A DNA stretch of 64,000 nucleotides from a bacterium. GTDB taxonomy: Bacteria > UBA8248. The notes under the pieces are model-generated. The model searched no databases and had not been told where the DNA came from. It saw only the letters and a program-made list of their open reading frames with translations. Of this stretch, positions 1-64,000 are shown piece by piece. The stretch covers positions 2,304,001-2,368,000 of the forward strand of contig OZ241326.1 of assembly GCA_965199855.1 (NCBI GenBank), read 5' to 3'. The position numbers and the translations under genes were made by a program. Position 1 is the first letter of the stretch. Each line of letters begins with the position of its first letter.

Positions 1-267
1 TCCGACAGGAGGAAGCTCGCCTGCCGCGCCTGCGGGGAGACGAAGCTGCGAAAAGTCATGTCGCGCTTCTCCTCCCACCAGACGGAAGACCAGCGGCTCG
101 AGGGGTTCGACCCTTCCAGGCCGCAGGATGCGTCCTTCTACAAGGACGACCGCAATATCGGGCTATGGGCGCAGAAGCGCGCCCGGCAGATGGGCGTGGA
201 TCTCGGCGATTCCTTCGGCGAAATCCTCGAGAAGGGCCGCTCGAAGAAGATTCTCGACAACCTTTGA
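1..267 (+). CDS. FmdB-family zinc-ribbon regulatory protein, 5' partial
   Basis: Frame 1 is open from base 1: SDRRKLACRACGETKLRKVMSRFSS; CxxCG followed by a KVMSRF motif typical of FmdB zinc ribbons. Confidence 0.7.
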   Translation, partial: SDRRKLACRACGETKLRKVMSRFSSHQTEDQRLEGFDPSRPQDASFYKDDRNIGLWAQKRARQMGVDLGDSFGEILEKGRSKKILDNL

Positions 268-292
268 GGCCGCCTTGACGCCTGAAGCGAGC

Positions 293-955
293 ATGAGCGA
301 GGCGCTTCGCGCGGAAGCGGAGCCGCTCTGGGAGAAAATCCACGAGCATCCCTTCGTGCGCGGCATCGGCGACGGGACGCTGCCGATGGAGCAGTTCCGC
401 TTCTACATGCGGCAGGACTACGTTTTCCTGAAGGAATACAGCCGCGCCATCGCCCTGGCCGTCGTGAAGGCGCCCGGGCTCGAGGAGATGGGCCGCTTCG
501 CCGACCTGCTGAACGCCACGCTGAACACGGAGATGGCGCTGCACCGCAGCTTCGCCGGAAAATTCGGCGTCTCGGCCGAGGAGATCGAGGCGACGCGGCC
601 CGCCCCCGCCTGCAGGGCCTATGCGGATTTTCTGCTGGAGGCGGCCTTCTCCGGCGCCTTCGGGGAAATCGCCGCCGCCATGCTGCCCTGCCAGTGGGAC
701 TACGCCGTCATCGGGAAGCGGCTCGCCGAGCGGGGAATTCCCGAAAACGCGCCGCTTCACGCCGAATGGATAAAGACCTACGCCTCGGAGGAATTCGCCC
801 GGCTCGCCCGCTGGATGCGCGACATGCTCGATGCGGCCGCTGCGGCCGCCGGCCCGGCCGAGCGGGAGCGGATGCGCGCGCGCTTTCTGACGGGGACGCG
901 CTACGAATACCTCTTCTGGGAGATGAGCTGGCGCATGGAGGATTGGCCCCTGTGA
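293..955 (+). CDS. tenA: Thiaminase II / TenA family protein
   Basis: HPFVRGIGDGTL, FRFYMRQDY, catalytic LPCQWDY, EYLFWEM; ATG at 293. Confidence 0.9.
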   Translation: MSEALRAEAEPLWEKIHEHPFVRGIGDGTLPMEQFRFYMRQDYVFLKEYSRAIALAVVKAPGLEEMGRFADLLNATLNTEMALHRSFAGKFGVSAEEIEATRPAPACRAYADFLLEAAFSGAFGEIAAAMLPCQWDYAVIGKRLAERGIPENAPLHAEWIKTYASEEFARLARWMRDMLDAAAAAAGPAERERMRARFLTGTRYEYLFWEMSWRMEDWPL

Positions 956-974
956 ACCCCGGCCCGAGGAGGAC

Positions 975-1565
975 GTGACGCCCCGCGCGCGAAAAGCCCC
1001 GCCCGGCTCCCGGCGATGCGAATGGGCCGAGGGCGACCCGCTCATGGAGAAATACCATGACGAGGAATGGGGCTTTCCCGTCCGGACGATCAGCAGGCAC
1101 TTCGAGCAGCTCACCCTCGAGATTTTCCAGGCCGGACTCTCCTGGCGAACGATTCTCCACAAGCGCGCGGCGTTCCGCGAGGAATTTCGGGGGTTCGCGC
1201 CCGGGAAGGTCGCCCGCTTCACCGAGCGGGACGTCGTCCGCATTCTCGGAAACCCCGGCGTCGTGCGAAACCGCAGGAAAATCGAGGCGACCATCCGGAA
1301 CGCCAAAAGGTTCCTGGCCATCGAGAAAAAGCGCGGATCGTTCAACCGCTACCTCGCCTCCCTGCCTGACGATCTTCCCTCGCTGCAAAGGATATTCCGC
1401 GAGGAATTCGTCTTCATGGGCCCCAAAATCGCCGAAGCCTACCTCGAAAGCGTGGGCAGGATACCCGAACCCCACGATCCGCATTGCTGGCGGGCGGAGG
1501 AGGCGAAACGCCGGGCTTCGGGCGGCGGGCGTTCTCCCCAAGGCGTGAGCGCCTCATCTTCATAA
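975..1565 (+). CDS. tag: DNA-3-methyladenine glycosylase I
   Basis: RCEWA, YHDEEWG, LEIFQAGLSW, RNRRKIEA, C-terminal HxxxC zinc ligands. Confidence 0.88.
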   Translation: MTPRARKAPPGSRRCEWAEGDPLMEKYHDEEWGFPVRTISRHFEQLTLEIFQAGLSWRTILHKRAAFREEFRGFAPGKVARFTERDVVRILGNPGVVRNRRKIEATIRNAKRFLAIEKKRGSFNRYLASLPDDLPSLQRIFREEFVFMGPKIAEAYLESVGRIPEPHDPHCWRAEEAKRRASGGGRSPQGVSASSS

Positions 1566-1581
1566 ATCGCACATCATTTAT

Positions 1582-1594
1582 TATCAATAACTTG
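1582..1594 (+). promoter_or_regulatory. IHF-consensus site in AT-rich intergenic region
   Basis: TATCAATAACTTG matches WATCAANNNNTTR. Confidence 0.4.
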
Positions 1595-1771
1595 AATCGC
1601 TTTATTCAAAGCGGAACGAGAACCTCGCCGCCTTTCGATTCCCGCCGTCAATTTGTCGAAAAAGGTCGTGAATTTGTCTGAAATAGCTGTAAAACAGCTG
1701 GGAATTTGTCTGAATTTGCAGAATAAAGAAGGATGATTTTTCACTCGCGCCGACATATCCGTTCAACGCGC

Positions 1772-1796
1772 GTCATTCCGGCGCAAGCCGGAATCC
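1772..1796. repeat. REP-like palindromic element
   Basis: GTCATTCCGGCGCAAGCCGGAATCC: GTCATTCC-headed hairpin of the VIPAQAGI-translating REP type. Confidence 0.6.
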
Positions 1797-2093
1797 GGCG
1801 TTGCTTCGTCGGCTCCGGGTTGCGGCGATCCCTCCTCTCCGTCGAGGTTGACGCCGCAACGACGATGAAGCGCCGCAAGCCTTCAACGCGCGTCAAACAT
1901 ATCAGCGCCTTTTCATCATTCCCCATCCTTCCGTCCTCCCGGAGCGGCGGGAGGATTCTCTCCGGCCTTCACGCGCGGGATTCTGACGCATCGGCCTGGC
2001 GGAGCGAAACGCGCAAATGCGGGCAAATGCGCGCCGGGGGCGATTGACAGCCCTCCGCTCCCCAAATCCCGCCAATCGCTGGCCGCGCGAGGG

Positions 2094-2828
2094 TCACTCC
2101 AGGGGTTCGATGTCCGCGTAGATGACTGTGGGACGCCGGCCTTTCGACCGCGCGCCATCGGCGTCCGCGCCGGCCGCCTCCCTCTCCACGACGCGCCCGG
2201 CTCCGGCGCGAACCGGCGCGGAGAACATCGGCCCATCAACCACGCAGGTGTGGAATTCGCCGTTCTCGCCCAGAGGGTCGGCTCCATGCGGCAACTCGGC
2301 GACGAAGCGGGCGTCGAACCATCTGCCCGCGAACCGGGCGGGCAGCTTCGCCGGATCGACCGCCGTCACGATGGCCCTGAGGCCGGCGTCCATCATCTCC
2401 CCGGCGAGTTCGGAGGTGTTTCGCCCCCATATCGGAAACAGGGGCGCGAAGCCGGTTCCCCTTAAATTCTCCTCCCGCCAGCGCCGGACGTCCTCCAGAA
2501 ACAGGTCGCCGAACGCCAGGCGCGACGCGCCGAGGCCCTCCGGCAACGCGCGGACGCGGGCGAGGAACCCCCGCATGGCGGCCTCGTATTCCTCGTTCGG
2601 GCAGGGCCAGGGGATGGGCATCTCGTAGAGCGGAAGGCCGAGCCTCTCCGCCTGGGCTTCGAGCGCCCAGCGCGGCGTGGCCTGGATGGAGACGCGATCG
2701 AAGGCGGCGGTCACGGTCGTGAAAATCCCCCGCACCTCCCAGACGTCGGGCCGCCGGCGGAGCGCGTGGAGCGCCCACGCGGAATCCTTGCCGGACGACC
2801 AGGAGACGAGCACGGGCTCAGGCGGCAT
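2094..2828 (-). CDS. PP-loop ATPase, diphthine-ammonia ligase (Dph6/MJ0570)-related
   Basis: SWSSGKDS PP-loop, FGDLFLED, DPLGENGEFHT. Confidence 0.85.
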   Translation of the reverse strand: MPPEPVLVSWSSGKDSAWALHALRRRPDVWEVRGIFTTVTAAFDRVSIQATPRWALEAQAERLGLPLYEMPIPWPCPNEEYEAAMRGFLARVRALPEGLGASRLAFGDLFLEDVRRWREENLRGTGFAPLFPIWGRNTSELAGEMMDAGLRAIVTAVDPAKLPARFAGRWFDARFVAELPHGADPLGENGEFHTCVVDGPMFSAPVRAGAGRVVEREAAGADADGARSKGRRPTVIYADIEPLE

Positions 2829-2953
2829 GGCGCGGCTCCGGCGGGAGGGCGGAACCCAGGACGGGGGAAGAAATATATCCCTGCAAGAAACAAAACGCGC
2901 CTGCGATCTGCGAGGCGCGGATTCTTCTCAGGCGCCCATGAGCGGAGAGTTTC

Positions 2954-3556
2954 CTACCTCTCCGGCGGCTTCTCCTCCGCGCCGGAGGCGCCCACCGAAT
3001 CCTTCACCCTGTCCTTCAGAGCGCCCGCGCCCTCCGAGGCGTCCTCGATTTTCTCCCTGGCGGAATCGAGCTTCTCCGCAACCTCCACCTCCCCCAGCGT
3101 CCGGATTCGCGCGCTCACCTCGCGCATGTAGGGCAGGATTCTGTCCGAGCCGCCGCCGAGCGGATAGTCCGGCGCGGACGTCTCGAACCCGGCCAGGAGG
3201 AGGCCCACGACGAACACCCCCTTCGCGCACCCGAGGAGGCCGCCGCCGATTCGGGAGGAGAGACCGGGGCTGTCCGTCGACATGAAGCGCAGCGCCGCCC
3301 GGAAAACCGACGTGAGAACGAGCCAGACCGCCGCGAAGAGGAGCGGGACGACCACCTTGTCCATCCAGCCCGCGCCGCCGACCCATTCGGAAACGTAGAG
3401 GCTTGCCGGGGCGCCGTATCGCGCGGCGGCGAAGACGGCGACTCCGAGCGACAGAAGGGAGAACGCCTCGCGGACGAAGCCGCGCACGCAGCTGCGAATG
3501 ACGAACACCGCCAGGACGAGGAGGATGAAAACGTCGGGGATGGAGAAGGAGATCAT
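2954..3556 (-). CDS. cvpA: CvpA family membrane protein
   Basis: RGFVREAFSL, four hydrophobic segments, RIGGGLLG. Confidence 0.8.
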   Translation of the reverse strand: MISFSIPDVFILLVLAVFVIRSCVRGFVREAFSLLSLGVAVFAAARYGAPASLYVSEWVGGAGWMDKVVVPLLFAAVWLVLTSVFRAALRFMSTDSPGLSSRIGGGLLGCAKGVFVVGLLLAGFETSAPDYPLGGGSDRILPYMREVSARIRTLGEVEVAEKLDSAREKIEDASEGAGALKDRVKDSVGASGAEEKPPER

Positions 3557-3708
3557 GGAAATTCCGGCATCTCCTCGGGCGGGGAACCGGCGGGCGTTTC
3601 CCTCATCCTACCACAAATCGCGGCGCGCCTGCCATTGTCGGGCATGAAATTTCGGCGGCGGAGGCAAGGGCGACAACCCTTTTCAGGCGCGCGGCAGGCG
3701 CGTCCTCC

Positions 3709-4182
3709 TCAGATTTTCTCCTTCCACATGACCAGGGTGTCCTCGCGGTTGTCGGGATAATAGCGCGGGCGCATGGCCGCCGCCGTGAATCCGTGCTTTT
3801 CATAGAGCGCGATGGCGGCCGCGTTGCCGGCGCGCACCTCGAGCGTGGCGCGGAGCAGACCCCTGCCCTTCGCGTCCGCGAGCGCCCTCTCCAGCAGGAG
3901 GGCGCCGACGCCCCTGCGCCTGCGGCCGGGCGCGACCGCGAAGTTCGTGATGTGGCACTCCTCCGGCACCTCCCACCAGCAGGCGTATCCCAGAACGCCC
4001 GCCCGCGGGGGCTCGGGCGCGGCCGGGGGGCCTCCCTCGTCCACCGCGACGAGGAGCCGGGCGTTTTCGACCTCGCGGAGCTCCCGAAGGAAGCTCTCCC
4101 TCGACCAGGGAAGCGGAAAGGAGCGCCGCTCGATGTCGAGCACGGCGTCCAGATCCCCCACCCGCATGGGCCGCGCCTTCAT
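3709..4182 (-). CDS. rimI: Ribosomal protein S18 alanine N-acetyltransferase
   Basis: IERRSFPLPWS, HITNFAV, RRRGVG, LEVRAGN, RPRYY. Confidence 0.88.
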   Translation of the reverse strand: MKARPMRVGDLDAVLDIERRSFPLPWSRESFLRELREVENARLLVAVDEGGPPAAPEPPRAGVLGYACWWEVPEECHITNFAVAPGRRRRGVGALLLERALADAKGRGLLRATLEVRAGNAAAIALYEKHGFTAAAMRPRYYPDNREDTLVMWKEKI

Positions 4183-4373
4183 GCCCCCTCCCCTCCCGCG
4201 CGCGGCAAGCCCGCGCCGAACGCCGCAAACTCTTTCGCCGGGAAACTTTCGGGACTATAATACGCCAAACGCGGACATTCGCTCGCCGGGCCGCCGGACG
4301 CCGCGCGCCGCCGCGGACGGAGGCGGCCGCGGCCGGGGCGGAACCTTCCACAAACCCGATGCGGAGGACAATC

Positions 4374-5084
4374 ATGGGAGCGACTCTGACCTATCTGGGA
4401 CATTCCACTTTCGTCGGACAATCGGGCGGGGGCAAGACCTTCTACATCGACCCCTGGCTCGAGGGGAATCCGCGCTGCCCCGAGGGCGACCAAAGCCCCC
4501 GGAAGGCCGACCTCATCGCCCTCACCCACGGCCACTTCGACCACGTGGCCGGCGTCATGGCCGTCTATGGCCAGGGCGGATGCCCGGTCGCCGGCCCCTA
4601 CGAGCTGGTGAACCTCATCGCCCAGTCCGAGGGCTTCGCCGAGGAGCACGCGGGCGCCATGGGCAAGGGGGGGACGGTGGACTTCGACGGCATCGCCGTC
4701 ACGCTGACCCACGCCATGCACAGCTCGAGCTACGGCGAGCCGGGCGTCTATGCCGGAGAGCCCGCGGGCCTCATCCTCGCCTTCGAGGACGGCAGGAGGC
4801 TCTACCACGCGGGAGACACCGCCGTCTTCGGCGACATGAAGCTCATCGGCGAGCTCTACGAGCCCGACCTGTGCCTCCTGCCCATCGGCAGCCGGTTCAC
4901 GATGGACCCGCGCGAGGCGGCGCTCGCCGTCGAGCTTCTGGGCGCGAAGCGGGTGGTTCCGATCCATCACTCCACCTTCCCGCCGCTCACGGGGACGCCG
5001 GAGCAGTTCCGCGAGGAGGTCGCCAGGCGCGGACTCCCGGCCGAGATCGCCGCGCTGGAGCCGGGCGAGTCCATCGACGTGTAG
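4374..5084 (+). CDS. Metal-dependent hydrolase, MBL fold (UPF0173-like)
   Basis: YLGHST, THGHFDH, HAMHSSS, YHAGDT, PIHHSTF; GGAGG RBS before ATG 4374. Confidence 0.85.
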   Translation: MGATLTYLGHSTFVGQSGGGKTFYIDPWLEGNPRCPEGDQSPRKADLIALTHGHFDHVAGVMAVYGQGGCPVAGPYELVNLIAQSEGFAEEHAGAMGKGGTVDFDGIAVTLTHAMHSSSYGEPGVYAGEPAGLILAFEDGRRLYHAGDTAVFGDMKLIGELYEPDLCLLPIGSRFTMDPREAALAVELLGAKRVVPIHHSTFPPLTGTPEQFREEVARRGLPAEIAALEPGESIDV

Positions 5085-5153
5085 CGGCGGGCGCGGCGCC
5101 CGCCCCCGATGAGGAAACCTCGTCTTTTCAACGTTCACGAAAAGGAAGCGCGC

Positions 5154-6923
5154 ATGAGCGAGGGCCCCGAAGTCAAGGCGCGAACCGAGGATCGCGACGG
5201 CATGAGAATCACCTGGCACCAGCCCATCGAGATGGACGACGGCCTCGTTCTCCGCGCCGACGTGTTCCGGCCCGTCGAGGAGGGGAAGTATCCCGTCATC
5301 CTCACCTATGGAATCTACGCCAAGGGGGTGGCCTACCAGGAGGGCTATCACCACCAGTGGAGCAAGATGGTCGAGGACTACCCCGAAATCCTGGAGATGT
5401 CCACGAACAAGTACCAGAACTGGGAGGTGACGGACCCCGAATGCTGGATTCCGCACGGCTACGTCTGCGTCCGCGTGGACTCGCGCGGGGCGGGCTGGTC
5501 GCCGGGCTTCATGGAGCCCAACTCGCCGCGGGAGATTGACGACCTCTACCAGTGCATCGAATGGGCGGGCGTTCAGGCGTGGAGCAGCGGCAAGGTGGGG
5601 ATGCTGGGAATCTCCTACTACGCCCGCAACCAGTGGCGGGTGGCGGGCCTGAAGCCCCCGCATCTGGCCGCCATCATCCCCTGGGAGGGCGGGAACGACG
5701 CCTACCGCGATTCGGGCTACCACGGCGGCATCCTGAGCCAGTTCACCGAGCAGTGGTCGAAGGTGCAGGTGATGAACGTTCAATACGGCCGGGGGGAGAA
5801 CGCGCGAAAGCACCCCGTGACGGGAGAGTCCGCCGCCGGGCCGATTACGCTCTCCGAGGAGGCGCTTGCGAACAACCGCGTCAACGCCTTCGAGGAGCTC
5901 AAGAAGCACCCCTTCGACGATCAGTGGCACCGGGATCGCTCGGCCGACCTCTCGAAGGTCTCGCTGCCCCTCCTGACCTGCGCCAACTGGGGCGGCCAGG
6001 GCATTCACCCGCGCGGAAACTTCAACGGCTACGTCGAGTCGCCCTCGGAGCAAAAGTGGCTCGAGGCGCACGGCGACTCGCACTGGTCGCTCTTCTCGAG
6101 CGCCTACGGCCTGGATCTGCAGAAGCGCTTCTTCGACCATTTCCTGAAGGGCGAGGACAACGGCTGGGAGAAGACCCCGCCCGTGACGCTCAACGTCCGC
6201 CACCCGGGGCCGCGCTTCGTCCTTCGCCATGAAAACGAATGGCCCCTGGCGCGCGCGCAGTGGACGAAGTTCTATCTCGACCTGGAGAGCGAGGCGCTCT
6301 CGCGGACGCCCGCCGCGCGCGAGGCGCGCCTCGAATACGACGCCATGGGGGACGGCCTCACCTTCCGGACGCCCCCGATGACGGAGGAGACGGAAATCAC
6401 GGGCCCCATGGCCTCCAGGCTCTTCGTCTCCTCCTCCACCGAGGACGCCGACCTGTTCCTCATCGTCCGCGTGTTCGACCCCGAGGGGAAGGAACTCACC
6501 TTCATGGGCTCCACCGACCCGCACACGCCGATCGCCAACGGCTGGCTGCGCGCGTCGCACCGCGCCCTGGTTCCCGAGAAAAGCTCCATCTACCGCCCCT
6601 ACCACCCCCACGACAGGGCCGAGCCGCTCGCGCCCGGCGAGGTCTATGAGTGCGACGTGGAGATCGTCGCCTCGTGCATCGTCGTCCCCGCCGGCTGGCG
6701 GGTGGCGCTCACCGTTCGCGGGAAGGACTACGAATATACGGGCGAGGTCAGCGAGTTCGCCAAGCGGTTCCACTACTCCACGAAAGGCACGGGCGGCATG
6801 ACGCACAACGACCCGGACAACCGCCCGCCGGCGATCTTCGACAACAGGGTGACCCTCCACGCGGGCGGCGGGCGCGACCCCTACCTGCTCCTGCCCATCA
6901 TCCCGCCGAAGGAGGGGGAGTAG
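5154..6923 (+). CDS. CocE/NonD family alpha/beta hydrolase
   Basis: MDDGLVLRADVFRP, VDSRGAG, nucleophile elbow GISYY, C-terminal PepX-like domain. Confidence 0.88.
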   Translation: MSEGPEVKARTEDRDGMRITWHQPIEMDDGLVLRADVFRPVEEGKYPVILTYGIYAKGVAYQEGYHHQWSKMVEDYPEILEMSTNKYQNWEVTDPECWIPHGYVCVRVDSRGAGWSPGFMEPNSPREIDDLYQCIEWAGVQAWSSGKVGMLGISYYARNQWRVAGLKPPHLAAIIPWEGGNDAYRDSGYHGGILSQFTEQWSKVQVMNVQYGRGENARKHPVTGESAAGPITLSEEALANNRVNAFEELKKHPFDDQWHRDRSADLSKVSLPLLTCANWGGQGIHPRGNFNGYVESPSEQKWLEAHGDSHWSLFSSAYGLDLQKRFFDHFLKGEDNGWEKTPPVTLNVRHPGPRFVLRHENEWPLARAQWTKFYLDLESEALSRTPAAREARLEYDAMGDGLTFRTPPMTEETEITGPMASRLFVSSSTEDADLFLIVRVFDPEGKELTFMGSTDPHTPIANGWLRASHRALVPEKSSIYRPYHPHDRAEPLAPGEVYECDVEIVASCIVVPAGWRVALTVRGKDYEYTGEVSEFAKRFHYSTKGTGGMTHNDPDNRPPAIFDNRVTLHAGGGRDPYLLLPIIPPKEGE

Positions 6924-7049
6924 AGAAGCAAGGATTTCGCTCGTCCGGCCGAAGCGGGGAAGGCGAGGGAGAGCCGCGCCGTCCGGCGGTGGTTCGGGCT
7001 TCAGGCCGCCCTCGCGCGGGCGGCGCCCGAAGGCCGGCCCGCCTGAGGG

Positions 7050-7817
7050 TCACCCGGCGGCGGAGCGTCCGCCGTCCACCACGACGTGCTGCCCGGTGAG
7101 GTAGTCCGAGGCGGCGGAGCACAGAAAGAGCGCGGCGCCCGCCGCGTCCTCGGGCAGGCCCGCGCGCGCCGCCGGCGTCCGCGCCAGCACCTCCCTCATT
7201 TTCCCGGGATTCGCGAAGAGGCCCTCCGTCATCGGCGTGCGCGTGAGCTGCGGCCCCAGGGCGTTCACCTGAATCCCATGCGGCGCCCACTCGATCGCCA
7301 GGGCGCGGGCGAGCGAGACGACCGCCCCCTTCGTGGCGGCATAGACGGCCTGGTTCGGCGCCGCGCGCTCGGCCACCATGGAGGCGAGGAAAAGGATTTT
7401 TCCGCCCTCCCCCTGCGGAATCATCACCCGCGCCGCCTCCCGGGCGCAGAGGAACGCCCCGCGCGCGTTGCAGGCGAGCAGCGCGTCCACCTCGGCCGGC
7501 GCGCATTCGAGGGCGGGCTTCACGAGGTTGATCGCCGCGCTGTGGACGAGGACGTGAAGCCCCCCGTGAAGGGCGGCGGCGTCCCTGATCAGGCGGGAGA
7601 CCGCCTCCGCGTCCGCGACGTCGCAGGGGAGGAACCGCGCCTCCAGGCCCTCCGCCCGAAGCGCCGCGAGCGCCTCCTCGCCGCGAGCGCCTGAGCGGCC
7701 CGCAAGCGCCACGCGCGCCCCCGCCCCCGCGAGCGCCCCGCCTATCGCCAGCCCGATGCCGGAGGTTCCGCCCGTAACGAGCGCGGAGCGGCCCGCGAGC
7801 CCGAATTTCTCCATCAT
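7050..7817 (-). CDS. SDR family oxidoreductase
   Basis: TGGTSGIG, YAATK, VVDGG; start MMEKFGL. Confidence 0.88.
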   Translation of the reverse strand: MMEKFGLAGRSALVTGGTSGIGLAIGGALAGAGARVALAGRSGARGEEALAALRAEGLEARFLPCDVADAEAVSRLIRDAAALHGGLHVLVHSAAINLVKPALECAPAEVDALLACNARGAFLCAREAARVMIPQGEGGKILFLASMVAERAAPNQAVYAATKGAVVSLARALAIEWAPHGIQVNALGPQLTRTPMTEGLFANPGKMREVLARTPAARAGLPEDAAGAALFLCSAASDYLTGQHVVVDGGRSAAG

Positions 7818-7843
7818 CCTCCCGCCTCCCGACGCGCCCGCGC

Positions 7844-8653
7844 TCACAGGCGCGCCCTGAGATACGCGATCGTCCTGGTCGCCGCCGTCCGGAAGTCGGG
7901 CTTCTGGGCGAGCTGCGCCGAGAGATAGCCCGCGTAGCCCACCTCCTTCAGGGCGGCGATGATCTCGTCGAAGGGAACGTGGCCCGACCCCGGATAGGTG
8001 CGCATGTTGTCGGCGACGTGGAAATACTCGATGCGCCCGCCCGCCTCGCGGATGGCGCCCGCGAAGGAGGCGTCCTCGATGTTCATGTGAAAGCTGTCGA
8101 TGAGAAGCCCCATCGCCTCGTGGCCCATCTCGTCGAGAAGCGCCAGGCCCTCCCGGGTGGAGCGCGCGAAGTTCGTGTTGAAGCGGTGGTGCGGCTCGAA
8201 GAGCATCCGGATTCCGCGCGCCGCCGCCCGGTCGGCGCCCGCCCGCAGCGCGTCCCGCATCCAGCCCTCGGAGGCCGCCCTGCCCTCTCCCTCCAGGAGA
8301 CTCCCCCGGAAGCGGCCGATGTTCACCGGACAGCCGAGCCCGCCCGCGAAGTCCACGTGGCCGAAGAGGCGCTCCAGCGCCCGTGCGCGCGCCTCCGCGT
8401 CCGGGTGGCACAGCTCCAGCCCGTCCTGATAGGAAATGGGCGCCGTGCCGACGAGGGAGACCTCCAGGCCCGATTCCTCGAGGGCGCGGCGGAGCGCGTC
8501 CCCGTCGAAGGCGGCCGCGTCCCGAACCGCGAGCTCCACGCCGTCGAAGCCCGCCTCCTTCAGAAACGCGAGATTGTCGCTGAACGCGCCGCGCACGGCG
8601 GGCATCAGGGGGGTCGTGACGTCGGGCGTCGCCACCACGTAGCCGATTTTCAT
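7844..8653 (-). CDS. Sugar phosphate isomerase/epimerase (xylose isomerase-like TIM barrel)
   Basis: GFDGVEL, FEPHHR, DSFHMNIE, HVAD, GSGH. Confidence 0.8.
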   Translation of the reverse strand: MKIGYVVATPDVTTPLMPAVRGAFSDNLAFLKEAGFDGVELAVRDAAAFDGDALRRALEESGLEVSLVGTAPISYQDGLELCHPDAEARARALERLFGHVDFAGGLGCPVNIGRFRGSLLEGEGRAASEGWMRDALRAGADRAAARGIRMLFEPHHRFNTNFARSTREGLALLDEMGHEAMGLLIDSFHMNIEDASFAGAIREAGGRIEYFHVADNMRTYPGSGHVPFDEIIAALKEVGYAGYLSAQLAQKPDFRTAATRTIAYLRARL

Positions 8654-8836
8654 TCCATGAGGCTCCTCTGCGTCATTCCATCATCCGGGCTGCGCGACTC
8701 TTCCGAAAGCGCGCCCCGCCCGCACGGGCGGGGGGACACTATAGCCCCGACGCCCGGCGGGGTGAAGCCGCGCCGTTGCCCGAACGCCGGCGATTCGGTA
8801 GCCTTGGCGCTTCCACGCGAACCCCGGAGGAAGGGC

Positions 8837-9826
8837 ATGAGAGAAGACCAGAGGCTGCTTCACGGCGCGATCGACACCCACATTCACGCCTCGCCCAGCC
8901 TGTTCCCGCGCGTCTGCGATCACGTCGAGTGCGCGCGCGGCGCCGCCTCGGCGGGGATGCGGGGGGTGGTGTTCAAAATCCACCACGGCGACACGACGGG
9001 CCGCATCCCCCTCGTCCGGGAGGCGGTGGGCGACGCCATCGAGGTCTATGGGGGCGTCACGCTCAACAGTCCGGTGGGCGGCCTCAACCCCTTCGCGGTG
9101 GACGCCGCCGTCAGGATGGGGGCGAAGATGGTGTGGATGCCCACCATCAGCGCGCTGAACCACCTCGAAAAGCTGGGCGCGCCCCATTTTCCGGGCATGA
9201 AGCAGACGCGCGGCGTCAGGCTCAAGGAGAAGGGGCTGACCATCTTCGCCGACCGGAAGCGCGCGAAGGTGCGCCCCGAGGTGCGGACCATCTGCAGGCT
9301 CATCGCCGAGGCGGGCGTCTGCCTGAGCACGGGGCACCTGAGCGTGGAGGAGGTGCGCGCCCTCATCCCCCTCGCCAGGGAGGAGGGGGTGAAGCGCATC
9401 ATCGTCCAGCACCCCGAATACATCGTGGACGCCTCCATCGAGGAGCAGGTGGAGTTCGCCGGGATGGGCGCCTACATCGAGCATCTCGCCATCTTTTGCT
9501 TCACCCACTGGGGCGCCTACCCGACGAACAAGAAGGCGCCGCCCATCTCCGTGAAGGAGCAGGCGAAGATGGTGAAGGCGGTGGGCGCCGCGCGCACGAT
9601 TCTTTCCACCGACCTGGGCCAGCTCCACAACGCGCCCCCCTGGGAGGGCCTGAGGATATTCGTCCAGCTCATGCTGGAGAACGGCGTGAAGCCCGAGGAG
9701 ATCGAGACGATGCTGCACAAGAACCCGGCGCGGGTTCTCGGCCTCCCGCTCAGGCCCAAAAAGCGGGCGACCGCCGCGGCATCTTCAGGCGGCCGAGGCG
9801 CGGCCCCAACGACGGCGGGAGAATGA
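8837..9826 (+). CDS. Amidohydrolase-fold protein (DUF6282-like)
   Basis: IDTHIHASP, VFKIH, GGLNP, VWMPT, TGHLS, STDLGQ; GGAGG RBS. Confidence 0.75.
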   Translation: MREDQRLLHGAIDTHIHASPSLFPRVCDHVECARGAASAGMRGVVFKIHHGDTTGRIPLVREAVGDAIEVYGGVTLNSPVGGLNPFAVDAAVRMGAKMVWMPTISALNHLEKLGAPHFPGMKQTRGVRLKEKGLTIFADRKRAKVRPEVRTICRLIAEAGVCLSTGHLSVEEVRALIPLAREEGVKRIIVQHPEYIVDASIEEQVEFAGMGAYIEHLAIFCFTHWGAYPTNKKAPPISVKEQAKMVKAVGAARTILSTDLGQLHNAPPWEGLRIFVQLMLENGVKPEEIETMLHKNPARVLGLPLRPKKRATAAASSGGRGAAPTTAGE

Positions 9827-9863
9827 CGACAAGAAAAGGCGGGCGCGGGGAATTCAGACGGCT

Positions 9864-11159
9864 CTACGGGATCGATCGCGCCGCGTCCCGGACGAAGCGG
9901 CCCAGGCTCCGCCGCGCCGCCTCCCCGAAATTCCCGAACATCTCGAGCGTGGCCCGCTTGCTGCCCTCCACCGCCGGCTGATCGAAGGGGTTGACGCCGC
10001 GCAGCAGGCCGCCATAGACGGCCGCCCACTGCCAGAGCGCGATGAGGCGGCACACGTCGCCGACGCCCAGGGAATCGAGCGTGAGGACGAGATGGGGCGT
10101 CCCCCTCCGCTCGGCCTCCCGAACGACGCCCGCGTGCTCCATGTGAAGAAATTCCGCGCAGGTGCTCTCGCCTCCCTCGAGAGGCTCATCTCCCTCGAGG
10201 CGCTCTACGCGCAGCGAGAGGCCCATCATGCTCCCGCGTCCGCCGAAATAGCGCTGGTTCGTGTGGTGCTGGCTCTCGGGCGCCGCCGCCGCGAGAATCG
10301 TCTGGCCCAGGCCCTCCTTGCAGTAGCTCTCATGGACGAGCTGGACGATGAGCTCGCCCGCCCCCGAGAGCGCGTGGGCGTATATCGGCATGAACGCCTC
10401 CGTGAAGCCCAGCTCTTCCGCCCGCCACAGCGCCAGCGCCAGATATTTCGCCACGTTCTCGCGGAGGGGAGAGTCGGGGCGAAGCGTTCGGTGGGCGTCG
10501 GCGAAGGCTTTGTCTATCTCGCGGACGAGCGCCGTGCTCCCCTCCAGCATCGCCAGGGGCAGGAGCGCGCTGTTCTGCGCGGCGGTGAACCGCCCGCCCA
10601 CCTCGTCGGGATGCGGAAAGGTCGGCAGCCTCCTCGCCTCGACCATCGAGGCGAGCTTGCTGGGGCCGGATGAGGTGATCGCCACCGCCTCATACCCGCG
10701 CGCCAGCAGAAGCGCCGTCTCCTGAATCACGTTTTCCGTGCTCCCCGACTTGCTCACGGGAACCAGCAGGGCGCTGCCGGGATGGAGCGCGCCGTCCGCG
10801 CGCAGGAGCTCGCCGAGCAGGCCGCTCGCGTCCGTGCCGTCGAGCAGATGCAGTTTCCGGGCAAAGCCCCGCCCGGACAGGGCGCGATAGAGCGCCCATG
10901 CGTTTCGTATCGAGCCGCCGTTTCCGACCACGACGACGTGCGCCTTCCCCTCCGCCGGCGCGAGCATGGCCTCCATGCCGTCCACGTCCGCGCGCTCGAC
11001 GGCGAAACGGGGCATGGCCTCTCCCCCCTGATGGCGCGCTATCATCTCCCCGCATTTCGCGGCGTCGTCCAGAAGGTCTCTTTTCTCGCGCCAGAGGGCG
11101 TCCTTTCCCCGCTCGCCGAGAGGCGCCTCGAAACTCCTCGCATACAGATGCAGGCCCAA
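9864..11159 (-). CDS. pgi: Divergent glucose-6-phosphate isomerase (SIS domains)
   Basis: GNGGS, SKSGSTE, VGGRF, QLVHES, NPFDQPAVEGSK. Confidence 0.7.
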   Translation of the reverse strand: MGLHLYARSFEAPLGERGKDALWREKRDLLDDAAKCGEMIARHQGGEAMPRFAVERADVDGMEAMLAPAEGKAHVVVVGNGGSIRNAWALYRALSGRGFARKLHLLDGTDASGLLGELLRADGALHPGSALLVPVSKSGSTENVIQETALLLARGYEAVAITSSGPSKLASMVEARRLPTFPHPDEVGGRFTAAQNSALLPLAMLEGSTALVREIDKAFADAHRTLRPDSPLRENVAKYLALALWRAEELGFTEAFMPIYAHALSGAGELIVQLVHESYCKEGLGQTILAAAAPESQHHTNQRYFGGRGSMMGLSLRVERLEGDEPLEGGESTCAEFLHMEHAGVVREAERRGTPHLVLTLDSLGVGDVCRLIALWQWAAVYGGLLRGVNPFDQPAVEGSKRATLEMFGNFGEAARRSLGRFVRDAARSIP

Positions 11160-11172
11160 AACCGCGCTCCTC

Positions 11173-12054
11173 TTAAAGCGGCGAAGAAGCCTCGCCGCCG
11201 ATCGGCCCCTCGTCCAGATGCGCCCGGAAGCTGCGGACGACGATGGGAATGATGCCGGAGGGGGGAAGATTCAGCCGCCCGAAGGCGAACGCCGCCGCCT
11301 CTTCCGCCGAAAGTTCTCCCCCGCTTCGCGCCAGAGCCTCCTGAACCAGGGCGTCGATTTCCCTCAAATAGTTCGCCCCGCTTTCGAGATGGGCGGCGAT
11401 CGCCTCGTCGCGCGAGACCTCCCGGCTCATGGCGGAGAGCAAAACCCTCGCTCCCTCGACGGCTTTCAGCCTCTCCAGGCTCCGCAGGGTGGACGCCACG
11501 CCCTCGTAGATGGGCGGCGCGCCCGGCTCGGGCAGAACGTCCCCGCAGATGAGCGCGCCCTCCCCGGGAAGGAAGAAGGAGAGGCCGCCCGCCGAGTGCC
11601 CGGGGGTGCGCATCACCCGGAGGGCGATTCCGCCCGGGGATATTTCATCCCCCTCCGAGAGGAAGCCCGCGACCTTCGAGGGGCCCTCCGCCGCCTCGCG
11701 CATCCGCCCCACCGGGCGGACGCGATGCTGATGGTCGAGGTCCTCTATCATCCTTCTCTCGGTTTCGGACGCCAGAAACTCGGGCCGCGCCCTCTCCTCT
11801 ATCGCCCCGCAGCCGCCGACGTGGTCGAAATGCGAATGCGTGAGCAGAACGTAGGCTATCTCGTCCGGCTTTCGCCCGATGGATTCGACGTAGTCGAATA
11901 TCCGGGAAGCGGTGGCGGCGACGCCCGCGTCGATGAGGGTGAGCGTCTCGCCCTCGAGAATATGGGAGGTCACGAACCTGGGAATCCGCGCCCCCTCCGG
12001 CGTCTCGATTCCGAATTCCAGCCAGAGGCAATGGACGCGAGGGGTGATTCGCAT
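11173..12054 (-). CDS. MBL-fold metallo-hydrolase
   Basis: LIDAG, THSHFDHVG, TPGHS, CGD. Confidence 0.8.
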   Translation of the reverse strand: MRITPRVHCLWLEFGIETPEGARIPRFVTSHILEGETLTLIDAGVAATASRIFDYVESIGRKPDEIAYVLLTHSHFDHVGGCGAIEERARPEFLASETERRMIEDLDHQHRVRPVGRMREAAEGPSKVAGFLSEGDEISPGGIALRVMRTPGHSAGGLSFFLPGEGALICGDVLPEPGAPPIYEGVASTLRSLERLKAVEGARVLLSAMSREVSRDEAIAAHLESGANYLREIDALVQEALARSGGELSAEEAAAFAFGRLNLPPSGIIPIVVRSFRAHLDEGPIGGEASSPL

Positions 12055-12462
12055 GAAGCCATCCGAGGCGGGCGGAGAAAATCTTCCGGTTCACGGGACG
12101 CCCGCCGCCCGACCGGAGCGCCCGCGCCCCGGGAGCAATCTACCAGAACGCCCCGCCGGCTGAGAAGCGCCCCCGCCGGGCGAACGCGCGGCGGCGCGTC
12201 CCTGAAAAAATCATTGAAGCCGACCACCCGTTTTTCCCGGGGAAAAGCCCCCGTTCGCCTCCTGAAGAATTTCCCCCGGACGCCCTCAGGCCGCTCCGTT
12301 CATTTTTATGATATTTTTCCCGATATCGGCGTATTTTTTTCTTGTTCCGCCCGCTTTTCTTGCTGTATAAATCCGCCTTGCGGTTTTCCGGGGCAGCGCG
12401 CCCGAAAGCCGCGAAACCACCGCCGCCGGGCAGGAAGAACCACCTTCGCTGAGGGCAAGACG

Positions 12463-12882
12463 ATGAACGCGACCACCCTGGGCTTCACGCTTCTCTCCGT
12501 CCTTTGCTTCGGGGTATGGGGACTCTTCATGAAGATGGGGCAGGAGCGCCTGGGCGCGCTGCCCCACCTCATGGGAATGGGGCTGACCGCCGCCGCCGTC
12601 GTCGCCCTCGCCCTGATGAGCAGGCGCTTCCCCCTGCCGCCGATGCGGACGGACGTCTGGCTGCCCGTCGTCGCCACGCTGGTCACCCTGGTGGGGATGC
12701 TCTGCCTGGTCATCGCCCTCTCGAAGGCGGGCGGGCAGATCGCGGGCGTGGTGGCGCTCTCGGCGCTCTACCCGGGGGTCACGGCGGTGATGGCGGCGAT
12801 CTTCTTGGGCGAGGGCTTCTCGGTCGCCAAGATGGGCGGGCTGGCCTGCGCGGCGCTCGCCGCGTTCCTCTTCACGCGCTAG
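12463..12882 (+). CDS. Single-domain EamA/DMT family transporter
   Basis: Five hydrophobic segments, LSALYP, FLGE motif. Confidence 0.75.
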   Translation: MNATTLGFTLLSVLCFGVWGLFMKMGQERLGALPHLMGMGLTAAAVVALALMSRRFPLPPMRTDVWLPVVATLVTLVGMLCLVIALSKAGGQIAGVVALSALYPGVTAVMAAIFLGEGFSVAKMGGLACAALAAFLFTR

Positions 12883-12899
12883 GAGCGCGCGCCCGGCCC

Positions 12900-15047
12900 A
12901 TGACGCCCCAGCGCGGACTCCGCATCGGGATCGACACGGGCGGCACGTTCACCGACGTCGTCGGCGTCCGCTCGGACACCGGCGAGGTGTTCACCACCAA
13001 GACGCCCACGACGCCGGAGGACTTCAGCGAGGGACTGCTCCGGGGGATCCGCAAAATCCTGGAGGAAGCCAAGATCCGCCCCGCCCTCGTGAGCGGGGTG
13101 TTTCACGGCACGACCGTGGCGACGAACGCCATCCTCGAGCGCCGCTTCGAGAACCTGGGGTTCATCGTCACGGAGGGGTTTCGCCATCTTCTGGAGATCG
13201 GCCGGGCGAACGACGCCGGCCGCGAGACCTACGCCGCTCCCCTCCTGCAGGGGCCGGGAGAGGCGCTCGTCCCTCCCGAGCGGATCCGGGAGGCGCGCGA
13301 GCGCGTCTCCGCCTCCGGCGAAATTCTCCGCCCCCTCAGGAAAGAAGACGCGCGCGGGCTCGCGCGGTGGTTCAGGGCGCGGCGCATCGGCTCCGTGGGG
13401 GTCTGCCTGCTCCACGCCTGCGCCGAGCCCGCGCACGAGCGCGTCATTCTCGAAGCCTTCGGGGAGGAATACCCCGAGTGCTTCGTGAGCGTATCGAGCG
13501 AGGTGATGCCCGAGCCCGGCGAATACGAGCGCGCCGTCACCACCCTGCTCGACGCCTGCGTCAAGCCGCCCGTCAAGTCCTATCTCGAGCGCAGCGCGCG
13601 GAAAATCGAGGAGGCGCTGGGCGGCGCGCCCTTCCTCGTGATGAAGAGCAACGGCGGCGTCTCCACCGCGAGGGAAATCGCCAAAAGGCCGATAGGCACC
13701 GTGCTGTCGGGGCCGGCGGCGGGGGCGCTCTCGGCGGCCTACCTGGGAAAGCTCTCGGGCCACGAGGCGCTCATCACCCTGGACGGCGGCGGCACCTCCA
13801 CCGACATCGCCGTCGTCGAGGGCGGCGAGGCCAGGCGCGCCACCCGCCACCGGCTCGACGAGTTTCACCTGCGAATGCCCATGATCGACATGGTCGCCAT
13901 CGGCACGGGGGGCGGCTCCATCGCCTGGCGAAGCGCCGAGGGAAGGCTCCGCGTCGGGCCGAGGAGCGCGGGGGCGGACCCGGGGCCCGTCTGCTACGGG
14001 AAGGGGGGGGAGGAGCCCACCCTCACCGACGCGAACCTGCTGCTCGCCCGCAGCCCCCTCCACCTGGCGGGCGGCGAGGTGAAGCTCAACAAGGCGCTCG
14101 CCATGAAGGCCATGCGCGATCTGGCGCGCCGCTTCGACATGGACCCCTACGAGATGGCCGCGGGCGTCGTCGAAATCGCCGCCTGGAACCAGGCCCACGC
14201 CGCGCGGCGGGCGACGGCGCAAAGGGGGGCGTCGCCGAAAAACTTCGGACTCATGGCCTTCGGAGGCTCCGGGCCGCTCACGGCCGGCCTCGCGGCCGAG
14301 CTTCTGGGCGTGGACGCCGTCATCGTTCCTCCCTTCGCGGGCATGACGAGCGCCTTCGGGCTGGAGGTCGTCGATCTGGTGAACGATCACGCGGCGGCCC
14401 ACCGCCAATCGGAAGAAAACCTCCGCCCCGAGGCCCTCGCCGACGCCTATGAGGAACTCGAGGCCCGCGCCGACGCGGCGCTGGCCGCCGAGGGCGTCCC
14501 CGAACACCGCCGCGAGATGCGGCGCGCGGCCGAGATGCGCTGCCAGGGAGAGGCGACCGAAATCGAGGTGGACGTGCCCGGAGGCTATCTCACCCCCTCG
14601 ACGCTGGCGGAGGCGATCGAGCGCTTCCACCTGCTCTACCGGCGCCGCCACGGCCGCAGCCGCAAGGGGAGCCGCCCGGTCGAAATCGCGCGCCTGCGCG
14701 TCACGGGCGTGGGCCTGACGGAGCCGCCCAACCTCCCCCTGATTCCCGCGGGCGACGACAGCCCCGAGGAAGCCTACAAGGGCGCGCGCCTCGTCTGGTT
14801 CCGGGAGCTGGGCGGGTTTCACGACACGCCCGTCTATTACCGGGAAAGGCTGCTGGAGGGAAACTGCATCCCGGGGCCCGCCGTCGTGGAGAGCTTCGGC
14901 AGCACCACGGCGATCTTCCCGCGCCAGGAGGCGCGGGTGGACAGATACGGGAATCTGGTGATGCGCTTCCGCTCCGAAATCCCCGAGCGCGGCGAGCGCG
15001 CCGGCAGGCCGACGGGGGCGCACGGCGTGGGAGCGGCGCGGGGATGA
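12900..15047 (+). CDS. Hydantoinase A / oxoprolinase family ATP-binding subunit
   Basis: GIDTGGTFTD, HGTTVATNA, SGPAAG, GGTSTD, SAGADPGP, PTLTDAN. Confidence 0.9.
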   Translation: MTPQRGLRIGIDTGGTFTDVVGVRSDTGEVFTTKTPTTPEDFSEGLLRGIRKILEEAKIRPALVSGVFHGTTVATNAILERRFENLGFIVTEGFRHLLEIGRANDAGRETYAAPLLQGPGEALVPPERIREARERVSASGEILRPLRKEDARGLARWFRARRIGSVGVCLLHACAEPAHERVILEAFGEEYPECFVSVSSEVMPEPGEYERAVTTLLDACVKPPVKSYLERSARKIEEALGGAPFLVMKSNGGVSTAREIAKRPIGTVLSGPAAGALSAAYLGKLSGHEALITLDGGGTSTDIAVVEGGEARRATRHRLDEFHLRMPMIDMVAIGTGGGSIAWRSAEGRLRVGPRSAGADPGPVCYGKGGEEPTLTDANLLLARSPLHLAGGEVKLNKALAMKAMRDLARRFDMDPYEMAAGVVEIAAWNQAHAARRATAQRGASPKNFGLMAFGGSGPLTAGLAAELLGVDAVIVPPFAGMTSAFGLEVVDLVNDHAAAHRQSEENLRPEALADAYEELEARADAALAAEGVPEHRREMRRAAEMRCQGEATEIEVDVPGGYLTPSTLAEAIERFHLLYRRRHGRSRKGSRPVEIARLRVTGVGLTEPPNLPLIPAGDDSPEEAYKGARLVWFRELGGFHDTPVYYRERLLEGNCIPGPAVVESFGSTTAIFPRQEARVDRYGNLVMRFRSEIPERGERAGRPTGAHGVGAARG

Positions 15048-16755
15048 ACGCGAACCCCGTCGTGAGCGAAATCCTCGCGGGCGCGCTGCGCGCCATCGAG
15101 GAGGAGGTCGAGGAGCTTCTCGCCCGCGTCTGGCGCAGCCCCTCGCTGCGGGACGCGGGCGACTTCTCCGTCTGCCTGTTCGACCGCTTCGGCCGCGCCC
15201 TCACGGGCCGGGCGCTGGCCTCGGGCCCCGCCCCCGTCCTCCGCGCGCATCCCGAAATCGCCGAGGGCGACGTCTTTCTCCACAACGACCCCTACGCGCC
15301 GCCCGCGGGCCTGGGCGAGGCGCCCGAGCTGTGCCTCACCCGCCCCCTGTTCGCGGACGGCGCGCTCCTGGCCTTCCTGCAGATCAGGGGACGCCACGAC
15401 GACGTGGGCGGCGCGCTGCCCGGCGGGAGAAGCGGCGGGGCGCGGGAGAGCTACCACGAGGCCTCCTCGTTCCGCCGGTGCGAATCGCGCGGAGGGACGA
15501 GACCGTCCGCGACGTCAGGGCCCTGCTTCTGCGGAACAGCCGGCGGGCCCGCCACCTGGGCGACGACATCGACGCGCAGCTGGGCGCGCTCCGGGTGGGC
15601 GCGGCGCGCCTTGCGGATTTGACGCGCCGATACGGGGCGGAGAACCTCTCGGCCTGCTTCGCCGATCTGTTGAGAGAGTGCGAGCTCGCCTTCCGGGAGC
15701 GGCTCATCCCGCGGATTCCCGAAAAAAGCTGGACGGCGCGCGCGGCCGTGGAATCGGACGGCCTGGACGGCCCCCACGCGCTCGAACTCACGCTCTCGCG
15801 CCGCGGGGACGCCCTGCGCGTCGCGCTGGACGCCGCCCCCCAGGCGCAGGGGCCGATAAACTGCCCTCTGGCGGGAGAAGGCGCGCAGTGCCTGCTCCGC
15901 CTGCTCGCGCCCGCCCTGCTCCGCCTGGAGGAGGACGCCGCCGAGTTCCCCCTGAACGACGGCGCCCTGCGGGCGTTCGAGGTCGGACTGCCGGGGCCCG
16001 GAACGCTGCTGACCCCGCGCTTTCCCGCGCCGACGGGCCTGCGGGCGCTCACGCTGGGGAAGCTGCTCTCCGCGTTCGGCGAGGCGCTCTTCGAGGCGTC
16101 GGGCGGGCGGGCGCCCGCGGGCTCCGAGAGCCTGCGAACGCTCGCCTTCTGTGGGCATGACGCGCGAGGCGGCTTCCACCTCCTCCGGGAGGCGCTGGGC
16201 GCGGGCGCGGGCGCGGGCGCGGGGGGAGACGGCGCGTCCGCGACTCCCCCCGTCGGCGGCGCCGGCGGCATGTCCGTCGAGGCGATGGAGGCGCGCTATC
16301 CCGTGCGGGTCGAGGCGATGGGGCTGGTCGAGGACTCGGGCGGCGCGGGCAAAAACCGGGGCGGCCTGGGCGTCTATAGGGAATACCGCCTGCTCATGGA
16401 CGGCGAGGCGGCGAGCGCGGCGGGCGGCGCGGAGGCGCCTCCTTCGGGACGGGCCGGCGGGTCGGCCGGAGCTCCCTATCGCATCGAGCGCCGCGCCGGA
16501 AGGGAGCGCGTCTCGATGCCGGCGGTCTGCGCGGCCGTCCCGTTTTCGGACGGCGACGCGATTCGCGTCGCGACCCCCGGCGGCGGCGGGTGGGGCGACC
16601 CCATGGAGCGCGATCCCCAAGCCGCGCGCGCCGACGTTCTGCGCGGCTTCGTCTCCAGGGAGGCGGCGGAATCCCTCTACGGGGTGGTTCTGGGGCGCGC
16701 GCCCGGCTTCGGGATCGACGAGAGCGAGACGCGCAGGCGCAGGCGGGGAAAATAA
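15044..16755 (+). pseudogene. Hydantoinase B / oxoprolinase subunit interrupted by a 1-nt frameshift near 15461 (may be a sequencing error)
   Basis: N-part (NDPY, HDDVGG, ...RESYHE) and C-part (GLLVPPVRI..., DSGGAG, TPGGGGWGDP) join if one G is added in GAGG at 15458-15461. Confidence 0.75.
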
Positions 16756-17991
<1,236 letters not shown>

Positions 17992-17998
17992 AAACGGC

Positions 17999-19222
17999 AT
18001 GGGCACGATAACGAGCGCCATCGAGAACGGCGCGGCCAAGCTCGGCGTGGAGGACGTGGACGTCGCGGGCAGGCGGGTCTTCCTGCGCGTCGACTTCAAC
18101 GTGCCGCTCGACGATCAGGGACACATCACGGACGACGCGCGCATCCGGGCGGCGCTGCCCACCATCAACTATCTGCTGGACGAGGGCGCGCGGGTCGTCA
18201 TCGGCTCCCACCTCGGCCGTCCGAAGGGGAGGTTCGACGCCAAAAACTCCCTCGCGCCGGTCGGCAAGCGTCTGGCGCGCCTGCTGGACAAGGAATGCCC
18301 CCTGGCGTCCGACCCCGCCGACCCGGAGACCAGAAGCCGCGCGGAGAAGATGAAGCCGGGCGAGGTGCTCCTGCTGGAGAATCTCCGGTTTCACCCGGGC
18401 GAGGAGAAAAACGACGAGAAATTCGCCCGGAAGCTCGCCTCCCTGGCCGACCTCTACATCGACGACGCCTTCGGCAACGCCCACCGCTCCCACGCCTCCA
18501 TGTCGGCGATCACGAAATTCCTGCGTCCCGCCGTCGCGGGCTTTCTGATGATCAAGGAGGTGAGCTACCTGAGCGGCGCGGTGAACAACCCGATGCGCCC
18601 GGTGGTGGCGATTCTCGGCGGGGCGAAGGCGAGCGCGAAAATCGGCATCGTCGAGCAGATATTGCCGAAGATGGACAAGATCATCCTGGGCGGCGGCATG
18701 GCGGGCACCTTTCACCGCGCCCTGGGCTTCGAGATGGGCAACAGCCTCGTGGAGGAGCACATGATGGACACGGCGCGCTCCATCATGAACAAGGCGCAGG
18801 AGCTAGGGGTGAAGTTCTACCTTCCGAGCGACTACGTGGTGGCGGACAAGTTCGAGGCGTCGGCGGAAACCAAGGTGGTGCCCGCCCAGGAGGTGCCCGA
18901 GGACTGGTTCGCCCTGGACATCGGCCCGGCGAGCACCACCCTGTTCGGCGAGGCGCTCCAGGACGCGAAGACCATCATCTGGAACGGCCCGATGGGCGTG
19001 TTCGAGTTGGACGCCTTCTCGCGCGGGACATACGCCATGGTGAACCACGTGGCGAATTCCTACGCCCTGACGATCGTGGGCGGCGGCGACACGGACGTGG
19101 CCGTCCACGCGGCGGGAGAATCGCGCCGCATCTCCTACATCAGCACGGGCGGCGGCGCCTTCCTGGAGCTGCTCGAGGGCAAGGAGCTGCCCGGCCTGGC
19201 GTGCCTGACGGACAAGCGCTGA
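17999..19222 (+). CDS. pgk: Phosphoglycerate kinase
   Basis: RVDFNVP, SHLGRP, LLENLRF, WNGPMGVFE, ISTGGGA. Confidence 0.97.
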   Translation: MGTITSAIENGAAKLGVEDVDVAGRRVFLRVDFNVPLDDQGHITDDARIRAALPTINYLLDEGARVVIGSHLGRPKGRFDAKNSLAPVGKRLARLLDKECPLASDPADPETRSRAEKMKPGEVLLLENLRFHPGEEKNDEKFARKLASLADLYIDDAFGNAHRSHASMSAITKFLRPAVAGFLMIKEVSYLSGAVNNPMRPVVAILGGAKASAKIGIVEQILPKMDKIILGGGMAGTFHRALGFEMGNSLVEEHMMDTARSIMNKAQELGVKFYLPSDYVVADKFEASAETKVVPAQEVPEDWFALDIGPASTTLFGEALQDAKTIIWNGPMGVFELDAFSRGTYAMVNHVANSYALTIVGGGDTDVAVHAAGESRRISYISTGGGAFLELLEGKELPGLACLTDKR

Positions 19223-19244
19223 GGCTTCCCGGGAGGAATTCTCG

Positions 19245-20027
19245 ATGCGGCGCAAGCTGGTGGCCGGCAACTGGAAGATGAACAAGACGATACCCGAGGC
19301 GCGGACGCTCGCGCGCGAGGTGGCCGAGGGCGCCGCGCGGGCGGGCCTCCCGGGGGTGGACGCGCTTCTGGCGCCGCCCTATCCCGCGCTTCACGCGGTG
19401 GCGGAGGCGGTGGCCGGAAGCGGGGTCGGCGTCGCCGGACAGAACTGCTCCCATCATCCCGAGGGCGCGCGCACCGGCGAGGTGAGCGTCTCGATGCTCA
19501 GGGACGCGGGCGCGACCCACGTCATCCTCGGGCACAGCGAAAGGCGGGAGACGGCGGGAGAGGGCGACGCCCTCATCGCGCGAAAGGCGGCGGCGGCGAG
19601 CGCGGGCGGCCTCGTTCCGATTCTCTGCCTCGGGGAGCCGCTCCCCACGAGGCGGGCGGGCGCGGCGCTCGCGCGCATCGCCCATCAGGTGGAGCTCTCC
19701 ATCGAGGGAGCCTATCCCTCCCCTCCCGCCGGCGGCCTCGTCATAGCGTATGAGCCCGTGTGGGCCATCGGCACGGGCCTCACGGCCGCGCCCGAGCAGG
19801 CGCAGGAGGCGCACGCCTTCATCCGAGAGCGCCTCGGCAGGGCCTACGGCTTGGAATGGGCGCGGGAAGCGCGTATCCTCTACGGTGGCAGCGTGAAGCC
19901 GGACAACGCGGAGGCGCTGTTCGCGCAGCCGGACATCGACGGCGGCCTCATCGGCGGGGCGAGCCTGAACAGCGGGGATTTTCTGAAAATCATCGGCGCC
20001 GCGGAGGCGGCTTCCGCATCGAGGTGA
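19245..20027 (+). CDS. tpiA: Triosephosphate isomerase
   Basis: AGNWKMN, GHSERR, AYEPVWAIGTG, YGGSV. Confidence 0.96.
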   Translation: MRRKLVAGNWKMNKTIPEARTLAREVAEGAARAGLPGVDALLAPPYPALHAVAEAVAGSGVGVAGQNCSHHPEGARTGEVSVSMLRDAGATHVILGHSERRETAGEGDALIARKAAAASAGGLVPILCLGEPLPTRRAGAALARIAHQVELSIEGAYPSPPAGGLVIAYEPVWAIGTGLTAAPEQAQEAHAFIRERLGRAYGLEWAREARILYGGSVKPDNAEALFAQPDIDGGLIGGASLNSGDFLKIIGAAEAASASR

Positions 20028-20040
20028 GAAGAGCGAGACA

Positions 20041-20370
20041 ATGACCATCGTCCTGACAATCCTGCACGTAGCCGTCGCGATCTGCCTGGTGCTGTCCGTG
20101 CTTCTCCAGGCGGGAAAGGGCGGGGGCATCGGCGCCGCCTTCGGAGGCTCCAGCGACACGATGTTCGGCGCGCGGGGGCCGGTGAGCTTCCTGAGCAAGC
20201 TCACGACCGGCGCCGCCGTCCTCTTCATGGCGACCTCGCTCCTGCTCACCTACATCGGCTCGCAAAGCGCGAACCGGGGCGCCTCGATAGTGCCCTCCGC
20301 GCCCGTCAGGAGCGCGCCGGCGCAGCCTCCCGCCGCACCCCCGAAGCCGGCCGCCCCCGCGAACAAATAA
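20041..20370 (+). CDS. secG: Preprotein translocase subunit SecG
   Basis: VLLQAGKGGGIGAAFGG, two TM segments, position after tpiA. Confidence 0.93.
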   Translation: MTIVLTILHVAVAICLVLSVLLQAGKGGGIGAAFGGSSDTMFGARGPVSFLSKLTTGAAVLFMATSLLLTYIGSQSANRGASIVPSAPVRSAPAQPPAAPPKPAAPANK

Positions 20371-20383
20371 GCGAGGGCGGAGG

Positions 20384-22465
20384 ATGCTGATCAAGCGCCT
20401 TTTGCTGCTGCTCCCCCTGCTGCTCGCGGCCGTTCTGCTTCAGTCCTACTTCTGGGTTCCCACGTTCTCCGATCAGACCAGGGGCGGCGACGGGCGGCTC
20501 CGCCAGTTCATCACCGGCTCCATCGGCGACGCGCAGATACTGAACCCCATCCTTCACGCCGACACGGCGAGCGGCGAGATCGTAGACAAGGTGTTCGAGG
20601 GCCTCATCGACCGGGACCGCGACCTCTCCTACCGGGGCCGGCTGGCCTCCTCCTGGCGCATCTACGAGGAGGCGTTCTTCGTCCCCCATCCCGACGGGCC
20701 GGGCGCGAAGGCCCTGGCCGCGCGCATCGCGCGGGCGCGGGACGAGGGCGGCGCCGCGTGGCTGAAAAACGTCGAAAAAATCGAAGCGCTGCCCCCCGCC
20801 GAGGAGAAGACCTTCATCCGCGCCCCGCCCGCCAAGGGGCGGAAAAGGCCCGGGCGCATGGCCGTCCGCGTCGCCTACCCCGAGCGCGTGAAGATGACGC
20901 TCAAGAACGTGGATCAGGACCTGTTCGCCCGACTCGGAAAACTGCTGGGCGAGGGCGCAATCGCCGCCGACCCGGCTCCCTTCGTCAAGACCGCGCTTCC
21001 CGAGCGGCTGCGCCCCGCCGCCCTGCGGCGCGCGCGGCTCACGGAGCACAACCCCGTCATCGTCTTCCGGCTCAGGCGCGGCGTCCGCTTCCACGACGGC
21101 CACGAGTTCGACTCGGGCGACGTGCGCTTCACCTACGAAGCCATCATGAACCCCGCGAACCTCTCCCCCCGGACGGCGGACTTCGAGCCCGTCAAGCGCG
21201 TGGAGACGCCCGACAGGTTCACCGTGAAGATCACCTACAAGCGCCTCTACTCCCCCGCCTTCGGCACGTGGGGGATGGGGATGCTGCCCGAGCACCTGCT
21301 GAACCGGGAGAGGCTCGACGAGGAGGCGAGGCGCGCGGGCAGGGAGCCGAAGAATTTCAGCCTGCGCGACAGCGCGTTCAACCGAAGCCCCGTGGGCTCA
21401 GGCCCCTTCGTCTTCCGGGAATGGCGCTCGGACGAGCTCATCCGGCTCGCGCGCAACGAGGACTACTGGGAGGGCGCGCCCGAATACGACGAATACGTCT
21501 ACAGAATCCTGCCCGACCCCCTGACGCAGGAGATCGCCTTCTACGCCGGAACCGTGGATCGCTACGGAGCGGGCTCCCACCAGGTCGAGCGTCTGCGGAA
21601 AGATCCGAGATTCCAGGTGTTCTCCGGCCTGGGCTTCGGCTTCTCCTACATCGGCTACAACATGCGCCGCTGGCCGTTCGGGGACGCCCGCGTGCGCCGG
21701 GCGCTCGGCATGGCGGTGAACGCGAGGCAGATCCAGCGCTACGTGCTGAACGGCGAGGCCGAGGACATCACCGGCCCGTTCGTGAAGCAGAGCCGGCACT
21801 ACAACCGCAGCGTCAAGCCCCTGCCCTACGACCCGGAAGGGGCGGCGCGGCTGCTCCGCGAGGCGGGATTCCGCAGGAAAAACGGCATTCTGACCAAGGA
21901 CGGCAGGCCCCTCGCCTTCAACCTGATGACGAACCACGGCAACGAGATCAGACGCGCCATCGGCGCCGTCGCGCAGGACGCCTGGCGGAAGATCGGCGTC
22001 AAAGCCACCTTCTCGCAGGTCGAGTGGGCCGTGTTCATCCGAAAGCACGTCAACCAGCTCGACTTCGACGCCGTCATCCTCGGCTGGAGCCTCGGCCTCG
22101 ACCCGGATCTTTATCAGATATGGCATTCGAGCCAGACGGGCAAGGGGCGGCTCAACTTCGTCGGCTACGCGAACCCGAAGGCGGACGACCTCATCGTCAA
22201 GATCCGCCAGGAATACGACCTGCCGACCCAGGTTCGCTACGCGCGCGCCCTCCACCGCATCATCGCGGCGGATCAGCCCTACACGTTCCTCTACGTCAGC
22301 AAATGGACGGCGCTGCTCGACAGGAAAATCGCCATCGCCCGGCGCCTCGCGGACGGGAAAACGCAGCCGCGCAGAATCCGCCCCACCGTCACGGGAAGCT
22401 ACGCCTTCGACTTCAACAGGTGGGTGAAGTTCCCCGAAGCCCCCCGCTTCGAGAGCCGGAATTGA
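20384..22465 (+). CDS. Peptide/nickel ABC transporter substrate-binding protein (family 5) with internal insertion
   Basis: LNPIL, FRLRRGVRFHDG, GSGPF, DARVRRAL, DPDLYQIWHS. Confidence 0.88.
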   Translation: MLIKRLLLLLPLLLAAVLLQSYFWVPTFSDQTRGGDGRLRQFITGSIGDAQILNPILHADTASGEIVDKVFEGLIDRDRDLSYRGRLASSWRIYEEAFFVPHPDGPGAKALAARIARARDEGGAAWLKNVEKIEALPPAEEKTFIRAPPAKGRKRPGRMAVRVAYPERVKMTLKNVDQDLFARLGKLLGEGAIAADPAPFVKTALPERLRPAALRRARLTEHNPVIVFRLRRGVRFHDGHEFDSGDVRFTYEAIMNPANLSPRTADFEPVKRVETPDRFTVKITYKRLYSPAFGTWGMGMLPEHLLNRERLDEEARRAGREPKNFSLRDSAFNRSPVGSGPFVFREWRSDELIRLARNEDYWEGAPEYDEYVYRILPDPLTQEIAFYAGTVDRYGAGSHQVERLRKDPRFQVFSGLGFGFSYIGYNMRRWPFGDARVRRALGMAVNARQIQRYVLNGEAEDITGPFVKQSRHYNRSVKPLPYDPEGAARLLREAGFRRKNGILTKDGRPLAFNLMTNHGNEIRRAIGAVAQDAWRKIGVKATFSQVEWAVFIRKHVNQLDFDAVILGWSLGLDPDLYQIWHSSQTGKGRLNFVGYANPKADDLIVKIRQEYDLPTQVRYARALHRIIAADQPYTFLYVSKWTALLDRKIAIARRLADGKTQPRRIRPTVTGSYAFDFNRWVKFPEAPRFESRN

Positions 22466-23457
22466 TCGCCTACATCGCGCGGACGACGCTGTTCAAGCTC
22501 GCGACCCTCTTCATCATCTCGATCGTGAGCTTCCTGATCATCCATCTCGCCCCCGGCGAGCCGAGCCAGATCGACCCCCTCAACCCGCGCTTCACGAAGG
22601 AGGACCTCGCCCGCTACCGCGCCGCCTTCGACCTCGACAAGCCGCTTCCCGTCCAGTACTGGCGCTTCTACAAAAAATTCTTCACCGGCGAGCTCGCGAG
22701 CCTCAAGGACAACCAGCCCGTCTTCGGAAAGATATGGCGGCGCTTCCTCGTCAGCCTGCCCCTGTTCATCGTGGGCACCCTCATCACCTGGTGCCTCTCC
22801 TTCCCGCTCGGAATCGCGGGCGCGCTGCGCCGCTACACCTTCTTCGACCGCTCCACCACCTTCATGAGCTACCTGATGATATCCACGCCCGGCTTCTTTC
22901 TCGCCTACGTCCTCATCATCGCGGTGGTGCAGGGCTTTCCGCTCCCCTTCACCGACTACCGCGTCCCCGGGCTCGAGGTCTCCGTCCTGGGAATCGAAAC
23001 CTTCGGCCGGGGCGGCGCCTCCCCCCTTTTCCGAATCAACGACCGCATCTGGCATCTCGTGCTGCCCAGCCTCGTGGGGGCGATCGGCGGCATCGCCGTG
23101 CTCTCGCGCTACGTGCGCGGCCAGATGATGGAGGTGGTGGATTCGGACTTCATCCGCACGGCGCGCGCCAAGGGGGTCGACGAGAACGCCGTGAACTACA
23201 TGCACGCCCTCCGAAACGCGGCGCTGCCCTTCGTCACGATGTTCGGACTCATCCTGCCCGGGCTGATCGGCGGCTCGGTCATCATCGAGAACATCTTCGC
23301 GTGGCCCGGCATGGGGCGCCTGGGCTTCGAGGCCGTGCTGGCGCGCGACTACCCCGTCATCCTGAGCCTCAACTTCATGTCCGCCATCCTGGTCGTCATC
23401 GGCACCTTCATCTCCGACGTCCTGCTCGTCGTGGTCGATCCGAGGATTCGCCTGTGA
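22462..23457 (+). CDS. Peptide ABC transporter permease (DppB/OppB-like)
   Basis: TTG start, LDKPLPVQY, FIRTARAKG, HALRNA, FAWPGMG, DPRIR. Confidence 0.9.
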   Translation: MIAYIARTTLFKLATLFIISIVSFLIIHLAPGEPSQIDPLNPRFTKEDLARYRAAFDLDKPLPVQYWRFYKKFFTGELASLKDNQPVFGKIWRRFLVSLPLFIVGTLITWCLSFPLGIAGALRRYTFFDRSTTFMSYLMISTPGFFLAYVLIIAVVQGFPLPFTDYRVPGLEVSVLGIETFGRGGASPLFRINDRIWHLVLPSLVGAIGGIAVLSRYVRGQMMEVVDSDFIRTARAKGVDENAVNYMHALRNAALPFVTMFGLILPGLIGGSVIIENIFAWPGMGRLGFEAVLARDYPVILSLNFMSAILVVIGTFISDVLLVVVDPRIRL

Positions 23458-24956
23458 GCGAAGCGGCCGAGATGCGCGAGATGATGGAGGAGATGGGCGA
23501 GGAGCTCGCTCCCCGCCAGCGCGTCTGGCGGCACCTGCGGCGGAACCCGATGGCGATGGCGGGCGGCGCCGCGCTGCTCCTCTTCCTGGGTCTCGCGGCG
23601 CTGGGCTTCGTCAACTCGGCCCTGATGAGCGATCCTCTCTTCGACGCCAACGTCGTTCGCCTGCCGGACAAGCTCAAGGCGCCCTTCTCCGCCCCGAACG
23701 CCGGGGTCGTGCCGAAGGAGAATCTCCCGCGCCTGGGAATCTACGTGTTCGGCACCGACGACCTGGGCCGCGACGTGTTCGCCAGAATGCTGGAGGGAAC
23801 CTTCATCTCGATGTCCGTGGGCTTCGTGGCCATCGGCATCGCCACCCTCCTCGGGGTGGCCATAGGCGGCGTCGCCGGCTTCTACGGGGAGCTCAAGCCC
23901 AGCGGCGCGCCCCTGTTCGGCTTCGCGGGCGCGGCGCTCGCGGGCTACGCCGTCTGGAACGAGGCGGGGTTTCTCGCGCTCCTGTTCTGCGCGGCGGGCG
24001 CGGGCGCGGGCCTGGCGATGCGCCGCGCGGGGCGCTCCCTGTTTCTCGAGGGCCTCGTCTTCGGCGCGCTCCTGGGCCTCGCGCTGGGGAGCTTCGAGCC
24101 GTTCGACTTCAGGGGCTTCGCCTCCGATTTCGGCCTGCGCGCGCGCGCTCCCGGCTGGCGGGAGGGCCTCCTCGGCGCGCTCTGCCTGCTCGCGCTCGCC
24201 TCCTTCGGCGGGGCGCAGGGGCTGAACGCGGAGGAGAGCGCGGCGGACGGCGCCTCGTCGAGCGCGGTCGCGGGCTTCGGCCTCGCGTATTTTCTCGTGT
24301 TCGCGCCGGGCCTCTACCTCGCCTATCCGGGCCGCGCGGCGCATCTGTGGACGGCGGCGGCCGGCGCGGGCGCCTGCGCCCTCCTCTATCGAAAATTCGA
24401 CCTCACGGCGCGCCTGCGCCGCTTCCGCCTGCCCCGGATCGACGTCATCTACACCACGGTCGTGGACGTGCAGCTCTCCTTCCCCTCGTTTTTCGTGCTG
24501 CTCACCATCCTCGCGCTCGTGACGCCCAACATCTGGATCATCATGGTGGTCATCGGCCTCCTGGGCTGGGTCGGCCCCGCGCGCTTCGTCCGCGCCGAGG
24601 TTCTCTCGCTCCGGGAGCAGCCCTTCGTGGAGTCCGCGCGGGCGGCGGGCGGGGCGGACGCCCTCATCATCTTCCGCTACCTCATCCCCAACGCCCTGGC
24701 GCCCGTGCTGGTCTCGGCCACCATCGGCATCGCGGGCGCCATCCTCACCGAGGCGAGCCTGAGCTTCCTGGGCTTCGGCGTTCCCCCGCCCCAGGCGAGC
24801 TGGGGCAACATCTTCGCCGACGGGAAGAAATACATCTTCGACGCCCCCTGGCTCACCTTCATTCCGGGCTCGGCCATCCTCGTCGTCATGCTCGCCTTCA
24901 ACCTGTTCGGCGAGGGGCTGCGCGACGCCATGAACCCCAAGGCGAACGGCCGATGA
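23454..24956 (+). CDS. Peptide ABC transporter permease (DppC/OppC-like) with long hydrophobic insertion
   Basis: FGTDDLGRD, FVESARAAG, EASLSFLG, FNLFGEGLRDAMNP. Confidence 0.88.
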   Translation: MSEAAEMREMMEEMGEELAPRQRVWRHLRRNPMAMAGGAALLLFLGLAALGFVNSALMSDPLFDANVVRLPDKLKAPFSAPNAGVVPKENLPRLGIYVFGTDDLGRDVFARMLEGTFISMSVGFVAIGIATLLGVAIGGVAGFYGELKPSGAPLFGFAGAALAGYAVWNEAGFLALLFCAAGAGAGLAMRRAGRSLFLEGLVFGALLGLALGSFEPFDFRGFASDFGLRARAPGWREGLLGALCLLALASFGGAQGLNAEESAADGASSSAVAGFGLAYFLVFAPGLYLAYPGRAAHLWTAAAGAGACALLYRKFDLTARLRRFRLPRIDVIYTTVVDVQLSFPSFFVLLTILALVTPNIWIIMVVIGLLGWVGPARFVRAEVLSLREQPFVESARAAGGADALIIFRYLIPNALAPVLVSATIGIAGAILTEASLSFLGFGVPPPQASWGNIFADGKKYIFDAPWLTFIPGSAILVVMLAFNLFGEGLRDAMNPKANGR

Positions 24957-24981
24957 GCGGATTCGCGCGCGCGGAGGAGCG

Positions 24982-25010
24982 TTGACAGCCGGGCGCGCGA
25001 GGGGCAATAT
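24982..25010 (+). promoter_or_regulatory. Putative tRNA promoter
   Basis: TTGACA-17 bp-CAATAT about 50 bp upstream of the tRNA. Confidence 0.45.
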
Positions 25011-25058
25011 GGCCGCGCCTTCCGGCCCTCGCGTCGCCAGGACGCCCGGAGGCGGCCT

Positions 25059-25145
25059 GCCCAAGTGGTGGAACAGGTAGACACGCTAGCTTGAGGGGCT
25101 AGTGGGGGCGACCCCGTGTCGGTTCGAGTCCGGCCTTGGGCACCA
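25059..25145 (+). tRNA. tRNA-Leu (anticodon GAG)
   Basis: GCCCAAG/CTTGGGC acceptor stem + ACCA, D-loop GG, anticodon arm CTAGC-TTGAGGG-GCTAG, long variable arm, GGTTCGAGTCC T-arm. Confidence 0.96.
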
Positions 25146-25268
25146 TTCCTCAATCTTCTCGCGCAATGCGACAAGCGATTCGGCCCGCGCGGAACCCGCC
25201 GGGGTCTCATCCATCACGGCATCGGGAAGCAGCGGGAGCGACGATCGGCGCGGCGCCGGGCCGCGGCC

Positions 25269-25802
25269 TCAGTCCTTCTTCGGCTCGGGCCGGGGGGCGT
25301 GGTATCGGCGGTATTCCTCGCCGAAGCAGAGACTCTCGAAGCCGCGCATCCGGTCGAGGAAGACCACGCCGTCGAGATGATCGCATTCGTGCTGGCACAC
25401 GCGGGCGGCGAAGCCCTCCAGCTCCTCCTCGTAGGCGCGCCCGCGCGCGTCGAAGGCCTCCAGGCGCACCCGCGCGGCGCGCGGCACGAGGCCGTGCAGG
25501 TCGGGAATGCTGAGGCACCCCTCCCACGCCTCGAGCGCCGCCCCGTCCAGGGGGGCGACCTTCGGGTTCGCGGCGACGCGCAGCGTCTCCTCATCCTCCG
25601 GGTCGGGCCGCATGACGAACAGCCGAAGCCCGCGATGCACCTGCGGAGCGGCGAGGCCCACGCCCTCGTATTCCGCCATGGTGCGAACCATGTCCGCCGC
25701 CAGCCCGGCGAGTCCCGCCCCGCCCAGCTCCTCCGGCGTCAGCTCGCGCGCCCGCTCGCGCAGGACGGGATGCCCCAGGCGGGCGACCTTCAGAATGGAC
25801 AT
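25269..25802 (-). CDS. def: Peptide deformylase
   Basis: GVGLAAPQ, EGCLS, QHECDHL. Confidence 0.95.
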   Translation of the reverse strand: MSILKVARLGHPVLRERARELTPEELGGAGLAGLAADMVRTMAEYEGVGLAAPQVHRGLRLFVMRPDPEDEETLRVAANPKVAPLDGAALEAWEGCLSIPDLHGLVPRAARVRLEAFDARGRAYEEELEGFAARVCQHECDHLDGVVFLDRMRGFESLCFGEEYRRYHAPRPEPKKD

Positions 25803-25804
25803 CT

Positions 25805-26530
25805 CTACTCCCTCCGGCTCCGCGCCCCTCCGGGGGCGGGCAGGGCGGCGAACCAGGCGGCCAGACCGCCCGGGTCGACGGTCTCCTCCAGCGAGGCGAC
25901 CACGCGGTCGGCCTCTCCGAGCTTCCCGGCCGGGTAGCTCGTCGTCACCGCGAGCGTCCTCATGCCGGCGGCGGCGCCCGAGCGCACGCCGGCGACCGAA
26001 TCCTCCACCACGAGGCAGGCGTCCGCCGGAATCGCCCCGCCCCCGCTTTCGTTGATCCGCTCGAGGGCGGCCAGAAAGCTCTCCGGGTCCGGCTTGCCCC
26101 GGCTCACCATCTCCGCCGTCACGATGACGGGGAAGCAGGCGAGCAGACCCGCGCTCTCCAGCACCGGGCGCACCTCGCGCCCCAGCGCGCCGCTCGCTAT
26201 GGCGAGAGGCCAGCGCGCCGCGGCCGCGCGTATCATCTCGGCCGCGCCCGGCAGAATATCGGGCGCGCGCGCGATTTCGCGGTAGCGCTCCTCCTTGCGC
26301 TCCAGGAGCTGCTCGAAGCGCTCCGGCGCGACCGCCACGCCGCGATCCTTCAGCAGGTTGGCGAACAGCAGCCTGTCGTCGAAGGCGAGGTAGCGCTCGG
26401 CGTATTCCGCCTCGGCGAGGTCGAGGTCGAGCTCCTCGGCCAGCACCGCCTGAAACGCCGCGAGATGCAGCGGCTCGCTGTCCGCGATGGTGCCGTCGAA
26501 ATCGAAGATGACGGCCTCAAGCTCCGGCAT
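25805..26530 (-). CDS. HAD family phosphatase (beta-PGM-like)
   Basis: FDFDGT, ASG, KPDP, VEDS. Confidence 0.88.
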   Translation of the reverse strand: MPELEAVIFDFDGTIADSEPLHLAAFQAVLAEELDLDLAEAEYAERYLAFDDRLLFANLLKDRGVAVAPERFEQLLERKEERYREIARAPDILPGAAEMIRAAAARWPLAIASGALGREVRPVLESAGLLACFPVIVTAEMVSRGKPDPESFLAALERINESGGGAIPADACLVVEDSVAGVRSGAAAGMRTLAVTTSYPAGKLGEADRVVASLEETVDPGGLAAWFAALPAPGGARSRRE

Positions 26531-26548
26531 CGCTCCTCCCGGGATGGC

Positions 26549-27313
26549 CTAGAGCCACCCTCCTCCGTCCTCGAAAATCCGCTCGCCCGTGAGGTAGGCC
26601 GAAGCGTCCGAGGCCAGAAAAACCGCCAGCCCCACGATGTCCTCCGGCTCGCCCACGCGCCCCAGAATCGTCTTCTCCGACAGCCGCGCCTCGGCCGCCG
26701 GGTCCTCCAGGGCGGACGCGAGCATCGGCGTGCGATGGACGCCCGGGCAGATGCAGTTCACGCGCACGCCCCGCGCGCCCCATTCCGCCGCGAGCGCCTT
26801 CGTGAGGCCCACGACGCCGTATTTGCTCGCGTTGTAGGCCGCGCGCGCGGGCCGGTGGCCCCGCTCGCCGAGGAAGGTGCCCACGTTCACGATGCTGCCG
26901 GCGCCGCGCCGCAGCATCCCGCGCCCCACCGCCTGGGCGCAGAGGAAAGCGCCCGTCAGGTTCACGTCGAGCACGAAGCGGAAATCCTCGGGCGATACGT
27001 CCACGCTCGCGTCCGCGTTCAGGACGCCCGCCCCGTTCACGAGAACGTCGATGCCGCCGAGCGCCTCTTCCGTCCGCGCCACGGCGCGCGCCACCTCCTC
27101 CGCCCGGGAGACGTCCGCCCCGATGGCCAAGCTCCCGCGTCCCAGCGCCTCGACGCGGCGCGCCGTCTCCGCGACGAGACGCTCCCGCCTGCCCAGGGCG
27201 GCCACGTCCGCGCCCGCCTCGGCCAGACCCAGCGCCATGGCGGCGCCCAGCCCCGTGCCCGCGCCCGTCACGAGGGCCGCTTTTCCGTCCAGGCGAAATT
27301 TTTCGAGTATCAA
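26549..27313 (-). CDS. SDR family oxidoreductase
   Basis: TGAGTGLG, NGAG, YNASK. Confidence 0.88.
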   Translation of the reverse strand: MILEKFRLDGKAALVTGAGTGLGAAMALGLAEAGADVAALGRRERLVAETARRVEALGRGSLAIGADVSRAEEVARAVARTEEALGGIDVLVNGAGVLNADASVDVSPEDFRFVLDVNLTGAFLCAQAVGRGMLRRGAGSIVNVGTFLGERGHRPARAAYNASKYGVVGLTKALAAEWGARGVRVNCICPGVHRTPMLASALEDPAAEARLSEKTILGRVGEPEDIVGLAVFLASDASAYLTGERIFEDGGGWL

Positions 27314-27490
27314 GCCCGCGCTCCCCGGCGATGCGGGTCGGGCGACTCCGCATCGGCCCCGCCAAACCGCCCCAACCTAGGAGATGGGGGGCGGGGTGTC
27401 AACGCGAAGGGGCGAACGGGAGGCGGGGCGCGGCGTCCGTCCTCCGCGCCTCCCGTTGCCGGAAGGGATGATGAAGGATAAGGTGGCGGC

Positions 27491-28162
27491 ATGAGCCGCT
27501 CCCCTGCGGATGAGACGCGGAAAGCCTGCCCCCTGTGCCGCTCGCGCGAGGCCCGGCGGTGGCTCCGCGCCGACGCGCGGGAGTATTTCCACTGCCCCGT
27601 CTGCCGGCTCGTCTTCGTTCCGCCCGCCTTCTGGCCCGCGCCGGAGGAGGAGAAGGCGAGATACGAGCGGCACCGGAATTCGCCTGCGGACGCGAATTAC
27701 GCCGCTTTTCTGAGGCGGCTGAGCGGCCCTCTGGCGCGAAGATCGCCCCAAGGGGCGCGGGGGCTGGACTTCGGCGCGGGGCCCGCCGCCGGGGGAGACC
27801 CCGTTCTGTGCCGAATCCTGCGGGAGGCCGGGCTCGCGCCCGCGCCCTTCGACCCCTTCTTTTTCCCGGACATGCCCGATGGCCCCTTCGACTTCATCGC
27901 GGCGAGCGAGACGTTCGAGCATTTCAGGCGCCCCGCGCGCGAGATCGCGAAAATCCATGAACTTCTCAGGCCGGGCGGGCTGCTCGGCGTCATGACGGCG
28001 TTCTGGGATGAATCCCTCTTCATCAACAACTGGCACTACCGGCGCGACTTCACCCACCTGTGCTTCTACCGGCCGGAGACTTTTCGGTGGATCGAGGAGC
28101 GCTTCGGGTTCTCGCGCCTCTGGACGGACGGCCGCCGCGTCGTCATCCTGAAGAAGCCGTAG
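27491..28162 (+). CDS. Class I SAM-dependent methyltransferase with N-terminal zinc ribbon
   Basis: CPLC...CPVC, LDFGAGP, ETFEHF, WHYRRDFTH. Confidence 0.8.
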   Translation: MSRSPADETRKACPLCRSREARRWLRADAREYFHCPVCRLVFVPPAFWPAPEEEKARYERHRNSPADANYAAFLRRLSGPLARRSPQGARGLDFGAGPAAGGDPVLCRILREAGLAPAPFDPFFFPDMPDGPFDFIAASETFEHFRRPAREIAKIHELLRPGGLLGVMTAFWDESLFINNWHYRRDFTHLCFYRPETFRWIEERFGFSRLWTDGRRVVILKKP

Positions 28163-28321
28163 CCGGCCATTCCCGCGCCCGCGCCTTCGTCCGCCCCCGA
28201 AGCGCGCGCCCCCCGAACGCTCCCCTCCCCGGCGCGCTTCGGCGCGGCTTGCCGCCCTCCCGTCCGGTGTGGCATCCTTTCGCGCAGGGAAGCCCTTTGA
28301 TTCGCCTGAGGAGCCGCCCCC

Positions 28322-30055
28322 TTGCGCGCGCTGAAAACGGACGTTCTCATCCTCGGATCGGGCGGGGCGGGGCTTCTCGCCGCCCTCGCCGCGAGCGAGG
28401 CGAGACCGCGCCCCCAGATCACCGTGGCCGTGAAGGGTCTCTTCGGCAAAAGCGGCTGCACGCGCATGGTGCAGGGCGGCTACAACGCGGCCCTCGCCGA
28501 GTCCGACTCGGTGGAGAAGCACTTTCTCGACACCCTGAAGGGCGGGGCGTGGATCAACGATCAGGAGCTCGCCTGGACGCTCGTGAGCCGCGCGCCCGGC
28601 TGCGTGGAGCGGCTCGAGACGGTGTGCGGCTGCTTCTTCGACAGAAACGAGGACGGCGCGATTCACCAGAAGGCGTTCGCCGGCCAGAGCTTCGACAGAA
28701 CGGTTCACAAGGGCGACCTCACGGGCATCGAGATCACCAACCGCGTGGCGGAGCAGCTCGCGCGCCGCGAGGTGGAGACGCTCGAGGAAACGCGGGCGGT
28801 GGCGCTCCTGCCCGCCAGGAAGGAGCCCGAGCGCGTCGCGGGCGCCCTGCTGCTCGACGTCCGCAGCGGCGCGTTCATCGCCGTCAACGCGAAATGCGTC
28901 CTCCTCGCCACGGGCGGCGGCCCCACGCTCTACAAAATCTCCGCCTGCGCGCAGGAGCTCGCCACGGACGGCATGGCGATGGCCTGGGAAGTGGGCGCCT
29001 CCTTCCGCGACATGGAGATGGTGCAGTTCCACCCGACGGGCATCCTGACGGGGGACGGCCTCCAGATCACGGGCACGCTGCTCGAGGAGGGCCTGCGCGG
29101 GGCGGGGGGGCATCTGAAGAACGCGGACGGCGAGCGCTACATGGCGCGCTACGACCCCGGGCACATGGAGCGCGCCACGCGCGACGTGGTCGCCCGCGCG
29201 GGCTACACCGAGATCATCGAGGGCCGGGGCACGGAGCGCGGCGGGGTGTTCATCGACGTGAGCCACCTGGGGCGCGCCTTCGTTCGCGGGAACTTCAAGG
29301 GCATGGTCGATCGCTGCGCCGACCTGGGGTATGACCTCGCGGGCGGCCCCGTGGAGGTGACGCCCACCGCGCACTACATGATGGGCGGGGTGGAGATCGA
29401 CTCCTCGTGCCGCGCGAACCTCGCCGGCCTCTACGCCGCCGGCGAGGACGCGGGGGGCGCGCACGGCGCGAACCGCCTGGGCGGAAACGGGGTGGCCAAC
29501 GCCACGGTGTTCGGCGAGATAGCGGGCGAGGCGATGGCGGAGGAGGCGGCGGAATCCCCCCTCATGCCCCTGGACCCGGAAAAAATCGCCGAGGCGGAGG
29601 CGAAAGCCCTGGACGCGCTGGGCGAGGGCGAATCCCCCTACCCCGTCCGGGCGGCGCTCAAGGAGACGATGTGGCGAAAGGCGGGGCTGCGAAGAAGCGG
29701 CCGGGACCTCGAAAGCGGCCTCGGGGAGATTCTCGCGCTGCAGGAGCGCGCGGCCTCCGTCCGCGCGGGCGGCGCGCGCGCCTACAACCTCGCCTGGCAG
29801 AACGCGATTGACGTGAGGAACCAGCTGTGCGCGGCGGAGCTCATCGCGCGCTCCGCCCTCGAGCGCGACGAGAGCCGGGGCAGCCACTACCGGGACGACC
29901 ACCCCGGGCCGGGGAGCGGGAGCCTCTACAACGTATTCATCAGGCGCGAAGGCGGGGGCGCGGCCATCGAGCGAAGGCCCGTCTCGTTCACCCGCCTGGA
30001 GCCAGAGGCGGCTCCGGCCGCCCAGGGCGCGCCCGAGCCCAACTTCATCGACTGA
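28322..30055 (+). CDS. SdhA/FrdA/TfrA-like flavoprotein subunit
   Basis: GSGGAG, QFHPT, RDVVAR, HYMMGG, HGANRLGGN, ESRGSHYR. Confidence 0.85.
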   Translation: MRALKTDVLILGSGGAGLLAALAASEARPRPQITVAVKGLFGKSGCTRMVQGGYNAALAESDSVEKHFLDTLKGGAWINDQELAWTLVSRAPGCVERLETVCGCFFDRNEDGAIHQKAFAGQSFDRTVHKGDLTGIEITNRVAEQLARREVETLEETRAVALLPARKEPERVAGALLLDVRSGAFIAVNAKCVLLATGGGPTLYKISACAQELATDGMAMAWEVGASFRDMEMVQFHPTGILTGDGLQITGTLLEEGLRGAGGHLKNADGERYMARYDPGHMERATRDVVARAGYTEIIEGRGTERGGVFIDVSHLGRAFVRGNFKGMVDRCADLGYDLAGGPVEVTPTAHYMMGGVEIDSSCRANLAGLYAAGEDAGGAHGANRLGGNGVANATVFGEIAGEAMAEEAAESPLMPLDPEKIAEAEAKALDALGEGESPYPVRAALKETMWRKAGLRRSGRDLESGLGEILALQERAASVRAGGARAYNLAWQNAIDVRNQLCAAELIARSALERDESRGSHYRDDHPGPGSGSLYNVFIRREGGGAAIERRPVSFTRLEPEAAPAAQGAPEPNFID

Positions 30056-30073
30056 CGCCGGAGCGGAGCCGGA

Positions 30074-30418
30074 ATGACGCGCCCCAAGGAAGCGGCGAGG
30101 ACGCCCGCCTGGAAGATCAACGCCTGGCGCTCGATGTATCCGGGCATGTGGGCCTGGGCGCTGCAGAGGGTCTCCGCCCTCGCGCTCATCGTTCTTTTCC
30201 CGATTCACGTGATGAACCCCTACGTCGATTCGGTGCGAATCGCCATGCTGCTCCTGGTCGTCTGGCACGCCATGCACGGCGTCAAGGTGATTCTGACCGA
30301 CTTCGGCTTTCCGGATCGGCACCAGAGAAAGCTCCTGTGGGTTCTGTCCGCCGCGGGCGCCGCCGCCTTCTTCTGGCTCGCCTTCGCGCACAGGGACTAC
30401 TGGAGGTTCGCGGCGTGA
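30074..30418 (+). CDS. Small SdhC-like membrane anchor
   Basis: LQRVSALAL, WHAMHGVKVIL, three TM segments, located between A and B subunits. Confidence 0.7.
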   Translation: MTRPKEAARTPAWKINAWRSMYPGMWAWALQRVSALALIVLFPIHVMNPYVDSVRIAMLLLVVWHAMHGVKVILTDFGFPDRHQRKLLWVLSAAGAAAFFWLAFAHRDYWRFAA

Positions 30419-31203
30419 GCGCGGAGAAGGAAGAAAAGCGGACGGAGAAGCCGCGGACGGCGCGCGTTCTCGTCCGCAGGGGCGGGGCGGCGGGCGGCGC
30501 GGACGAGCGCGTGGACGCCTTCGAGGTCGCGGCCTCCCCGCGCATGACGGTGCTCGACGCGCTGGTCGCCATCCAGACCGGGCAGGACGCCACCCTCTCG
30601 TTCCGCTACTCCTGCCGGGTGGGCATGTGCGGCACCTGCGCCGTCAGCGTCAACGGCCGCCCCGCCTGGGCCTGCCGGACGCGGCTGGACGGCCTGGGCG
30701 GGGAGATCGCGCTGGCGCCCCTGCCGAACTTCCCGGCGCTGCGCGACCTGGCGGTCGATATGTCGCCGTTCTTCGACAAGATGAAAAGGGCGCGCGGCTG
30801 GCTCGAGCCCACCGAGGAGGCGGCGAAGGCGCCCGCGAGGATTTCGCCGGGCGCGCGCGAGCGCAGGCGCATCGAGCCGCACGTCGAGTGCATCACGTGC
30901 GGCGTGTGCTATGCTTCCTGCTCCATCGTGGAGCACGACGGCGGCTACCTGGGGCCCGCGGCGCTCAACCGCGCCTGGACGCTCGTGAACGACAGCCGCG
31001 ACGCCCGGGGCGCGGGGAGGCTCCTGGAGGTCTGCGCGGAGGACGGCGCCTGGCGCTGCCATTCGCAATACAACTGCGCGGAGAGCTGCCCCAAGGGCAT
31101 CAGCCCGACGGCCGCCATCAAGGGGCTGCAGCGCCGCGCCCTGTCGGGGGGCGTCCGGCGATTCGCCGCCTCCATTTTCCGCGGAAGCGCGCCCGGCGGA
31201 TGA
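30415..31203 (+). CDS. SdhB/FrdB-like iron-sulfur subunit
   Basis: SCRVGMCGTC, CITCGVCYASC, CHSQYNCAESCP; GTG start. Confidence 0.88.
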   Translation: MSAEKEEKRTEKPRTARVLVRRGGAAGGADERVDAFEVAASPRMTVLDALVAIQTGQDATLSFRYSCRVGMCGTCAVSVNGRPAWACRTRLDGLGGEIALAPLPNFPALRDLAVDMSPFFDKMKRARGWLEPTEEAAKAPARISPGARERRRIEPHVECITCGVCYASCSIVEHDGGYLGPAALNRAWTLVNDSRDARGAGRLLEVCAEDGAWRCHSQYNCAESCPKGISPTAAIKGLQRRALSGGVRRFAASIFRGSAPGG

Positions 31204-31222
31204 GCGCGCGGAGGACATCGAC

Positions 31223-32173
31223 ATGCCGACCATGGAAGCGCGAGCCATCAGCAGCGAACTGATCAGGGAGGTGGCCTTCGAGCTCAACCGCCGCGCCGCC
31301 ATCGGCATCCCGAAGGACGTGGGCGAGAGCATCGCCGACATGGCGGAGCGCGAGACCGAGAAGCTCTCGAAGTTCGTGCTCCTGGAAATCGTCAGCAACT
31401 ACCAGGTCGCCGTGGAGGAGCAGCGCCCCATGTGCGCCGACACGGGGCTGCCGCGCTTCTACGCCAAGGTGGGAAACGAGGCGGCCGTCGAGGGCGGCTT
31501 CGTGGCGCTCGAGCGCGCGGTTCGCCGGGGAACGGCGGACGCCACCGAGCGCGTCCCCCTGCGCCCGAACCGCGTCCACCCCCTCAGCCGGCATGACTAC
31601 AACAACAACGTGGGCATCCACGCCCCCACGGTGGACTACTCCTGGGAGCCGGACGCCGACTGGCTGGAGCTCACCAGCTTCCACAAGGGCGGCCTCTTCG
31701 GGGGAGACTACCGGATGCTCTTCCCCACCGACGGCATCGAGGGCGTCAAGCGCTTCTTCCTCGACGTGATCAGCGAGTTCTTCAAGCGCGGCCTCTCCTG
31801 CCAGCCGGCCATCGTGGGCGTGGGCATCGGCGGCACGAAGGACACCTGCGTGCGCCTCGCCAAGGAGGCGGCCTGCCTCCGCGTGGTGGGCGACAGGAAC
31901 CCCGACCCCGAAATCGCCGCGCTCGAGGAGGAGCTGAACGAGCTCGGCCGCAGGACGAGCCTGGGCCCCATGGGCTTCAAGGGCGAGGGCGCGGTGATGG
32001 ACACCCACGTCGAGGTGGCCTACACCCACACGGGCGGGATGCCCATCTCGATTCACCACCAGTGCTTCGCGCTGCGGCGCGCCACCGCGCGAATCCACCC
32101 GGACGGCCGGGTGGCGTACCGGGAAAACCCGGAATGGTTCACCGACTACTACCGCCGCGACACCGTGAGCTGA
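31223..32173 (+). CDS. Class I fumarate hydratase / L-tartrate dehydratase alpha-type subunit
   Basis: PMCADTG, LRPN, CQPAIVGVGIGG, LGPMG, C-terminal QC. Confidence 0.85.
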   Translation: MPTMEARAISSELIREVAFELNRRAAIGIPKDVGESIADMAERETEKLSKFVLLEIVSNYQVAVEEQRPMCADTGLPRFYAKVGNEAAVEGGFVALERAVRRGTADATERVPLRPNRVHPLSRHDYNNNVGIHAPTVDYSWEPDADWLELTSFHKGGLFGGDYRMLFPTDGIEGVKRFFLDVISEFFKRGLSCQPAIVGVGIGGTKDTCVRLAKEAACLRVVGDRNPDPEIAALEEELNELGRRTSLGPMGFKGEGAVMDTHVEVAYTHTGGMPISIHHQCFALRRATARIHPDGRVAYRENPEWFTDYYRRDTVS

Positions 32174-32195
32174 GCGGCGCGGGAGGCTTGGGAGG

Positions 32196-32879
32196 ATGAG
32201 CGGCACCTCGGACCTGGAGATGCGGGAGCACCGCCTCGCCGCGCCCGTCTCGCCGGAGGCGCTGGAGAATCTCCGGCTGGGCGACGTCGTCTATTTCGAC
32301 GGAGTGGTGTTCACCGGCAGAATCGGCCTCTACAAGAAGCTGTTCGACGAGAAGGCGCCCCCGCCGGCGGACATCGCCTCGCTCACGAACGTGACCTTCC
32401 ACTGCTCGCCCGCCGTGGGGCGCGATGCAGAGGGCGGCTGGAAGGTGGCCGCCGTCACGGCCACGGCGAGCTTTCGCTTCGAGAAGCACCTCCCCCTCCT
32501 CATGGACGAGCACGGGGTGCGCTGCGTCATCGGCAAGGGCGGCATGGCGCCCAAGGTGTACCAGGAGCACTTCCGGCGGCTGGGCGCCGTGTTCCTGAAC
32601 ACGGTGGGCTACGGCATCGGCGCCCAGTACGGCCGCGGCATCGTCGGCGTGCGGGACGTCCATTGGCTCGAGGAGCTGGGCATCGCGCAGGCGATGTGGG
32701 TGTTCGAGGTGCGGAACTTCGGCCCCTTCCTCGTGGAGTGCGACGCCCGGGGCGAGAGCCTCTACCAGATGGCGCTCGCCGAGACGAACGCGGAGCTCGG
32801 CAAGCTCTACGAGGGGCTGCCCGCCCCGACCCTCAAGCGCCTGGGCGAGGTGCGCAATCCCGAAGACGAGGTTTTCTGA
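32196..32879 (+). CDS. Class I fumarate hydratase beta-type subunit
   Basis: LRLGDVVY, FHCSP, TASFR, IGKGGM, FGPFLV. Confidence 0.85.
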   Translation: MSGTSDLEMREHRLAAPVSPEALENLRLGDVVYFDGVVFTGRIGLYKKLFDEKAPPPADIASLTNVTFHCSPAVGRDAEGGWKVAAVTATASFRFEKHLPLLMDEHGVRCVIGKGGMAPKVYQEHFRRLGAVFLNTVGYGIGAQYGRGIVGVRDVHWLEELGIAQAMWVFEVRNFGPFLVECDARGESLYQMALAETNAELGKLYEGLPAPTLKRLGEVRNPEDEVF

Positions 32880-32928
32880 GCGGGCGGCGAGGAGCGCGGC
32901 GCCCGCCCGCTGACGAGAGGATGAGCCG

Positions 32929-33936
32929 TTGCCGAAGGGAATCGCCTGGGTCACCACGAGCTGGCTGAACGGCCTGGAGGACCCGATGCGCCACTTCCGC
33001 CCCCTCGAAGCCGAGGCGGGCCTCGAGGTGCGGATCGACTCGAACGGCCTGGACAAGACCGAGGAGGAGGTCATCGCCGGCCTCCCCGGCGTGGTCGTCG
33101 CCTTTCCGAGCAACGACCCCTACAACGAGCGCACCCTGGCGGCGGGGACGGACTTGAGGCACGTAGCGAGGACGGGCGTGGGCTTCAACGCCGTGGACCT
33201 CGACGCCGCCGCGCGCCGCGGGGTGATCGTCACCAACGCGCCGGGGCAGAATGCGGACTCCGTCGCGGAGCACGCCCTGGGCCTCATGCTCTGCGCCGCG
33301 CGCCGAATCGCCGAGAGCGACAGGAGGATGCGCGCGGGCGAATGGGCGGCGCTGCGGGTTCCCATCGCGCCGCTTCGGGGCAAAACGCTGGGCGTCATCG
33401 GGCTGGGCAACATCGGCAAGCGCGTGGCGAGGCGCGCCGCGGCCTTCGGGATGAAGATCATCGCCCACGACGTCGCGCGGGACGAGCGATTCGCCGCCGA
33501 GACGGGCGTCTTCTTCAAGGAGCGCGAGGAGGTGGCGCGAAGCGCAGACTTCATCACCTGCCACGTCCCCCTGAACGAGGAGACGCGCGGCATGGTGGAC
33601 GAGGCGTTCCTGCGCGCCATGAAGCCCGGCGCCTACCTCGTCAACACCTCGCGCGGCCCGGTGGTCGATCTGGACGCCCTGGCCCTCGCCCTGGAGCGGG
33701 GACGCATCCGGGGCGCCGCCCTCGACGTCTTCCCGAACGAGCCGGCGGACAGCCGCCACCGCGTATTCTCGCTCGACAGCGTCGTGCTCACCCCGCACGT
33801 AGCGGGCCTCGGCGAGGACGCCTGCGAGCAGTCGCTGGAGTTCGCCGTCGCCGCCGCCCTCGACGTCATCGCCCGAAGGCGTCCGGCCGGCCTCCTGAAC
33901 CCCGAGGCGCTGGAAAAGGCCGGCATCCGGGACTAG
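32929..33936 (+). CDS. D-isomer-specific 2-hydroxyacid dehydrogenase
   Basis: GVGFNAVD, GLGNIG, NTSRG, ALDVF, TPHVAG. Confidence 0.88.
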   Translation: MPKGIAWVTTSWLNGLEDPMRHFRPLEAEAGLEVRIDSNGLDKTEEEVIAGLPGVVVAFPSNDPYNERTLAAGTDLRHVARTGVGFNAVDLDAAARRGVIVTNAPGQNADSVAEHALGLMLCAARRIAESDRRMRAGEWAALRVPIAPLRGKTLGVIGLGNIGKRVARRAAAFGMKIIAHDVARDERFAAETGVFFKEREEVARSADFITCHVPLNEETRGMVDEAFLRAMKPGAYLVNTSRGPVVDLDALALALERGRIRGAALDVFPNEPADSRHRVFSLDSVVLTPHVAGLGEDACEQSLEFAVAAALDVIARRRPAGLLNPEALEKAGIRD

Positions 33937-34017
33937 GGAGAAGGAGAAGCTCTCGTTCCGCTCGCCGGGCCGCCGCGCCCCGCGGGCGTCAAACGCGCCG
34001 CCGTCAGAGATCGATTC

Positions 34018-35406
34018 ATGCGAAAAGCCAGCAAGCCGCGCGCGCTCCTCGCCGCCGCCCTTCTCCTTCTGCTCGCCGCCCCCGCGCCGGCGGCCGGGGC
34101 GCAGAAGGAGGCCGCCCCGCCGCGCGTTCCCTGGAACGTGACCGAGCACCGGATGAAGAACGGGATGCGCGCCCTGCTCCTGCCGGACGCGAGCGCGCCT
34201 CTGGTGGTCTTCATGGTCTGGTACGCGGTCGGCAGCCGAGACGAGCGGCCCGGACTCACCGGCATGGCGCACTTTCTCGAGCACATGATGTTTCGCGGCA
34301 CCCGGAAGCACCCCGGCAAGACGTTCAGCAATCTCATCAAGAAGAACGGCGGCGTGGACAACGCCTTCACGAGCTTCGACTACACCGCCTACTACGAGCG
34401 CATCGCCTCGGACAGGCTCGGGCTCGCCGCCGCCCTCGAAGCCGACCGCATGGTGAACATGACGCTCGACAAGACGGCGTTCGACGCGGAGAAGAACGTG
34501 GTGCACGAGGAGAGGCGCACCCGAACCGACAGGCCGACGGGCAGGTTCTGGGAGCAGCTGCGCGCCGTCGCCTACACGAGCCATCCCTACCGGAACCCCA
34601 TCATCGGCTGGCCGGAGGATCTGGCGGCCATCACCATCCGGGACATGGAGGCGTTCTACAGGCGCTACTACAGCCCCGAGAACGCCACCGCCGTCGTCGT
34701 GGGCGACTTCGAGGTCGGGGAGGCCGCCGCGCTCCTCGAAAAGCATTTCGGCAAGATTCCCAAGTCCCCCGCCTTCAGGAAGCGGCCCGCGCTCTTCGAG
34801 TTCGACCAGAAGTCCGAGCGCAGGGCCTACGTCCGCGCGGAGGCGCAGCTCCCCTTCGTGGCGATCGGCTACCACGCCCCCAACTGGAAGAGCGAGGACG
34901 CCCCCGCCCTCGTCATGCTCGAAGCCGTCCTCGGCGGGGGAGAAACCTCGCGCTTTCACCAGCGGCTGGTTCGGAAGGACGCCATCGCCCTGGGCGCGGG
35001 CGCGGACTACACCTACCTCTCGGTGGACCCGATGCTCTTCTACCTCTACGGGAGGCCCGCCCCCGGCAAGACGGCGGACGAGGTGGAGAAGGCCCTCCTC
35101 GATGAGACGCGGAAGCTCATCGAGAAGGGCGTGGAGGAGGAGGAGCTCCGCCGCGCGCTCAGGAACGTAGAGGCGAACACGGTCTTCTCCATGGATTCGC
35201 ACTACTACCGCGCGATGCTCCTCGGCCGGGCGGCGGTGGCGGGCGACTGGCGGCTGCTGAAGGGCTATCTGCCCGCCCTCCGGAAGGTGCGGCCCGCCGA
35301 CGTGGCGCGCGTCGCCGGGAAATATCTGAACCACGGCAGAAAGACCACCGCCGCCCTCATCCCGCTCAAGAAGAGCGGGCGAAGCGGCGGAGGGCGCAGG
35401 CCATGA
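34018..35406 (+). CDS. M16 family zinc metallopeptidase, secreted
   Basis: Signal peptide, HFLEH (HxxEH), NAFTS, EERR. Confidence 0.9.
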   Translation: MRKASKPRALLAAALLLLLAAPAPAAGAQKEAAPPRVPWNVTEHRMKNGMRALLLPDASAPLVVFMVWYAVGSRDERPGLTGMAHFLEHMMFRGTRKHPGKTFSNLIKKNGGVDNAFTSFDYTAYYERIASDRLGLAAALEADRMVNMTLDKTAFDAEKNVVHEERRTRTDRPTGRFWEQLRAVAYTSHPYRNPIIGWPEDLAAITIRDMEAFYRRYYSPENATAVVVGDFEVGEAAALLEKHFGKIPKSPAFRKRPALFEFDQKSERRAYVRAEAQLPFVAIGYHAPNWKSEDAPALVMLEAVLGGGETSRFHQRLVRKDAIALGAGADYTYLSVDPMLFYLYGRPAPGKTADEVEKALLDETRKLIEKGVEEEELRRALRNVEANTVFSMDSHYYRAMLLGRAAVAGDWRLLKGYLPALRKVRPADVARVAGKYLNHGRKTTAALIPLKKSGRSGGGRRP

Positions 35407-36737
35407 GGACGCGCCGCGTTTTCCGCGCGCTGCTCGCCTGGGCGCTCCTCCTGCCGTCCTCCTTCGCCGGCGCGGCCGTCCTCGCCTACGAGCGCGAGGA
35501 GCTGCCGGGCGGCGCCGTCCTGCTGGTCAAGGAGAACAGGCAGCTGCCGATGGTTCGCGTCGTCGTCTCGATTCCGGCGGGGGCGCGCCGCGAGGCGCCC
35601 GCGCGGGCGGGCCTAGCGAACCTCACCGCCGCCCTGCTCACCCGGGGGACGAAGACGCGAAGCGCGGCGGACGTCGAGAAGACGAACGACGCCCTGGGCG
35701 GCGGCGTGAGCGTCGAGGCCGGGCGCGAGCGCGCGACGGCCTCCCTGCGCGCGCTCACGCGGGACGTGGAGGAGGGCCTCTCCCTGCTGGGCGACGCGCT
35801 CAGAAGCCCCGCTTTTCCGGCCGAGGAGATCGAGAAGACGAAGCGGCGCGTCCTGGGCATGCTTCGCCAGCGGCGCGAGCGGCCCCGCCGCCTCGCGGAC
35901 AGGGCGTTCAGGGAGCGGCTCTACGGCGAGACGCCCGAGGGCCGCATGGTGGAGGGAACGGAGGAGTCGATCGCGAAGCTGCGCAGGGAGGACGTCGTCC
36001 GCTTCCACGAGAAGTGGTACGGCCTCGAGGGGACGGTATTCGTCTTCGTGGGCGACGTCTCCCTCGCGCGGGCGCGCGCCCTCGTTCTCGCCCGTTTCAG
36101 GGGCTGGCGGGCGCGCGGCGGGAAAATCCCCGCGGTGAAGCCGCCCGCCCCTCCGCGCGGGATGGAGGTCGTCAGGATCGACCGCCCCCTCTCCCAGTCC
36201 ACGGTGATTCTGGGCAACCGCGCGCTCAAGAGGACGCACCCCGACTTCTACGCCGCGCGCGTGATGAACTACATCCTGGGCGGGGACGGCACCACCAGCA
36301 GAATCTCGGCGAACCTCCGGGGGGAGAAGGGACTCGTCTATGCCGTCTACAGCTACTTCGCCTCGCGCAGGCGCGCGGGCCACTGGCGGCTCACGCTGAA
36401 GACGAAGAACAGGAGCGCGAACGAGGCCATCCGCGAGTCGCTCGGGGAGGTGAGGCGCCTCCAGGAGGCCGGGGTGAGCGGCGCCGAGCTTCAGGACGCC
36501 AAGGACTTCATCACCGGAAACTTCGCCACGCGCTTCGGCTCCTCGAGCCGCGTTGCGAACTACATTCTCGCGGTGGAGCTCCTCGGCTTCTCCCCCGGCT
36601 ACGCGGACGAATACGTGAAAAAAATCCGCGCCGTGACGAAGGCGCAGGTCGTGGAGGCGGCGCGAAAGCACATCAGGCTGGATGAATCCGCCCTCGTGGT
36701 GGTGGGAAACCTGGGCGAGGCGAACCTGTCCTATTGA
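35403..36737 (+). CDS. M16 family non-catalytic partner subunit
   Basis: Signal peptide, GLANLTA in place of HxxEH, LRGEKGLVY. Confidence 0.85.
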   Translation: MRTRRVFRALLAWALLLPSSFAGAAVLAYEREELPGGAVLLVKENRQLPMVRVVVSIPAGARREAPARAGLANLTAALLTRGTKTRSAADVEKTNDALGGGVSVEAGRERATASLRALTRDVEEGLSLLGDALRSPAFPAEEIEKTKRRVLGMLRQRRERPRRLADRAFRERLYGETPEGRMVEGTEESIAKLRREDVVRFHEKWYGLEGTVFVFVGDVSLARARALVLARFRGWRARGGKIPAVKPPAPPRGMEVVRIDRPLSQSTVILGNRALKRTHPDFYAARVMNYILGGDGTTSRISANLRGEKGLVYAVYSYFASRRRAGHWRLTLKTKNRSANEAIRESLGEVRRLQEAGVSGAELQDAKDFITGNFATRFGSSSRVANYILAVELLGFSPGYADEYVKKIRAVTKAQVVEAARKHIRLDESALVVVGNLGEANLSY

Positions 36738-36809
36738 CGCGCGCGAAAGCCCCCCGCGGGAGCGGCGCGGGGGCCGCCTTTTCGCCGCGCGCCCCGGGGA
36801 GGGAAAGCG

Positions 36810-37205
36810 ATGAGGCGCGAGACGCTCAAGCCCAAGGGGCTCGCCGTCCCTGCCGGGCATTTCTCGCACGGGGTGATCGTCGAGGGCGGCCGGACGCTCT
36901 ACGTGGCGGGCCAGACGCCCCTGGACGAGGCGGGAAGCCTCGTCTGCCCGGACGACCCCGAAGGGCAGGCGCGCCAGTGCTTCCGGAACGTCGAGAAGGT
37001 CGCGGCGGCGGCGGGCGGGCGCATGGAGGACGCGGCGAAGATTCAGGTCTTCGCGACGAGCCTCGCCTACAGGGGCGCCGTCGGCAGGGCGCGGGCCGAA
37101 TTCTTCCCCGACGACCCGCCCGCCAGCACCTTTCTCGTGGTGTCGAGCCTGGCGGAGCCCGGCTTTCTGGTCGAGGTGGAAGCCGTCATCCCCCTGCCCG
37201 GGTGA
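36810..37205 (+). CDS. RidA family protein
   Basis: FSHG, YVAGQ, PASTF, LVEVEA. Confidence 0.85.
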   Translation: MRRETLKPKGLAVPAGHFSHGVIVEGGRTLYVAGQTPLDEAGSLVCPDDPEGQARQCFRNVEKVAAAAGGRMEDAAKIQVFATSLAYRGAVGRARAEFFPDDPPASTFLVVSSLAEPGFLVEVEAVIPLPG

Positions 37206-37210
37206 GGGCG

Positions 37211-37903
37211 ATGAGCGGGAGGCGCGCCCTGCGCTGGGCGCTCGCCGCGGGCTGGCTGGCGGCCATCCACCTCCAGACGGCCTCGGGCGCGCTCGCGCCT
37301 TCCGCTCCCCTTCCTCCGGGGGTGGACAAAATCATCCACCTTTGCCAGTTTGGGCTTCTCGCCTGGCTCCTCTGGCGGCCATGGCGGGAGACGTTCGCCG
37401 ACTGGCCCGCGGGAAAAACCGCGGTCTTCATCTTCCTCCTCACCGCCCTGAACGGCGCGGCGGACGAGCTGCACCAGCTTTTTCTGCCCCATCGCGCCGC
37501 CGAGTGGGGAGACGCGGCGGCGGACGCCGCGGGCGGAGGAGGCGCCCTCCTCTGGCGCCTGCGCCGCGAGAAGGCGCGCCCCGGCGCGGCGGCGCCGCAG
37601 GAGAGCCATCGTGGACGACGCAAGGGAAGCCCTCGCCCGGGACATGAAGGACGCCATGCGCGCGAAGCAGGCGCTCCGGCTCTCCACGATCCGGATGGCG
37701 CGCGCCGAGATTCTGAACAGGGACAAGGAGAGCGGCGAGGAGGCGCCGCCGGAGGAGATTCTCAAGCTGCTCCAAAGTATGATAAAGAAGCGGGAGGAGG
37801 CCGCCGGCCAATACGAGGCGGGCGGACGCGAGGACATGGCCCGCCGGGAGCGCGAGGAGATTCAGATTCTCCGGGGCTATCTCCCCGCGCAGATGGGCGA
37901 TGA
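37211..37903 (+). CDS. VanZ family membrane protein; reading frame runs on into the next gene
   Basis: DKIIH, DELHQLFLPHR, WGDAAAD; first in-frame stop at 37903. Confidence 0.65.
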   Translation: MSGRRALRWALAAGWLAAIHLQTASGALAPSAPLPPGVDKIIHLCQFGLLAWLLWRPWRETFADWPAGKTAVFIFLLTALNGAADELHQLFLPHRAAEWGDAAADAAGGGGALLWRLRREKARPGAAAPQESHRGRRKGSPRPGHEGRHAREAGAPALHDPDGARRDSEQGQGERRGGAAGGDSQAAPKYDKEAGGGRRPIRGGRTRGHGPPGARGDSDSPGLSPRADGR

Positions 37904-38060
37904 GGAAATTCAGGCCGCCGCCCGCGCGGTCATCGAGGAGACGGGAGCCTCCTCGATGAAGGACATGGGGAAGGTGATGGGAATCCTGACCCGCCGACTG
38001 GCCGGGCGCGCCGCGGGCGCCCGCGTCTCCGCGGCCGTCCGCAAGCTCCTGGGCGCGTGA
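37611..38060 (+). CDS. GatB/YqeY domain protein
   Basis: DMKDAMRAK, IKKREEA, YLPAQM, MKDMGKVM; AGGAG RBS. Confidence 0.9.
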   Translation: MDDAREALARDMKDAMRAKQALRLSTIRMARAEILNRDKESGEEAPPEEILKLLQSMIKKREEAAGQYEAGGREDMARREREEIQILRGYLPAQMGDEEIQAAARAVIEETGASSMKDMGKVMGILTRRLAGRAAGARVSAAVRKLLGA

Positions 38061-38076
38061 GGGAGGGCATATCCCG

Positions 38077-38475
38077 ATGAGCAGACGGCCGGCCTATCGC
38101 GTGGAGGACGTCGCCGCGGCCTACCAGTGCGAGCCCGAGCAGGAGGAGATCATCTCGGCGCTCGCCGAGCGCGACTACCGCGTCTTCGAGGTCGAGCAGC
38201 CCGCCGGCGCCTTCGTGCCCTATCACGCGCACAGAGAGGAGGAGGCCGTCATTGTCGTCGAGGGGCGGATGCAGTTCAACGTGGAGGAGGAGCTCGTCCT
38301 CGTCCAAAGCGGCGAGGTCATCACCATCCGCGAGGAGGCGATTCACAGCGCCGCCCAGGTGGGCGAGGAGAAGGCCAGGCTCCTGCTCGCCTTCCCGAAC
38401 GACGCGGGCGACCCGCCGGCCATCGACCTCGACTGGGAGGGCGACGAGGGGGATGACGACGTCGGCTACGCCTGA
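38077..38475 (+). CDS. Cupin domain protein
   Basis: YHAHREEE, VVEG, IHSA. Confidence 0.75.
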   Translation: MSRRPAYRVEDVAAAYQCEPEQEEIISALAERDYRVFEVEQPAGAFVPYHAHREEEAVIVVEGRMQFNVEEELVLVQSGEVITIREEAIHSAAQVGEEKARLLLAFPNDAGDPPAIDLDWEGDEGDDDVGYA

Positions 38476-38920
38476 GCTCCTCTACTTCGCCTACGGAGCG
38501 AACCTGAACGCCGCCCACATGAAAATCCTCTGCCCCCGAAGCGTCCCCGCGGGCCCCGCGCGTCTGGAGAATCACCGCCTCGCCATCGCCCTGCCCGCCG
38601 CGGCGCCCCGAAGCGCCCCCGGCTGGGCGACCGTGACGCCCGAGGCGGGCGCGCGCGTCCCGGGCGCGCTCTTTCGCCTCCATCCCGACGACCTGCCCGT
38701 CCTGGATCGCTTCGAGGATTTCCCCACGCTCTACGGGCGCGAAACCCTGGAGGTCGCGGCGGGAGAGGGCGCGGCGCAAGCCATGCTCTACGTCATGCGG
38801 GGGCGCCTGCGGGCGGCGCGCCCGACGGCGCGATACGTGGAGCTGATCCGGGAGGGATACGAGGATTTCGGCCTGCCCCCCGCCGCGCTGGACGCCGCGC
38901 TGGCGGAGGTTCGCTTCTGA
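38453..38920 (+). CDS. Gamma-glutamylcyclotransferase family protein
   Basis: YFAYGANLN, LDRFE, Y..LIREG. Confidence 0.8.
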   Translation: MTTSATPELLYFAYGANLNAAHMKILCPRSVPAGPARLENHRLAIALPAAAPRSAPGWATVTPEAGARVPGALFRLHPDDLPVLDRFEDFPTLYGRETLEVAAGEGAAQAMLYVMRGRLRAARPTARYVELIREGYEDFGLPPAALDAALAEVRF

Positions 38921-38933
38921 GGAGTGATAGTTC

Positions 38934-39616
38934 ATGGTGGCGAGACGCAAAAAGTACGATCCGGCGGATCCCGAAGCGGTGGCCGCAAGAAATCGCGTTC
39001 ACACGATCATTGATTCCATTGGGTCGGAAGATATTGTGGCGACCATCAAAAAGGCCCCCAGTTTACGCGGCATGTTCATGGGATACGTAGCAGAGGAAAT
39101 GTTCGAGAAATACGTCCTCCGAAACTATGAGTTCATTCAATCGGAGGATATTGAAACGCATGACGATCACGATCGACGCCTCAACAAATCAGATCGAACC
39201 ATTCGCTTCCGGGGCCGGTTCTATTCCGTTCAGTTGAAATCCGTCCAAACGAACAGCATCAAGCGCAACCTGGAAACCGGCCTTTTGCAGGCCGACGTTC
39301 AAAATGATGCGTCAGACGCGAGAACCGTTCATTTGCCAAACGGAAGCAGCCTCATCACCACCTGCTATGTAAAAGGGGAATACGATGTTCTGGCGGTACC
39401 GATGTTCCCGTTCACCGGTTCCTGGAATTACGCCTACAAGCGAAACGTTGACTGCCGAAAAACCAAAAGCAAAAATACGGCCCGGAGGACGCGCAATACC
39501 TTCTGGCGACGACCGAAGCAATCACTTGGCCGCTCACGAATGACTGGCGAATGGACTTGTTCGACCTGCTCGACGATCAGATAGGCTCGCGTAGCCAATC
39601 CGCGAAATTGGAATAG
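38934..39616 (+). pseudogene. Putative Type II restriction endonuclease (PD-(D/E)xK-like), apparent 1-nt frameshift in the A-run at 39471-39475
   Basis: Lower GC; GYVAE...KSD...VQLKS; convergent with a DNA methyltransferase; one extra A gives ...KKYGPEDAQYLLATTEAITWP...KLE* ending 39616 (as written the ORF ends at 39584). Confidence 0.6.
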
Positions 39617-40371
39617 GATATTTTCTTCTGATGGTCTTCGCGCCTGAAGATCAGGAAATAGGAATGGTTCTTTCGCGCGTGGTTCTGCTTTTTCAGGCGT
39701 GAAATCACGGGCGCGTTGCGCCTGACGACGACGAAGAGGTCCTGGCAGTAAAAGCCGTGTCTTTCATACGCCCAGATCAGCTCGACGTGCGTGAGCTTTT
39801 GCAGATTCGCCGAAACCTCATCCTGGCATTTCACGATGAACTTGCCCGAGGCGCGAAGGACGCGCTTCACTTCCGGCAGGACGGACAGGTAGGTCTCCAG
39901 AACCGCGTCGTGATACTTCCGGACCTTTTGGCGGGGTTGCGGCGCGCCGTTCGAGTAGGCGTCCTGAAACGTTTGATGCGTCCCCGACCCGGCGAGAGAT
40001 TCTTTGCTTTTTCTATACAAGCCTTCCATGTAGGGCGGATCGAAAACCACCGCGTCAACGCTGGCGGCGGCGTATGGAAGATCCGTCCAGTCCGTGCCCA
40101 GTTTCAGGTCGCTGGGAAGAAGCCTGTAATCCTTCTTGTCCATGTTCTTCCAGAAAACTCCCCTTCCGTAGGTGATGTCGGCCACGACCGAACCCTTGGG
40201 AACGTGAAGGGCGAGGATGTCCGGGAAAATCCCGGCGTTGTCGCCGAGATGCGAGGAGAAGATCAATTCGGTGGTGGAAACGCCGCCCTGCTTGCGGCGC
40301 GCCCTTGGCGTCTGCGGGTCCGCTTCCATCGGAAACTCTCGCTGGTCATTCACGGCGGGGCCTCTCTCCAA
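39577..40371 (-). CDS. Small amino (N4-C/N6-A) DNA methyltransferase
   Basis: DITYGRG SAM-binding-like motif, FDPPY catalytic motif, lower GC, paired with nuclease. Confidence 0.75.
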
Positions 40372-40478
40372 TCAACTTGCCTGAAGCCATTTTTCTCACG
40401 CGGGGCGGAGATTCAACACGCATACCACGAGCGCGAACAAAATACAAAAGAAAAAAGCGCGCCGCCCGCGAGGCGCCC

Positions 40479-40961
40479 TCAGAAATCGCCCTTCGCCCGG
40501 AGGTAGGGCACGAGGCCGCCCGCCTCGATCATCGCCCAGAGCGCGGCGGGAAACGGCGCGAAGGCGACCCGCTCATCTCCCATGCGCGCCTCCCCCGCCA
40601 GCGGGTCCACGAGAATCTCCTCCCCCGCCCGCATCGCGTCCGTGTCGCAGGCGATGACGGGAAGCCCCGAGTTGATCGCGTTTCGATAGAACATGTGGCC
40701 GAAGCTCTTGGCCAGGACGCAGCTCACGCCGAGGGCGCGGAGGACGAGGGCGGCGTCCTGCCGGCTGCTGACGAGGCCGAAGTTCTCCCCCGCGGCGATC
40801 ACGTCGCCCGGCTCCATCCTTCGGGAGAAATCCGGATCCAGCTCCCGGAAGGCGTCGCGCGCGAGCGCCTCCATCGAGGTTCCGGGCGGGCGGTATTTGA
40901 CGGAAAGATGCGCGTCGGTGCTGACGTCGTCGCCGAAGCGGTGGACTTTGCCCCTCAGCAT
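40479..40961 (-). CDS. LeuD/HacB/DmdB-type aconitase-family small subunit
   Basis: FGDDVSTD, AGENFG.SSR, FYRNAINSGL, GGLVPY. Confidence 0.85.
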   Translation of the reverse strand: MLRGKVHRFGDDVSTDAHLSVKYRPPGTSMEALARDAFRELDPDFSRRMEPGDVIAAGENFGLVSSRQDAALVLRALGVSCVLAKSFGHMFYRNAINSGLPVIACDTDAMRAGEEILVDPLAGEARMGDERVAFAPFPAALWAMIEAGGLVPYLRAKGDF

Positions 40962-40983
40962 GAATCTCCCCTCCCGGCGCGCG

Positions 40984-42240
40984 CTAGAGAAACTCCCTGG
41001 GGTCGGCGATGCGGCCCGCAATCGCGCTCGCCGCCACCGTGGCCGGCGAGGCCAGGAAAATCTCGGCCTCTTTGCTGCCCAGCCTGCCGGGGAAGTTGCG
41101 GTTCGCCGAGGAGACGGCGCGCTCGCCGTCGGCCAGGCAACCGTTTCCCGTCATCGAGGCGCAGGGGCCGCAGGCGGCGGCGAGCACGGCCGCGCCCGCC
41201 TCGACCAGGGCCGCTATCGCCCCGCTCCGGAGGGCGGCCTCATAGACTCGCCGGCTCGTGGGCGCGACGTAGAAGCGCACCCCGGGGGCGATCTTCCTTC
41301 CGCGCGCGACGCGCGCCGCGATTTCGATGTCCTCGAGCCGCCCGTTCGTGCAGGTTCCCACGAACGCCTGGTGGACGGGCAGGCCCTCGAACGCCTCGAC
41401 GGGATGCGCGTTTCCGGCGGCGGGCGGCGCGGAGACGAGGGGCGCGAGCGCGGAGACGTCCAGCCGGATTTCCCGCGCGTAGGAGGCGCCCGCGTCCGGG
41501 GCGACCGCCTCCCCGAGGGGCGCGCCATGCGCCCGCGCCCAGGCGAGCGTCTTCTCGTCCGCCTCCATGACGCCCGTCTTCGCCCCCATGTCCACCGACA
41601 TGTTGGCGATGGTGAAGCGCGCGTCCATCGAGAGCGCCGCCAGCGCCTCTCCCCCGTATTCCACCGCCATGTAGTTCGCCCCGTTCGCGCCCATCTCCTT
41701 CGCCAGGGCGAGCTCCACGTCCTTGGAGAAGACGCCCGGGGCGAGCGCGCCCGCGAACTCCACGCGAACGCTCTCGGGCACCTTGAACCAGAGCTTGCCG
41801 GTGGCGTAGGCGGAGGCTATCTCCACGCTCTCCACGGCCACGGCCATGGCGTTGAGCGCCCCGTAGGTGCAGACGTGGCTGTCGCCGCCCACGGCGAGGG
41901 CGCCCGGCCCCACGCGACCCTCCTCCGTCACGACGGTGTGGCACACGCCCGCGCCCGGCTCGAAGACCTCGACGCCGAACTCCGCGCCGAACTCCCGGAG
42001 CTTCCTGTGGTGGTTCGCCCAGAGGACGTCCTGGGCGGGAACGAAATGGTCGATGATGAAGTCCGTCTTCTTCGGGTCCAGCCGGAACTCGAAGCCCGCC
42101 TCCCGGAAGACGTCGATCGCCTTCGGCCCCTTGGCGTCGCCCGCCATGACGTAGTCGAGCGCGGCGACCACCAGGTCGCCCGCCCGCGCGTCGCCTCCCG
42201 AGTGCGCGGAGAGTATCTTTTCCGCCATCGTGCGGGGCAA
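40984..42240 (-). CDS. LeuC/HacA/DmdA-type aconitase-family large subunit
   Basis: TMAEKIL, IDH, DSHVCTYG, GTCTNGR, CGPC, NRNFPGR; TTG start. Confidence 0.88.
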   Translation of the reverse strand: MPRTMAEKILSAHSGGDARAGDLVVAALDYVMAGDAKGPKAIDVFREAGFEFRLDPKKTDFIIDHFVPAQDVLWANHHRKLREFGAEFGVEVFEPGAGVCHTVVTEEGRVGPGALAVGGDSHVCTYGALNAMAVAVESVEIASAYATGKLWFKVPESVRVEFAGALAPGVFSKDVELALAKEMGANGANYMAVEYGGEALAALSMDARFTIANMSVDMGAKTGVMEADEKTLAWARAHGAPLGEAVAPDAGASYAREIRLDVSALAPLVSAPPAAGNAHPVEAFEGLPVHQAFVGTCTNGRLEDIEIAARVARGRKIAPGVRFYVAPTSRRVYEAALRSGAIAALVEAGAAVLAAACGPCASMTGNGCLADGERAVSSANRNFPGRLGSKEAEIFLASPATVAASAIAGRIADPREFL

Positions 42241-42331
42241 GGGGTTCTCCCTGCGGAACGGTTGGGAACAATGCGCTATTGGTATACACCAAAAACCGGA
42301 AGGGCGGAATCCTTGAATTGGAGTCTTTGAG

Positions 42332-42359
42332 TTGACAATGCCGTCCTGATGCCCAAAAT
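42332..42359 (+). promoter_or_regulatory. Putative promoter of the three-gene module
   Basis: TTGACA-16 bp-CAAAAT. Confidence 0.35.
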
Positions 42360-42429
42360 TGCAATCGCAACGAAACAAGGCTTTCCAGGGCCGGATGATG
42401 GGCGGGATTGCGGAAAACGGGAGGCGAAG

Positions 42430-42690
42430 ATGACGGAGCGCAAAAAAACCCTGACGGATCAGTCCGGCAACCTGGTGGAGGGCACAGTCGTAGAGATAGC
42501 CGAATCCATCGAACGATTCAGCGAAGTGAAGCTCGCGGACGGAACGATCCTGAAAACGAAAATGTCCGCGATTGAGGCTACCCGAATCGATGACCAGTGG
42601 GACAAGGACGGCAACCCGATTTACCTTCTCCAGAGCAGCAACATCGTCGCGATCGCCGAATCGCCGGAGCGCCTGAAAAGGAGCCGATAA
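42430..42690 (+). CDS. Small hypothetical protein (beta-rich)
   Basis: GGAGG RBS, 86 aa, EVKLADGTILK...DKDGNPIY; first gene of a tightly packed operon. Confidence 0.7.
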   Translation: MTERKKTLTDQSGNLVEGTVVEIAESIERFSEVKLADGTILKTKMSAIEATRIDDQWDKDGNPIYLLQSSNIVAIAESPERLKRSR

Positions 42691-42691
42691 G

Positions 42692-43225
42692 ATGGCCGCT
42701 TCGGAAGCCCCGCTACTCTCCTACAGCGGCGCAGGCTCATCTCCCGCGAGGTCCCGATCCTGTTCGCGGCTTTTTTCAGGCGATGAAGTCGAGAGGAAGG
42801 ATTGGACGGAAGAAGCGACTCTCGGCCGCGCGCATGACGAAGCTTGGCCCCGGATTTTCATTTTCGCCAGGCCGGGGCGGCAGGCCGTCCCGACCTGGCG
42901 CGCGCCGGATGAATACCAGCCCTTCATTCCAAAGGAGAGCATGTTCGCGCGATGGGTGGAGCAGTGGCGCGAGGAGAGAGGAGCCGCGTCTTCTCTGTCG
43001 GATATGTTCGCGTGTCCCTCATATCTGAAAATCATCGGGATGGGAGAAAGGGCGCTCCCGCTGATATTCGCCCGGCTCAGAAGCGAGAGGGACGACCCCG
43101 ATCACTGGTTCGCCGCCCTTGAGGCCATAACGGGCGAGAACCCGATCCCGGAAAATGATTGCGGAGACACGCTGAAAATGGCCGAGGCCTGGCTTTCATG
43201 GGCGGAAAAGAAGAGTGCCCGGTAG
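42692..43225 (+). CDS. Hypothetical helical protein (candidate immunity/antitoxin)
   Basis: C-terminal FARWVEQWR...YLKIIGMG...WFAALEAITGENP...AWLSWA; starts 1 nt after previous stop and overlaps next gene; start uncertain. Confidence 0.65.
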   Translation: MAASEAPLLSYSGAGSSPARSRSCSRLFSGDEVERKDWTEEATLGRAHDEAWPRIFIFARPGRQAVPTWRAPDEYQPFIPKESMFARWVEQWREERGAASSLSDMFACPSYLKIIGMGERALPLIFARLRSERDDPDHWFAALEAITGENPIPENDCGDTLKMAEAWLSWAEKKSAR

Positions 43226-43664
43226 CTGGACGCCCGATGATTTCCCGAAACTGCATTCCCTGAATCATCGCGTAACGAGCCCATGTAAAAATCGCTACAA
43301 CTGCATCGCCTGGGCGGCCGGCTCAGACGATAGATGGTGGTGGCCGACCAGATACGGGTTTTGGCCCCCGGGCGTTCCCAGGGAAGAAACCCTGGCCGCG
43401 TTCGCGGCCGCCTTCGCGACGCTCGGATATGCGGAATGCCGGGACGGCTCCCCGGAGAGAGGATACGAGAAGGTGGCGCTGTTCGCCCGGCGCGATGCGG
43501 AGGGTCGTCTTGCGCCTACGCACGCGGCGAAGCAGCTCGCCGATGGGCGCTGGACAAGCAAGCTCGGCCGCCTGGAAGACATCGAACACGGGGAAGCGGA
43601 GGACGTGAACGGACCGCTCTACGGAGCCCCCGTCCGATTCATGCGGCGCGCCGTTTCGCCCTGA
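43215..43664 (+). CDS. Papain-like Cys/His protein (DUF7689-like)
   Basis: YNCIAWA, THAA, WTSKLG, DIEH, YG motifs. Confidence 0.65.
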   Translation: MPGSWTPDDFPKLHSLNHRVTSPCKNRYNCIAWAAGSDDRWWWPTRYGFWPPGVPREETLAAFAAAFATLGYAECRDGSPERGYEKVALFARRDAEGRLAPTHAAKQLADGRWTSKLGRLEDIEHGEAEDVNGPLYGAPVRFMRRAVSP

Positions 43665-43668
43665 AAAA

Positions 43669-43690
43669 CGTTCAGGCGAGGGGCGAGCCG
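43669..43690 (+). repeat. 22-bp direct repeat, copy 1 (copy 2 at 44316-44337)
   Basis: CGTTCAGGCGAGGGGCGAGCCG vs CGTTCAGGCGAGGGGCCAGCCG, 21/22 identical. Confidence 0.75.
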
Positions 43691-43721
43691 AGACCGCCGG
43701 AGCGGGAGCGCGGACGCCACG

Positions 43722-43895
43722 TCAAAAGGCTTTCTCCAGCCCCGCCTGCTTGAGAATTCCGTTGGCCGTGCGGCGGGATTTTATGACGCCGTCGACGGGA
43801 AACCGCTTCGAGCTAACGGGACTGCTCCGGATTTCGTGATCGCCCTTGCCCTGCCGCACGACGGAGCATCCCGCCTCCACGAGGAGTTTTTTCAG
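43722..43895 (-). pseudogene. hicA: HicA-family toxin lacking a canonical start
   Basis: LKKLLVEAGCSVVRQGKGDHEIRSSPVSSKRFPVDGVIKSRRTANGILKQAGLEKAF*; directly preceded by in-frame TGA TAA. Confidence 0.75.
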
Positions 43896-43898
43896 TTA

Positions 43899-44141
43899 TC
43901 AGGCGAACGCCAACTCCCGCTCGAACCCGTTGAAGCGGGCTTGCGCCTGAAGCGGACGGGAGCCGCCTTCCAAAAGGTGGGCGTTCGCTTCCAGAAGTTC
44001 GGGGATGAGAACCTCGAGCTTCTCCTTGAGCTCCTCGGGCGTGGCCGCCTCGGTGACGAGCCCGGGAACGTCCTCGCTCGTCGCCACCCAGACCCGCGCC
44101 TCGGAATCCCAGTCGGCGGAAACCTCGATGGGCCGCGCCAT
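43899..44141 (-). CDS. DUF1902 / HicB-like antitoxin
   Basis: WDSEARVWVATSEDVPGLVTEA...LIPELLEAN; AGGAGG RBS; upstream of hicA. Confidence 0.85.
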   Translation of the reverse strand: MARPIEVSADWDSEARVWVATSEDVPGLVTEAATPEELKEKLEVLIPELLEANAHLLEGGSRPLQAQARFNGFERELAFA

Positions 44142-44315
44142 GATTCGCCTCCTTTCGCCTTCCGCTTGTTCGCTTCCTGCTTTCTACGATACGCGGGGCA
44201 AACAACAACCCTCCCTTGCGACTTTACAAGAATTCGCCATACATCGCAATATATTGTTAAACATTGTCATACATTGTCATACGCGATGCGTCGGCGAGCC
44301 TTGCGCCGCCGCGCG

Positions 44316-44337
44316 CGTTCAGGCGAGGGGCCAGCCG
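44316..44337 (+). repeat. 22-bp direct repeat, copy 2
   Basis: See copy 1 at 43669-43690. Confidence 0.75.
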
Positions 44338-44384
44338 CCGCGCGCGGCGATCGCCTCGTCAACGCGCGCCATGAGCCGGGCTGG

Positions 44385-47180
44385 TCAGCTTCCCCTTCCC
44401 CGCCGCCGCTTCGGCTCTCTCCCCGGCTTCAGGGGGGCGCGCATTTTCTCATACAGGGCGAAGAGATGCTCCACGCGCTCGCGCTCGGAGGAGAAGCCGC
44501 CGCGCCGATAGAGGCGGTCCACGGCGCGGTCGAGGGAGTGGTGGGCGCGGCGCAGGTCGGGCGGCATGAGGTCGGGGTCGTAGAGGTCGGCCAGCGTCGC
44601 CCCCGGGTGATTCGCGCGGGCGTCGAGAACGGCGCGGGCGAGCGGCTCCAGCCTCGACAGGCCGGCGCTCTTCGGCGGCGTCGGAAAGGTGTTATAGACG
44701 AGGCCGATGGAGTAACGGTAGTCGCTCTTGAGCCTCCCACCCACATAGCGAAGCCAGGCCATGTGCATGGCGGAGGTGAGCAGGGCGAAGTCGGCGAGGG
44801 CGGCGTTTTGAAGGATCAAGGAGGCTTCGCTGGGAATAACGGGCGGCTCTAACCAACCAAAAGGCGCGTACTCTCGACGCTCCGAGCTCACCCTGGGAAT
44901 AATCAGAAAGGGCGTTTCCGGAATTACGGTCACCCCATAGGCAGTCGGAAACTCTGTAAGGCGTTGCGTCGCCTTGCGTTTGCTCTTGGCGCGAAAATTG
45001 CGAACGGCTTGAAGCCTCTCCCTGACCATGGACAAATCTCGGAGTTTCTGAGGCGGAATATCCGCCGTGTGAAGTATCCACCTTTCTTTGCTTCTCAGAA
45101 ATTCCCGCGCCCCCAAAAAAGGGCGGAAATATGGAGCGGCGCCCGGCTCCCTTTCGATAAATGCGGCCTTAGAATCTGCCGAGAACGTGAGGTTTCCGTC
45201 TTCAAGGGGTTGCGTGCCGAAAATAAGCCTCCGCATCCCGTTGATCGGCTTGCTCTCCTCCCGAACCGTCAGATGCGGGTCGGCGAGGCCGCCCGCGTCG
45301 AACAGATAGGGCGAGAGGGCGGCGTGGCGGCTCTCCTGCGGATCGCCGCTGACGTCGGGGTAGCTGAACAGCCGCTTCTCCGCCCGCGCCGCCTCCCGGG
45401 CGTCCAGCCCGACGATGACGACGTGCACGCGCGCCTTTCCCCGCGCGTCCGACCCCCAGGCGAAGGTGCGGTGGGCGAAGGCTATCTCCAGCCTGCATCG
45501 GTCGAAAAGAACCGGCCAAAGCTGCGCCGCTCCCTCCCCCTGCGTAATCGAGTTGGTGGCGACGAGGCCGACCCGCGTCCCGCTCTTTCGCAGATACTCC
45601 CCCGCCCGGATGAACCAGGCGGTCACGTAGTCCAGCGTCCCGCCGCTCCCGCCCAGGTCGGCGACCCGGCGCGTCTGCGCGCGCTGGTCGGGCGTCTGGA
45701 ATTTCGCGCCGACGAACGGCGGATTGCCGAACACGAAATCGCACTCGGCGGGCGGCAGAAGCTCCGCCCAGTCGAACTCCAGCGCGTCCGCGCAACGGAC
45801 GTGCGGGGAGATCGTGAGCGGAATGCGGGTATAGGTTTGGCCGAACTCCAGGCTCAGGCGGTTGTTCATGATGTGATCCATCATCCAGAGCGCGGTCTCG
45901 GCGATGCGCGCCGGAAACTCGGCGATCTCGACGCCGTAGAACTGATCCACGGTGACGCGGGAAAGCGCGGCGGCGTCGAGCTCCCGCTGCTCTCCCGACG
46001 CGCGAGAGGAGCGAAGCTCGCGCATCACCTCCATCTCCAGCGTCCGCAGCTCGCGGTAGGCGATGATGAGGAAGTTCCCGCAGCCGCAGGCCGGGTCGAA
46101 GAACGTCATCTCCCCCAGCCGCTTCTGGAAGGCTTCCAGTTCGGCGCGGCGGCGGCTGTCCCTTCGCGCCTTGAGCCGCTCGAACTCCGCCCGCAGATCG
46201 TCCAGAAAGAGCGGCTCGATGACCTTCAGGATGTTCTTCTCGGTGGTGTAGTGCGCCCCCTGCGCGCGGCGCTCCGCCGGGTTCATCACGGACTGAAAGA
46301 GCGCGCCGAAGATGGCGGGGGAGATGTTCGACCAGTCGAAGCGGCAGGTTTCGAGCAGGGCGCGGCGCATGGGCGCGTCGAAGGAGGGAATGCGCAGGGC
46401 GTCCTTGAAGAGGTCGCCGTTCACGTAGGAGAAGCGGGCGAGGTCTTCATCCAGCGTCGCCGCGCGCTCCTCCGGCGGCGTATTCAGCACCTGAAAAAGC
46501 AGCGCCAGCCGGGGGCCGAGGTCGGCGCCGTCCTCGCTCGTCCGCTCCTCCAGGAATTCCATGAACAGGTCGCGCGGCTCGAAGATGCCGGTGTCGTCCG
46601 CGAACAGGCAGAAGACGAGGCGCACCAGAAAGCGCTCCAGATCATGCCCCCGGTAGCCGGCTTCCGCCAGCGCGTCGTGCAGCCCGCCGGCGAGCTCGGC
46701 GGCCTTGACGTTGGCGGGATCCTGATCCCGAAAAGCCCGGCGCTGCACGCCCAGGATGAAGCCGAATTTCTCGAGATGCGCGGGCAGGTCGGCGAGGGCG
46801 AAGGCCGTCCGCTCGCGCTCGTCGAGGTCCCGGAGCTCGAACGTCCTGAAGTCGCTGACCAGGATATAGCGGGGCCTGTCCTTCTCGGGCAGGGCGTCGA
46901 AGTACGTCCCCGCCTGCTCGTAGGCTTCGTCCAGGTCGCGCCCCGCGCTCTTCTGCTCGACGATGAGGACGCCCGGCCAGAACAGGTCGATGTAGCCGCC
47001 CGTGTCGTCGAGCCGCTTCACGCGCTCCTCGTAGCGCGCGACGGTGCGGCGCCTGACGCCGAAAATCTCGAAAAACTCGTTGTAGAAGCTCTGCGTCTCG
47101 CCCTTCTCGTAGCCCGCCCCCTCCCAGCGGCGGGCGAACGCCGCCGCGCGGGCGCGCATCTCGTTCCAGGAAAGGCGCAT
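44385..47180 (-). CDS. MmeI-like Type IIL/IIG restriction-modification enzyme (nuclease-MTase-TRD)
   Basis: IDLFWPG..IVEQKS nuclease motif, GAHYT, FFDPACGCGNF, GNPPF, RLKSDYRYS, YNTFP, LADLYDPDLMP. Confidence 0.9.
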   Translation of the reverse strand: MRLSWNEMRARAAAFARRWEGAGYEKGETQSFYNEFFEIFGVRRRTVARYEERVKRLDDTGGYIDLFWPGVLIVEQKSAGRDLDEAYEQAGTYFDALPEKDRPRYILVSDFRTFELRDLDERERTAFALADLPAHLEKFGFILGVQRRAFRDQDPANVKAAELAGGLHDALAEAGYRGHDLERFLVRLVFCLFADDTGIFEPRDLFMEFLEERTSEDGADLGPRLALLFQVLNTPPEERAATLDEDLARFSYVNGDLFKDALRIPSFDAPMRRALLETCRFDWSNISPAIFGALFQSVMNPAERRAQGAHYTTEKNILKVIEPLFLDDLRAEFERLKARRDSRRRAELEAFQKRLGEMTFFDPACGCGNFLIIAYRELRTLEMEVMRELRSSRASGEQRELDAAALSRVTVDQFYGVEIAEFPARIAETALWMMDHIMNNRLSLEFGQTYTRIPLTISPHVRCADALEFDWAELLPPAECDFVFGNPPFVGAKFQTPDQRAQTRRVADLGGSGGTLDYVTAWFIRAGEYLRKSGTRVGLVATNSITQGEGAAQLWPVLFDRCRLEIAFAHRTFAWGSDARGKARVHVVIVGLDAREAARAEKRLFSYPDVSGDPQESRHAALSPYLFDAGGLADPHLTVREESKPINGMRRLIFGTQPLEDGNLTFSADSKAAFIEREPGAAPYFRPFLGAREFLRSKERWILHTADIPPQKLRDLSMVRERLQAVRNFRAKSKRKATQRLTEFPTAYGVTVIPETPFLIIPRVSSERREYAPFGWLEPPVIPSEASLILQNAALADFALLTSAMHMAWLRYVGGRLKSDYRYSIGLVYNTFPTPPKSAGLSRLEPLARAVLDARANHPGATLADLYDPDLMPPDLRRAHHSLDRAVDRLYRRGGFSSERERVEHLFALYEKMRAPLKPGREPKRRRGRGS

Positions 47181-47229
47181 CAGAGCCTCGGAATCCGGCG
47201 AGACGCGAAGGGAGGAAAGATAGTCAGGT

Positions 47230-47574
47230 TCACCCCTCCCGCCCGGTCTGCGGCTCCCGGGCGGGGTCGATTTCGTAGAGGTAGTCGAACGAATAGATGC
47301 CCGCGCCGCATCCCCCCCGCCAGATGAAGTTGATGGCGTAGCGCCCCACCATCTCGGCGTTTTCGAGCTCGGCGGGGCCTTCCGGCCCCGTGAGGACGAC
47401 GAGGGGGTTCCTCTCCCGCTCCCTGCGCTTCTCCTTGCAGTTCGCGCACGGGCAGAGGGCGGCGAGGTAGTCGAAGCCGAACGCGCTCCTCTCCCCGCTC
47501 GCCCACTCCACGCGCAGCTGGCGGGCGCGCTTGTCCACCGTGAGATCGACGGGGGTGGCGGCGTCCGCGCTCAC
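47230..47574 (-). CDS. DUF971 (GBBH-like N-terminal) protein
   Basis: LCPCANC, VGRYAI, GIYSFDYL. Confidence 0.85.
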   Translation of the reverse strand: MSADAATPVDLTVDKRARQLRVEWASGERSAFGFDYLAALCPCANCKEKRRERERNPLVVLTGPEGPAELENAEMVGRYAINFIWRGGCGAGIYSFDYLYEIDPAREPQTGREG

Positions 47575-47595
47575 GGGAGGCGTCCCCCGGCGCGC

Positions 47596-48255
47596 CTAGC
47601 GCGCCCTGACGCCGTATTTCTCATACTTCTTCGCCGAGGCGGAGGTGCGCCGGGCGGATTCGGGCGTCTTGAGCTCCAGCAGATAGGGGCGCTCGGCCGA
47701 GGCGGCGCGCACGGCGTCCAGGAGGCCCTCCTCGTCCCCGCCGCTCTCCCATTCGCCCTCCTCGAGCTTCACGAAGACGGGCTTGCCCTCCCCGAAGTCC
47801 AGCGTGGGCACGCCGAAGATGCCCTGCGCCTCGGCCTCCTCGTGCTCCCGCGCGATGAGGGGGACGGTCGCCCCGCTCTTCATGTCCTCCTCCCAGCGCG
47901 CCGCGTCGAGGCCGACCTCCACGGCGAGGTCGCGCAGCACGAGCTCGCTCGTGATGTCCTTGCCGTCCCTGTGCCGCGCCCTGTGGAGGGCGACGTGGTA
48001 GCGGTCGAACTCCGCCTCGCCCTGGAGCGCCGCGCACTTCGCCGCCTGATGGGGAGGCATGTCCCGGCTCGGGAAGGTCTTGTCCTCCCAGGCCTTCCAG
48101 TCCTCGCCCCTTGCGGGGCCGAAATTCGCCTGCTCCAGCACGAAGGCCCTGTAATCGACCTTGAGGCCGCTTCTCTTCTCCCGAAGACGAACGAGCCACT
48201 CCATGGCCCGGTAGGCGTAGGGTCAGACGTAGCAGTTCCACATGGTGAGGTTCAT
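47596..48255 (-). CDS. DsbA/FrnE-like thioredoxin-fold protein, probable selenoprotein (Sec at codon 11)
   Basis: GGGGAG RBS then MNLTMWNCYV-TGA-PYAYRAMEW in frame with ORF 47596-48204; GIFGVPT cis-Pro motif; downstream hairpin. Confidence 0.82.
48192..48210 (-). promoter_or_regulatory. Candidate bacterial SECIS element
   Basis: CGGGCCA-UGGAG-UGGCUCG 7-bp stem starting 12 nt 3' of the UGA, G near the start of the loop. Confidence 0.7.
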
Positions 48256-48335
48256 GGCTTTCTCCCCGTGAAAAAGACTCGGAAACGACGCGCCGCCATT
48301 ATACGCCGTGAAGCGGGCGCGGGAAAGCGGGCGCG

Positions 48336-48364
48336 TTGACAAAAACGAAAAACGCGGATATTTT
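48336..48364 (+). promoter_or_regulatory. Putative sigma70 promoter
   Basis: TTGACA-17 bp-TATTTT in AT-rich intergenic DNA. Confidence 0.45.
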
Positions 48365-48423
48365 CTTAGCAATGTCGAGTAATTCAATCAACAATGAAGA
48401 AATAATAAAACGGAAAATCCCGC

Positions 48424-48888
48424 ATGGAGCATGGAATGCCTGATCCGGAGAGGCGGCCGGCGTTTCTGGACGAGGCGGCGGCGGACAGGGTGAGGACGGC
48501 GGCGCTGCTCATCGGGCGGGGCGGCCGCGCCAGAGGCGCGAACGAGGCGCTCTTCCGCGTCGCGGCGCATCTTCAAAGGGCGTGGCCCCGCCGCGTGCTG
48601 GAAGCGGCGTTTCTGGAGATCGGCGACCCCTCCATCCCCGGGGGAATCGACCTTTGCGTCGAGAGGGGAGCGGAGAGAATCATCGTCATCCCCTGCTTTC
48701 TCTTCAGGGGCGATCGCGTGAAGACGGATTTGCTCGCGTTCCTCAGGGAGGGCCGGGAGAAATACGCGGACATCGACGTCATCCTGGGGCCGCATCTGGG
48801 CTTTCACCCCAAGCTCATCGAGATCGTGGACGAGCGCATCCGGCAGGTGCTCGAAACGCTGGAATTCGAGGAGAAGGCCGCGCCATGA
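48424..48888 (+). CDS. Single-domain CbiX/SirB chelatase-fold protein
   Basis: AFLEIGDPSI, IIVIPCFLF.G, HLGFHPKL. Confidence 0.75.
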   Translation: MEHGMPDPERRPAFLDEAAADRVRTAALLIGRGGRARGANEALFRVAAHLQRAWPRRVLEAAFLEIGDPSIPGGIDLCVERGAERIIVIPCFLFRGDRVKTDLLAFLREGREKYADIDVILGPHLGFHPKLIEIVDERIRQVLETLEFEEKAAP

Positions 48889-48955
48889 GGCAATGAAGCG
48901 CCCCCGCCCCCGCGCCTGAGTTTCACGCTCCGAGCCAAAGTGCTTTAATGCGGGC

Positions 48956-49852
48956 ATGTCCGAGCCCGCCGCCCTCTACGCCCTCGTCTCCGCGGCGCTG
49001 CTCGCGCTCCGGGACATCTTCGGGCGCCTGGGCGTCCGGGGCATCGACCCCATATCGGGCTCGGCCTTCACCGCCCTCGTCGGCCTCCCCGTTCTCTGGA
49101 GCGTCTCCGTCCTGCTGGGAGACTTCTCGGACCCCTGGCCGGGCTGGACCTGGCCGCTTCTGTTCATCGGCGCGTCGGGGATTCTCAGGGTCTTCATCGC
49201 GCGCACGATGCTCTTCGCCGCCACGCAATACATCGGCGCGGCGCGAGCGAGCGCCATCGCCGCGACGAACCTGCTGTTCGCCGTCCTCCTGGGCGTCGTC
49301 CTGCTGGGGGAGAGCCTCACGCTCCCCATCGGGCTGGGCGCCGCCCTGGTGTTCGCAGGCTACGTTTTCATCTCCCGGAGCCGCCCCGACGGCCATGGAA
49401 AGGCGCCCCGCCGCCGCTCCTACGCCGGCATGGGGCTGGCGCTCGGCTGCGCGGCGGCGTTCGGAGCGGGCGCGGTGTTCGCGCGCCCGGCGGTGGGCTT
49501 CTTCACCTCCGCGAACGAGGCGAATTTCTACTCCAACCTTTTCGCCGTCCTGCCCTTTCTGCCCTTCTTCGCCCGCAGGGGAAAGACGGGGGAGACCGGG
49601 CGCTGGACCATGCGCAACCGGGGCTTTCTCCTGCTGGCCGGACTCTCGGCGAGCCTCGGCGTCACGTTCCTCTACCTCGCCCTGGCGAACGCGCCCGTCG
49701 TCTACGCCTTTCCCATCTCGCAGTCGAGGCCCCTGTTCGCCATCGCGATAGCGCGGCTGTTCCTTCAATCCGAAGAAAGGGTGAACCGGCGCGTCCTGGC
49801 GGGGGCGGGGGCGATTTTCGCGGGGACGAGCGTTCTGATTTTCAAGGGATGA
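48956..49852 (+). CDS. DMT/EamA family transporter
   Basis: About ten TM segments, two EamA repeats, LLGE. Confidence 0.8.
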   Translation: MSEPAALYALVSAALLALRDIFGRLGVRGIDPISGSAFTALVGLPVLWSVSVLLGDFSDPWPGWTWPLLFIGASGILRVFIARTMLFAATQYIGAARASAIAATNLLFAVLLGVVLLGESLTLPIGLGAALVFAGYVFISRSRPDGHGKAPRRRSYAGMGLALGCAAAFGAGAVFARPAVGFFTSANEANFYSNLFAVLPFLPFFARRGKTGETGRWTMRNRGFLLLAGLSASLGVTFLYLALANAPVVYAFPISQSRPLFAIAIARLFLQSEERVNRRVLAGAGAIFAGTSVLIFKG

Positions 49853-49923
49853 CGCGCCTTCCGGCATCGGGCGGGCGAGCGGCCCCGTTGCCGGCTGCGC
49901 GCGCGAACGCATCTTGCCGCCCG

Positions 49924-50517
49924 TCAGCGCAAACTCTCGCAGCGCCCTCGCTTCGCCCGAAATTCCTCCTCCTGGACGCGGCCAAAGAACGCCAGAATTT
50001 CAATCTCCCTCACGCATAACCAATAGGAGGGCCGCCTGAAATGTCCCGCATACGCTTCGCATCCTTTCCCGTCGCCCTCGATTTGGTGGCCCACCACCCG
50101 GTATTCATCATCAACCTCAACGGTAACCGCGCAGTGATAGGCGCGCATTCTCTCGTGCCGTATCGTCAGGCACTCGGTTCTCTTTGGAACGGATCGCTTG
50201 ACGCCGCCTTTCACGGAAGTATATGCGGAATACTCCGTACATCTGGTCTCCGGGACTGAATCCGCCACATGCTCCACGCGCTTCCATATATGCAGCCGGC
50301 GTCCTGCAACGGACGTCTCCGAACTGGGATAACCCATCACCGCGACAAGTCTGTCGATATGCTCGCCATACAGCTCCGACAGTCCTCGCGCGAGAACGGC
50401 ATCCGTCGTGAATGACGTGGGCGTGAAGCGGAAGGTCGCGCATCCTGCCGCCGTCAGGAGAGCGAAGCAGACAACGGACGCTCTCGCAAAAGCAGTTTTA
50501 CGGCGGCGCTTTCTCAT
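49924..50517 (-). CDS. Hypothetical lipoprotein
   Basis: Basic N-terminus, hydrophobic stretch, lipobox-like AAGC; lower GC than flanks. Confidence 0.55.
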   Translation of the reverse strand: MRKRRRKTAFARASVVCFALLTAAGCATFRFTPTSFTTDAVLARGLSELYGEHIDRLVAVMGYPSSETSVAGRRLHIWKRVEHVADSVPETRCTEYSAYTSVKGGVKRSVPKRTECLTIRHERMRAYHCAVTVEVDDEYRVVGHQIEGDGKGCEAYAGHFRRPSYWLCVREIEILAFFGRVQEEEFRAKRGRCESLR

Positions 50518-50639
50518 GGCGCGGATGTCTCTCGATAATGAAAGATGAGCATCCCGGCGGCCTTGCGGCGCGAAAAACCAAGGGAAGCGGCGCCTATGCG
50601 CATCCCGACCGGCCGGCGGCGCGCGGCAATCCCGGGGCT

Positions 50640-51290
50640 TCAGTGCGTGTGGGTCATCGCCATCATGATCACGCGCTCGATTTCGAGAATCGCGTCGCTC
50701 ACTTCGCGGCCGAGCAGATCCAGCTTGCGGATCTGCTCGATGCGGGGACGGATGCGGTTGATCTCCTTGCTGGCGAACAGGTAGCGCAGAATGTCGCAGG
50801 CGTCGGCGAGGCAGATGATGGCGACGTCCCTCGGGTCCGGCGCCTCGTCCGACAGCAGCACGCCCGTGATGCGCAGCTTCACCTCGCGCTCGGCGCGCCC
50901 GTCGATGGTCGGATACCTCCGCGCCCGGAAGACCCAGAGGAATTTCTCCTCCTGGGACTCCAGAATGCCCTTTTCCACCAGGCCGGCGAGCACCTGGCTT
51001 CGGATGTCGGCGGTCTCGGCGGAAATCGCCTCGATCCAGGCCTTCGCGTCCTTCGTCTCCCCGGAGGCCGCGATGTCGGCCAGAATCCGGTCCTGCGCCG
51101 GATGACCCGTCGGGGTCTTGTCCAGAACCAGCAGCCGCTCGGGGTCGGTGTCGATGCGGTTCGCGAACGCCAGGTCCATCAGGACGGCGCCGGCGAGCAC
51201 GTATCCCATCGTGCTTTCTCGAACGGGCAGGAAGGAGCCTTTCTCGTCGTCCAGCATGAGCAGGAGGATTTCGTCGGCGAATGTCAGCAT
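50640..51290 (-). CDS. GPP34/GOLPH3 family phosphoprotein
   Basis: LTFADEILLL.LDD, AGAVLMDL, LVEKGIL, RRYP. Confidence 0.8.
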   Translation of the reverse strand: MLTFADEILLLMLDDEKGSFLPVRESTMGYVLAGAVLMDLAFANRIDTDPERLLVLDKTPTGHPAQDRILADIAASGETKDAKAWIEAISAETADIRSQVLAGLVEKGILESQEEKFLWVFRARRYPTIDGRAEREVKLRITGVLLSDEAPDPRDVAIICLADACDILRYLFASKEINRIRPRIEQIRKLDLLGREVSDAILEIERVIMMAMTHTH

Positions 51291-51301
51291 GGGGCGCTCC
51301 T

Positions 51302-51640
51302 TTACGAAGCCGCCGCGAGGGCCGCCTCGCGCGTGTCGTGGCAATCGATGATGGTGTCGAAGCCGCCGGCTTCTACCACGGATTTGCAATCGGGCCGCAG
51401 CGCGCAGATCATCAGCCGGCCGCCGCTCTGCTGGCATTTTCTCGCGCTCGTGAGAAACGCGCGCAGCCCCGCGCTGCTGACGTATTCCATCCCGCCGCAA
51501 TCGAGCAGGACGCGGACGTCGCCGCGCTCGACGGCCTCCGAAATCCGCTTCTCCAGATCAGGCGCGGTGAGGCCGTCAACGCGCCCCTCAATCGAGACGA
51601 CGAGGGCGGAACCCGCCTTTTCTTCCCCGATATTCATCAT
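51302..51640 (-). CDS. STAS-domain anti-sigma factor antagonist
   Basis: GRVD, YVSSAGLR phosphorylation loop, GFD. Confidence 0.88.
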   Translation of the reverse strand: MMNIGEEKAGSALVVSIEGRVDGLTAPDLEKRISEAVERGDVRVLLDCGGMEYVSSAGLRAFLTSARKCQQSGGRLMICALRPDCKSVVEAGGFDTIIDCHDTREAALAAAS

Positions 51641-51781
51641 GTCTCCATGCTCTCCTGAATGGCTGGGGGAGTTGAACCTCCGCTATAAAGGTAATCCAAC
51701 GCCCGGCGGTTTGCAACTTGCCCTTTCGCGCGCGGGGGCGTCCCGCGGGCCATCCGCGCCGCAAGCCCGAGGTTCCCCCCC

Positions 51782-52240
51782 TCACGCGCCCCCGCCCCCC
51801 TTTCTGCGCACCAGATGGACGGCGCGCATCGAGAGCACCACATCGCCCTCCTGGTTGAACGTCCTGAACTCCATGAGGACGATCCCCCGGCGCGGCTCCG
51901 AGCGGGACGCCCGCGCCTCGACGACCTCCGCCTCGACGCGCAGGGCGTCTCCGGGGCGAACGGGCTTCAGCCAGCGAATGGAGTCCATGCCGGGCGAGCC
52001 CATCCCCGTGGTTCCGATGACGCCCGTGTCGATGAACAGGCGAAACGAGGCGACCACCGTGTGAAATCCGCTGGCGATGACGCCCCCGTAGGGAGACTCG
52101 GCCGCCGCCTTCTCGTCAACGTGGAAGGGCTGCGGGTCGTAGAGCCTGGCGAACTCCACGATCTCCTCCAGCGAGAGCGTCTTCTCCTTCGTCCGGAACC
52201 GCTCGCCGACCTGAAAATCCTCGAAGAATTTCTCTCTCAT
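51782..52240 (-). CDS. MaoC family dehydratase
   Basis: FEDFQVG, DPQPFH, IASGFHT, PVRPGD. Confidence 0.88.
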   Translation of the reverse strand: MREKFFEDFQVGERFRTKEKTLSLEEIVEFARLYDPQPFHVDEKAAAESPYGGVIASGFHTVVASFRLFIDTGVIGTTGMGSPGMDSIRWLKPVRPGDALRVEAEVVEARASRSEPRRGIVLMEFRTFNQEGDVVLSMRAVHLVRRKGGGGA

Positions 52241-52306
52241 CGAAAGCAGCCGCCAAACCGGGCGTCATCCCGGGCTTCGGGGAGATGGGCGATTCCCCTC
52301 CGGGGT

Positions 52307-53416
52307 CTATAGTTCCTCGTATTCATGGACGTCCAAGGGTAGCCCGACGGGCGCCTTTCGATGCGCGGAGACGTCCATCGCCATCGTGAGCAGCAGGTTG
52401 CGGTGTCCGTCCCGCGCGGTGGCGTGCGGCGTTTCCAGCCCCGTGTGGACGCGACCGAACCAGGCGTTCGTCTCCTCGCGCATCGGCCCCCAGAGCTGAT
52501 CGAAAACGACGTCTCCGGGCGGATAGCTCGCCAGAAAGTCCACGTTCCGCTTCGCCTCGGGCGTGTAGCCCGCAGGCTGGGGGTTTTCGCTGGCGAGAAC
52601 CAGATCCCTGTGCGTGTCGTCGATGGTGAGGACGCCCTCGGTGCCGACGATGCCGATCTCCAGGCTGTAGACGGAGCCGGGCCAGACCGTCGGCAGCGCC
52701 CAGGAGATGCTCATGCTCCAGATGGTTCCATCCTCGAAGGTGAAGATGCCCAGGGTGGCGTCCTTCGTGCCGTAGGTCGCGCCGAGCGCCTTGTCCATCG
52801 AGCGCGCATAGACTTCCACGGGCGTCTTCCCCTCCATGAGCCACATGCAGATGTCGAGGCTGTGCGTTCCCGAGACGACCATCGGCGTCAGGATGCCGCG
52901 GTATTCCGTCTTCTCCACCGTGGCGATGGGCACCAGGCGGTTCATGAAGGCTCTCGTGACGACCGTGGTGACGTCGCCCAGCTGGCCGGTGCGGATTTTC
53001 TCCTTGGCGATGAGAAACCGCCGCCTGAAGCGCTGCGTATAGCCCACCACCGCGTCCAGCCCGGCGTCCTCGATCGCCTGCAGGACCCGCGCGGAATCGG
53101 CCGCGTTCGTGGCGAGCGGCTTCTCGATGAACAGGGCGTGGCCCCCCTCCGCCGACGCCAGGACGGGGCCTACGTGCTCGTTCTCCTCCGTGGCGATGAT
53201 GGCGGCGTTCACCTCCGGCCGCGAGAGAAGCTCCCTGTAGTCCGTGGTGAAGAAGTCGGCGTTCGTCTCCCCGGCGAGCCGCCTCCCCGCCTTCTCGTCG
53301 ATGTCGCAAAGGCCCAGCCATTCGACGCCCGGATAGTCGCGGGCGAATTCGGCGCGGATTCTGCCGATCTTCCCGCAGCCCACGACGGCCAGACCAATCT
53401 CTTTCTTGTCCGCCAT
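52307..53416 (-). CDS. Gfo/Idh/MocA family oxidoreductase
   Basis: VGCGKIG, IEKPLA, GYTQRF, THSLD. Confidence 0.88.
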   Translation of the reverse strand: MADKKEIGLAVVGCGKIGRIRAEFARDYPGVEWLGLCDIDEKAGRRLAGETNADFFTTDYRELLSRPEVNAAIIATEENEHVGPVLASAEGGHALFIEKPLATNAADSARVLQAIEDAGLDAVVGYTQRFRRRFLIAKEKIRTGQLGDVTTVVTRAFMNRLVPIATVEKTEYRGILTPMVVSGTHSLDICMWLMEGKTPVEVYARSMDKALGATYGTKDATLGIFTFEDGTIWSMSISWALPTVWPGSVYSLEIGIVGTEGVLTIDDTHRDLVLASENPQPAGYTPEAKRNVDFLASYPPGDVVFDQLWGPMREETNAWFGRVHTGLETPHATARDGHRNLLLTMAMDVSAHRKAPVGLPLDVHEYEEL

Positions 53417-53944
53417 TCCCTTTTTCCCCTTTGCTTGCAGAATCGCCAGCCCGACGGCCCCACGCGCCCGGCCCGACGAAAAGCGCCAGATTTTTCACTG
53501 AACGCGCGCGAACCGGCGGGACGCATCATAATACGCGGGGGCGGATTCAGGAAGGCGCGGAGGATAACCGGGGACGCGCAAGGGCGTTTCGGCGAAAGGG
53601 AGACGACATGCCTCACGCGCGCCATCGCGGAGCGAGCCGGAATGACGGCGGGGGAACGACGGGAAAGACGAAAAATCTCCCGGCGCGGGCGAGGCGCGTC
53701 GCCGCCCGGGGCGACATGAAAATTTCGACAAAATCAGACAAATTCACGGCCTTATCCTGCAAATAGAGAGCTGTTTTCCACCTTTTAGAGACCCCTTTGA
53801 CGATCCTTTGACCATCCCGCCCGGCCCCCGATTCGCCCGCCTTCCCCCTTCCAGAGGCGCAACTCCCCCACGCCGGAATATAACCCGCCCCGGCCGCCCC
53901 CGCGGAAGCGCAGATGCGCGTAAATGCGGGCAGACGCGCGCGAT

Positions 53945-53960
53945 TGTTCCACGTGGAACA
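53945..53960. promoter_or_regulatory. parS centromere-like site
   Basis: Perfect palindrome TGTTCCACGTGGAACA (extends to 20 bp, 53943-53962), close to the ParB consensus TGTTNCACGTGAAACA, intergenic. Confidence 0.85.
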
Positions 53961-54101
53961 ATTTGACGGGGAAATTCCGGGGGGAAATCTCTTTTTCCGG
54001 GCGCGCTCCGCCCCGCCGGAGAGGATTCGGCCCCCGATATTCAGGGGAAATCTCCCGTTTTCGCGGCGCCGGCGCGCGAAATCGCCAAATTTCGATGGAA
54101 A

Positions 54102-54464
54102 CTAGTCTTTCACCTCGACGCGAATGGCCTCGAGGGGTTTGTCGCCGTGATTCTCGACGGCGTGCAGACCCTCCCTTTCCAGCCAGAACGGGACGCCCTC
54201 CTCGCGGCGCTCGCCGAGAGGGCAGACCTCGCCCTTTTCGTTGTAGTAGGTGATCTCCGGCATACTCGTGATGGTGAACACGCTCTCCCATTTGTGCGCG
54301 TGCCGCTTTTCGAGCTCGCCGGGCCGAATCGTCACTCTCAGGACGCGAACCCGCTCGTTCTCGAAGACGACCTCATGGTTCTCGGGCGCGGCGACGACGG
54401 CGTCCAGCTCCTCGGGCGTTCCCGGAACATACTCCGGCCGCCCCGGCGAAATGCTCTGGCTCAA
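54102..54464 (-). CDS. Cupin-fold protein
   Basis: FENERVRVL, HAH, HAVEN; TTG start overlapping upstream stop. Confidence 0.75.
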   Translation of the reverse strand: MSQSISPGRPEYVPGTPEELDAVVAAPENHEVVFENERVRVLRVTIRPGELEKRHAHKWESVFTITSMPEITYYNEKGEVCPLGERREEGVPFWLEREGLHAVENHGDKPLEAIRVEVKD

Positions 54465-55435
54465 TTTCTTCCCTCCCCGGAAAGCGCGGGCGACGGCGGC
54501 TGGGCGAACAGCGATTTCGGCAGCATGGCGTGGACTCCCTTGACGCCGTTCACGATTTGCGTAACCCGCAGGTCCACGGCGAGGCTGCAAAGCGTATAGG
54601 CGTCGTCCCTGCCCATGCCCCGCCATTCTCCGAGAAAGCGTATCGTCTCCCGAAGCGCCATCTTCGCCGCGTTGTCGAGAATGGGGTCGAACCCCATGAG
54701 AATATGATGCGTCGCGGTTTCCGCCCTGGGGGTATCGAGGCGCAAGTTCTTCCGCAGAACGATCTCGAGCTTTCCCGAAAGGCCCGTTTCGATGGCCGTC
54801 AGACAGGCCTCCCCGTCTCCCTGGCAGCCGTGCCCGTCCCCCACGGAGAACAGCGCCCCCTCGTTGAAGACCGGAAAATAGACGACGGCGCCCGACGCGA
54901 GCTCCTTGTTGTCCAGGTTTCCGCCCCAGGCGCCGGGAGGATAGCTCCCCACGCGGCCCATGGCGGGCGGGGGCGCCACGCCGAAGTTCCCGAAATAGGG
55001 ACGGAGCGGCACCTTGACGCCCGCGCCCCAGTCGCCCGTCTGCGCCTCTAGGTCAAGGTCCACGATGACGGAGCGCGCATAGGGGAAATCCTCCGGAAGC
55101 CCGCCCTGCATCGGCCGGATGGCGTTGTATCCCCAGTCGTAGCGCGTCCTCACCTCATGGACGCGAACCTCCAGGGCGTCCCCCGGCCGGGCGTCCTCCA
55201 CATAGACGGGCCCCGTCATGATGTGGGGGCCGGGCCCCTGGGGAACCCGCGCGAGAATGTCCCTCAGGTTCCGCGACGCCCTTTCTCCGAGCCGCTCCAG
55301 ATACTCCTCCCTGCCCGATTCCGTATGAACCTCCAGGACATCGCCCGAGCGCACCCGCAGCACGGGCGCGAGCGAAGCGTCGTAGTAGCCCCAATGAACG
55401 GTATCGGGCTTCGCCGTCAATTCATGGGTCGCCAT
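54461..55435 (-). CDS. Acetamidase/formamidase family protein
   Basis: TVHWG, HIMTGP, GGNLD, GDGHGCQGDGE, AIE. Confidence 0.9.
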   Translation of the reverse strand: MATHELTAKPDTVHWGYYDASLAPVLRVRSGDVLEVHTESGREEYLERLGERASRNLRDILARVPQGPGPHIMTGPVYVEDARPGDALEVRVHEVRTRYDWGYNAIRPMQGGLPEDFPYARSVIVDLDLEAQTGDWGAGVKVPLRPYFGNFGVAPPPAMGRVGSYPPGAWGGNLDNKELASGAVVYFPVFNEGALFSVGDGHGCQGDGEACLTAIETGLSGKLEIVLRKNLRLDTPRAETATHHILMGFDPILDNAAKMALRETIRFLGEWRGMGRDDAYTLCSLAVDLRVTQIVNGVKGVHAMLPKSLFAQPPSPALSGEGRN

Positions 55436-55539
55436 CGAAGCGCTCCTCCAGCAGGGGCGATGGGCCGCCGCTTTCCGCATACAAGCATTGCGCGCGGACG
55501 GGCGAAAGCGAGCCCGGGCGCGCCGGACGGATGGATTCC

Positions 55540-56475
55540 CTAATCGAGAATCTCCTTCGGCAGCATGGCGTGGATTCCCTTGACGCCGTTCACGATCTGC
55601 GTGACGCGCAAGTCCACCGCCAGGCTGCACAGCCTGTAGGCGTCCTCCGGGCTCATGCCGCGAAGCTCGCCCAGGAAGCGAATCGTCTCCCGGAGCGCCA
55701 TCTTCGCCGCGTTGTCGAGAATCGGGTCGAACCCCATCAGGATATGGTGGGACGCCGTCTCCGCGCGCGGCGTCTCGATTTTCATGTCCTTGCGAACGCG
55801 CATCTCGAAGACGCCGACGAGGCCCATCTCGATTCCGTTGACGTTCGCCTCGCCGTCCCCCTGACAGCCGTGCCCGTCGCCCACGGAGAACAGGGCGCCT
55901 TCGGTGAAAACAGGCAGATAGACCGTCGCGCCCGCGGTGAACTCCTTGCAGTCCGTGTTTCCGCCCCACGCCCCGGGCGGAAGCGTGGGCACGCGCCCGA
56001 GCGCGGGAGCGGGCGCGACGCCGAAATTGCCGAAAAAAGGCGCAAGAGGAACGCGGACGCCCGCGCCCCAGTCGCCCGTCCCGCTCTCCTCGTCAATCTC
56101 CACGAGCGCGACCCGCTCGTAGGGGAAATCCTCCGGCAGGCCGCCCGCCAGGGGTTTGAATCCGTTGTAGCCCCAGTCGTAGCGGGGCTTTACGTCGTGA
56201 ATCCTCACTTCCAGCGCGTCGCCGGGCCGGGCGCCCTCCACGGCCACGGGACCCGTCATGATGTGGGGTCCCGGCCCGGGCGTCATCGTCTCCAGTATCT
56301 CCCTCAAATTCCCGGAAAGCCGCTCGGGGCGCGTCCGGAGAAAATCCTTCCGGCCCGATTCGGTCTTCACGACGAGCGTGTCGCCCGAGGCCATCGTCAG
56401 GACGGGGGGAAGGGCCGCGTCGTAAAAGCCCCAATGGCAGGTATCGACCGTCGTGTCGAGCTCCCGCGTGGCCAA
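55540..56475 (-). CDS. Acetamidase/formamidase family protein (tandem paralog)
   Basis: TCHWG, HIMTGP, GGNTD, GDGHGCQGDGE; TTG start after AAGGAG. Confidence 0.9.
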   Translation of the reverse strand: MATRELDTTVDTCHWGFYDAALPPVLTMASGDTLVVKTESGRKDFLRTRPERLSGNLREILETMTPGPGPHIMTGPVAVEGARPGDALEVRIHDVKPRYDWGYNGFKPLAGGLPEDFPYERVALVEIDEESGTGDWGAGVRVPLAPFFGNFGVAPAPALGRVPTLPPGAWGGNTDCKEFTAGATVYLPVFTEGALFSVGDGHGCQGDGEANVNGIEMGLVGVFEMRVRKDMKIETPRAETASHHILMGFDPILDNAAKMALRETIRFLGELRGMSPEDAYRLCSLAVDLRVTQIVNGVKGIHAMLPKEILD

Positions 56476-56649
56476 AAGCGCTTCTCCTTGCGACGAGGGG
56501 CGGCGCGCGGAACGTCCCGGAGGGAGAATCGCCCGCCGCCTCCCGAACCCGAAGCCCCGAACGCCGGGACTACGGCGATATGTTCGGAATCCGGCGCCAA
56601 CTCTACCAGCAAGGGATTTGAAGATCAAAAATCCCTCTTTCGGGCCGGC

Positions 56650-57423
56650 TCAGCCGAGGGCGGCGTCCGCGAGGGCGGGCAGAATCTCGCCCGTCTTCCC
56701 CTGAATCCGCGCGTCCGCCCTGGCGTCGAAGCGGGTGGGGCCCTCGTTGACGATGACGAGGCGCGCCCCCGCCCTTCGGGCGCGCTCGGGCAGGCCGCCC
56801 GCCGGCCGCACCTCCAGGGAAGAGCCCGCGACCAGGAAAACCTCCGCCACCCGGGACGCCGCGTCGGCGCGCGCCAGTTTTTCGGCAGAAAGCCTCTCTC
56901 CGAAGAAAACCGCGTCCGGCTTCAGCAGGCCGCCGCAGCGCCCGCATCGGGGAATCGCCTCGCCGCCCCGGACCCGCGCGTGAACCCCGGGGCGCGGCGA
57001 TTTCGCCCCGCAGCCCACGCAGACGCACAGGTGGCTCGTCCCGTGAAGCTCCACGATCTTCTCCGGGTCGTGTCCCGCCTTTTGATGAAGTCCGTCCGTA
57101 TTCTGCGTCACGAGCAGCGCGAGGCGGTCATGCCGGGACAATCGCGCAAGGGCCAGGTGCCCGGCGGAGGGGGAGGCGGTCTTGACCAGTTCGTATCCAT
57201 CCAGAGCGACCTCCCAGTAGCGCTTCTGAATGTCGCTCGAGGCCAGCCACCGGCGGATGTCGAAGTCCTTCGGGTCGAAGCGATCCCAGATGCCGCCCCT
57301 GGAGCGGAAGTCGGGAATGCCGCTTTCGGTGCTGATTCCGGCGCCCGTAAGGCACACCGTAGAGCGGGATTCCCGCACCCAGGCCGCCGCTTTTTCGATG
57401 AGTTCTTTCCGGGAACCCTTCAA
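56650..57423 (-). CDS. cobB: Sir2-family NAD-dependent protein deacylase
   Basis: GAGISTESGIPDFR, TQNTDGLH, ELHG, two CxxC, GSSL; start approximate. Confidence 0.9.
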   Translation of the reverse strand: MKGSRKELIEKAAAWVRESRSTVCLTGAGISTESGIPDFRSRGGIWDRFDPKDFDIRRWLASSDIQKRYWEVALDGYELVKTASPSAGHLALARLSRHDRLALLVTQNTDGLHQKAGHDPEKIVELHGTSHLCVCVGCGAKSPRPGVHARVRGGEAIPRCGRCGGLLKPDAVFFGERLSAEKLARADAASRVAEVFLVAGSSLEVRPAGGLPERARRAGARLVIVNEGPTRFDARADARIQGKTGEILPALADAALG

Positions 57424-57802
57424 CGGACGCCTGCCCGATATGGAAGCGGACGGGGACGGCGGCGGCGAGGCGTGAAACCCGGCCGCCGATCGATGTATGC
57501 TACGCGAGTCGCGGACGCATGAAAACCGGAAGCGGCGAACCGCGGAAGTCCTCAAAACGTCCGGCAAGAACACGCGCTTGCGCGGACGCCCGCGAAAACG
57601 AGCGCGCGGCGAACGAGGCCGGCCGCAGGCGCGCGAGCGAAAAAAGCCTCCTTCGAGAACGATTCCGGCGCCTTTCCGCCCATGATTTTTCCGAGGCTGT
57701 GGTAGAGTCGCCCATGGCGTCCCCGCGCCGGCCGGACGCCCCGGAAGCCGCGCGGGCGATTCTGATTCGCCCTCATCGTCAGGACAACGAGGAGAGAGGA
57801 AC

Positions 57803-59494
57803 ATGACCGAGCGGAAAACGGCGTTGAACAAGTTCAGCCGCCGCGTCACCCAGCCGCCCTCGCAGGCCGCCTCCCAGGCCATGCTCTACGGCGCGGGGCT
57901 GGACGAGACGGACATGGGAAACCCCCAGGTCGGCATCGCCAGCATGTGGTGGGAGGGAAACTCCTGCAACTTCCACCTCAACCGGCTCGCCGAATACATC
58001 AAGCAGAGCGTGAGCGCCGAGAAGAAAATGGTCGGTCTCATCTTCAACACCATCGGCGTGAGCGACGGCATCTCGATGGGCACGGAGGGGATGCGGTATT
58101 CCCTGCAATCGCGGGACCTCATCGCCGATTCCATCGAAACCGTCGTCGGCGCGCAATGGTATGACGCCCTCGTCACGCTCCCGGGATGCGACAAGAACAT
58201 GCCCGGCTCCATCATCGCCATGGCGCGGCTCGACCGCCCCAGCCTGATGGTCTATGGCGGCACCATCAGCCCGGGATTCCTGAACGGCGAGAAGCTGGAC
58301 GTGGTCTCCGCCTTCCAGGCCTACGGCGAATACTTCTCCGGCAAAATCGACGAGGAGCGCTTCCGGTCGGTCATCCGCAACGCCTGCCCGAGCGGAGGCG
58401 CCTGCGGAGGCATGTATACGGCGAACACGATGTCCTCCTCCATCGAGACGCTGGGCATGAGCCTGCCCTACAGCTCCTCGAATCCCGCCATGAGCGAGGA
58501 GAAGCGCAGCGAGTGCCTCGACGTGGGCAAGGCCGTCTATCATCTGCTCGAAAACGACATCAAGCCCAGCGACATCATGACGCGAGAGGCGTTCGAGAAC
58601 GCGCTCACCATCGTCATGGCGCTCGGCGGCTCGACCAACGCCGTCCTGCACTACATCGCCATCGCCAAGGCGGTCGGGGTCGAACTCACGATTGACGATT
58701 TTCAGGAAATCAGCGACCGCACGCCCTACGTCGCGGACCTCAAGCCCAGCGGCAAGTTCGTCATGGAAGACCTCCACGACGCGGGCGGCGTTCCGGGCGT
58801 CCAGAAGATTCTCCTGAAGGAGGGGCTGCTCCACGGCGACTGCCTCACCGTCACGGGCGGAACGCTCGGCGAGAACATCGAGGCCCTGCCCGACCTGCGC
58901 GCCGGGCAGAAGATCATCGTTCCGCTTTCCTCTCCCATCAAGGAGACGGGGCACCTCCAGATTCTCTACGGAAACCTCGCCGGCGAGGGCGCCGTCGCCA
59001 AGATCACGGGGAAGGAGGGAGAGCGCTTCGAGGGGCCGGCGCGCTGCTTCGACTCCGAGGAGGACGCCCTCAAGGGGCTGGAGGAGAACAGAATTCAGAA
59101 AGGAGACGTCGTCATCATCCGCTACGAGGGCCCCAGAGGCGGCCCCGGAATGCGGGAGATGCTGACAGTGACCTCCGCCATCATGGGAGCCGGCCTCGGC
59201 GGCGACCTGGCGCTCATCACGGACGGAAGATTCTCGGGCGGGACGCACGGCTTCGTCGTCGGGCACGTCACGCCCGAGGCCCAGGCGGGCGGCCTCATCG
59301 CCCTCGTCGAAGACGGAGACCCCGTTCTGATCGACGCGAGCGAGCGCGTCATGGAGCTCCGAATACCCGATGAGGAAATCGAGAGGCGCCGGGAGCGTTG
59401 GCGCGCCCCCGCGCTCAAGTTCACCAGGGGCACGCTCTACAAATACGCCAAATGCGTCTCCTCGGCGTCCGAGGGGTGCGTGACGGACGAATAG
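57803..59494 (+). CDS. ilvD: Dihydroxy-acid dehydratase
   Basis: [35 protein letters not shown]. Confidence 0.95.
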
Positions 59495-59516
59495 GCTCCA
59501 AGCTTTCCGCCGGGCG

Positions 59517-59972
59517 TCATTCCCTGCTTCTTCGGGCGGCGTACGCCCCGAAATACGCGCCGATGGAAGATGCCTTCCAGTCGAGGCCCGCATCTTCGGC
59601 CTTTCGCAGCAGCTCCTCGCCGCTCATGCCGCTTTCCTCGGCCAGATGAACGAGCGAGCAAATCCCGGCCCGCCCCATGCCTTTTCAGTGGACGAACACC
59701 GGGCCCTCTTTTCTCGCCTGGGCGAGCGTCTCGTGAATCTTCGAGGCCAGCCCGTCGTTCATCGCATCGACGCCCACGGGAATATGGGCGAAGTTCATGC
59801 CCAGCTCCCGCGCCGCCGCCTCCTCCGCCTCCGGCGGGAGTTCGGCTTCTCCCTCGTCGGCCAGGCGAAGGTTGACCACCGTCCTGACTCCCCGCTTCGC
59901 CAGAGACGCCAAATCCTCCCTGTCCGGCTGGCCCCCGAACGCCAGGTTCTCAGCCAGGTCGAAATAGTTCAT
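59517..59972 (-). CDS. DUF442 / PTP-fold sulfur transferase, probable selenoprotein (Sec at codon 96)
   Basis: GGQP, TVVNLR..DE, HIPV, then GPVFVH-TGA-KGMGRAG with the frame open 55 more codons to 59517. Confidence 0.82.
59652..59675 (-). promoter_or_regulatory. Candidate bacterial SECIS element
   Basis: GGGCGGGC-CGGGAUUU-GCUCGCUC 8-bp stem (2 G-U) starting 9 nt 3' of the UGA. Confidence 0.6.
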
Positions 59973-60054
59973 GACGCTTTCCCTTCTCGATGATGGTCCG
60001 GGCCGCGTCGGCGGCTGGCCGGGCTGAAGGACGATTCAAGCCGAAGAAGCGACC

Positions 60055-60897
60055 TCATCCGCGCTGCGCCAGCTCCCGGCAGCGGAGCAGGCAGGTGGCC
60101 TTTTCATCCTCGCCGTCGCGCTTGTAGATTCCGATCAGGTTGTTGAGCATTCTCTCCACGATGCGCCGGGGCGGGGTTTCCTGCAAAAACCGCATGTCGA
60201 AATGATAGCCGAGTCCCCGCACGATGGCCGCGCAGTCCCCTACGCTCAGGCGCTTTCCCCGCTCGAAGGGATCCAGAAAGACGGGCTCCTCATCGGTCTG
60301 GTATTTTACGATGAAATGCCCCGGCATCCCGACCCCGTGAAACGGAAGCCCCAGCCGCGCGCCGAGAACCAGATACAGGGCGGAAAGCGATATGGGAATT
60401 CCCAGCCTGCGATTCAGCACGCGGTTGATGAAGCTGTTCCGCGCGTCGTAGTAATCCTCCCGCGCGCCGTCGAAGCGAAGCTCGCCGTGCAGATACTCCA
60501 CCACTTCGGCGACGACGGCCTCCGCCTCACGCAGACCCCGCAGACGCTCGCGCAAGTGATTCTCCATGCTCCGCAGTTCTTCCCTTTCCCTCTCCATGCT
60601 TTCGAGCGGATGGCCGAAGGCGGCCAGCAGAAAGCAGGCCTCCTCCAGACCCGCGTCCGCCGCCGAAGAGAGCGACCAATCCGCAAAGGCGGCTTCGATT
60701 TGCCCGTAATGAAAACGCAGGAGCGAGGGCGGCAGCGCCGCCTCGTTCGTCTCGCGCACTTTGAGCATCGAGAAGAGCCTGCGCCGCTCCTCGGCCGAGA
60801 AGCCGGAAACCTGGCGGTCCAAAGCCGTCGGCACGCCCGGCGATCCATCGTCGAGCAGGCGGCAGACGGCTTCGAGCTGGGAATCGCTCAACGACAA
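60055..60897 (-). CDS. Transglutaminase-like SirB1 family protein
   Basis: DYYDARNSFI, RLGIPISL, GMPGHF, DPF, RMLNNL; AAGGAGG RBS before TTG. Confidence 0.85.
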   Translation of the reverse strand: MSLSDSQLEAVCRLLDDGSPGVPTALDRQVSGFSAEERRRLFSMLKVRETNEAALPPSLLRFHYGQIEAAFADWSLSSAADAGLEEACFLLAAFGHPLESMEREREELRSMENHLRERLRGLREAEAVVAEVVEYLHGELRFDGAREDYYDARNSFINRVLNRRLGIPISLSALYLVLGARLGLPFHGVGMPGHFIVKYQTDEEPVFLDPFERGKRLSVGDCAAIVRGLGYHFDMRFLQETPPRRIVERMLNNLIGIYKRDGEDEKATCLLRCRELAQRG

Positions 60898-61002
60898 GTC
60901 GCCGTCCTCCTTTCGGGTGAGCCGCCCGTTCACGTCCCGGCTCCCCGAATATGGTATGATCATCCGCGCATCTTCACAATCGACGCCCATCGGGAGAAGC
61001 GT

Positions 61003-62628
61003 ATGGCGACGTATGCCGACGTTGTGGCGGAGGCTCTGCGGGACGCGGGGACCGAATTCATCTTCGGGGTTCCCGGAAGCCTGAGCTCCGTGGAGATCAT
61101 CGAAGCCGCCAGGAAGCGCGGCGTGCGCTACGTCCTTTGCAGCAACGAGAGCAGCGCGGCCGTGAAGGCGGGAACCTACGGAATCATGACGGGGCGGCCG
61201 GGGGTCGTGAGCACGGGGGTCGGGCCGGGGGCGGCGGCCGTTCTCCACGGCGTGGCGCACAACTTCCTCGAGCGCGCCCCCTGCCTCGTTCTGACGGATC
61301 GCTTCCCGGACGCGCAGTTTCGCCGCCAGGGCCGGCAAAGGCTGGAGCAGGATCGCCTGCTGCGCCCCATCACGAAGGGCACCTTCAAACTGGCGAAAGA
61401 CAACGCGGCCGCGGTCATCCGCCGCGCCCTGGCGCTGGCGGCGGAGGGGAGGCCGGGGCCCGTGCACGTGGACCTTCCCTACGACGTCATGCTGGCCGAC
61501 GCGGAGGAAGGCGATTTTCCGCCGAAGGAGAAGCCCCGGAAATACGTCGGCCGCGCGGGCTCCGCCCATCCGGGAATCGCCGCGGCCGCCGCCGCCGTCT
61601 CTGAGGCGGACAGGCCCATCGTAATAGCGGGCCTTCAGGTGAACCGCTCGGGACGGGAGGCGGAGAAGCAGTTCGTCCGCTTCGCCGAAAGGCTCGGGGC
61701 GCCCGTGCTCGCCGCGCCGTCGGCCAAGGGCGTCCTGCCGGAAAACCACCCCCTCGCCATGGGAACCTTCCGCGGCGCGCCTTCCGAGCGGGAGCTGATA
61801 GACAGGTCGGATCTCCTGATTCTCGTGGGCTTCGACACGGTGGAGGTGTTCGCCCCGGGCTGCTGGAACTATCCCCAGCGGGTGATCAACCTGGACGAGA
61901 CGCCGCACCTGGAAGACCTCATCCGCCCCGAGGTGGAGGTCGTCGCCCATCTCGCCGACGTCCTCGAACAACTCGCCGCCTCCGTCTCCTCCGCGCACGC
62001 CTGGAACACCGAGGAGATGGACTCCTACAAGAAAATGCGGCAGGCCGCGCTGTTTCCCGCCGGCGAGGGACTGATGCCCGGCGCGCTCATCCGCGTCGCC
62101 CGGGAATGCCTGCCCGACAACGGCATCATGACGACGGACGCGGGAAGCCACAAAGTCCTGGCCAACGACATCTGGGAGACGCGGCGTCCCCTGGGCTATC
62201 TCACCTCGAGCGGCCTGGGTTCGATGGCGGTCGCCATGCCGGCCGCCATCGCCGCCAAGATGGCGGAGCCGGACGCGCCCGTTCTCTGCCTCACGGGAGA
62301 CGGCGGCTTCCTCATGCGGATAGGCGACATGGAGGTCGCCGTTCGGGAAAACGTCCCCTTCGTGGTCGTGGTGTTCAACGACGGCTGCCTGAACCTGATC
62401 AAAATCAAGCAGGACGCCCGCTCCTTCCCCCGTCTGGGCACAGGCTTCCGCGATTCCGACTACGCCTCCGTGGCGAGGGGACTGGGATGCGAGGGAGAGA
62501 GGGTTTTTTCGGAGGAAGAGCTGGAAGACGCCCTCAAGCGGGCGTTCGCGTCGGAGAAGCCCTGGGTCATCGACGCCGTCATCAATCCCGACGGCTATGT
62601 CGCCTCGAAAGACGTTCGCGCCGAATAG
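61003..62628 (+). CDS. Thiamine pyrophosphate-binding enzyme (acetolactate synthase-like)
   Basis: FGVPG, GPG, PGPVHVDLP, GDGGFLM...FND TPP motif. Confidence 0.88.
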   Translation: MATYADVVAEALRDAGTEFIFGVPGSLSSVEIIEAARKRGVRYVLCSNESSAAVKAGTYGIMTGRPGVVSTGVGPGAAAVLHGVAHNFLERAPCLVLTDRFPDAQFRRQGRQRLEQDRLLRPITKGTFKLAKDNAAAVIRRALALAAEGRPGPVHVDLPYDVMLADAEEGDFPPKEKPRKYVGRAGSAHPGIAAAAAAVSEADRPIVIAGLQVNRSGREAEKQFVRFAERLGAPVLAAPSAKGVLPENHPLAMGTFRGAPSERELIDRSDLLILVGFDTVEVFAPGCWNYPQRVINLDETPHLEDLIRPEVEVVAHLADVLEQLAASVSSAHAWNTEEMDSYKKMRQAALFPAGEGLMPGALIRVARECLPDNGIMTTDAGSHKVLANDIWETRRPLGYLTSSGLGSMAVAMPAAIAAKMAEPDAPVLCLTGDGGFLMRIGDMEVAVRENVPFVVVVFNDGCLNLIKIKQDARSFPRLGTGFRDSDYASVARGLGCEGERVFSEEELEDALKRAFASEKPWVIDAVINPDGYVASKDVRAE

Positions 62629-62798
62629 CAAAAATAATATAACTTGACAAGATTTCCCCCAACGACGCACCCTGCGTCATATATCTCTTTTCAGGCGGAG
62701 GAATTCGCGTTTCCCCGCGAGTTGAACGTCCGGACAGGGAACGTCCGGGCGGCAATGTCCTCGACCCCTCGCAGGGGTCCCGCTCGGGAGGATGACAG

Positions 62799-63008
62799 GT
62801 GCCAGAGGGAACGGTGAAGTGGTTCAGCGACAAAAAGGGGTATGGCTTCATCTCTCGGGAGGATGGCGACGATATCTTCGTTCATTTCTCGGCCATCTCG
62901 TCGGAAGGCTTCAAATCCTTGAAAGAGGGGGAAAAGGTTACGTTCGAGGTGACGCAAGGCCCCAAGGGGCTTCAGGCGGCGAACGTAACGAAGCAGGAAG
63001 AATTCTGA
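62799..63008 (+). CDS. Cold-shock protein
   Basis: GTVKWF, KGYGFI, DIFVHFS, QAANV. Confidence 0.95.
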
Positions 63009-63216
63009 TTCCCCTTTCCCGTCATTGCGCTTTATCGGGAAAGGCGACGCATCCGCTCGAAGACGCACCCGCGCCGACTCCGCGGTCTCGTCTCCGCCTT
63101 GCGGCCCGGCGGAACGTTTGGAATCCGATCTCCGGCCGCGGCCCTGCGCGGGTCTCCCGCGTCCATTCAACGACCTCGCTCCGCGCTCCTCCTTCCCCCG
63201 CGGGGAAACCGGCGGC

Positions 63217-64000
63217 TCAAGGCTCCAGAAAACAGGCCATCGCCTCCTGCAGTTTTTCTCTCAGCGTCAGGGAGGGACGATAATCCACGTGCCGGAAATC
63301 GTCTTCGTCCATTTTCCGCAGGAGCGTCCCGTAGGTTCGCCCCATGATTCTGGCGGGAAGGAGGTTTTCCTTCCGTTCGCCGCGCAGCGCCGCGGCGGCG
63401 CGATCGTAATATGATCGCGCCCGGCGCGCCTGGAACCTGAGAAGGCCCACAACCCGCCCGGTATGCCTCTTGTCCTTCAGATCCGAGGCCGCTACGCCGT
63501 ATTCCTCCATCTCCTTTCGGGGAAGATAGACGCGCCCCCGCCCGGCGTCCTCCCAGACGTCCCGCAGGATATTCGTCATCTGGAGCGCCCTCCCCAGAGA
63601 TACGGCGTAATCCTTCGCGGACTCGGACGCCACCCCGAAGACGCCCAGACAGGCCAGCCCCACCGCCGAGGCCACCTTGTCGCAATAGGCTTCCAGTTCC
63701 CGGAAATCCTCGAATCTCCGCTCCTCGAGGTCCATCGCCACTCCGTCGCAAATCGCCTCGAAATGCTCCTGCGGCAAGTCGTATTTCCGCGCCGCCCGGG
63801 CGAGCTCCGCGATGATCGGGTGGGCCGGACTCTCATCTCCCAAACGCGCCGCGGCATCCCTCCATTCGCGCAGCAGGATTCTTTTTCCGGAAACCTCGCC
63901 CGGCTCGTCGGCGATGTCGTCGGCCATGCGGCAATAGGCGTAGATCGCGATGATGGCGCGCCTTTTCTCCGCCGGCAGGGTGAAAAAGGAGAGGTAGAAA
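63217..64000 (-). CDS. hpnD: Squalene/phytoene synthase family, HpnD-like, 5' partial
   Basis: FYLSF..LP, YAYCRMADDIAD, YCDKVASAVG, LQMTNILRDV.ED. Confidence 0.8.
   Translation of the reverse strand, partial: FYLSFFTLPAEKRRAIIAIYAYCRMADDIADEPGEVSGKRILLREWRDAAARLGDESPAHPIIAELARAARKYDLPQEHFEAICDGVAMDLEERRFEDFRELEAYCDKVASAVGLACLGVFGVASESAKDYAVSLGRALQMTNILRDVWEDAGRGRVYLPRKEMEEYGVAASDLKDKRHTGRVVGLLRFQARRARSYYDRAAAALRGERKENLLPARIMGRTYGTLLRKMDEDDFRHVDYRPSLTLREKLQEAMACFLEP

Follow-up and report, generated by a model that had tools for sequence, protein, structure and literature searches.

The window analyzed here is a stretch of 64,000 nucleotides of bacterial DNA. Near its right-hand end, a gene of the DUF442/BLH_phosphatase family carries an in-frame TGA at the codon of its catalytic residue. 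The gene, its internal features, and its neighbors are as follows.

57803 to 59494, plus strand: ilvD, dihydroxy-acid dehydratase (PF00920 and PF24877), the convergent downstream neighbor.
59517 to 59972, minus strand: complete predicted selenoprotein gene, DUF442/BLH_phosphatase, PTP fold, 151 codons plus a terminal TGA (from translation, PF04273, and an AF2 model).
59517 to 59519, minus strand: true stop codon TGA of the DUF442 gene.
59652 to 59675, minus strand: SECIS hairpin, codons 100 to 107 (G-R-A-G-I-C-S-L), from folding, RNAalifold, and synonymous-site invariance.
59685 to 59687, minus strand: UGA codon 96, assigned to selenocysteine (Sec) at the catalytic-cysteine position in VH-U-KGMG-R, from the conserved TGA and the Cys column in homologues.
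59972 to 59970, minus strand: ATG start of the DUF442 gene, from translation.
60055 to 60900, minus strand: Transglut_core2 (SirB1-like) protein of 281 amino acids (aa) with a TTG start (PF13369, 152.6 bits), the upstream same-strand neighbor.

The initial annotation had described a 95-aa open reading frame ending in GPVFVH before a TGA at 59685 to 59687, a frame that runs on to give 151 aa, and an H-U-K-G-M-G-R segment that fits an H-C-x4-R active loop. Our translation agrees on each point. The short frame extends from 59972 to TGA96 and has the C terminus GPVFVH; beyond TGA96, the same frame reads KGMGRAGICSLVHLAEESGMSGEELLRKAEDAGLDWKASSIGAYFGAYAARRSRE up to a second TGA at 59519 to 59517, which yields a 151-residue protein with the active loop H95-U96-K-G-M-G-R101. 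Inspection of its N terminus revealed no signal-like sequence. In the 31 loci compared, homologues terminate with TAG, TAA, or TGA within a few codons of the stop codon assigned here.

Every locus that was read out has TGA at this motif. In all 31 loci from relatives it is codon 96, and it lies within VH-U-x4-R in 17 of 17 metagenome loci (15 complete genes, with TGA at codon 96, and 2 fragments), although the metagenome scan used the Sec-only alignment A3 and the pattern GRAG[IV]CSLxH, which favors Sec forms. The genome also has a second copy with Sec, whose TGA lies within the identical VH-U-x4-R motif. Six-frame searches of 51 genomes of the phylum returned 57 matches at E values of ≤1e-31, from 35 of these genomes; all 57 had the TGA and covered residues 1 to about 150. 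Of the best 10 database proteins, nine are short gene calls (93 to 95 aa) with V[FY]VH as their last residues. TGA and tail are retained from 99% down to 37% identity, and no frameshift or extra stop separates the two gene halves in any of the 31 loci. Counting against the proposed readthrough, one orthologue (L044) has a second TGA at the codon of the invariant Trp132. A sequencing or assembly error at the TGA was rejected, since contigs from three other studies cover the gene at 95 to 99% identity with TGA and hairpin unchanged, no indel in the coding sequence, and neither TGC nor TGT at the site; a T>C change at 59682 in these contigs is synonymous (AAA>AAG). One protein from another lineage (P0141; 94 aa, ending in GPVFVH, a singleton on a 1681-nt contig) is a possible Sec form.

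Among the 150 best representative homologues, 134 have Cys in the TGA column; the remaining 16 comprise six with Ser, five with another residue, and five cut-off sequences. The Cys-bearing homologues share the H-C-x4-R loop, with H95 in 132 and R101 in 130 of the 134. Downstream of the TGA, dN/dS for codons 108 to 147 ranged from 0 to 0.56 over 15 pairs, compared with 0.03 to 0.27 for codons 1 to 95 over the 13 pairs with unsaturated dS, the only ones counted. Judged from these substitution patterns, the 55 codons past the TGA are under purifying selection and the tail is thus predicted to be translated. Within it, the whole Sec clade keeps H109, E113, A125, and W132 unchanged.

The components required to insert Sec were all detected in the same 3.04-Mb genome: selA (548.3 bits), selB (371.9 bits), selD (344 bits, with one in-frame TGA of its own), and a tRNA-Sec with anticodon TCA (79.4 bits). 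Because selA and selB are free of in-frame TGA codons, a global reassignment of TGA was rejected. In the phylum, selA was found in 49 of 51 genomes; the two exceptions have completeness values of 67% and 79%. For similarly labeled metagenome-assembled genomes, BSepDB gives 48 to 54 selenoprotein genes.

An 8-bp hairpin with G in loop position 2, starting 9 nt past the UGA, had also been pointed out in the initial annotation, and it was recovered with exactly these properties. Its stem pairs 59675 to 59668 with 59659 to 59652 around the 8-nt loop CGGGAUUU (59667 to 59660). The published bSECIS model (PMC13188914) specifies a loop of 3 to 9 nt, a stem of 4 to 16 bp, a G within the first two nucleotides of the loop, a UGA-to-loop distance of 16 to 37 nt, and a minimum free energy of ≤−7.5 kcal/mol; here, an 8-bp stem closes an 8-nt loop that lies 17 nt from the UGA, and the hairpin folded by itself reaches −13.3 kcal/mol. 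The agreement with the loop pattern "mostly seen" in that model is loose only. For a genome of 67% G+C, the folding energy is not remarkable and not convincing alone: the 28-nt hairpin has a z score of −1.93, with 9 of 200 shuffles equally stable, and the 81-nt fold around it has a z score of −0.27. It is the comparison among relatives that raises the hairpin above chance: the TGA, the downstream frame, and the synonymous sites within the hairpin are all conserved. The four-fold third positions of codons 100, 102, 103, and 106 show zero entropy, compared with 0.59 to 1.96 bits in the 36 other four-fold columns of the gene, and codon 101 is CGG or CGA only. RNAalifold gave a consensus stem of 7 bp for 30 sequences, and pairing is kept in 261 of 261 cells, with the variants AU/GU, GC/GU, and GU/GC. 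As there are 0 compensatory pairs (the shuffle control was flat and the columns hardly vary), the case for the structure is built on synonymous-site invariance together with one-sided compatible changes. A scan of 59400 to 60100 against Rfam matched no family (best E value, 0.22). In the whole genome, the 22-nt core of the hairpin has just two occurrences, one per DUF442 copy. Like the SECIS elements of selD and of other coding regions in this genome, it is a G+C-rich hairpin that follows the UGA within ∼10 to 13 nt and has a G at the start of a small loop, but the hairpin sequences are unrelated. Since its stem is made of P-loop codons (G-R-A) and codons of the next helix (C-S-L), the RNA fold and the sequence of the active site may constrain each other.

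The DUF442 gene thus has every standard feature by which bacterial selenoproteins are recognized in silico. TGA96 is almost certainly read as Sec at the active site of a DUF442 enzyme, as the initial annotation had proposed, and this assignment draws on the conserved TGA, the Cys column, the Sec machinery, and a hairpin within the bSECIS constraints.

Family and fold were assigned from profile matches and the AF2 model. The protein scores 38.5 bits against PF04273 (gathering cutoff, 26.1; residues 6 to 102) and 37.9 against the sibling model PF22741 (cutoff, 27). The model of the 151-residue protein has a pLDDT of 94.2 and a pTM of 0.89; residues 100 to 150 have a pLDDT of at least 95, and the helices predicted there complete the PTP fold. 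The top structural matches are 3gxh/3gxg and 2f46 (TM, 0.70 to 0.74; identity, 19 to 24%), and profile searches of solved structures found NMA1982 (2f46; 4.9e-14) and a DUF442 protein of Shewanella (3gxh/3gxg; 1.9e-11). In NCBIfam, the Blh sulfur-transferase domain and TIGR01244 match best. The score of 54.5 for TIGR01244 against a curated cutoff of 85.85 makes the protein similar but not a member by the NCBI threshold, and Blh (NF040641) scores 63.7 against 625, with protein residues 6 to 135 aligned to positions 3 to 130 of 423, so that the full two-domain Blh architecture (DUF442 plus ETHE1) is absent. Because both scores lie below the cutoffs, the label "sulfur transferase" applies by similarity only. 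The loop is U(X)4R and not the classical C(X)5R signature of PTP/DUSP enzymes, and the rhodanese domain PF00581 gave no match at an E value of ≤0.1. In silico, the recoding signature, the predicted fold, and the family placement are established.

The closest functional counterparts are the N-terminal domain of the Blh proteins of Xylella and Agrobacterium (NF040641) and the DUF442 domain of the Cupriavidus pinatubonensis SQR, which share PF04273 and the H-C-x4-R-A loop. Thiosulfate:cyanide and glutathione (GSH) sulfur-transferase activities are reported for DUF442 domains (PMC5823870), and in the SQR-fused domain a C94S exchange is described as abolishing rhodanese activity (PMC9163753); Cys94, the nucleophile of that domain, is equivalent in position to Sec96. 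The protein described here differs in having Sec for Cys, in standing alone at 151 aa with no ETHE1 or SQR partner domain, and in having Cys at +9 (Cys105). All members of the Sec clade have this Cys, whereas just 2 of the 150 top homologues do; the others usually carry L, F, or M here. Proposed chemistry is also shared with the rhodanese-like selenoproteins (PF00581, forms 1 to 5), predicted families in a 2026 catalogue of selenoproteins, in which Sec likewise replaces a persulfide-carrying Cys; fold and family are unrelated, and the likeness is confined to the mechanism.

By analogy with these enzymes, the protein would function as a rhodanese-like sulfane-sulfur (or selenium) transferase. 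In the mechanism we propose, UGA96 would be decoded as Sec by the SelA/SelB/SelD/tRNA-Sec system of the cell, directed by the SECIS hairpin inside the coding sequence, 9 nt past the UGA. Sec96 would substitute for the catalytic cysteine of the family, and its selenolate could carry sulfane sulfur (or selenium) as an Enz-Se-S(e)H intermediate before handing it to a thiol acceptor. Sec at this position might confer higher nucleophilicity and resistance to irreversible overoxidation. Taken together, a 151-residue DUF442 selenoprotein with SECIS-directed Sec96 and rhodanese-like transferase chemistry is, with good confidence, the best explanation of the locus.

The surroundings of the gene are conserved. 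The SirB1-like gene, whose start was set by comparison with orthologues that have stop codons just upstream, adjoins the DUF442 gene in 29 of 31 loci. No terminator-like site was detected in the 82-nt gap between them, and the two genes are probably cotranscribed. Synteny with ilvD is likewise retained in 29 of 31 loci. An obligate partnership of the SirB1-like protein with the selenoprotein was rejected, since 11 of the 46 genomes (among 51 of the phylum) that have the SirB1-like gene are without the selenoprotein. The profile of the SirB1-like protein matched no solved relative, and its structure model is poor (pLDDT, 54.1). Besides the SirB1-like gene and ilvD, this first copy (copy A) has an acetolactate-synthase-like TPP enzyme nearby; copy B neighbors a glyoxalase-fold gene, dnaX, and an AAA_21/DUF4276 pair. 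Neither neighborhood contains genes for sulfur, selenium, or phosphate signaling, and among the neighbors of both copies we found no ETHE1/persulfide dioxygenase, SQR, or metallo-beta-lactamase gene.

Two other readings accept the selenoprotein and assign it a different chemistry. It could hydrolyze phosphate esters, as a Sec-dependent C(X)4R phosphatase with a selenophosphoryl-enzyme intermediate. Its model is NMA1982 of Neisseria meningitidis, which among solved structures matches best by sequence and is also a top match by fold. This protein is described as a secreted tyrosine phosphatase whose PTP mechanism relies on C95 and R100 from a C(X)4R loop, with D71 as general acid (PMC10716126). 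Like the Shewanella protein 3gxh/3gxg, it resembles our protein in its stand-alone size and in having a loop that is shorter by one residue than the PTP signature. As far as that description goes, the two differ in that NMA1982 has Cys where Sec stands here and is secreted, whereas our protein has no signal-like N terminus. Of 29 Sec forms, 27 have D or E at residue 73, which could act as a general acid, yet no Asp is invariant within residues 60 to 79 of the Sec clade. The Pfam models for PTP (PF00102; 12.9 versus a cutoff of 20.9) and DSP (PF00782; 13.7 versus 33.5) stay under their thresholds, the families of the 2026 catalogue include no phosphatase, and the sulfur-transferase activities reported above come from two independent DUF442 domains. 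We consider a phosphatase unlikely.

Alternatively, the protein could have a redox or selenium-handling role, with U96 and C105 forming a selenenyl-sulfide couple (a thiol-selenol oxidoreductase or oxyanion reductase) or with the protein serving as a selenium carrier that feeds SelD. The restriction of Cys105 to the Sec clade speaks for such a role, as do the heavy investment in selenium reflected in the BSepDB counts and a review according to which the in vivo selenium donor for SelD is unresolved. However, codons 105 to 107 (UGC UCG CUN) form the 3′ arm of the SECIS stem, so Cys105 may be imposed by the RNA and not by protein chemistry, and neither gene copy adjoins selD, a reductase, or a thioredoxin-type gene. 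This role appears quite improbable to us.

The reading of TGA as an ordinary stop, leaving a 95-residue stump, a decaying pseudogene, or two genes with the downstream frame untranslated, is strongly disfavored and can be dismissed with near certainty: in its favor, the proteins annotated in GenBank and by gene callers have 95 aa, and an ATG past the TGA in this genome (Met99) lets a 53-aa frame be listed, but, according to the model, nucleophile, P-loop Arg, and three of the fold's helices would all be missing from the stump, and pseudogene and split-gene versions were rejected because tail dN/dS is well below 1, the frame is intact, and residue 99 varies among relatives (L, V, G, A, or T), so that a restart is not conserved.

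Returning to the selenoprotein transferase, the Sec version appears to be new, while the enzyme family itself is already known. The initial annotation had tentatively placed the family outside the standard bacterial selenoproteins, and Table 1 of the 2026 catalogue (119 families or subfamilies), the list compared here, indeed has no entry for DUF442 or a PTP fold; NCBIfam has no selenoprotein model for the DUF442 family. In the tree, the Sec clade stands separate on a long branch (support, 100/99; length, 1.01). On balance, we lean toward a wider reading in which these proteins are the first PTP-fold selenoprotein family, a form of the C(X)4R DUF442 enzymes with Sec in place of Cys, in which SECIS and P-loop constrain each other and Cys105 is either RNA imposed or the resolving partner of Sec96, and in which the Sec form arose once and was duplicated, so far within one selenium-rich, largely sponge- and marine-associated family (NCBI label Nitrospinota).

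According to the authors of the 2026 catalogue, most characterized selenoproteins have a thioredoxin-like fold; a PTP-fold Sec protein would add a new fold class to the selenoproteome. In GenBank and gene-caller output, the genes stand as 95-aa stumps named "sulfur transferase domain-containing protein," and where selenoproteins are counted by way of families already known, the approach of BSepDB, as many as two genes per genome would be overlooked in this lineage. With synonymous sites frozen across the hairpin only, the dual coding of the segment may offer a test bed for SelB-SECIS recognition beyond model organisms. The natural Sec/Cys pair, finally, bears on how the C(X)4R loop is tuned between sulfur transfer and phosphate hydrolysis and on what selenium may add.

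The initial annotation described a DUF442 gene with a TGA at the catalytic position, a frame continuing beyond it and a downstream hairpin; re-derivation of the ATG, the TGA, the continued frame and the hairpin, all on the minus strand, showed its coordinates and description to be correct. The features are listed below, the gene under study being referred to as copy A.

Features of the locus and of the second copy
59972-59970 (-): ATG start, with a purine-rich AAGGGA just upstream
59687-59685 (-): in-frame TGA, codon 96, closing a 95-codon ORF that ends ...GPVFVH
59675-59668 with 59659-59652 (-): 8-bp hairpin stem, starting 9 nt past the UGA; -13.3 kcal/mol
59519-59517 (-): second TGA, ending the extended frame after 55 further codons in the same frame
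About 61009 to 62628 (+): TPP-enzyme gene, acetolactate-synthase-like
G000:C1:647892-648338 = L054:4893-5339 (-), elsewhere in the same genome (G000): copy B, second Sec DUF442 gene, 47% identical to copy A

Read-through of the first TGA yields a product of 151 residues with the loop H95-U96-K-G-M-G-R101. Nearby, two very long ORFs overlap on opposite strands (60055-62670, -; 60202-62628, +), of which the only real parts are a SirB1-like gene (60900-60055, -) and the TPP-enzyme gene; the long spurious antisense ORFs at 60055-62670 are due to the high G+C.

The protein matched PF04273 in Pfam at 38.5 bits (cut-off 26.1), together with the sibling family PF22741. Its best NCBIfam similarities were to the Blh sulfur-transferase domain and TIGR01244, both of which scored under their curated cut-offs, so that the protein was not filed in either. 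In an AlphaFold model (pLDDT 94.2, pTM 0.89), the tail after the UGA formed three helices completing the PTP fold, and the predicted fold was nearest to the solved DUF442 proteins 3gxh/3gxg and 2f46, followed by bacterial and archaeal PTPs. A HMMER scan of 1.84 billion representatives recovered 2633 homologues at E <= 0.001; column 96, read in the best 150 of the 2633, held Cys in 134, Ser in 6, a gap (truncated calls) in 5 and another residue in 5. Since His95 was present in 132 and Arg101 in 130 of these 134 Cys forms, the family loop is H-C-x4-R, as had been proposed from the sequence. DUF442 domains of Xylella Blh are reported to move sulfur from thiosulfate onto cyanide or GSH (PMC5823870), and that of Cupriavidus SQR is described as a rhodanese whose activity is abolished by C94S (PMC9163753). 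By analogy, we infer that the Sec protein may transfer sulfane sulfur, and Sec96 would bear the transferred atom (sulfur, or else selenium) in the form Enz-Se-S(e)H. The rival to sulfur transfer is phosphatase chemistry: NMA1982, which has the same short loop, was reported to be a PTP with C95, R100 and D71 (PMC10716126), and in the Sec forms (homologues with an in-frame TGA at codon 96) none of the Asp among residues 60-79 is invariant, although position 73 is D or E in 27/29 of them. As rhodanese-fold selenoproteins have already been predicted in the literature, a Sec DUF442 sulfur transferase would be a convergent instance with a different fold.

The ten best matches in a collection of 5.8 billion proteins (98% to 59% identity) were predicted genes with products of 84 to 95 residues, of which nine ended exactly at ...V[FY]VH and the other (P0012) ended earlier, and two were GenBank entries of 95 aa named 'sulfur transferase domain-containing protein [Nitrospinota bacterium]'. 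Six-frame searches gave matches in 33 of 61 related genomes and in 35 of 51 genomes of the phylum, comprising the window's own genome and 34/41 others of the same family; other families of the phylum had none in this search (0/9 genomes). All 57 six-frame matches at E <= 1e-31 held a TGA and spanned residues 1 to about 150. The TGA was codon 96 in each of the 31 extracted loci (30 different sequences), within the motif VH-U-[KRM]xxGRAG[IVL]CSL, and the same TGA motif occurred in 17/17 metagenome loci, for which the scan pattern was taken from Sec forms and is biased towards them. Comparison of this column in relatives, a check suggested by the initial annotation, thus returned TGA in all of these loci and in copy B. 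Downstream of it lies a conserved, translated tail, with dN/dS of 0 to 0.56 across codons 108-147 (15 pairs), and of 0.03 to 0.27 across codons 1-95 (13 pairs with unsaturated dS). Contigs from three other studies span the whole gene at 95-99% identity, with TGA and hairpin unchanged, no TGC or TGT at this codon and a CDS free of indels; the change nearest to the TGA was 59682 T>C (synonymous, AAA>AAG). On the strength of the conserved TGA, the dN/dS of the tail and these independent contigs, a pseudogene, a split gene and a sequencing error were rejected. The Met at residue 99 is not kept in the relatives, which have L, V, G, A or T at this position, and a conserved restart is therefore absent. 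One locus of the 31 (L044, G009:C5:285643-286089) has a second TGA at codon 132, in place of the otherwise invariant Trp132 (FD-W), for which a recent TGG>TGA mutation, truncation of the gene or an error are possible explanations. Near-identical DNA was found in metagenomes from sponges and marine samples, and the runs listed included none of RNA.

The genome is a single contig of 3,043,534 bases with 67.3% G+C, and it encodes all four components of the Sec machinery that were sought: selB (371.9 bits) and the adjoining selA (548.3 bits), selD (G000:C1:2985603-2986568, -, 344 bits) and a tRNA-Sec gene (79.4 bits with Rfam; tRNA-SeC, anticodon TCA, with ARAGORN). A single in-frame TGA lies in selD, with the small hairpin GGUCC-GGA-GGACC after it, and SelD is therefore also a selenoprotein. 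Neither selA nor selB of this genome has an in-frame TGA, so TGA is not generally reassigned. Within the phylum, selA was present in 49/51 genomes, the two without it being 67% and 79% complete. According to the BSepDB text, MAGs that share this NCBI label and are assigned to GTDB UBA8248 rank among the richest selenoproteomes (48 to 54 genes), a group to which this genome would appear to belong.

The hairpin loop is CGGGAUUU. By energy the hairpin is not rare at this G+C (z = -0.27 for the 81-nt stretch; 9/200 shuffles of the hairpin alone folded equally well or better), and the case that it exceeds chance must therefore rest on comparison. RNAalifold on the 30 different sequences gave a single consensus element with a 7-bp stem, GGCGRGC/GCUCGCU, and an 8-nt loop, to which copy A adds an eighth pair. 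The element, which the initial annotation took for a SECIS, agrees with the bacterial model in section 5 of PMC13188914 (a loop of 3-9 nt with G in its first two positions, a stem of 4-16 bp, UGA-to-loop 16-37 nt, MFE <= -7.5 kcal/mol), its UGA-to-loop distance being 17 nt, and matches the 'mostly seen' loop pattern only loosely. Among 41 four-fold columns scored in codons 1-125, third-position entropy was 0 bits at codons 100 (GGG 27/27), 102 (GCC 30/30), 103 (GGG 30/30) and 106 (UCG 30/30), 0.95 bits at codon 101 (CGG or CGA only, each pairing with U) and 0.59 to 1.96 bits at the 36 others; the constraint ended with the stem (codon 107, 1.37 bits). We regard this synonymous-site invariance as the strongest evidence for the putative SECIS. 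In a 29-row alignment all 261 cells were paired, three pairs varying on one side with pairing kept; no compensatory double change occurred there, and covariation proper is therefore not demonstrated. The genome has exactly two occurrences of the 22-nt core, one per DUF442 copy, and no Rfam family matched. The 8-nt loop could hold two G.U (or G-C) pairs (columns 28-34 and 29-33), permitted in 29/29 sequences; if formed, they would leave a bulged C and a G-N-U triloop (59652-59675, -). Members of the Sec clade all carry Cys105, which is shared by 2 of the best 150 homologues; L, F or M is usual there. It could be a resolving cysteine; codons 105-107 form the 3' arm of the stem, so it may instead be imposed by the RNA.

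In a maximum-likelihood tree (62 rows; representatives outside 140 to 175 aa left out, midpoint root only), all Sec forms made up one clade on a long branch (100/99 support), within which the two copies of this genome fall into separate sub-clades. P0026, a metagenomic Cys form (162 aa, contigs <= 2116 nt, 49% identical) that reads VHCKAIGRAGVCSF and retains the Cys at +9 typical of the clade, also branched among the Sec forms (moderate support, 93/74); its nested position suggests that Sec reverted to Cys. P0141, a DUF442 gene call at greater distance (94 aa, singleton, 1681-nt contig, 44% identical), ends ...ADGPVFVH and may be a Sec form of another lineage. Copy B reads VH-U-KATGRAGICSL, its 22-nt SECIS core is identical to that of copy A, and both copies are present in most genomes of the genus. 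The neighbours of copy B are unrelated to those of copy A. Copy A directly follows a 281-aa Transglut_core2 (SirB1-like) gene on the same strand, with ilvD beyond, an arrangement seen in 29/31 loci; the two loci without it are of the second-copy type. The SirB1-like gene and the selenoprotein gene are separated by 82 nt in this genome, against about 24 to 30 nt in most relatives, and the predicted structure of the SirB1-like neighbour was of poor quality. An obligate partnership was rejected, since the SirB1-like gene occurs in 46/51 phylum genomes, 11 of them without the selenoprotein. In one related genome (G008), a remnant of copy A (C10:131441-131719, +; a weak six-frame match at 2e-15, residues 2-101) with TAA and no TGA adjoins the SirB1-like gene at 130563-131402; in both this genome and G019, copy A seems to have been lost and copy B retained. 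Downstream of copy B lie an AAA_21 ATPase gene and an overlapping DUF4276 gene (L054:2978-4773, -), a pair often tied to abortive-infection or defence functions.

Full-text searches found no literature joining 'selenoprotein' with 'DUF442', and no selenium among the matches listed for PF04273, TIGR01244, BLH_phosphatase or the product name. None of the 119 families and subfamilies in Table 1 of a 2026 review is listed as PF04273, TIGR01244, a phosphatase or a PTP, in line with the initial annotation, which tentatively did not count this among the standard bacterial selenoprotein families; 'phosphatase' and 'sulfur transferase' are absent from the main texts of deep-Sep and BSepDB, and no selenoprotein model of NCBIfam release 20 matched. 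The in silico evidence shows that UGA96, the nucleophile position of the C(X)4R loop, is recoded by a local SECIS and that the cell is Sec-competent. Sec machinery, TGA in 31/31 loci, Cys in 134 of the best 150 homologues and the SECIS together uphold the hidden selenoprotein, and it is well supported that the protein is a Sec version of a known enzyme family, one probably unreported so far. Sec in place of a catalytic Cys is a well-known kind of change, and the finding is of clear interest for selenium biochemists.
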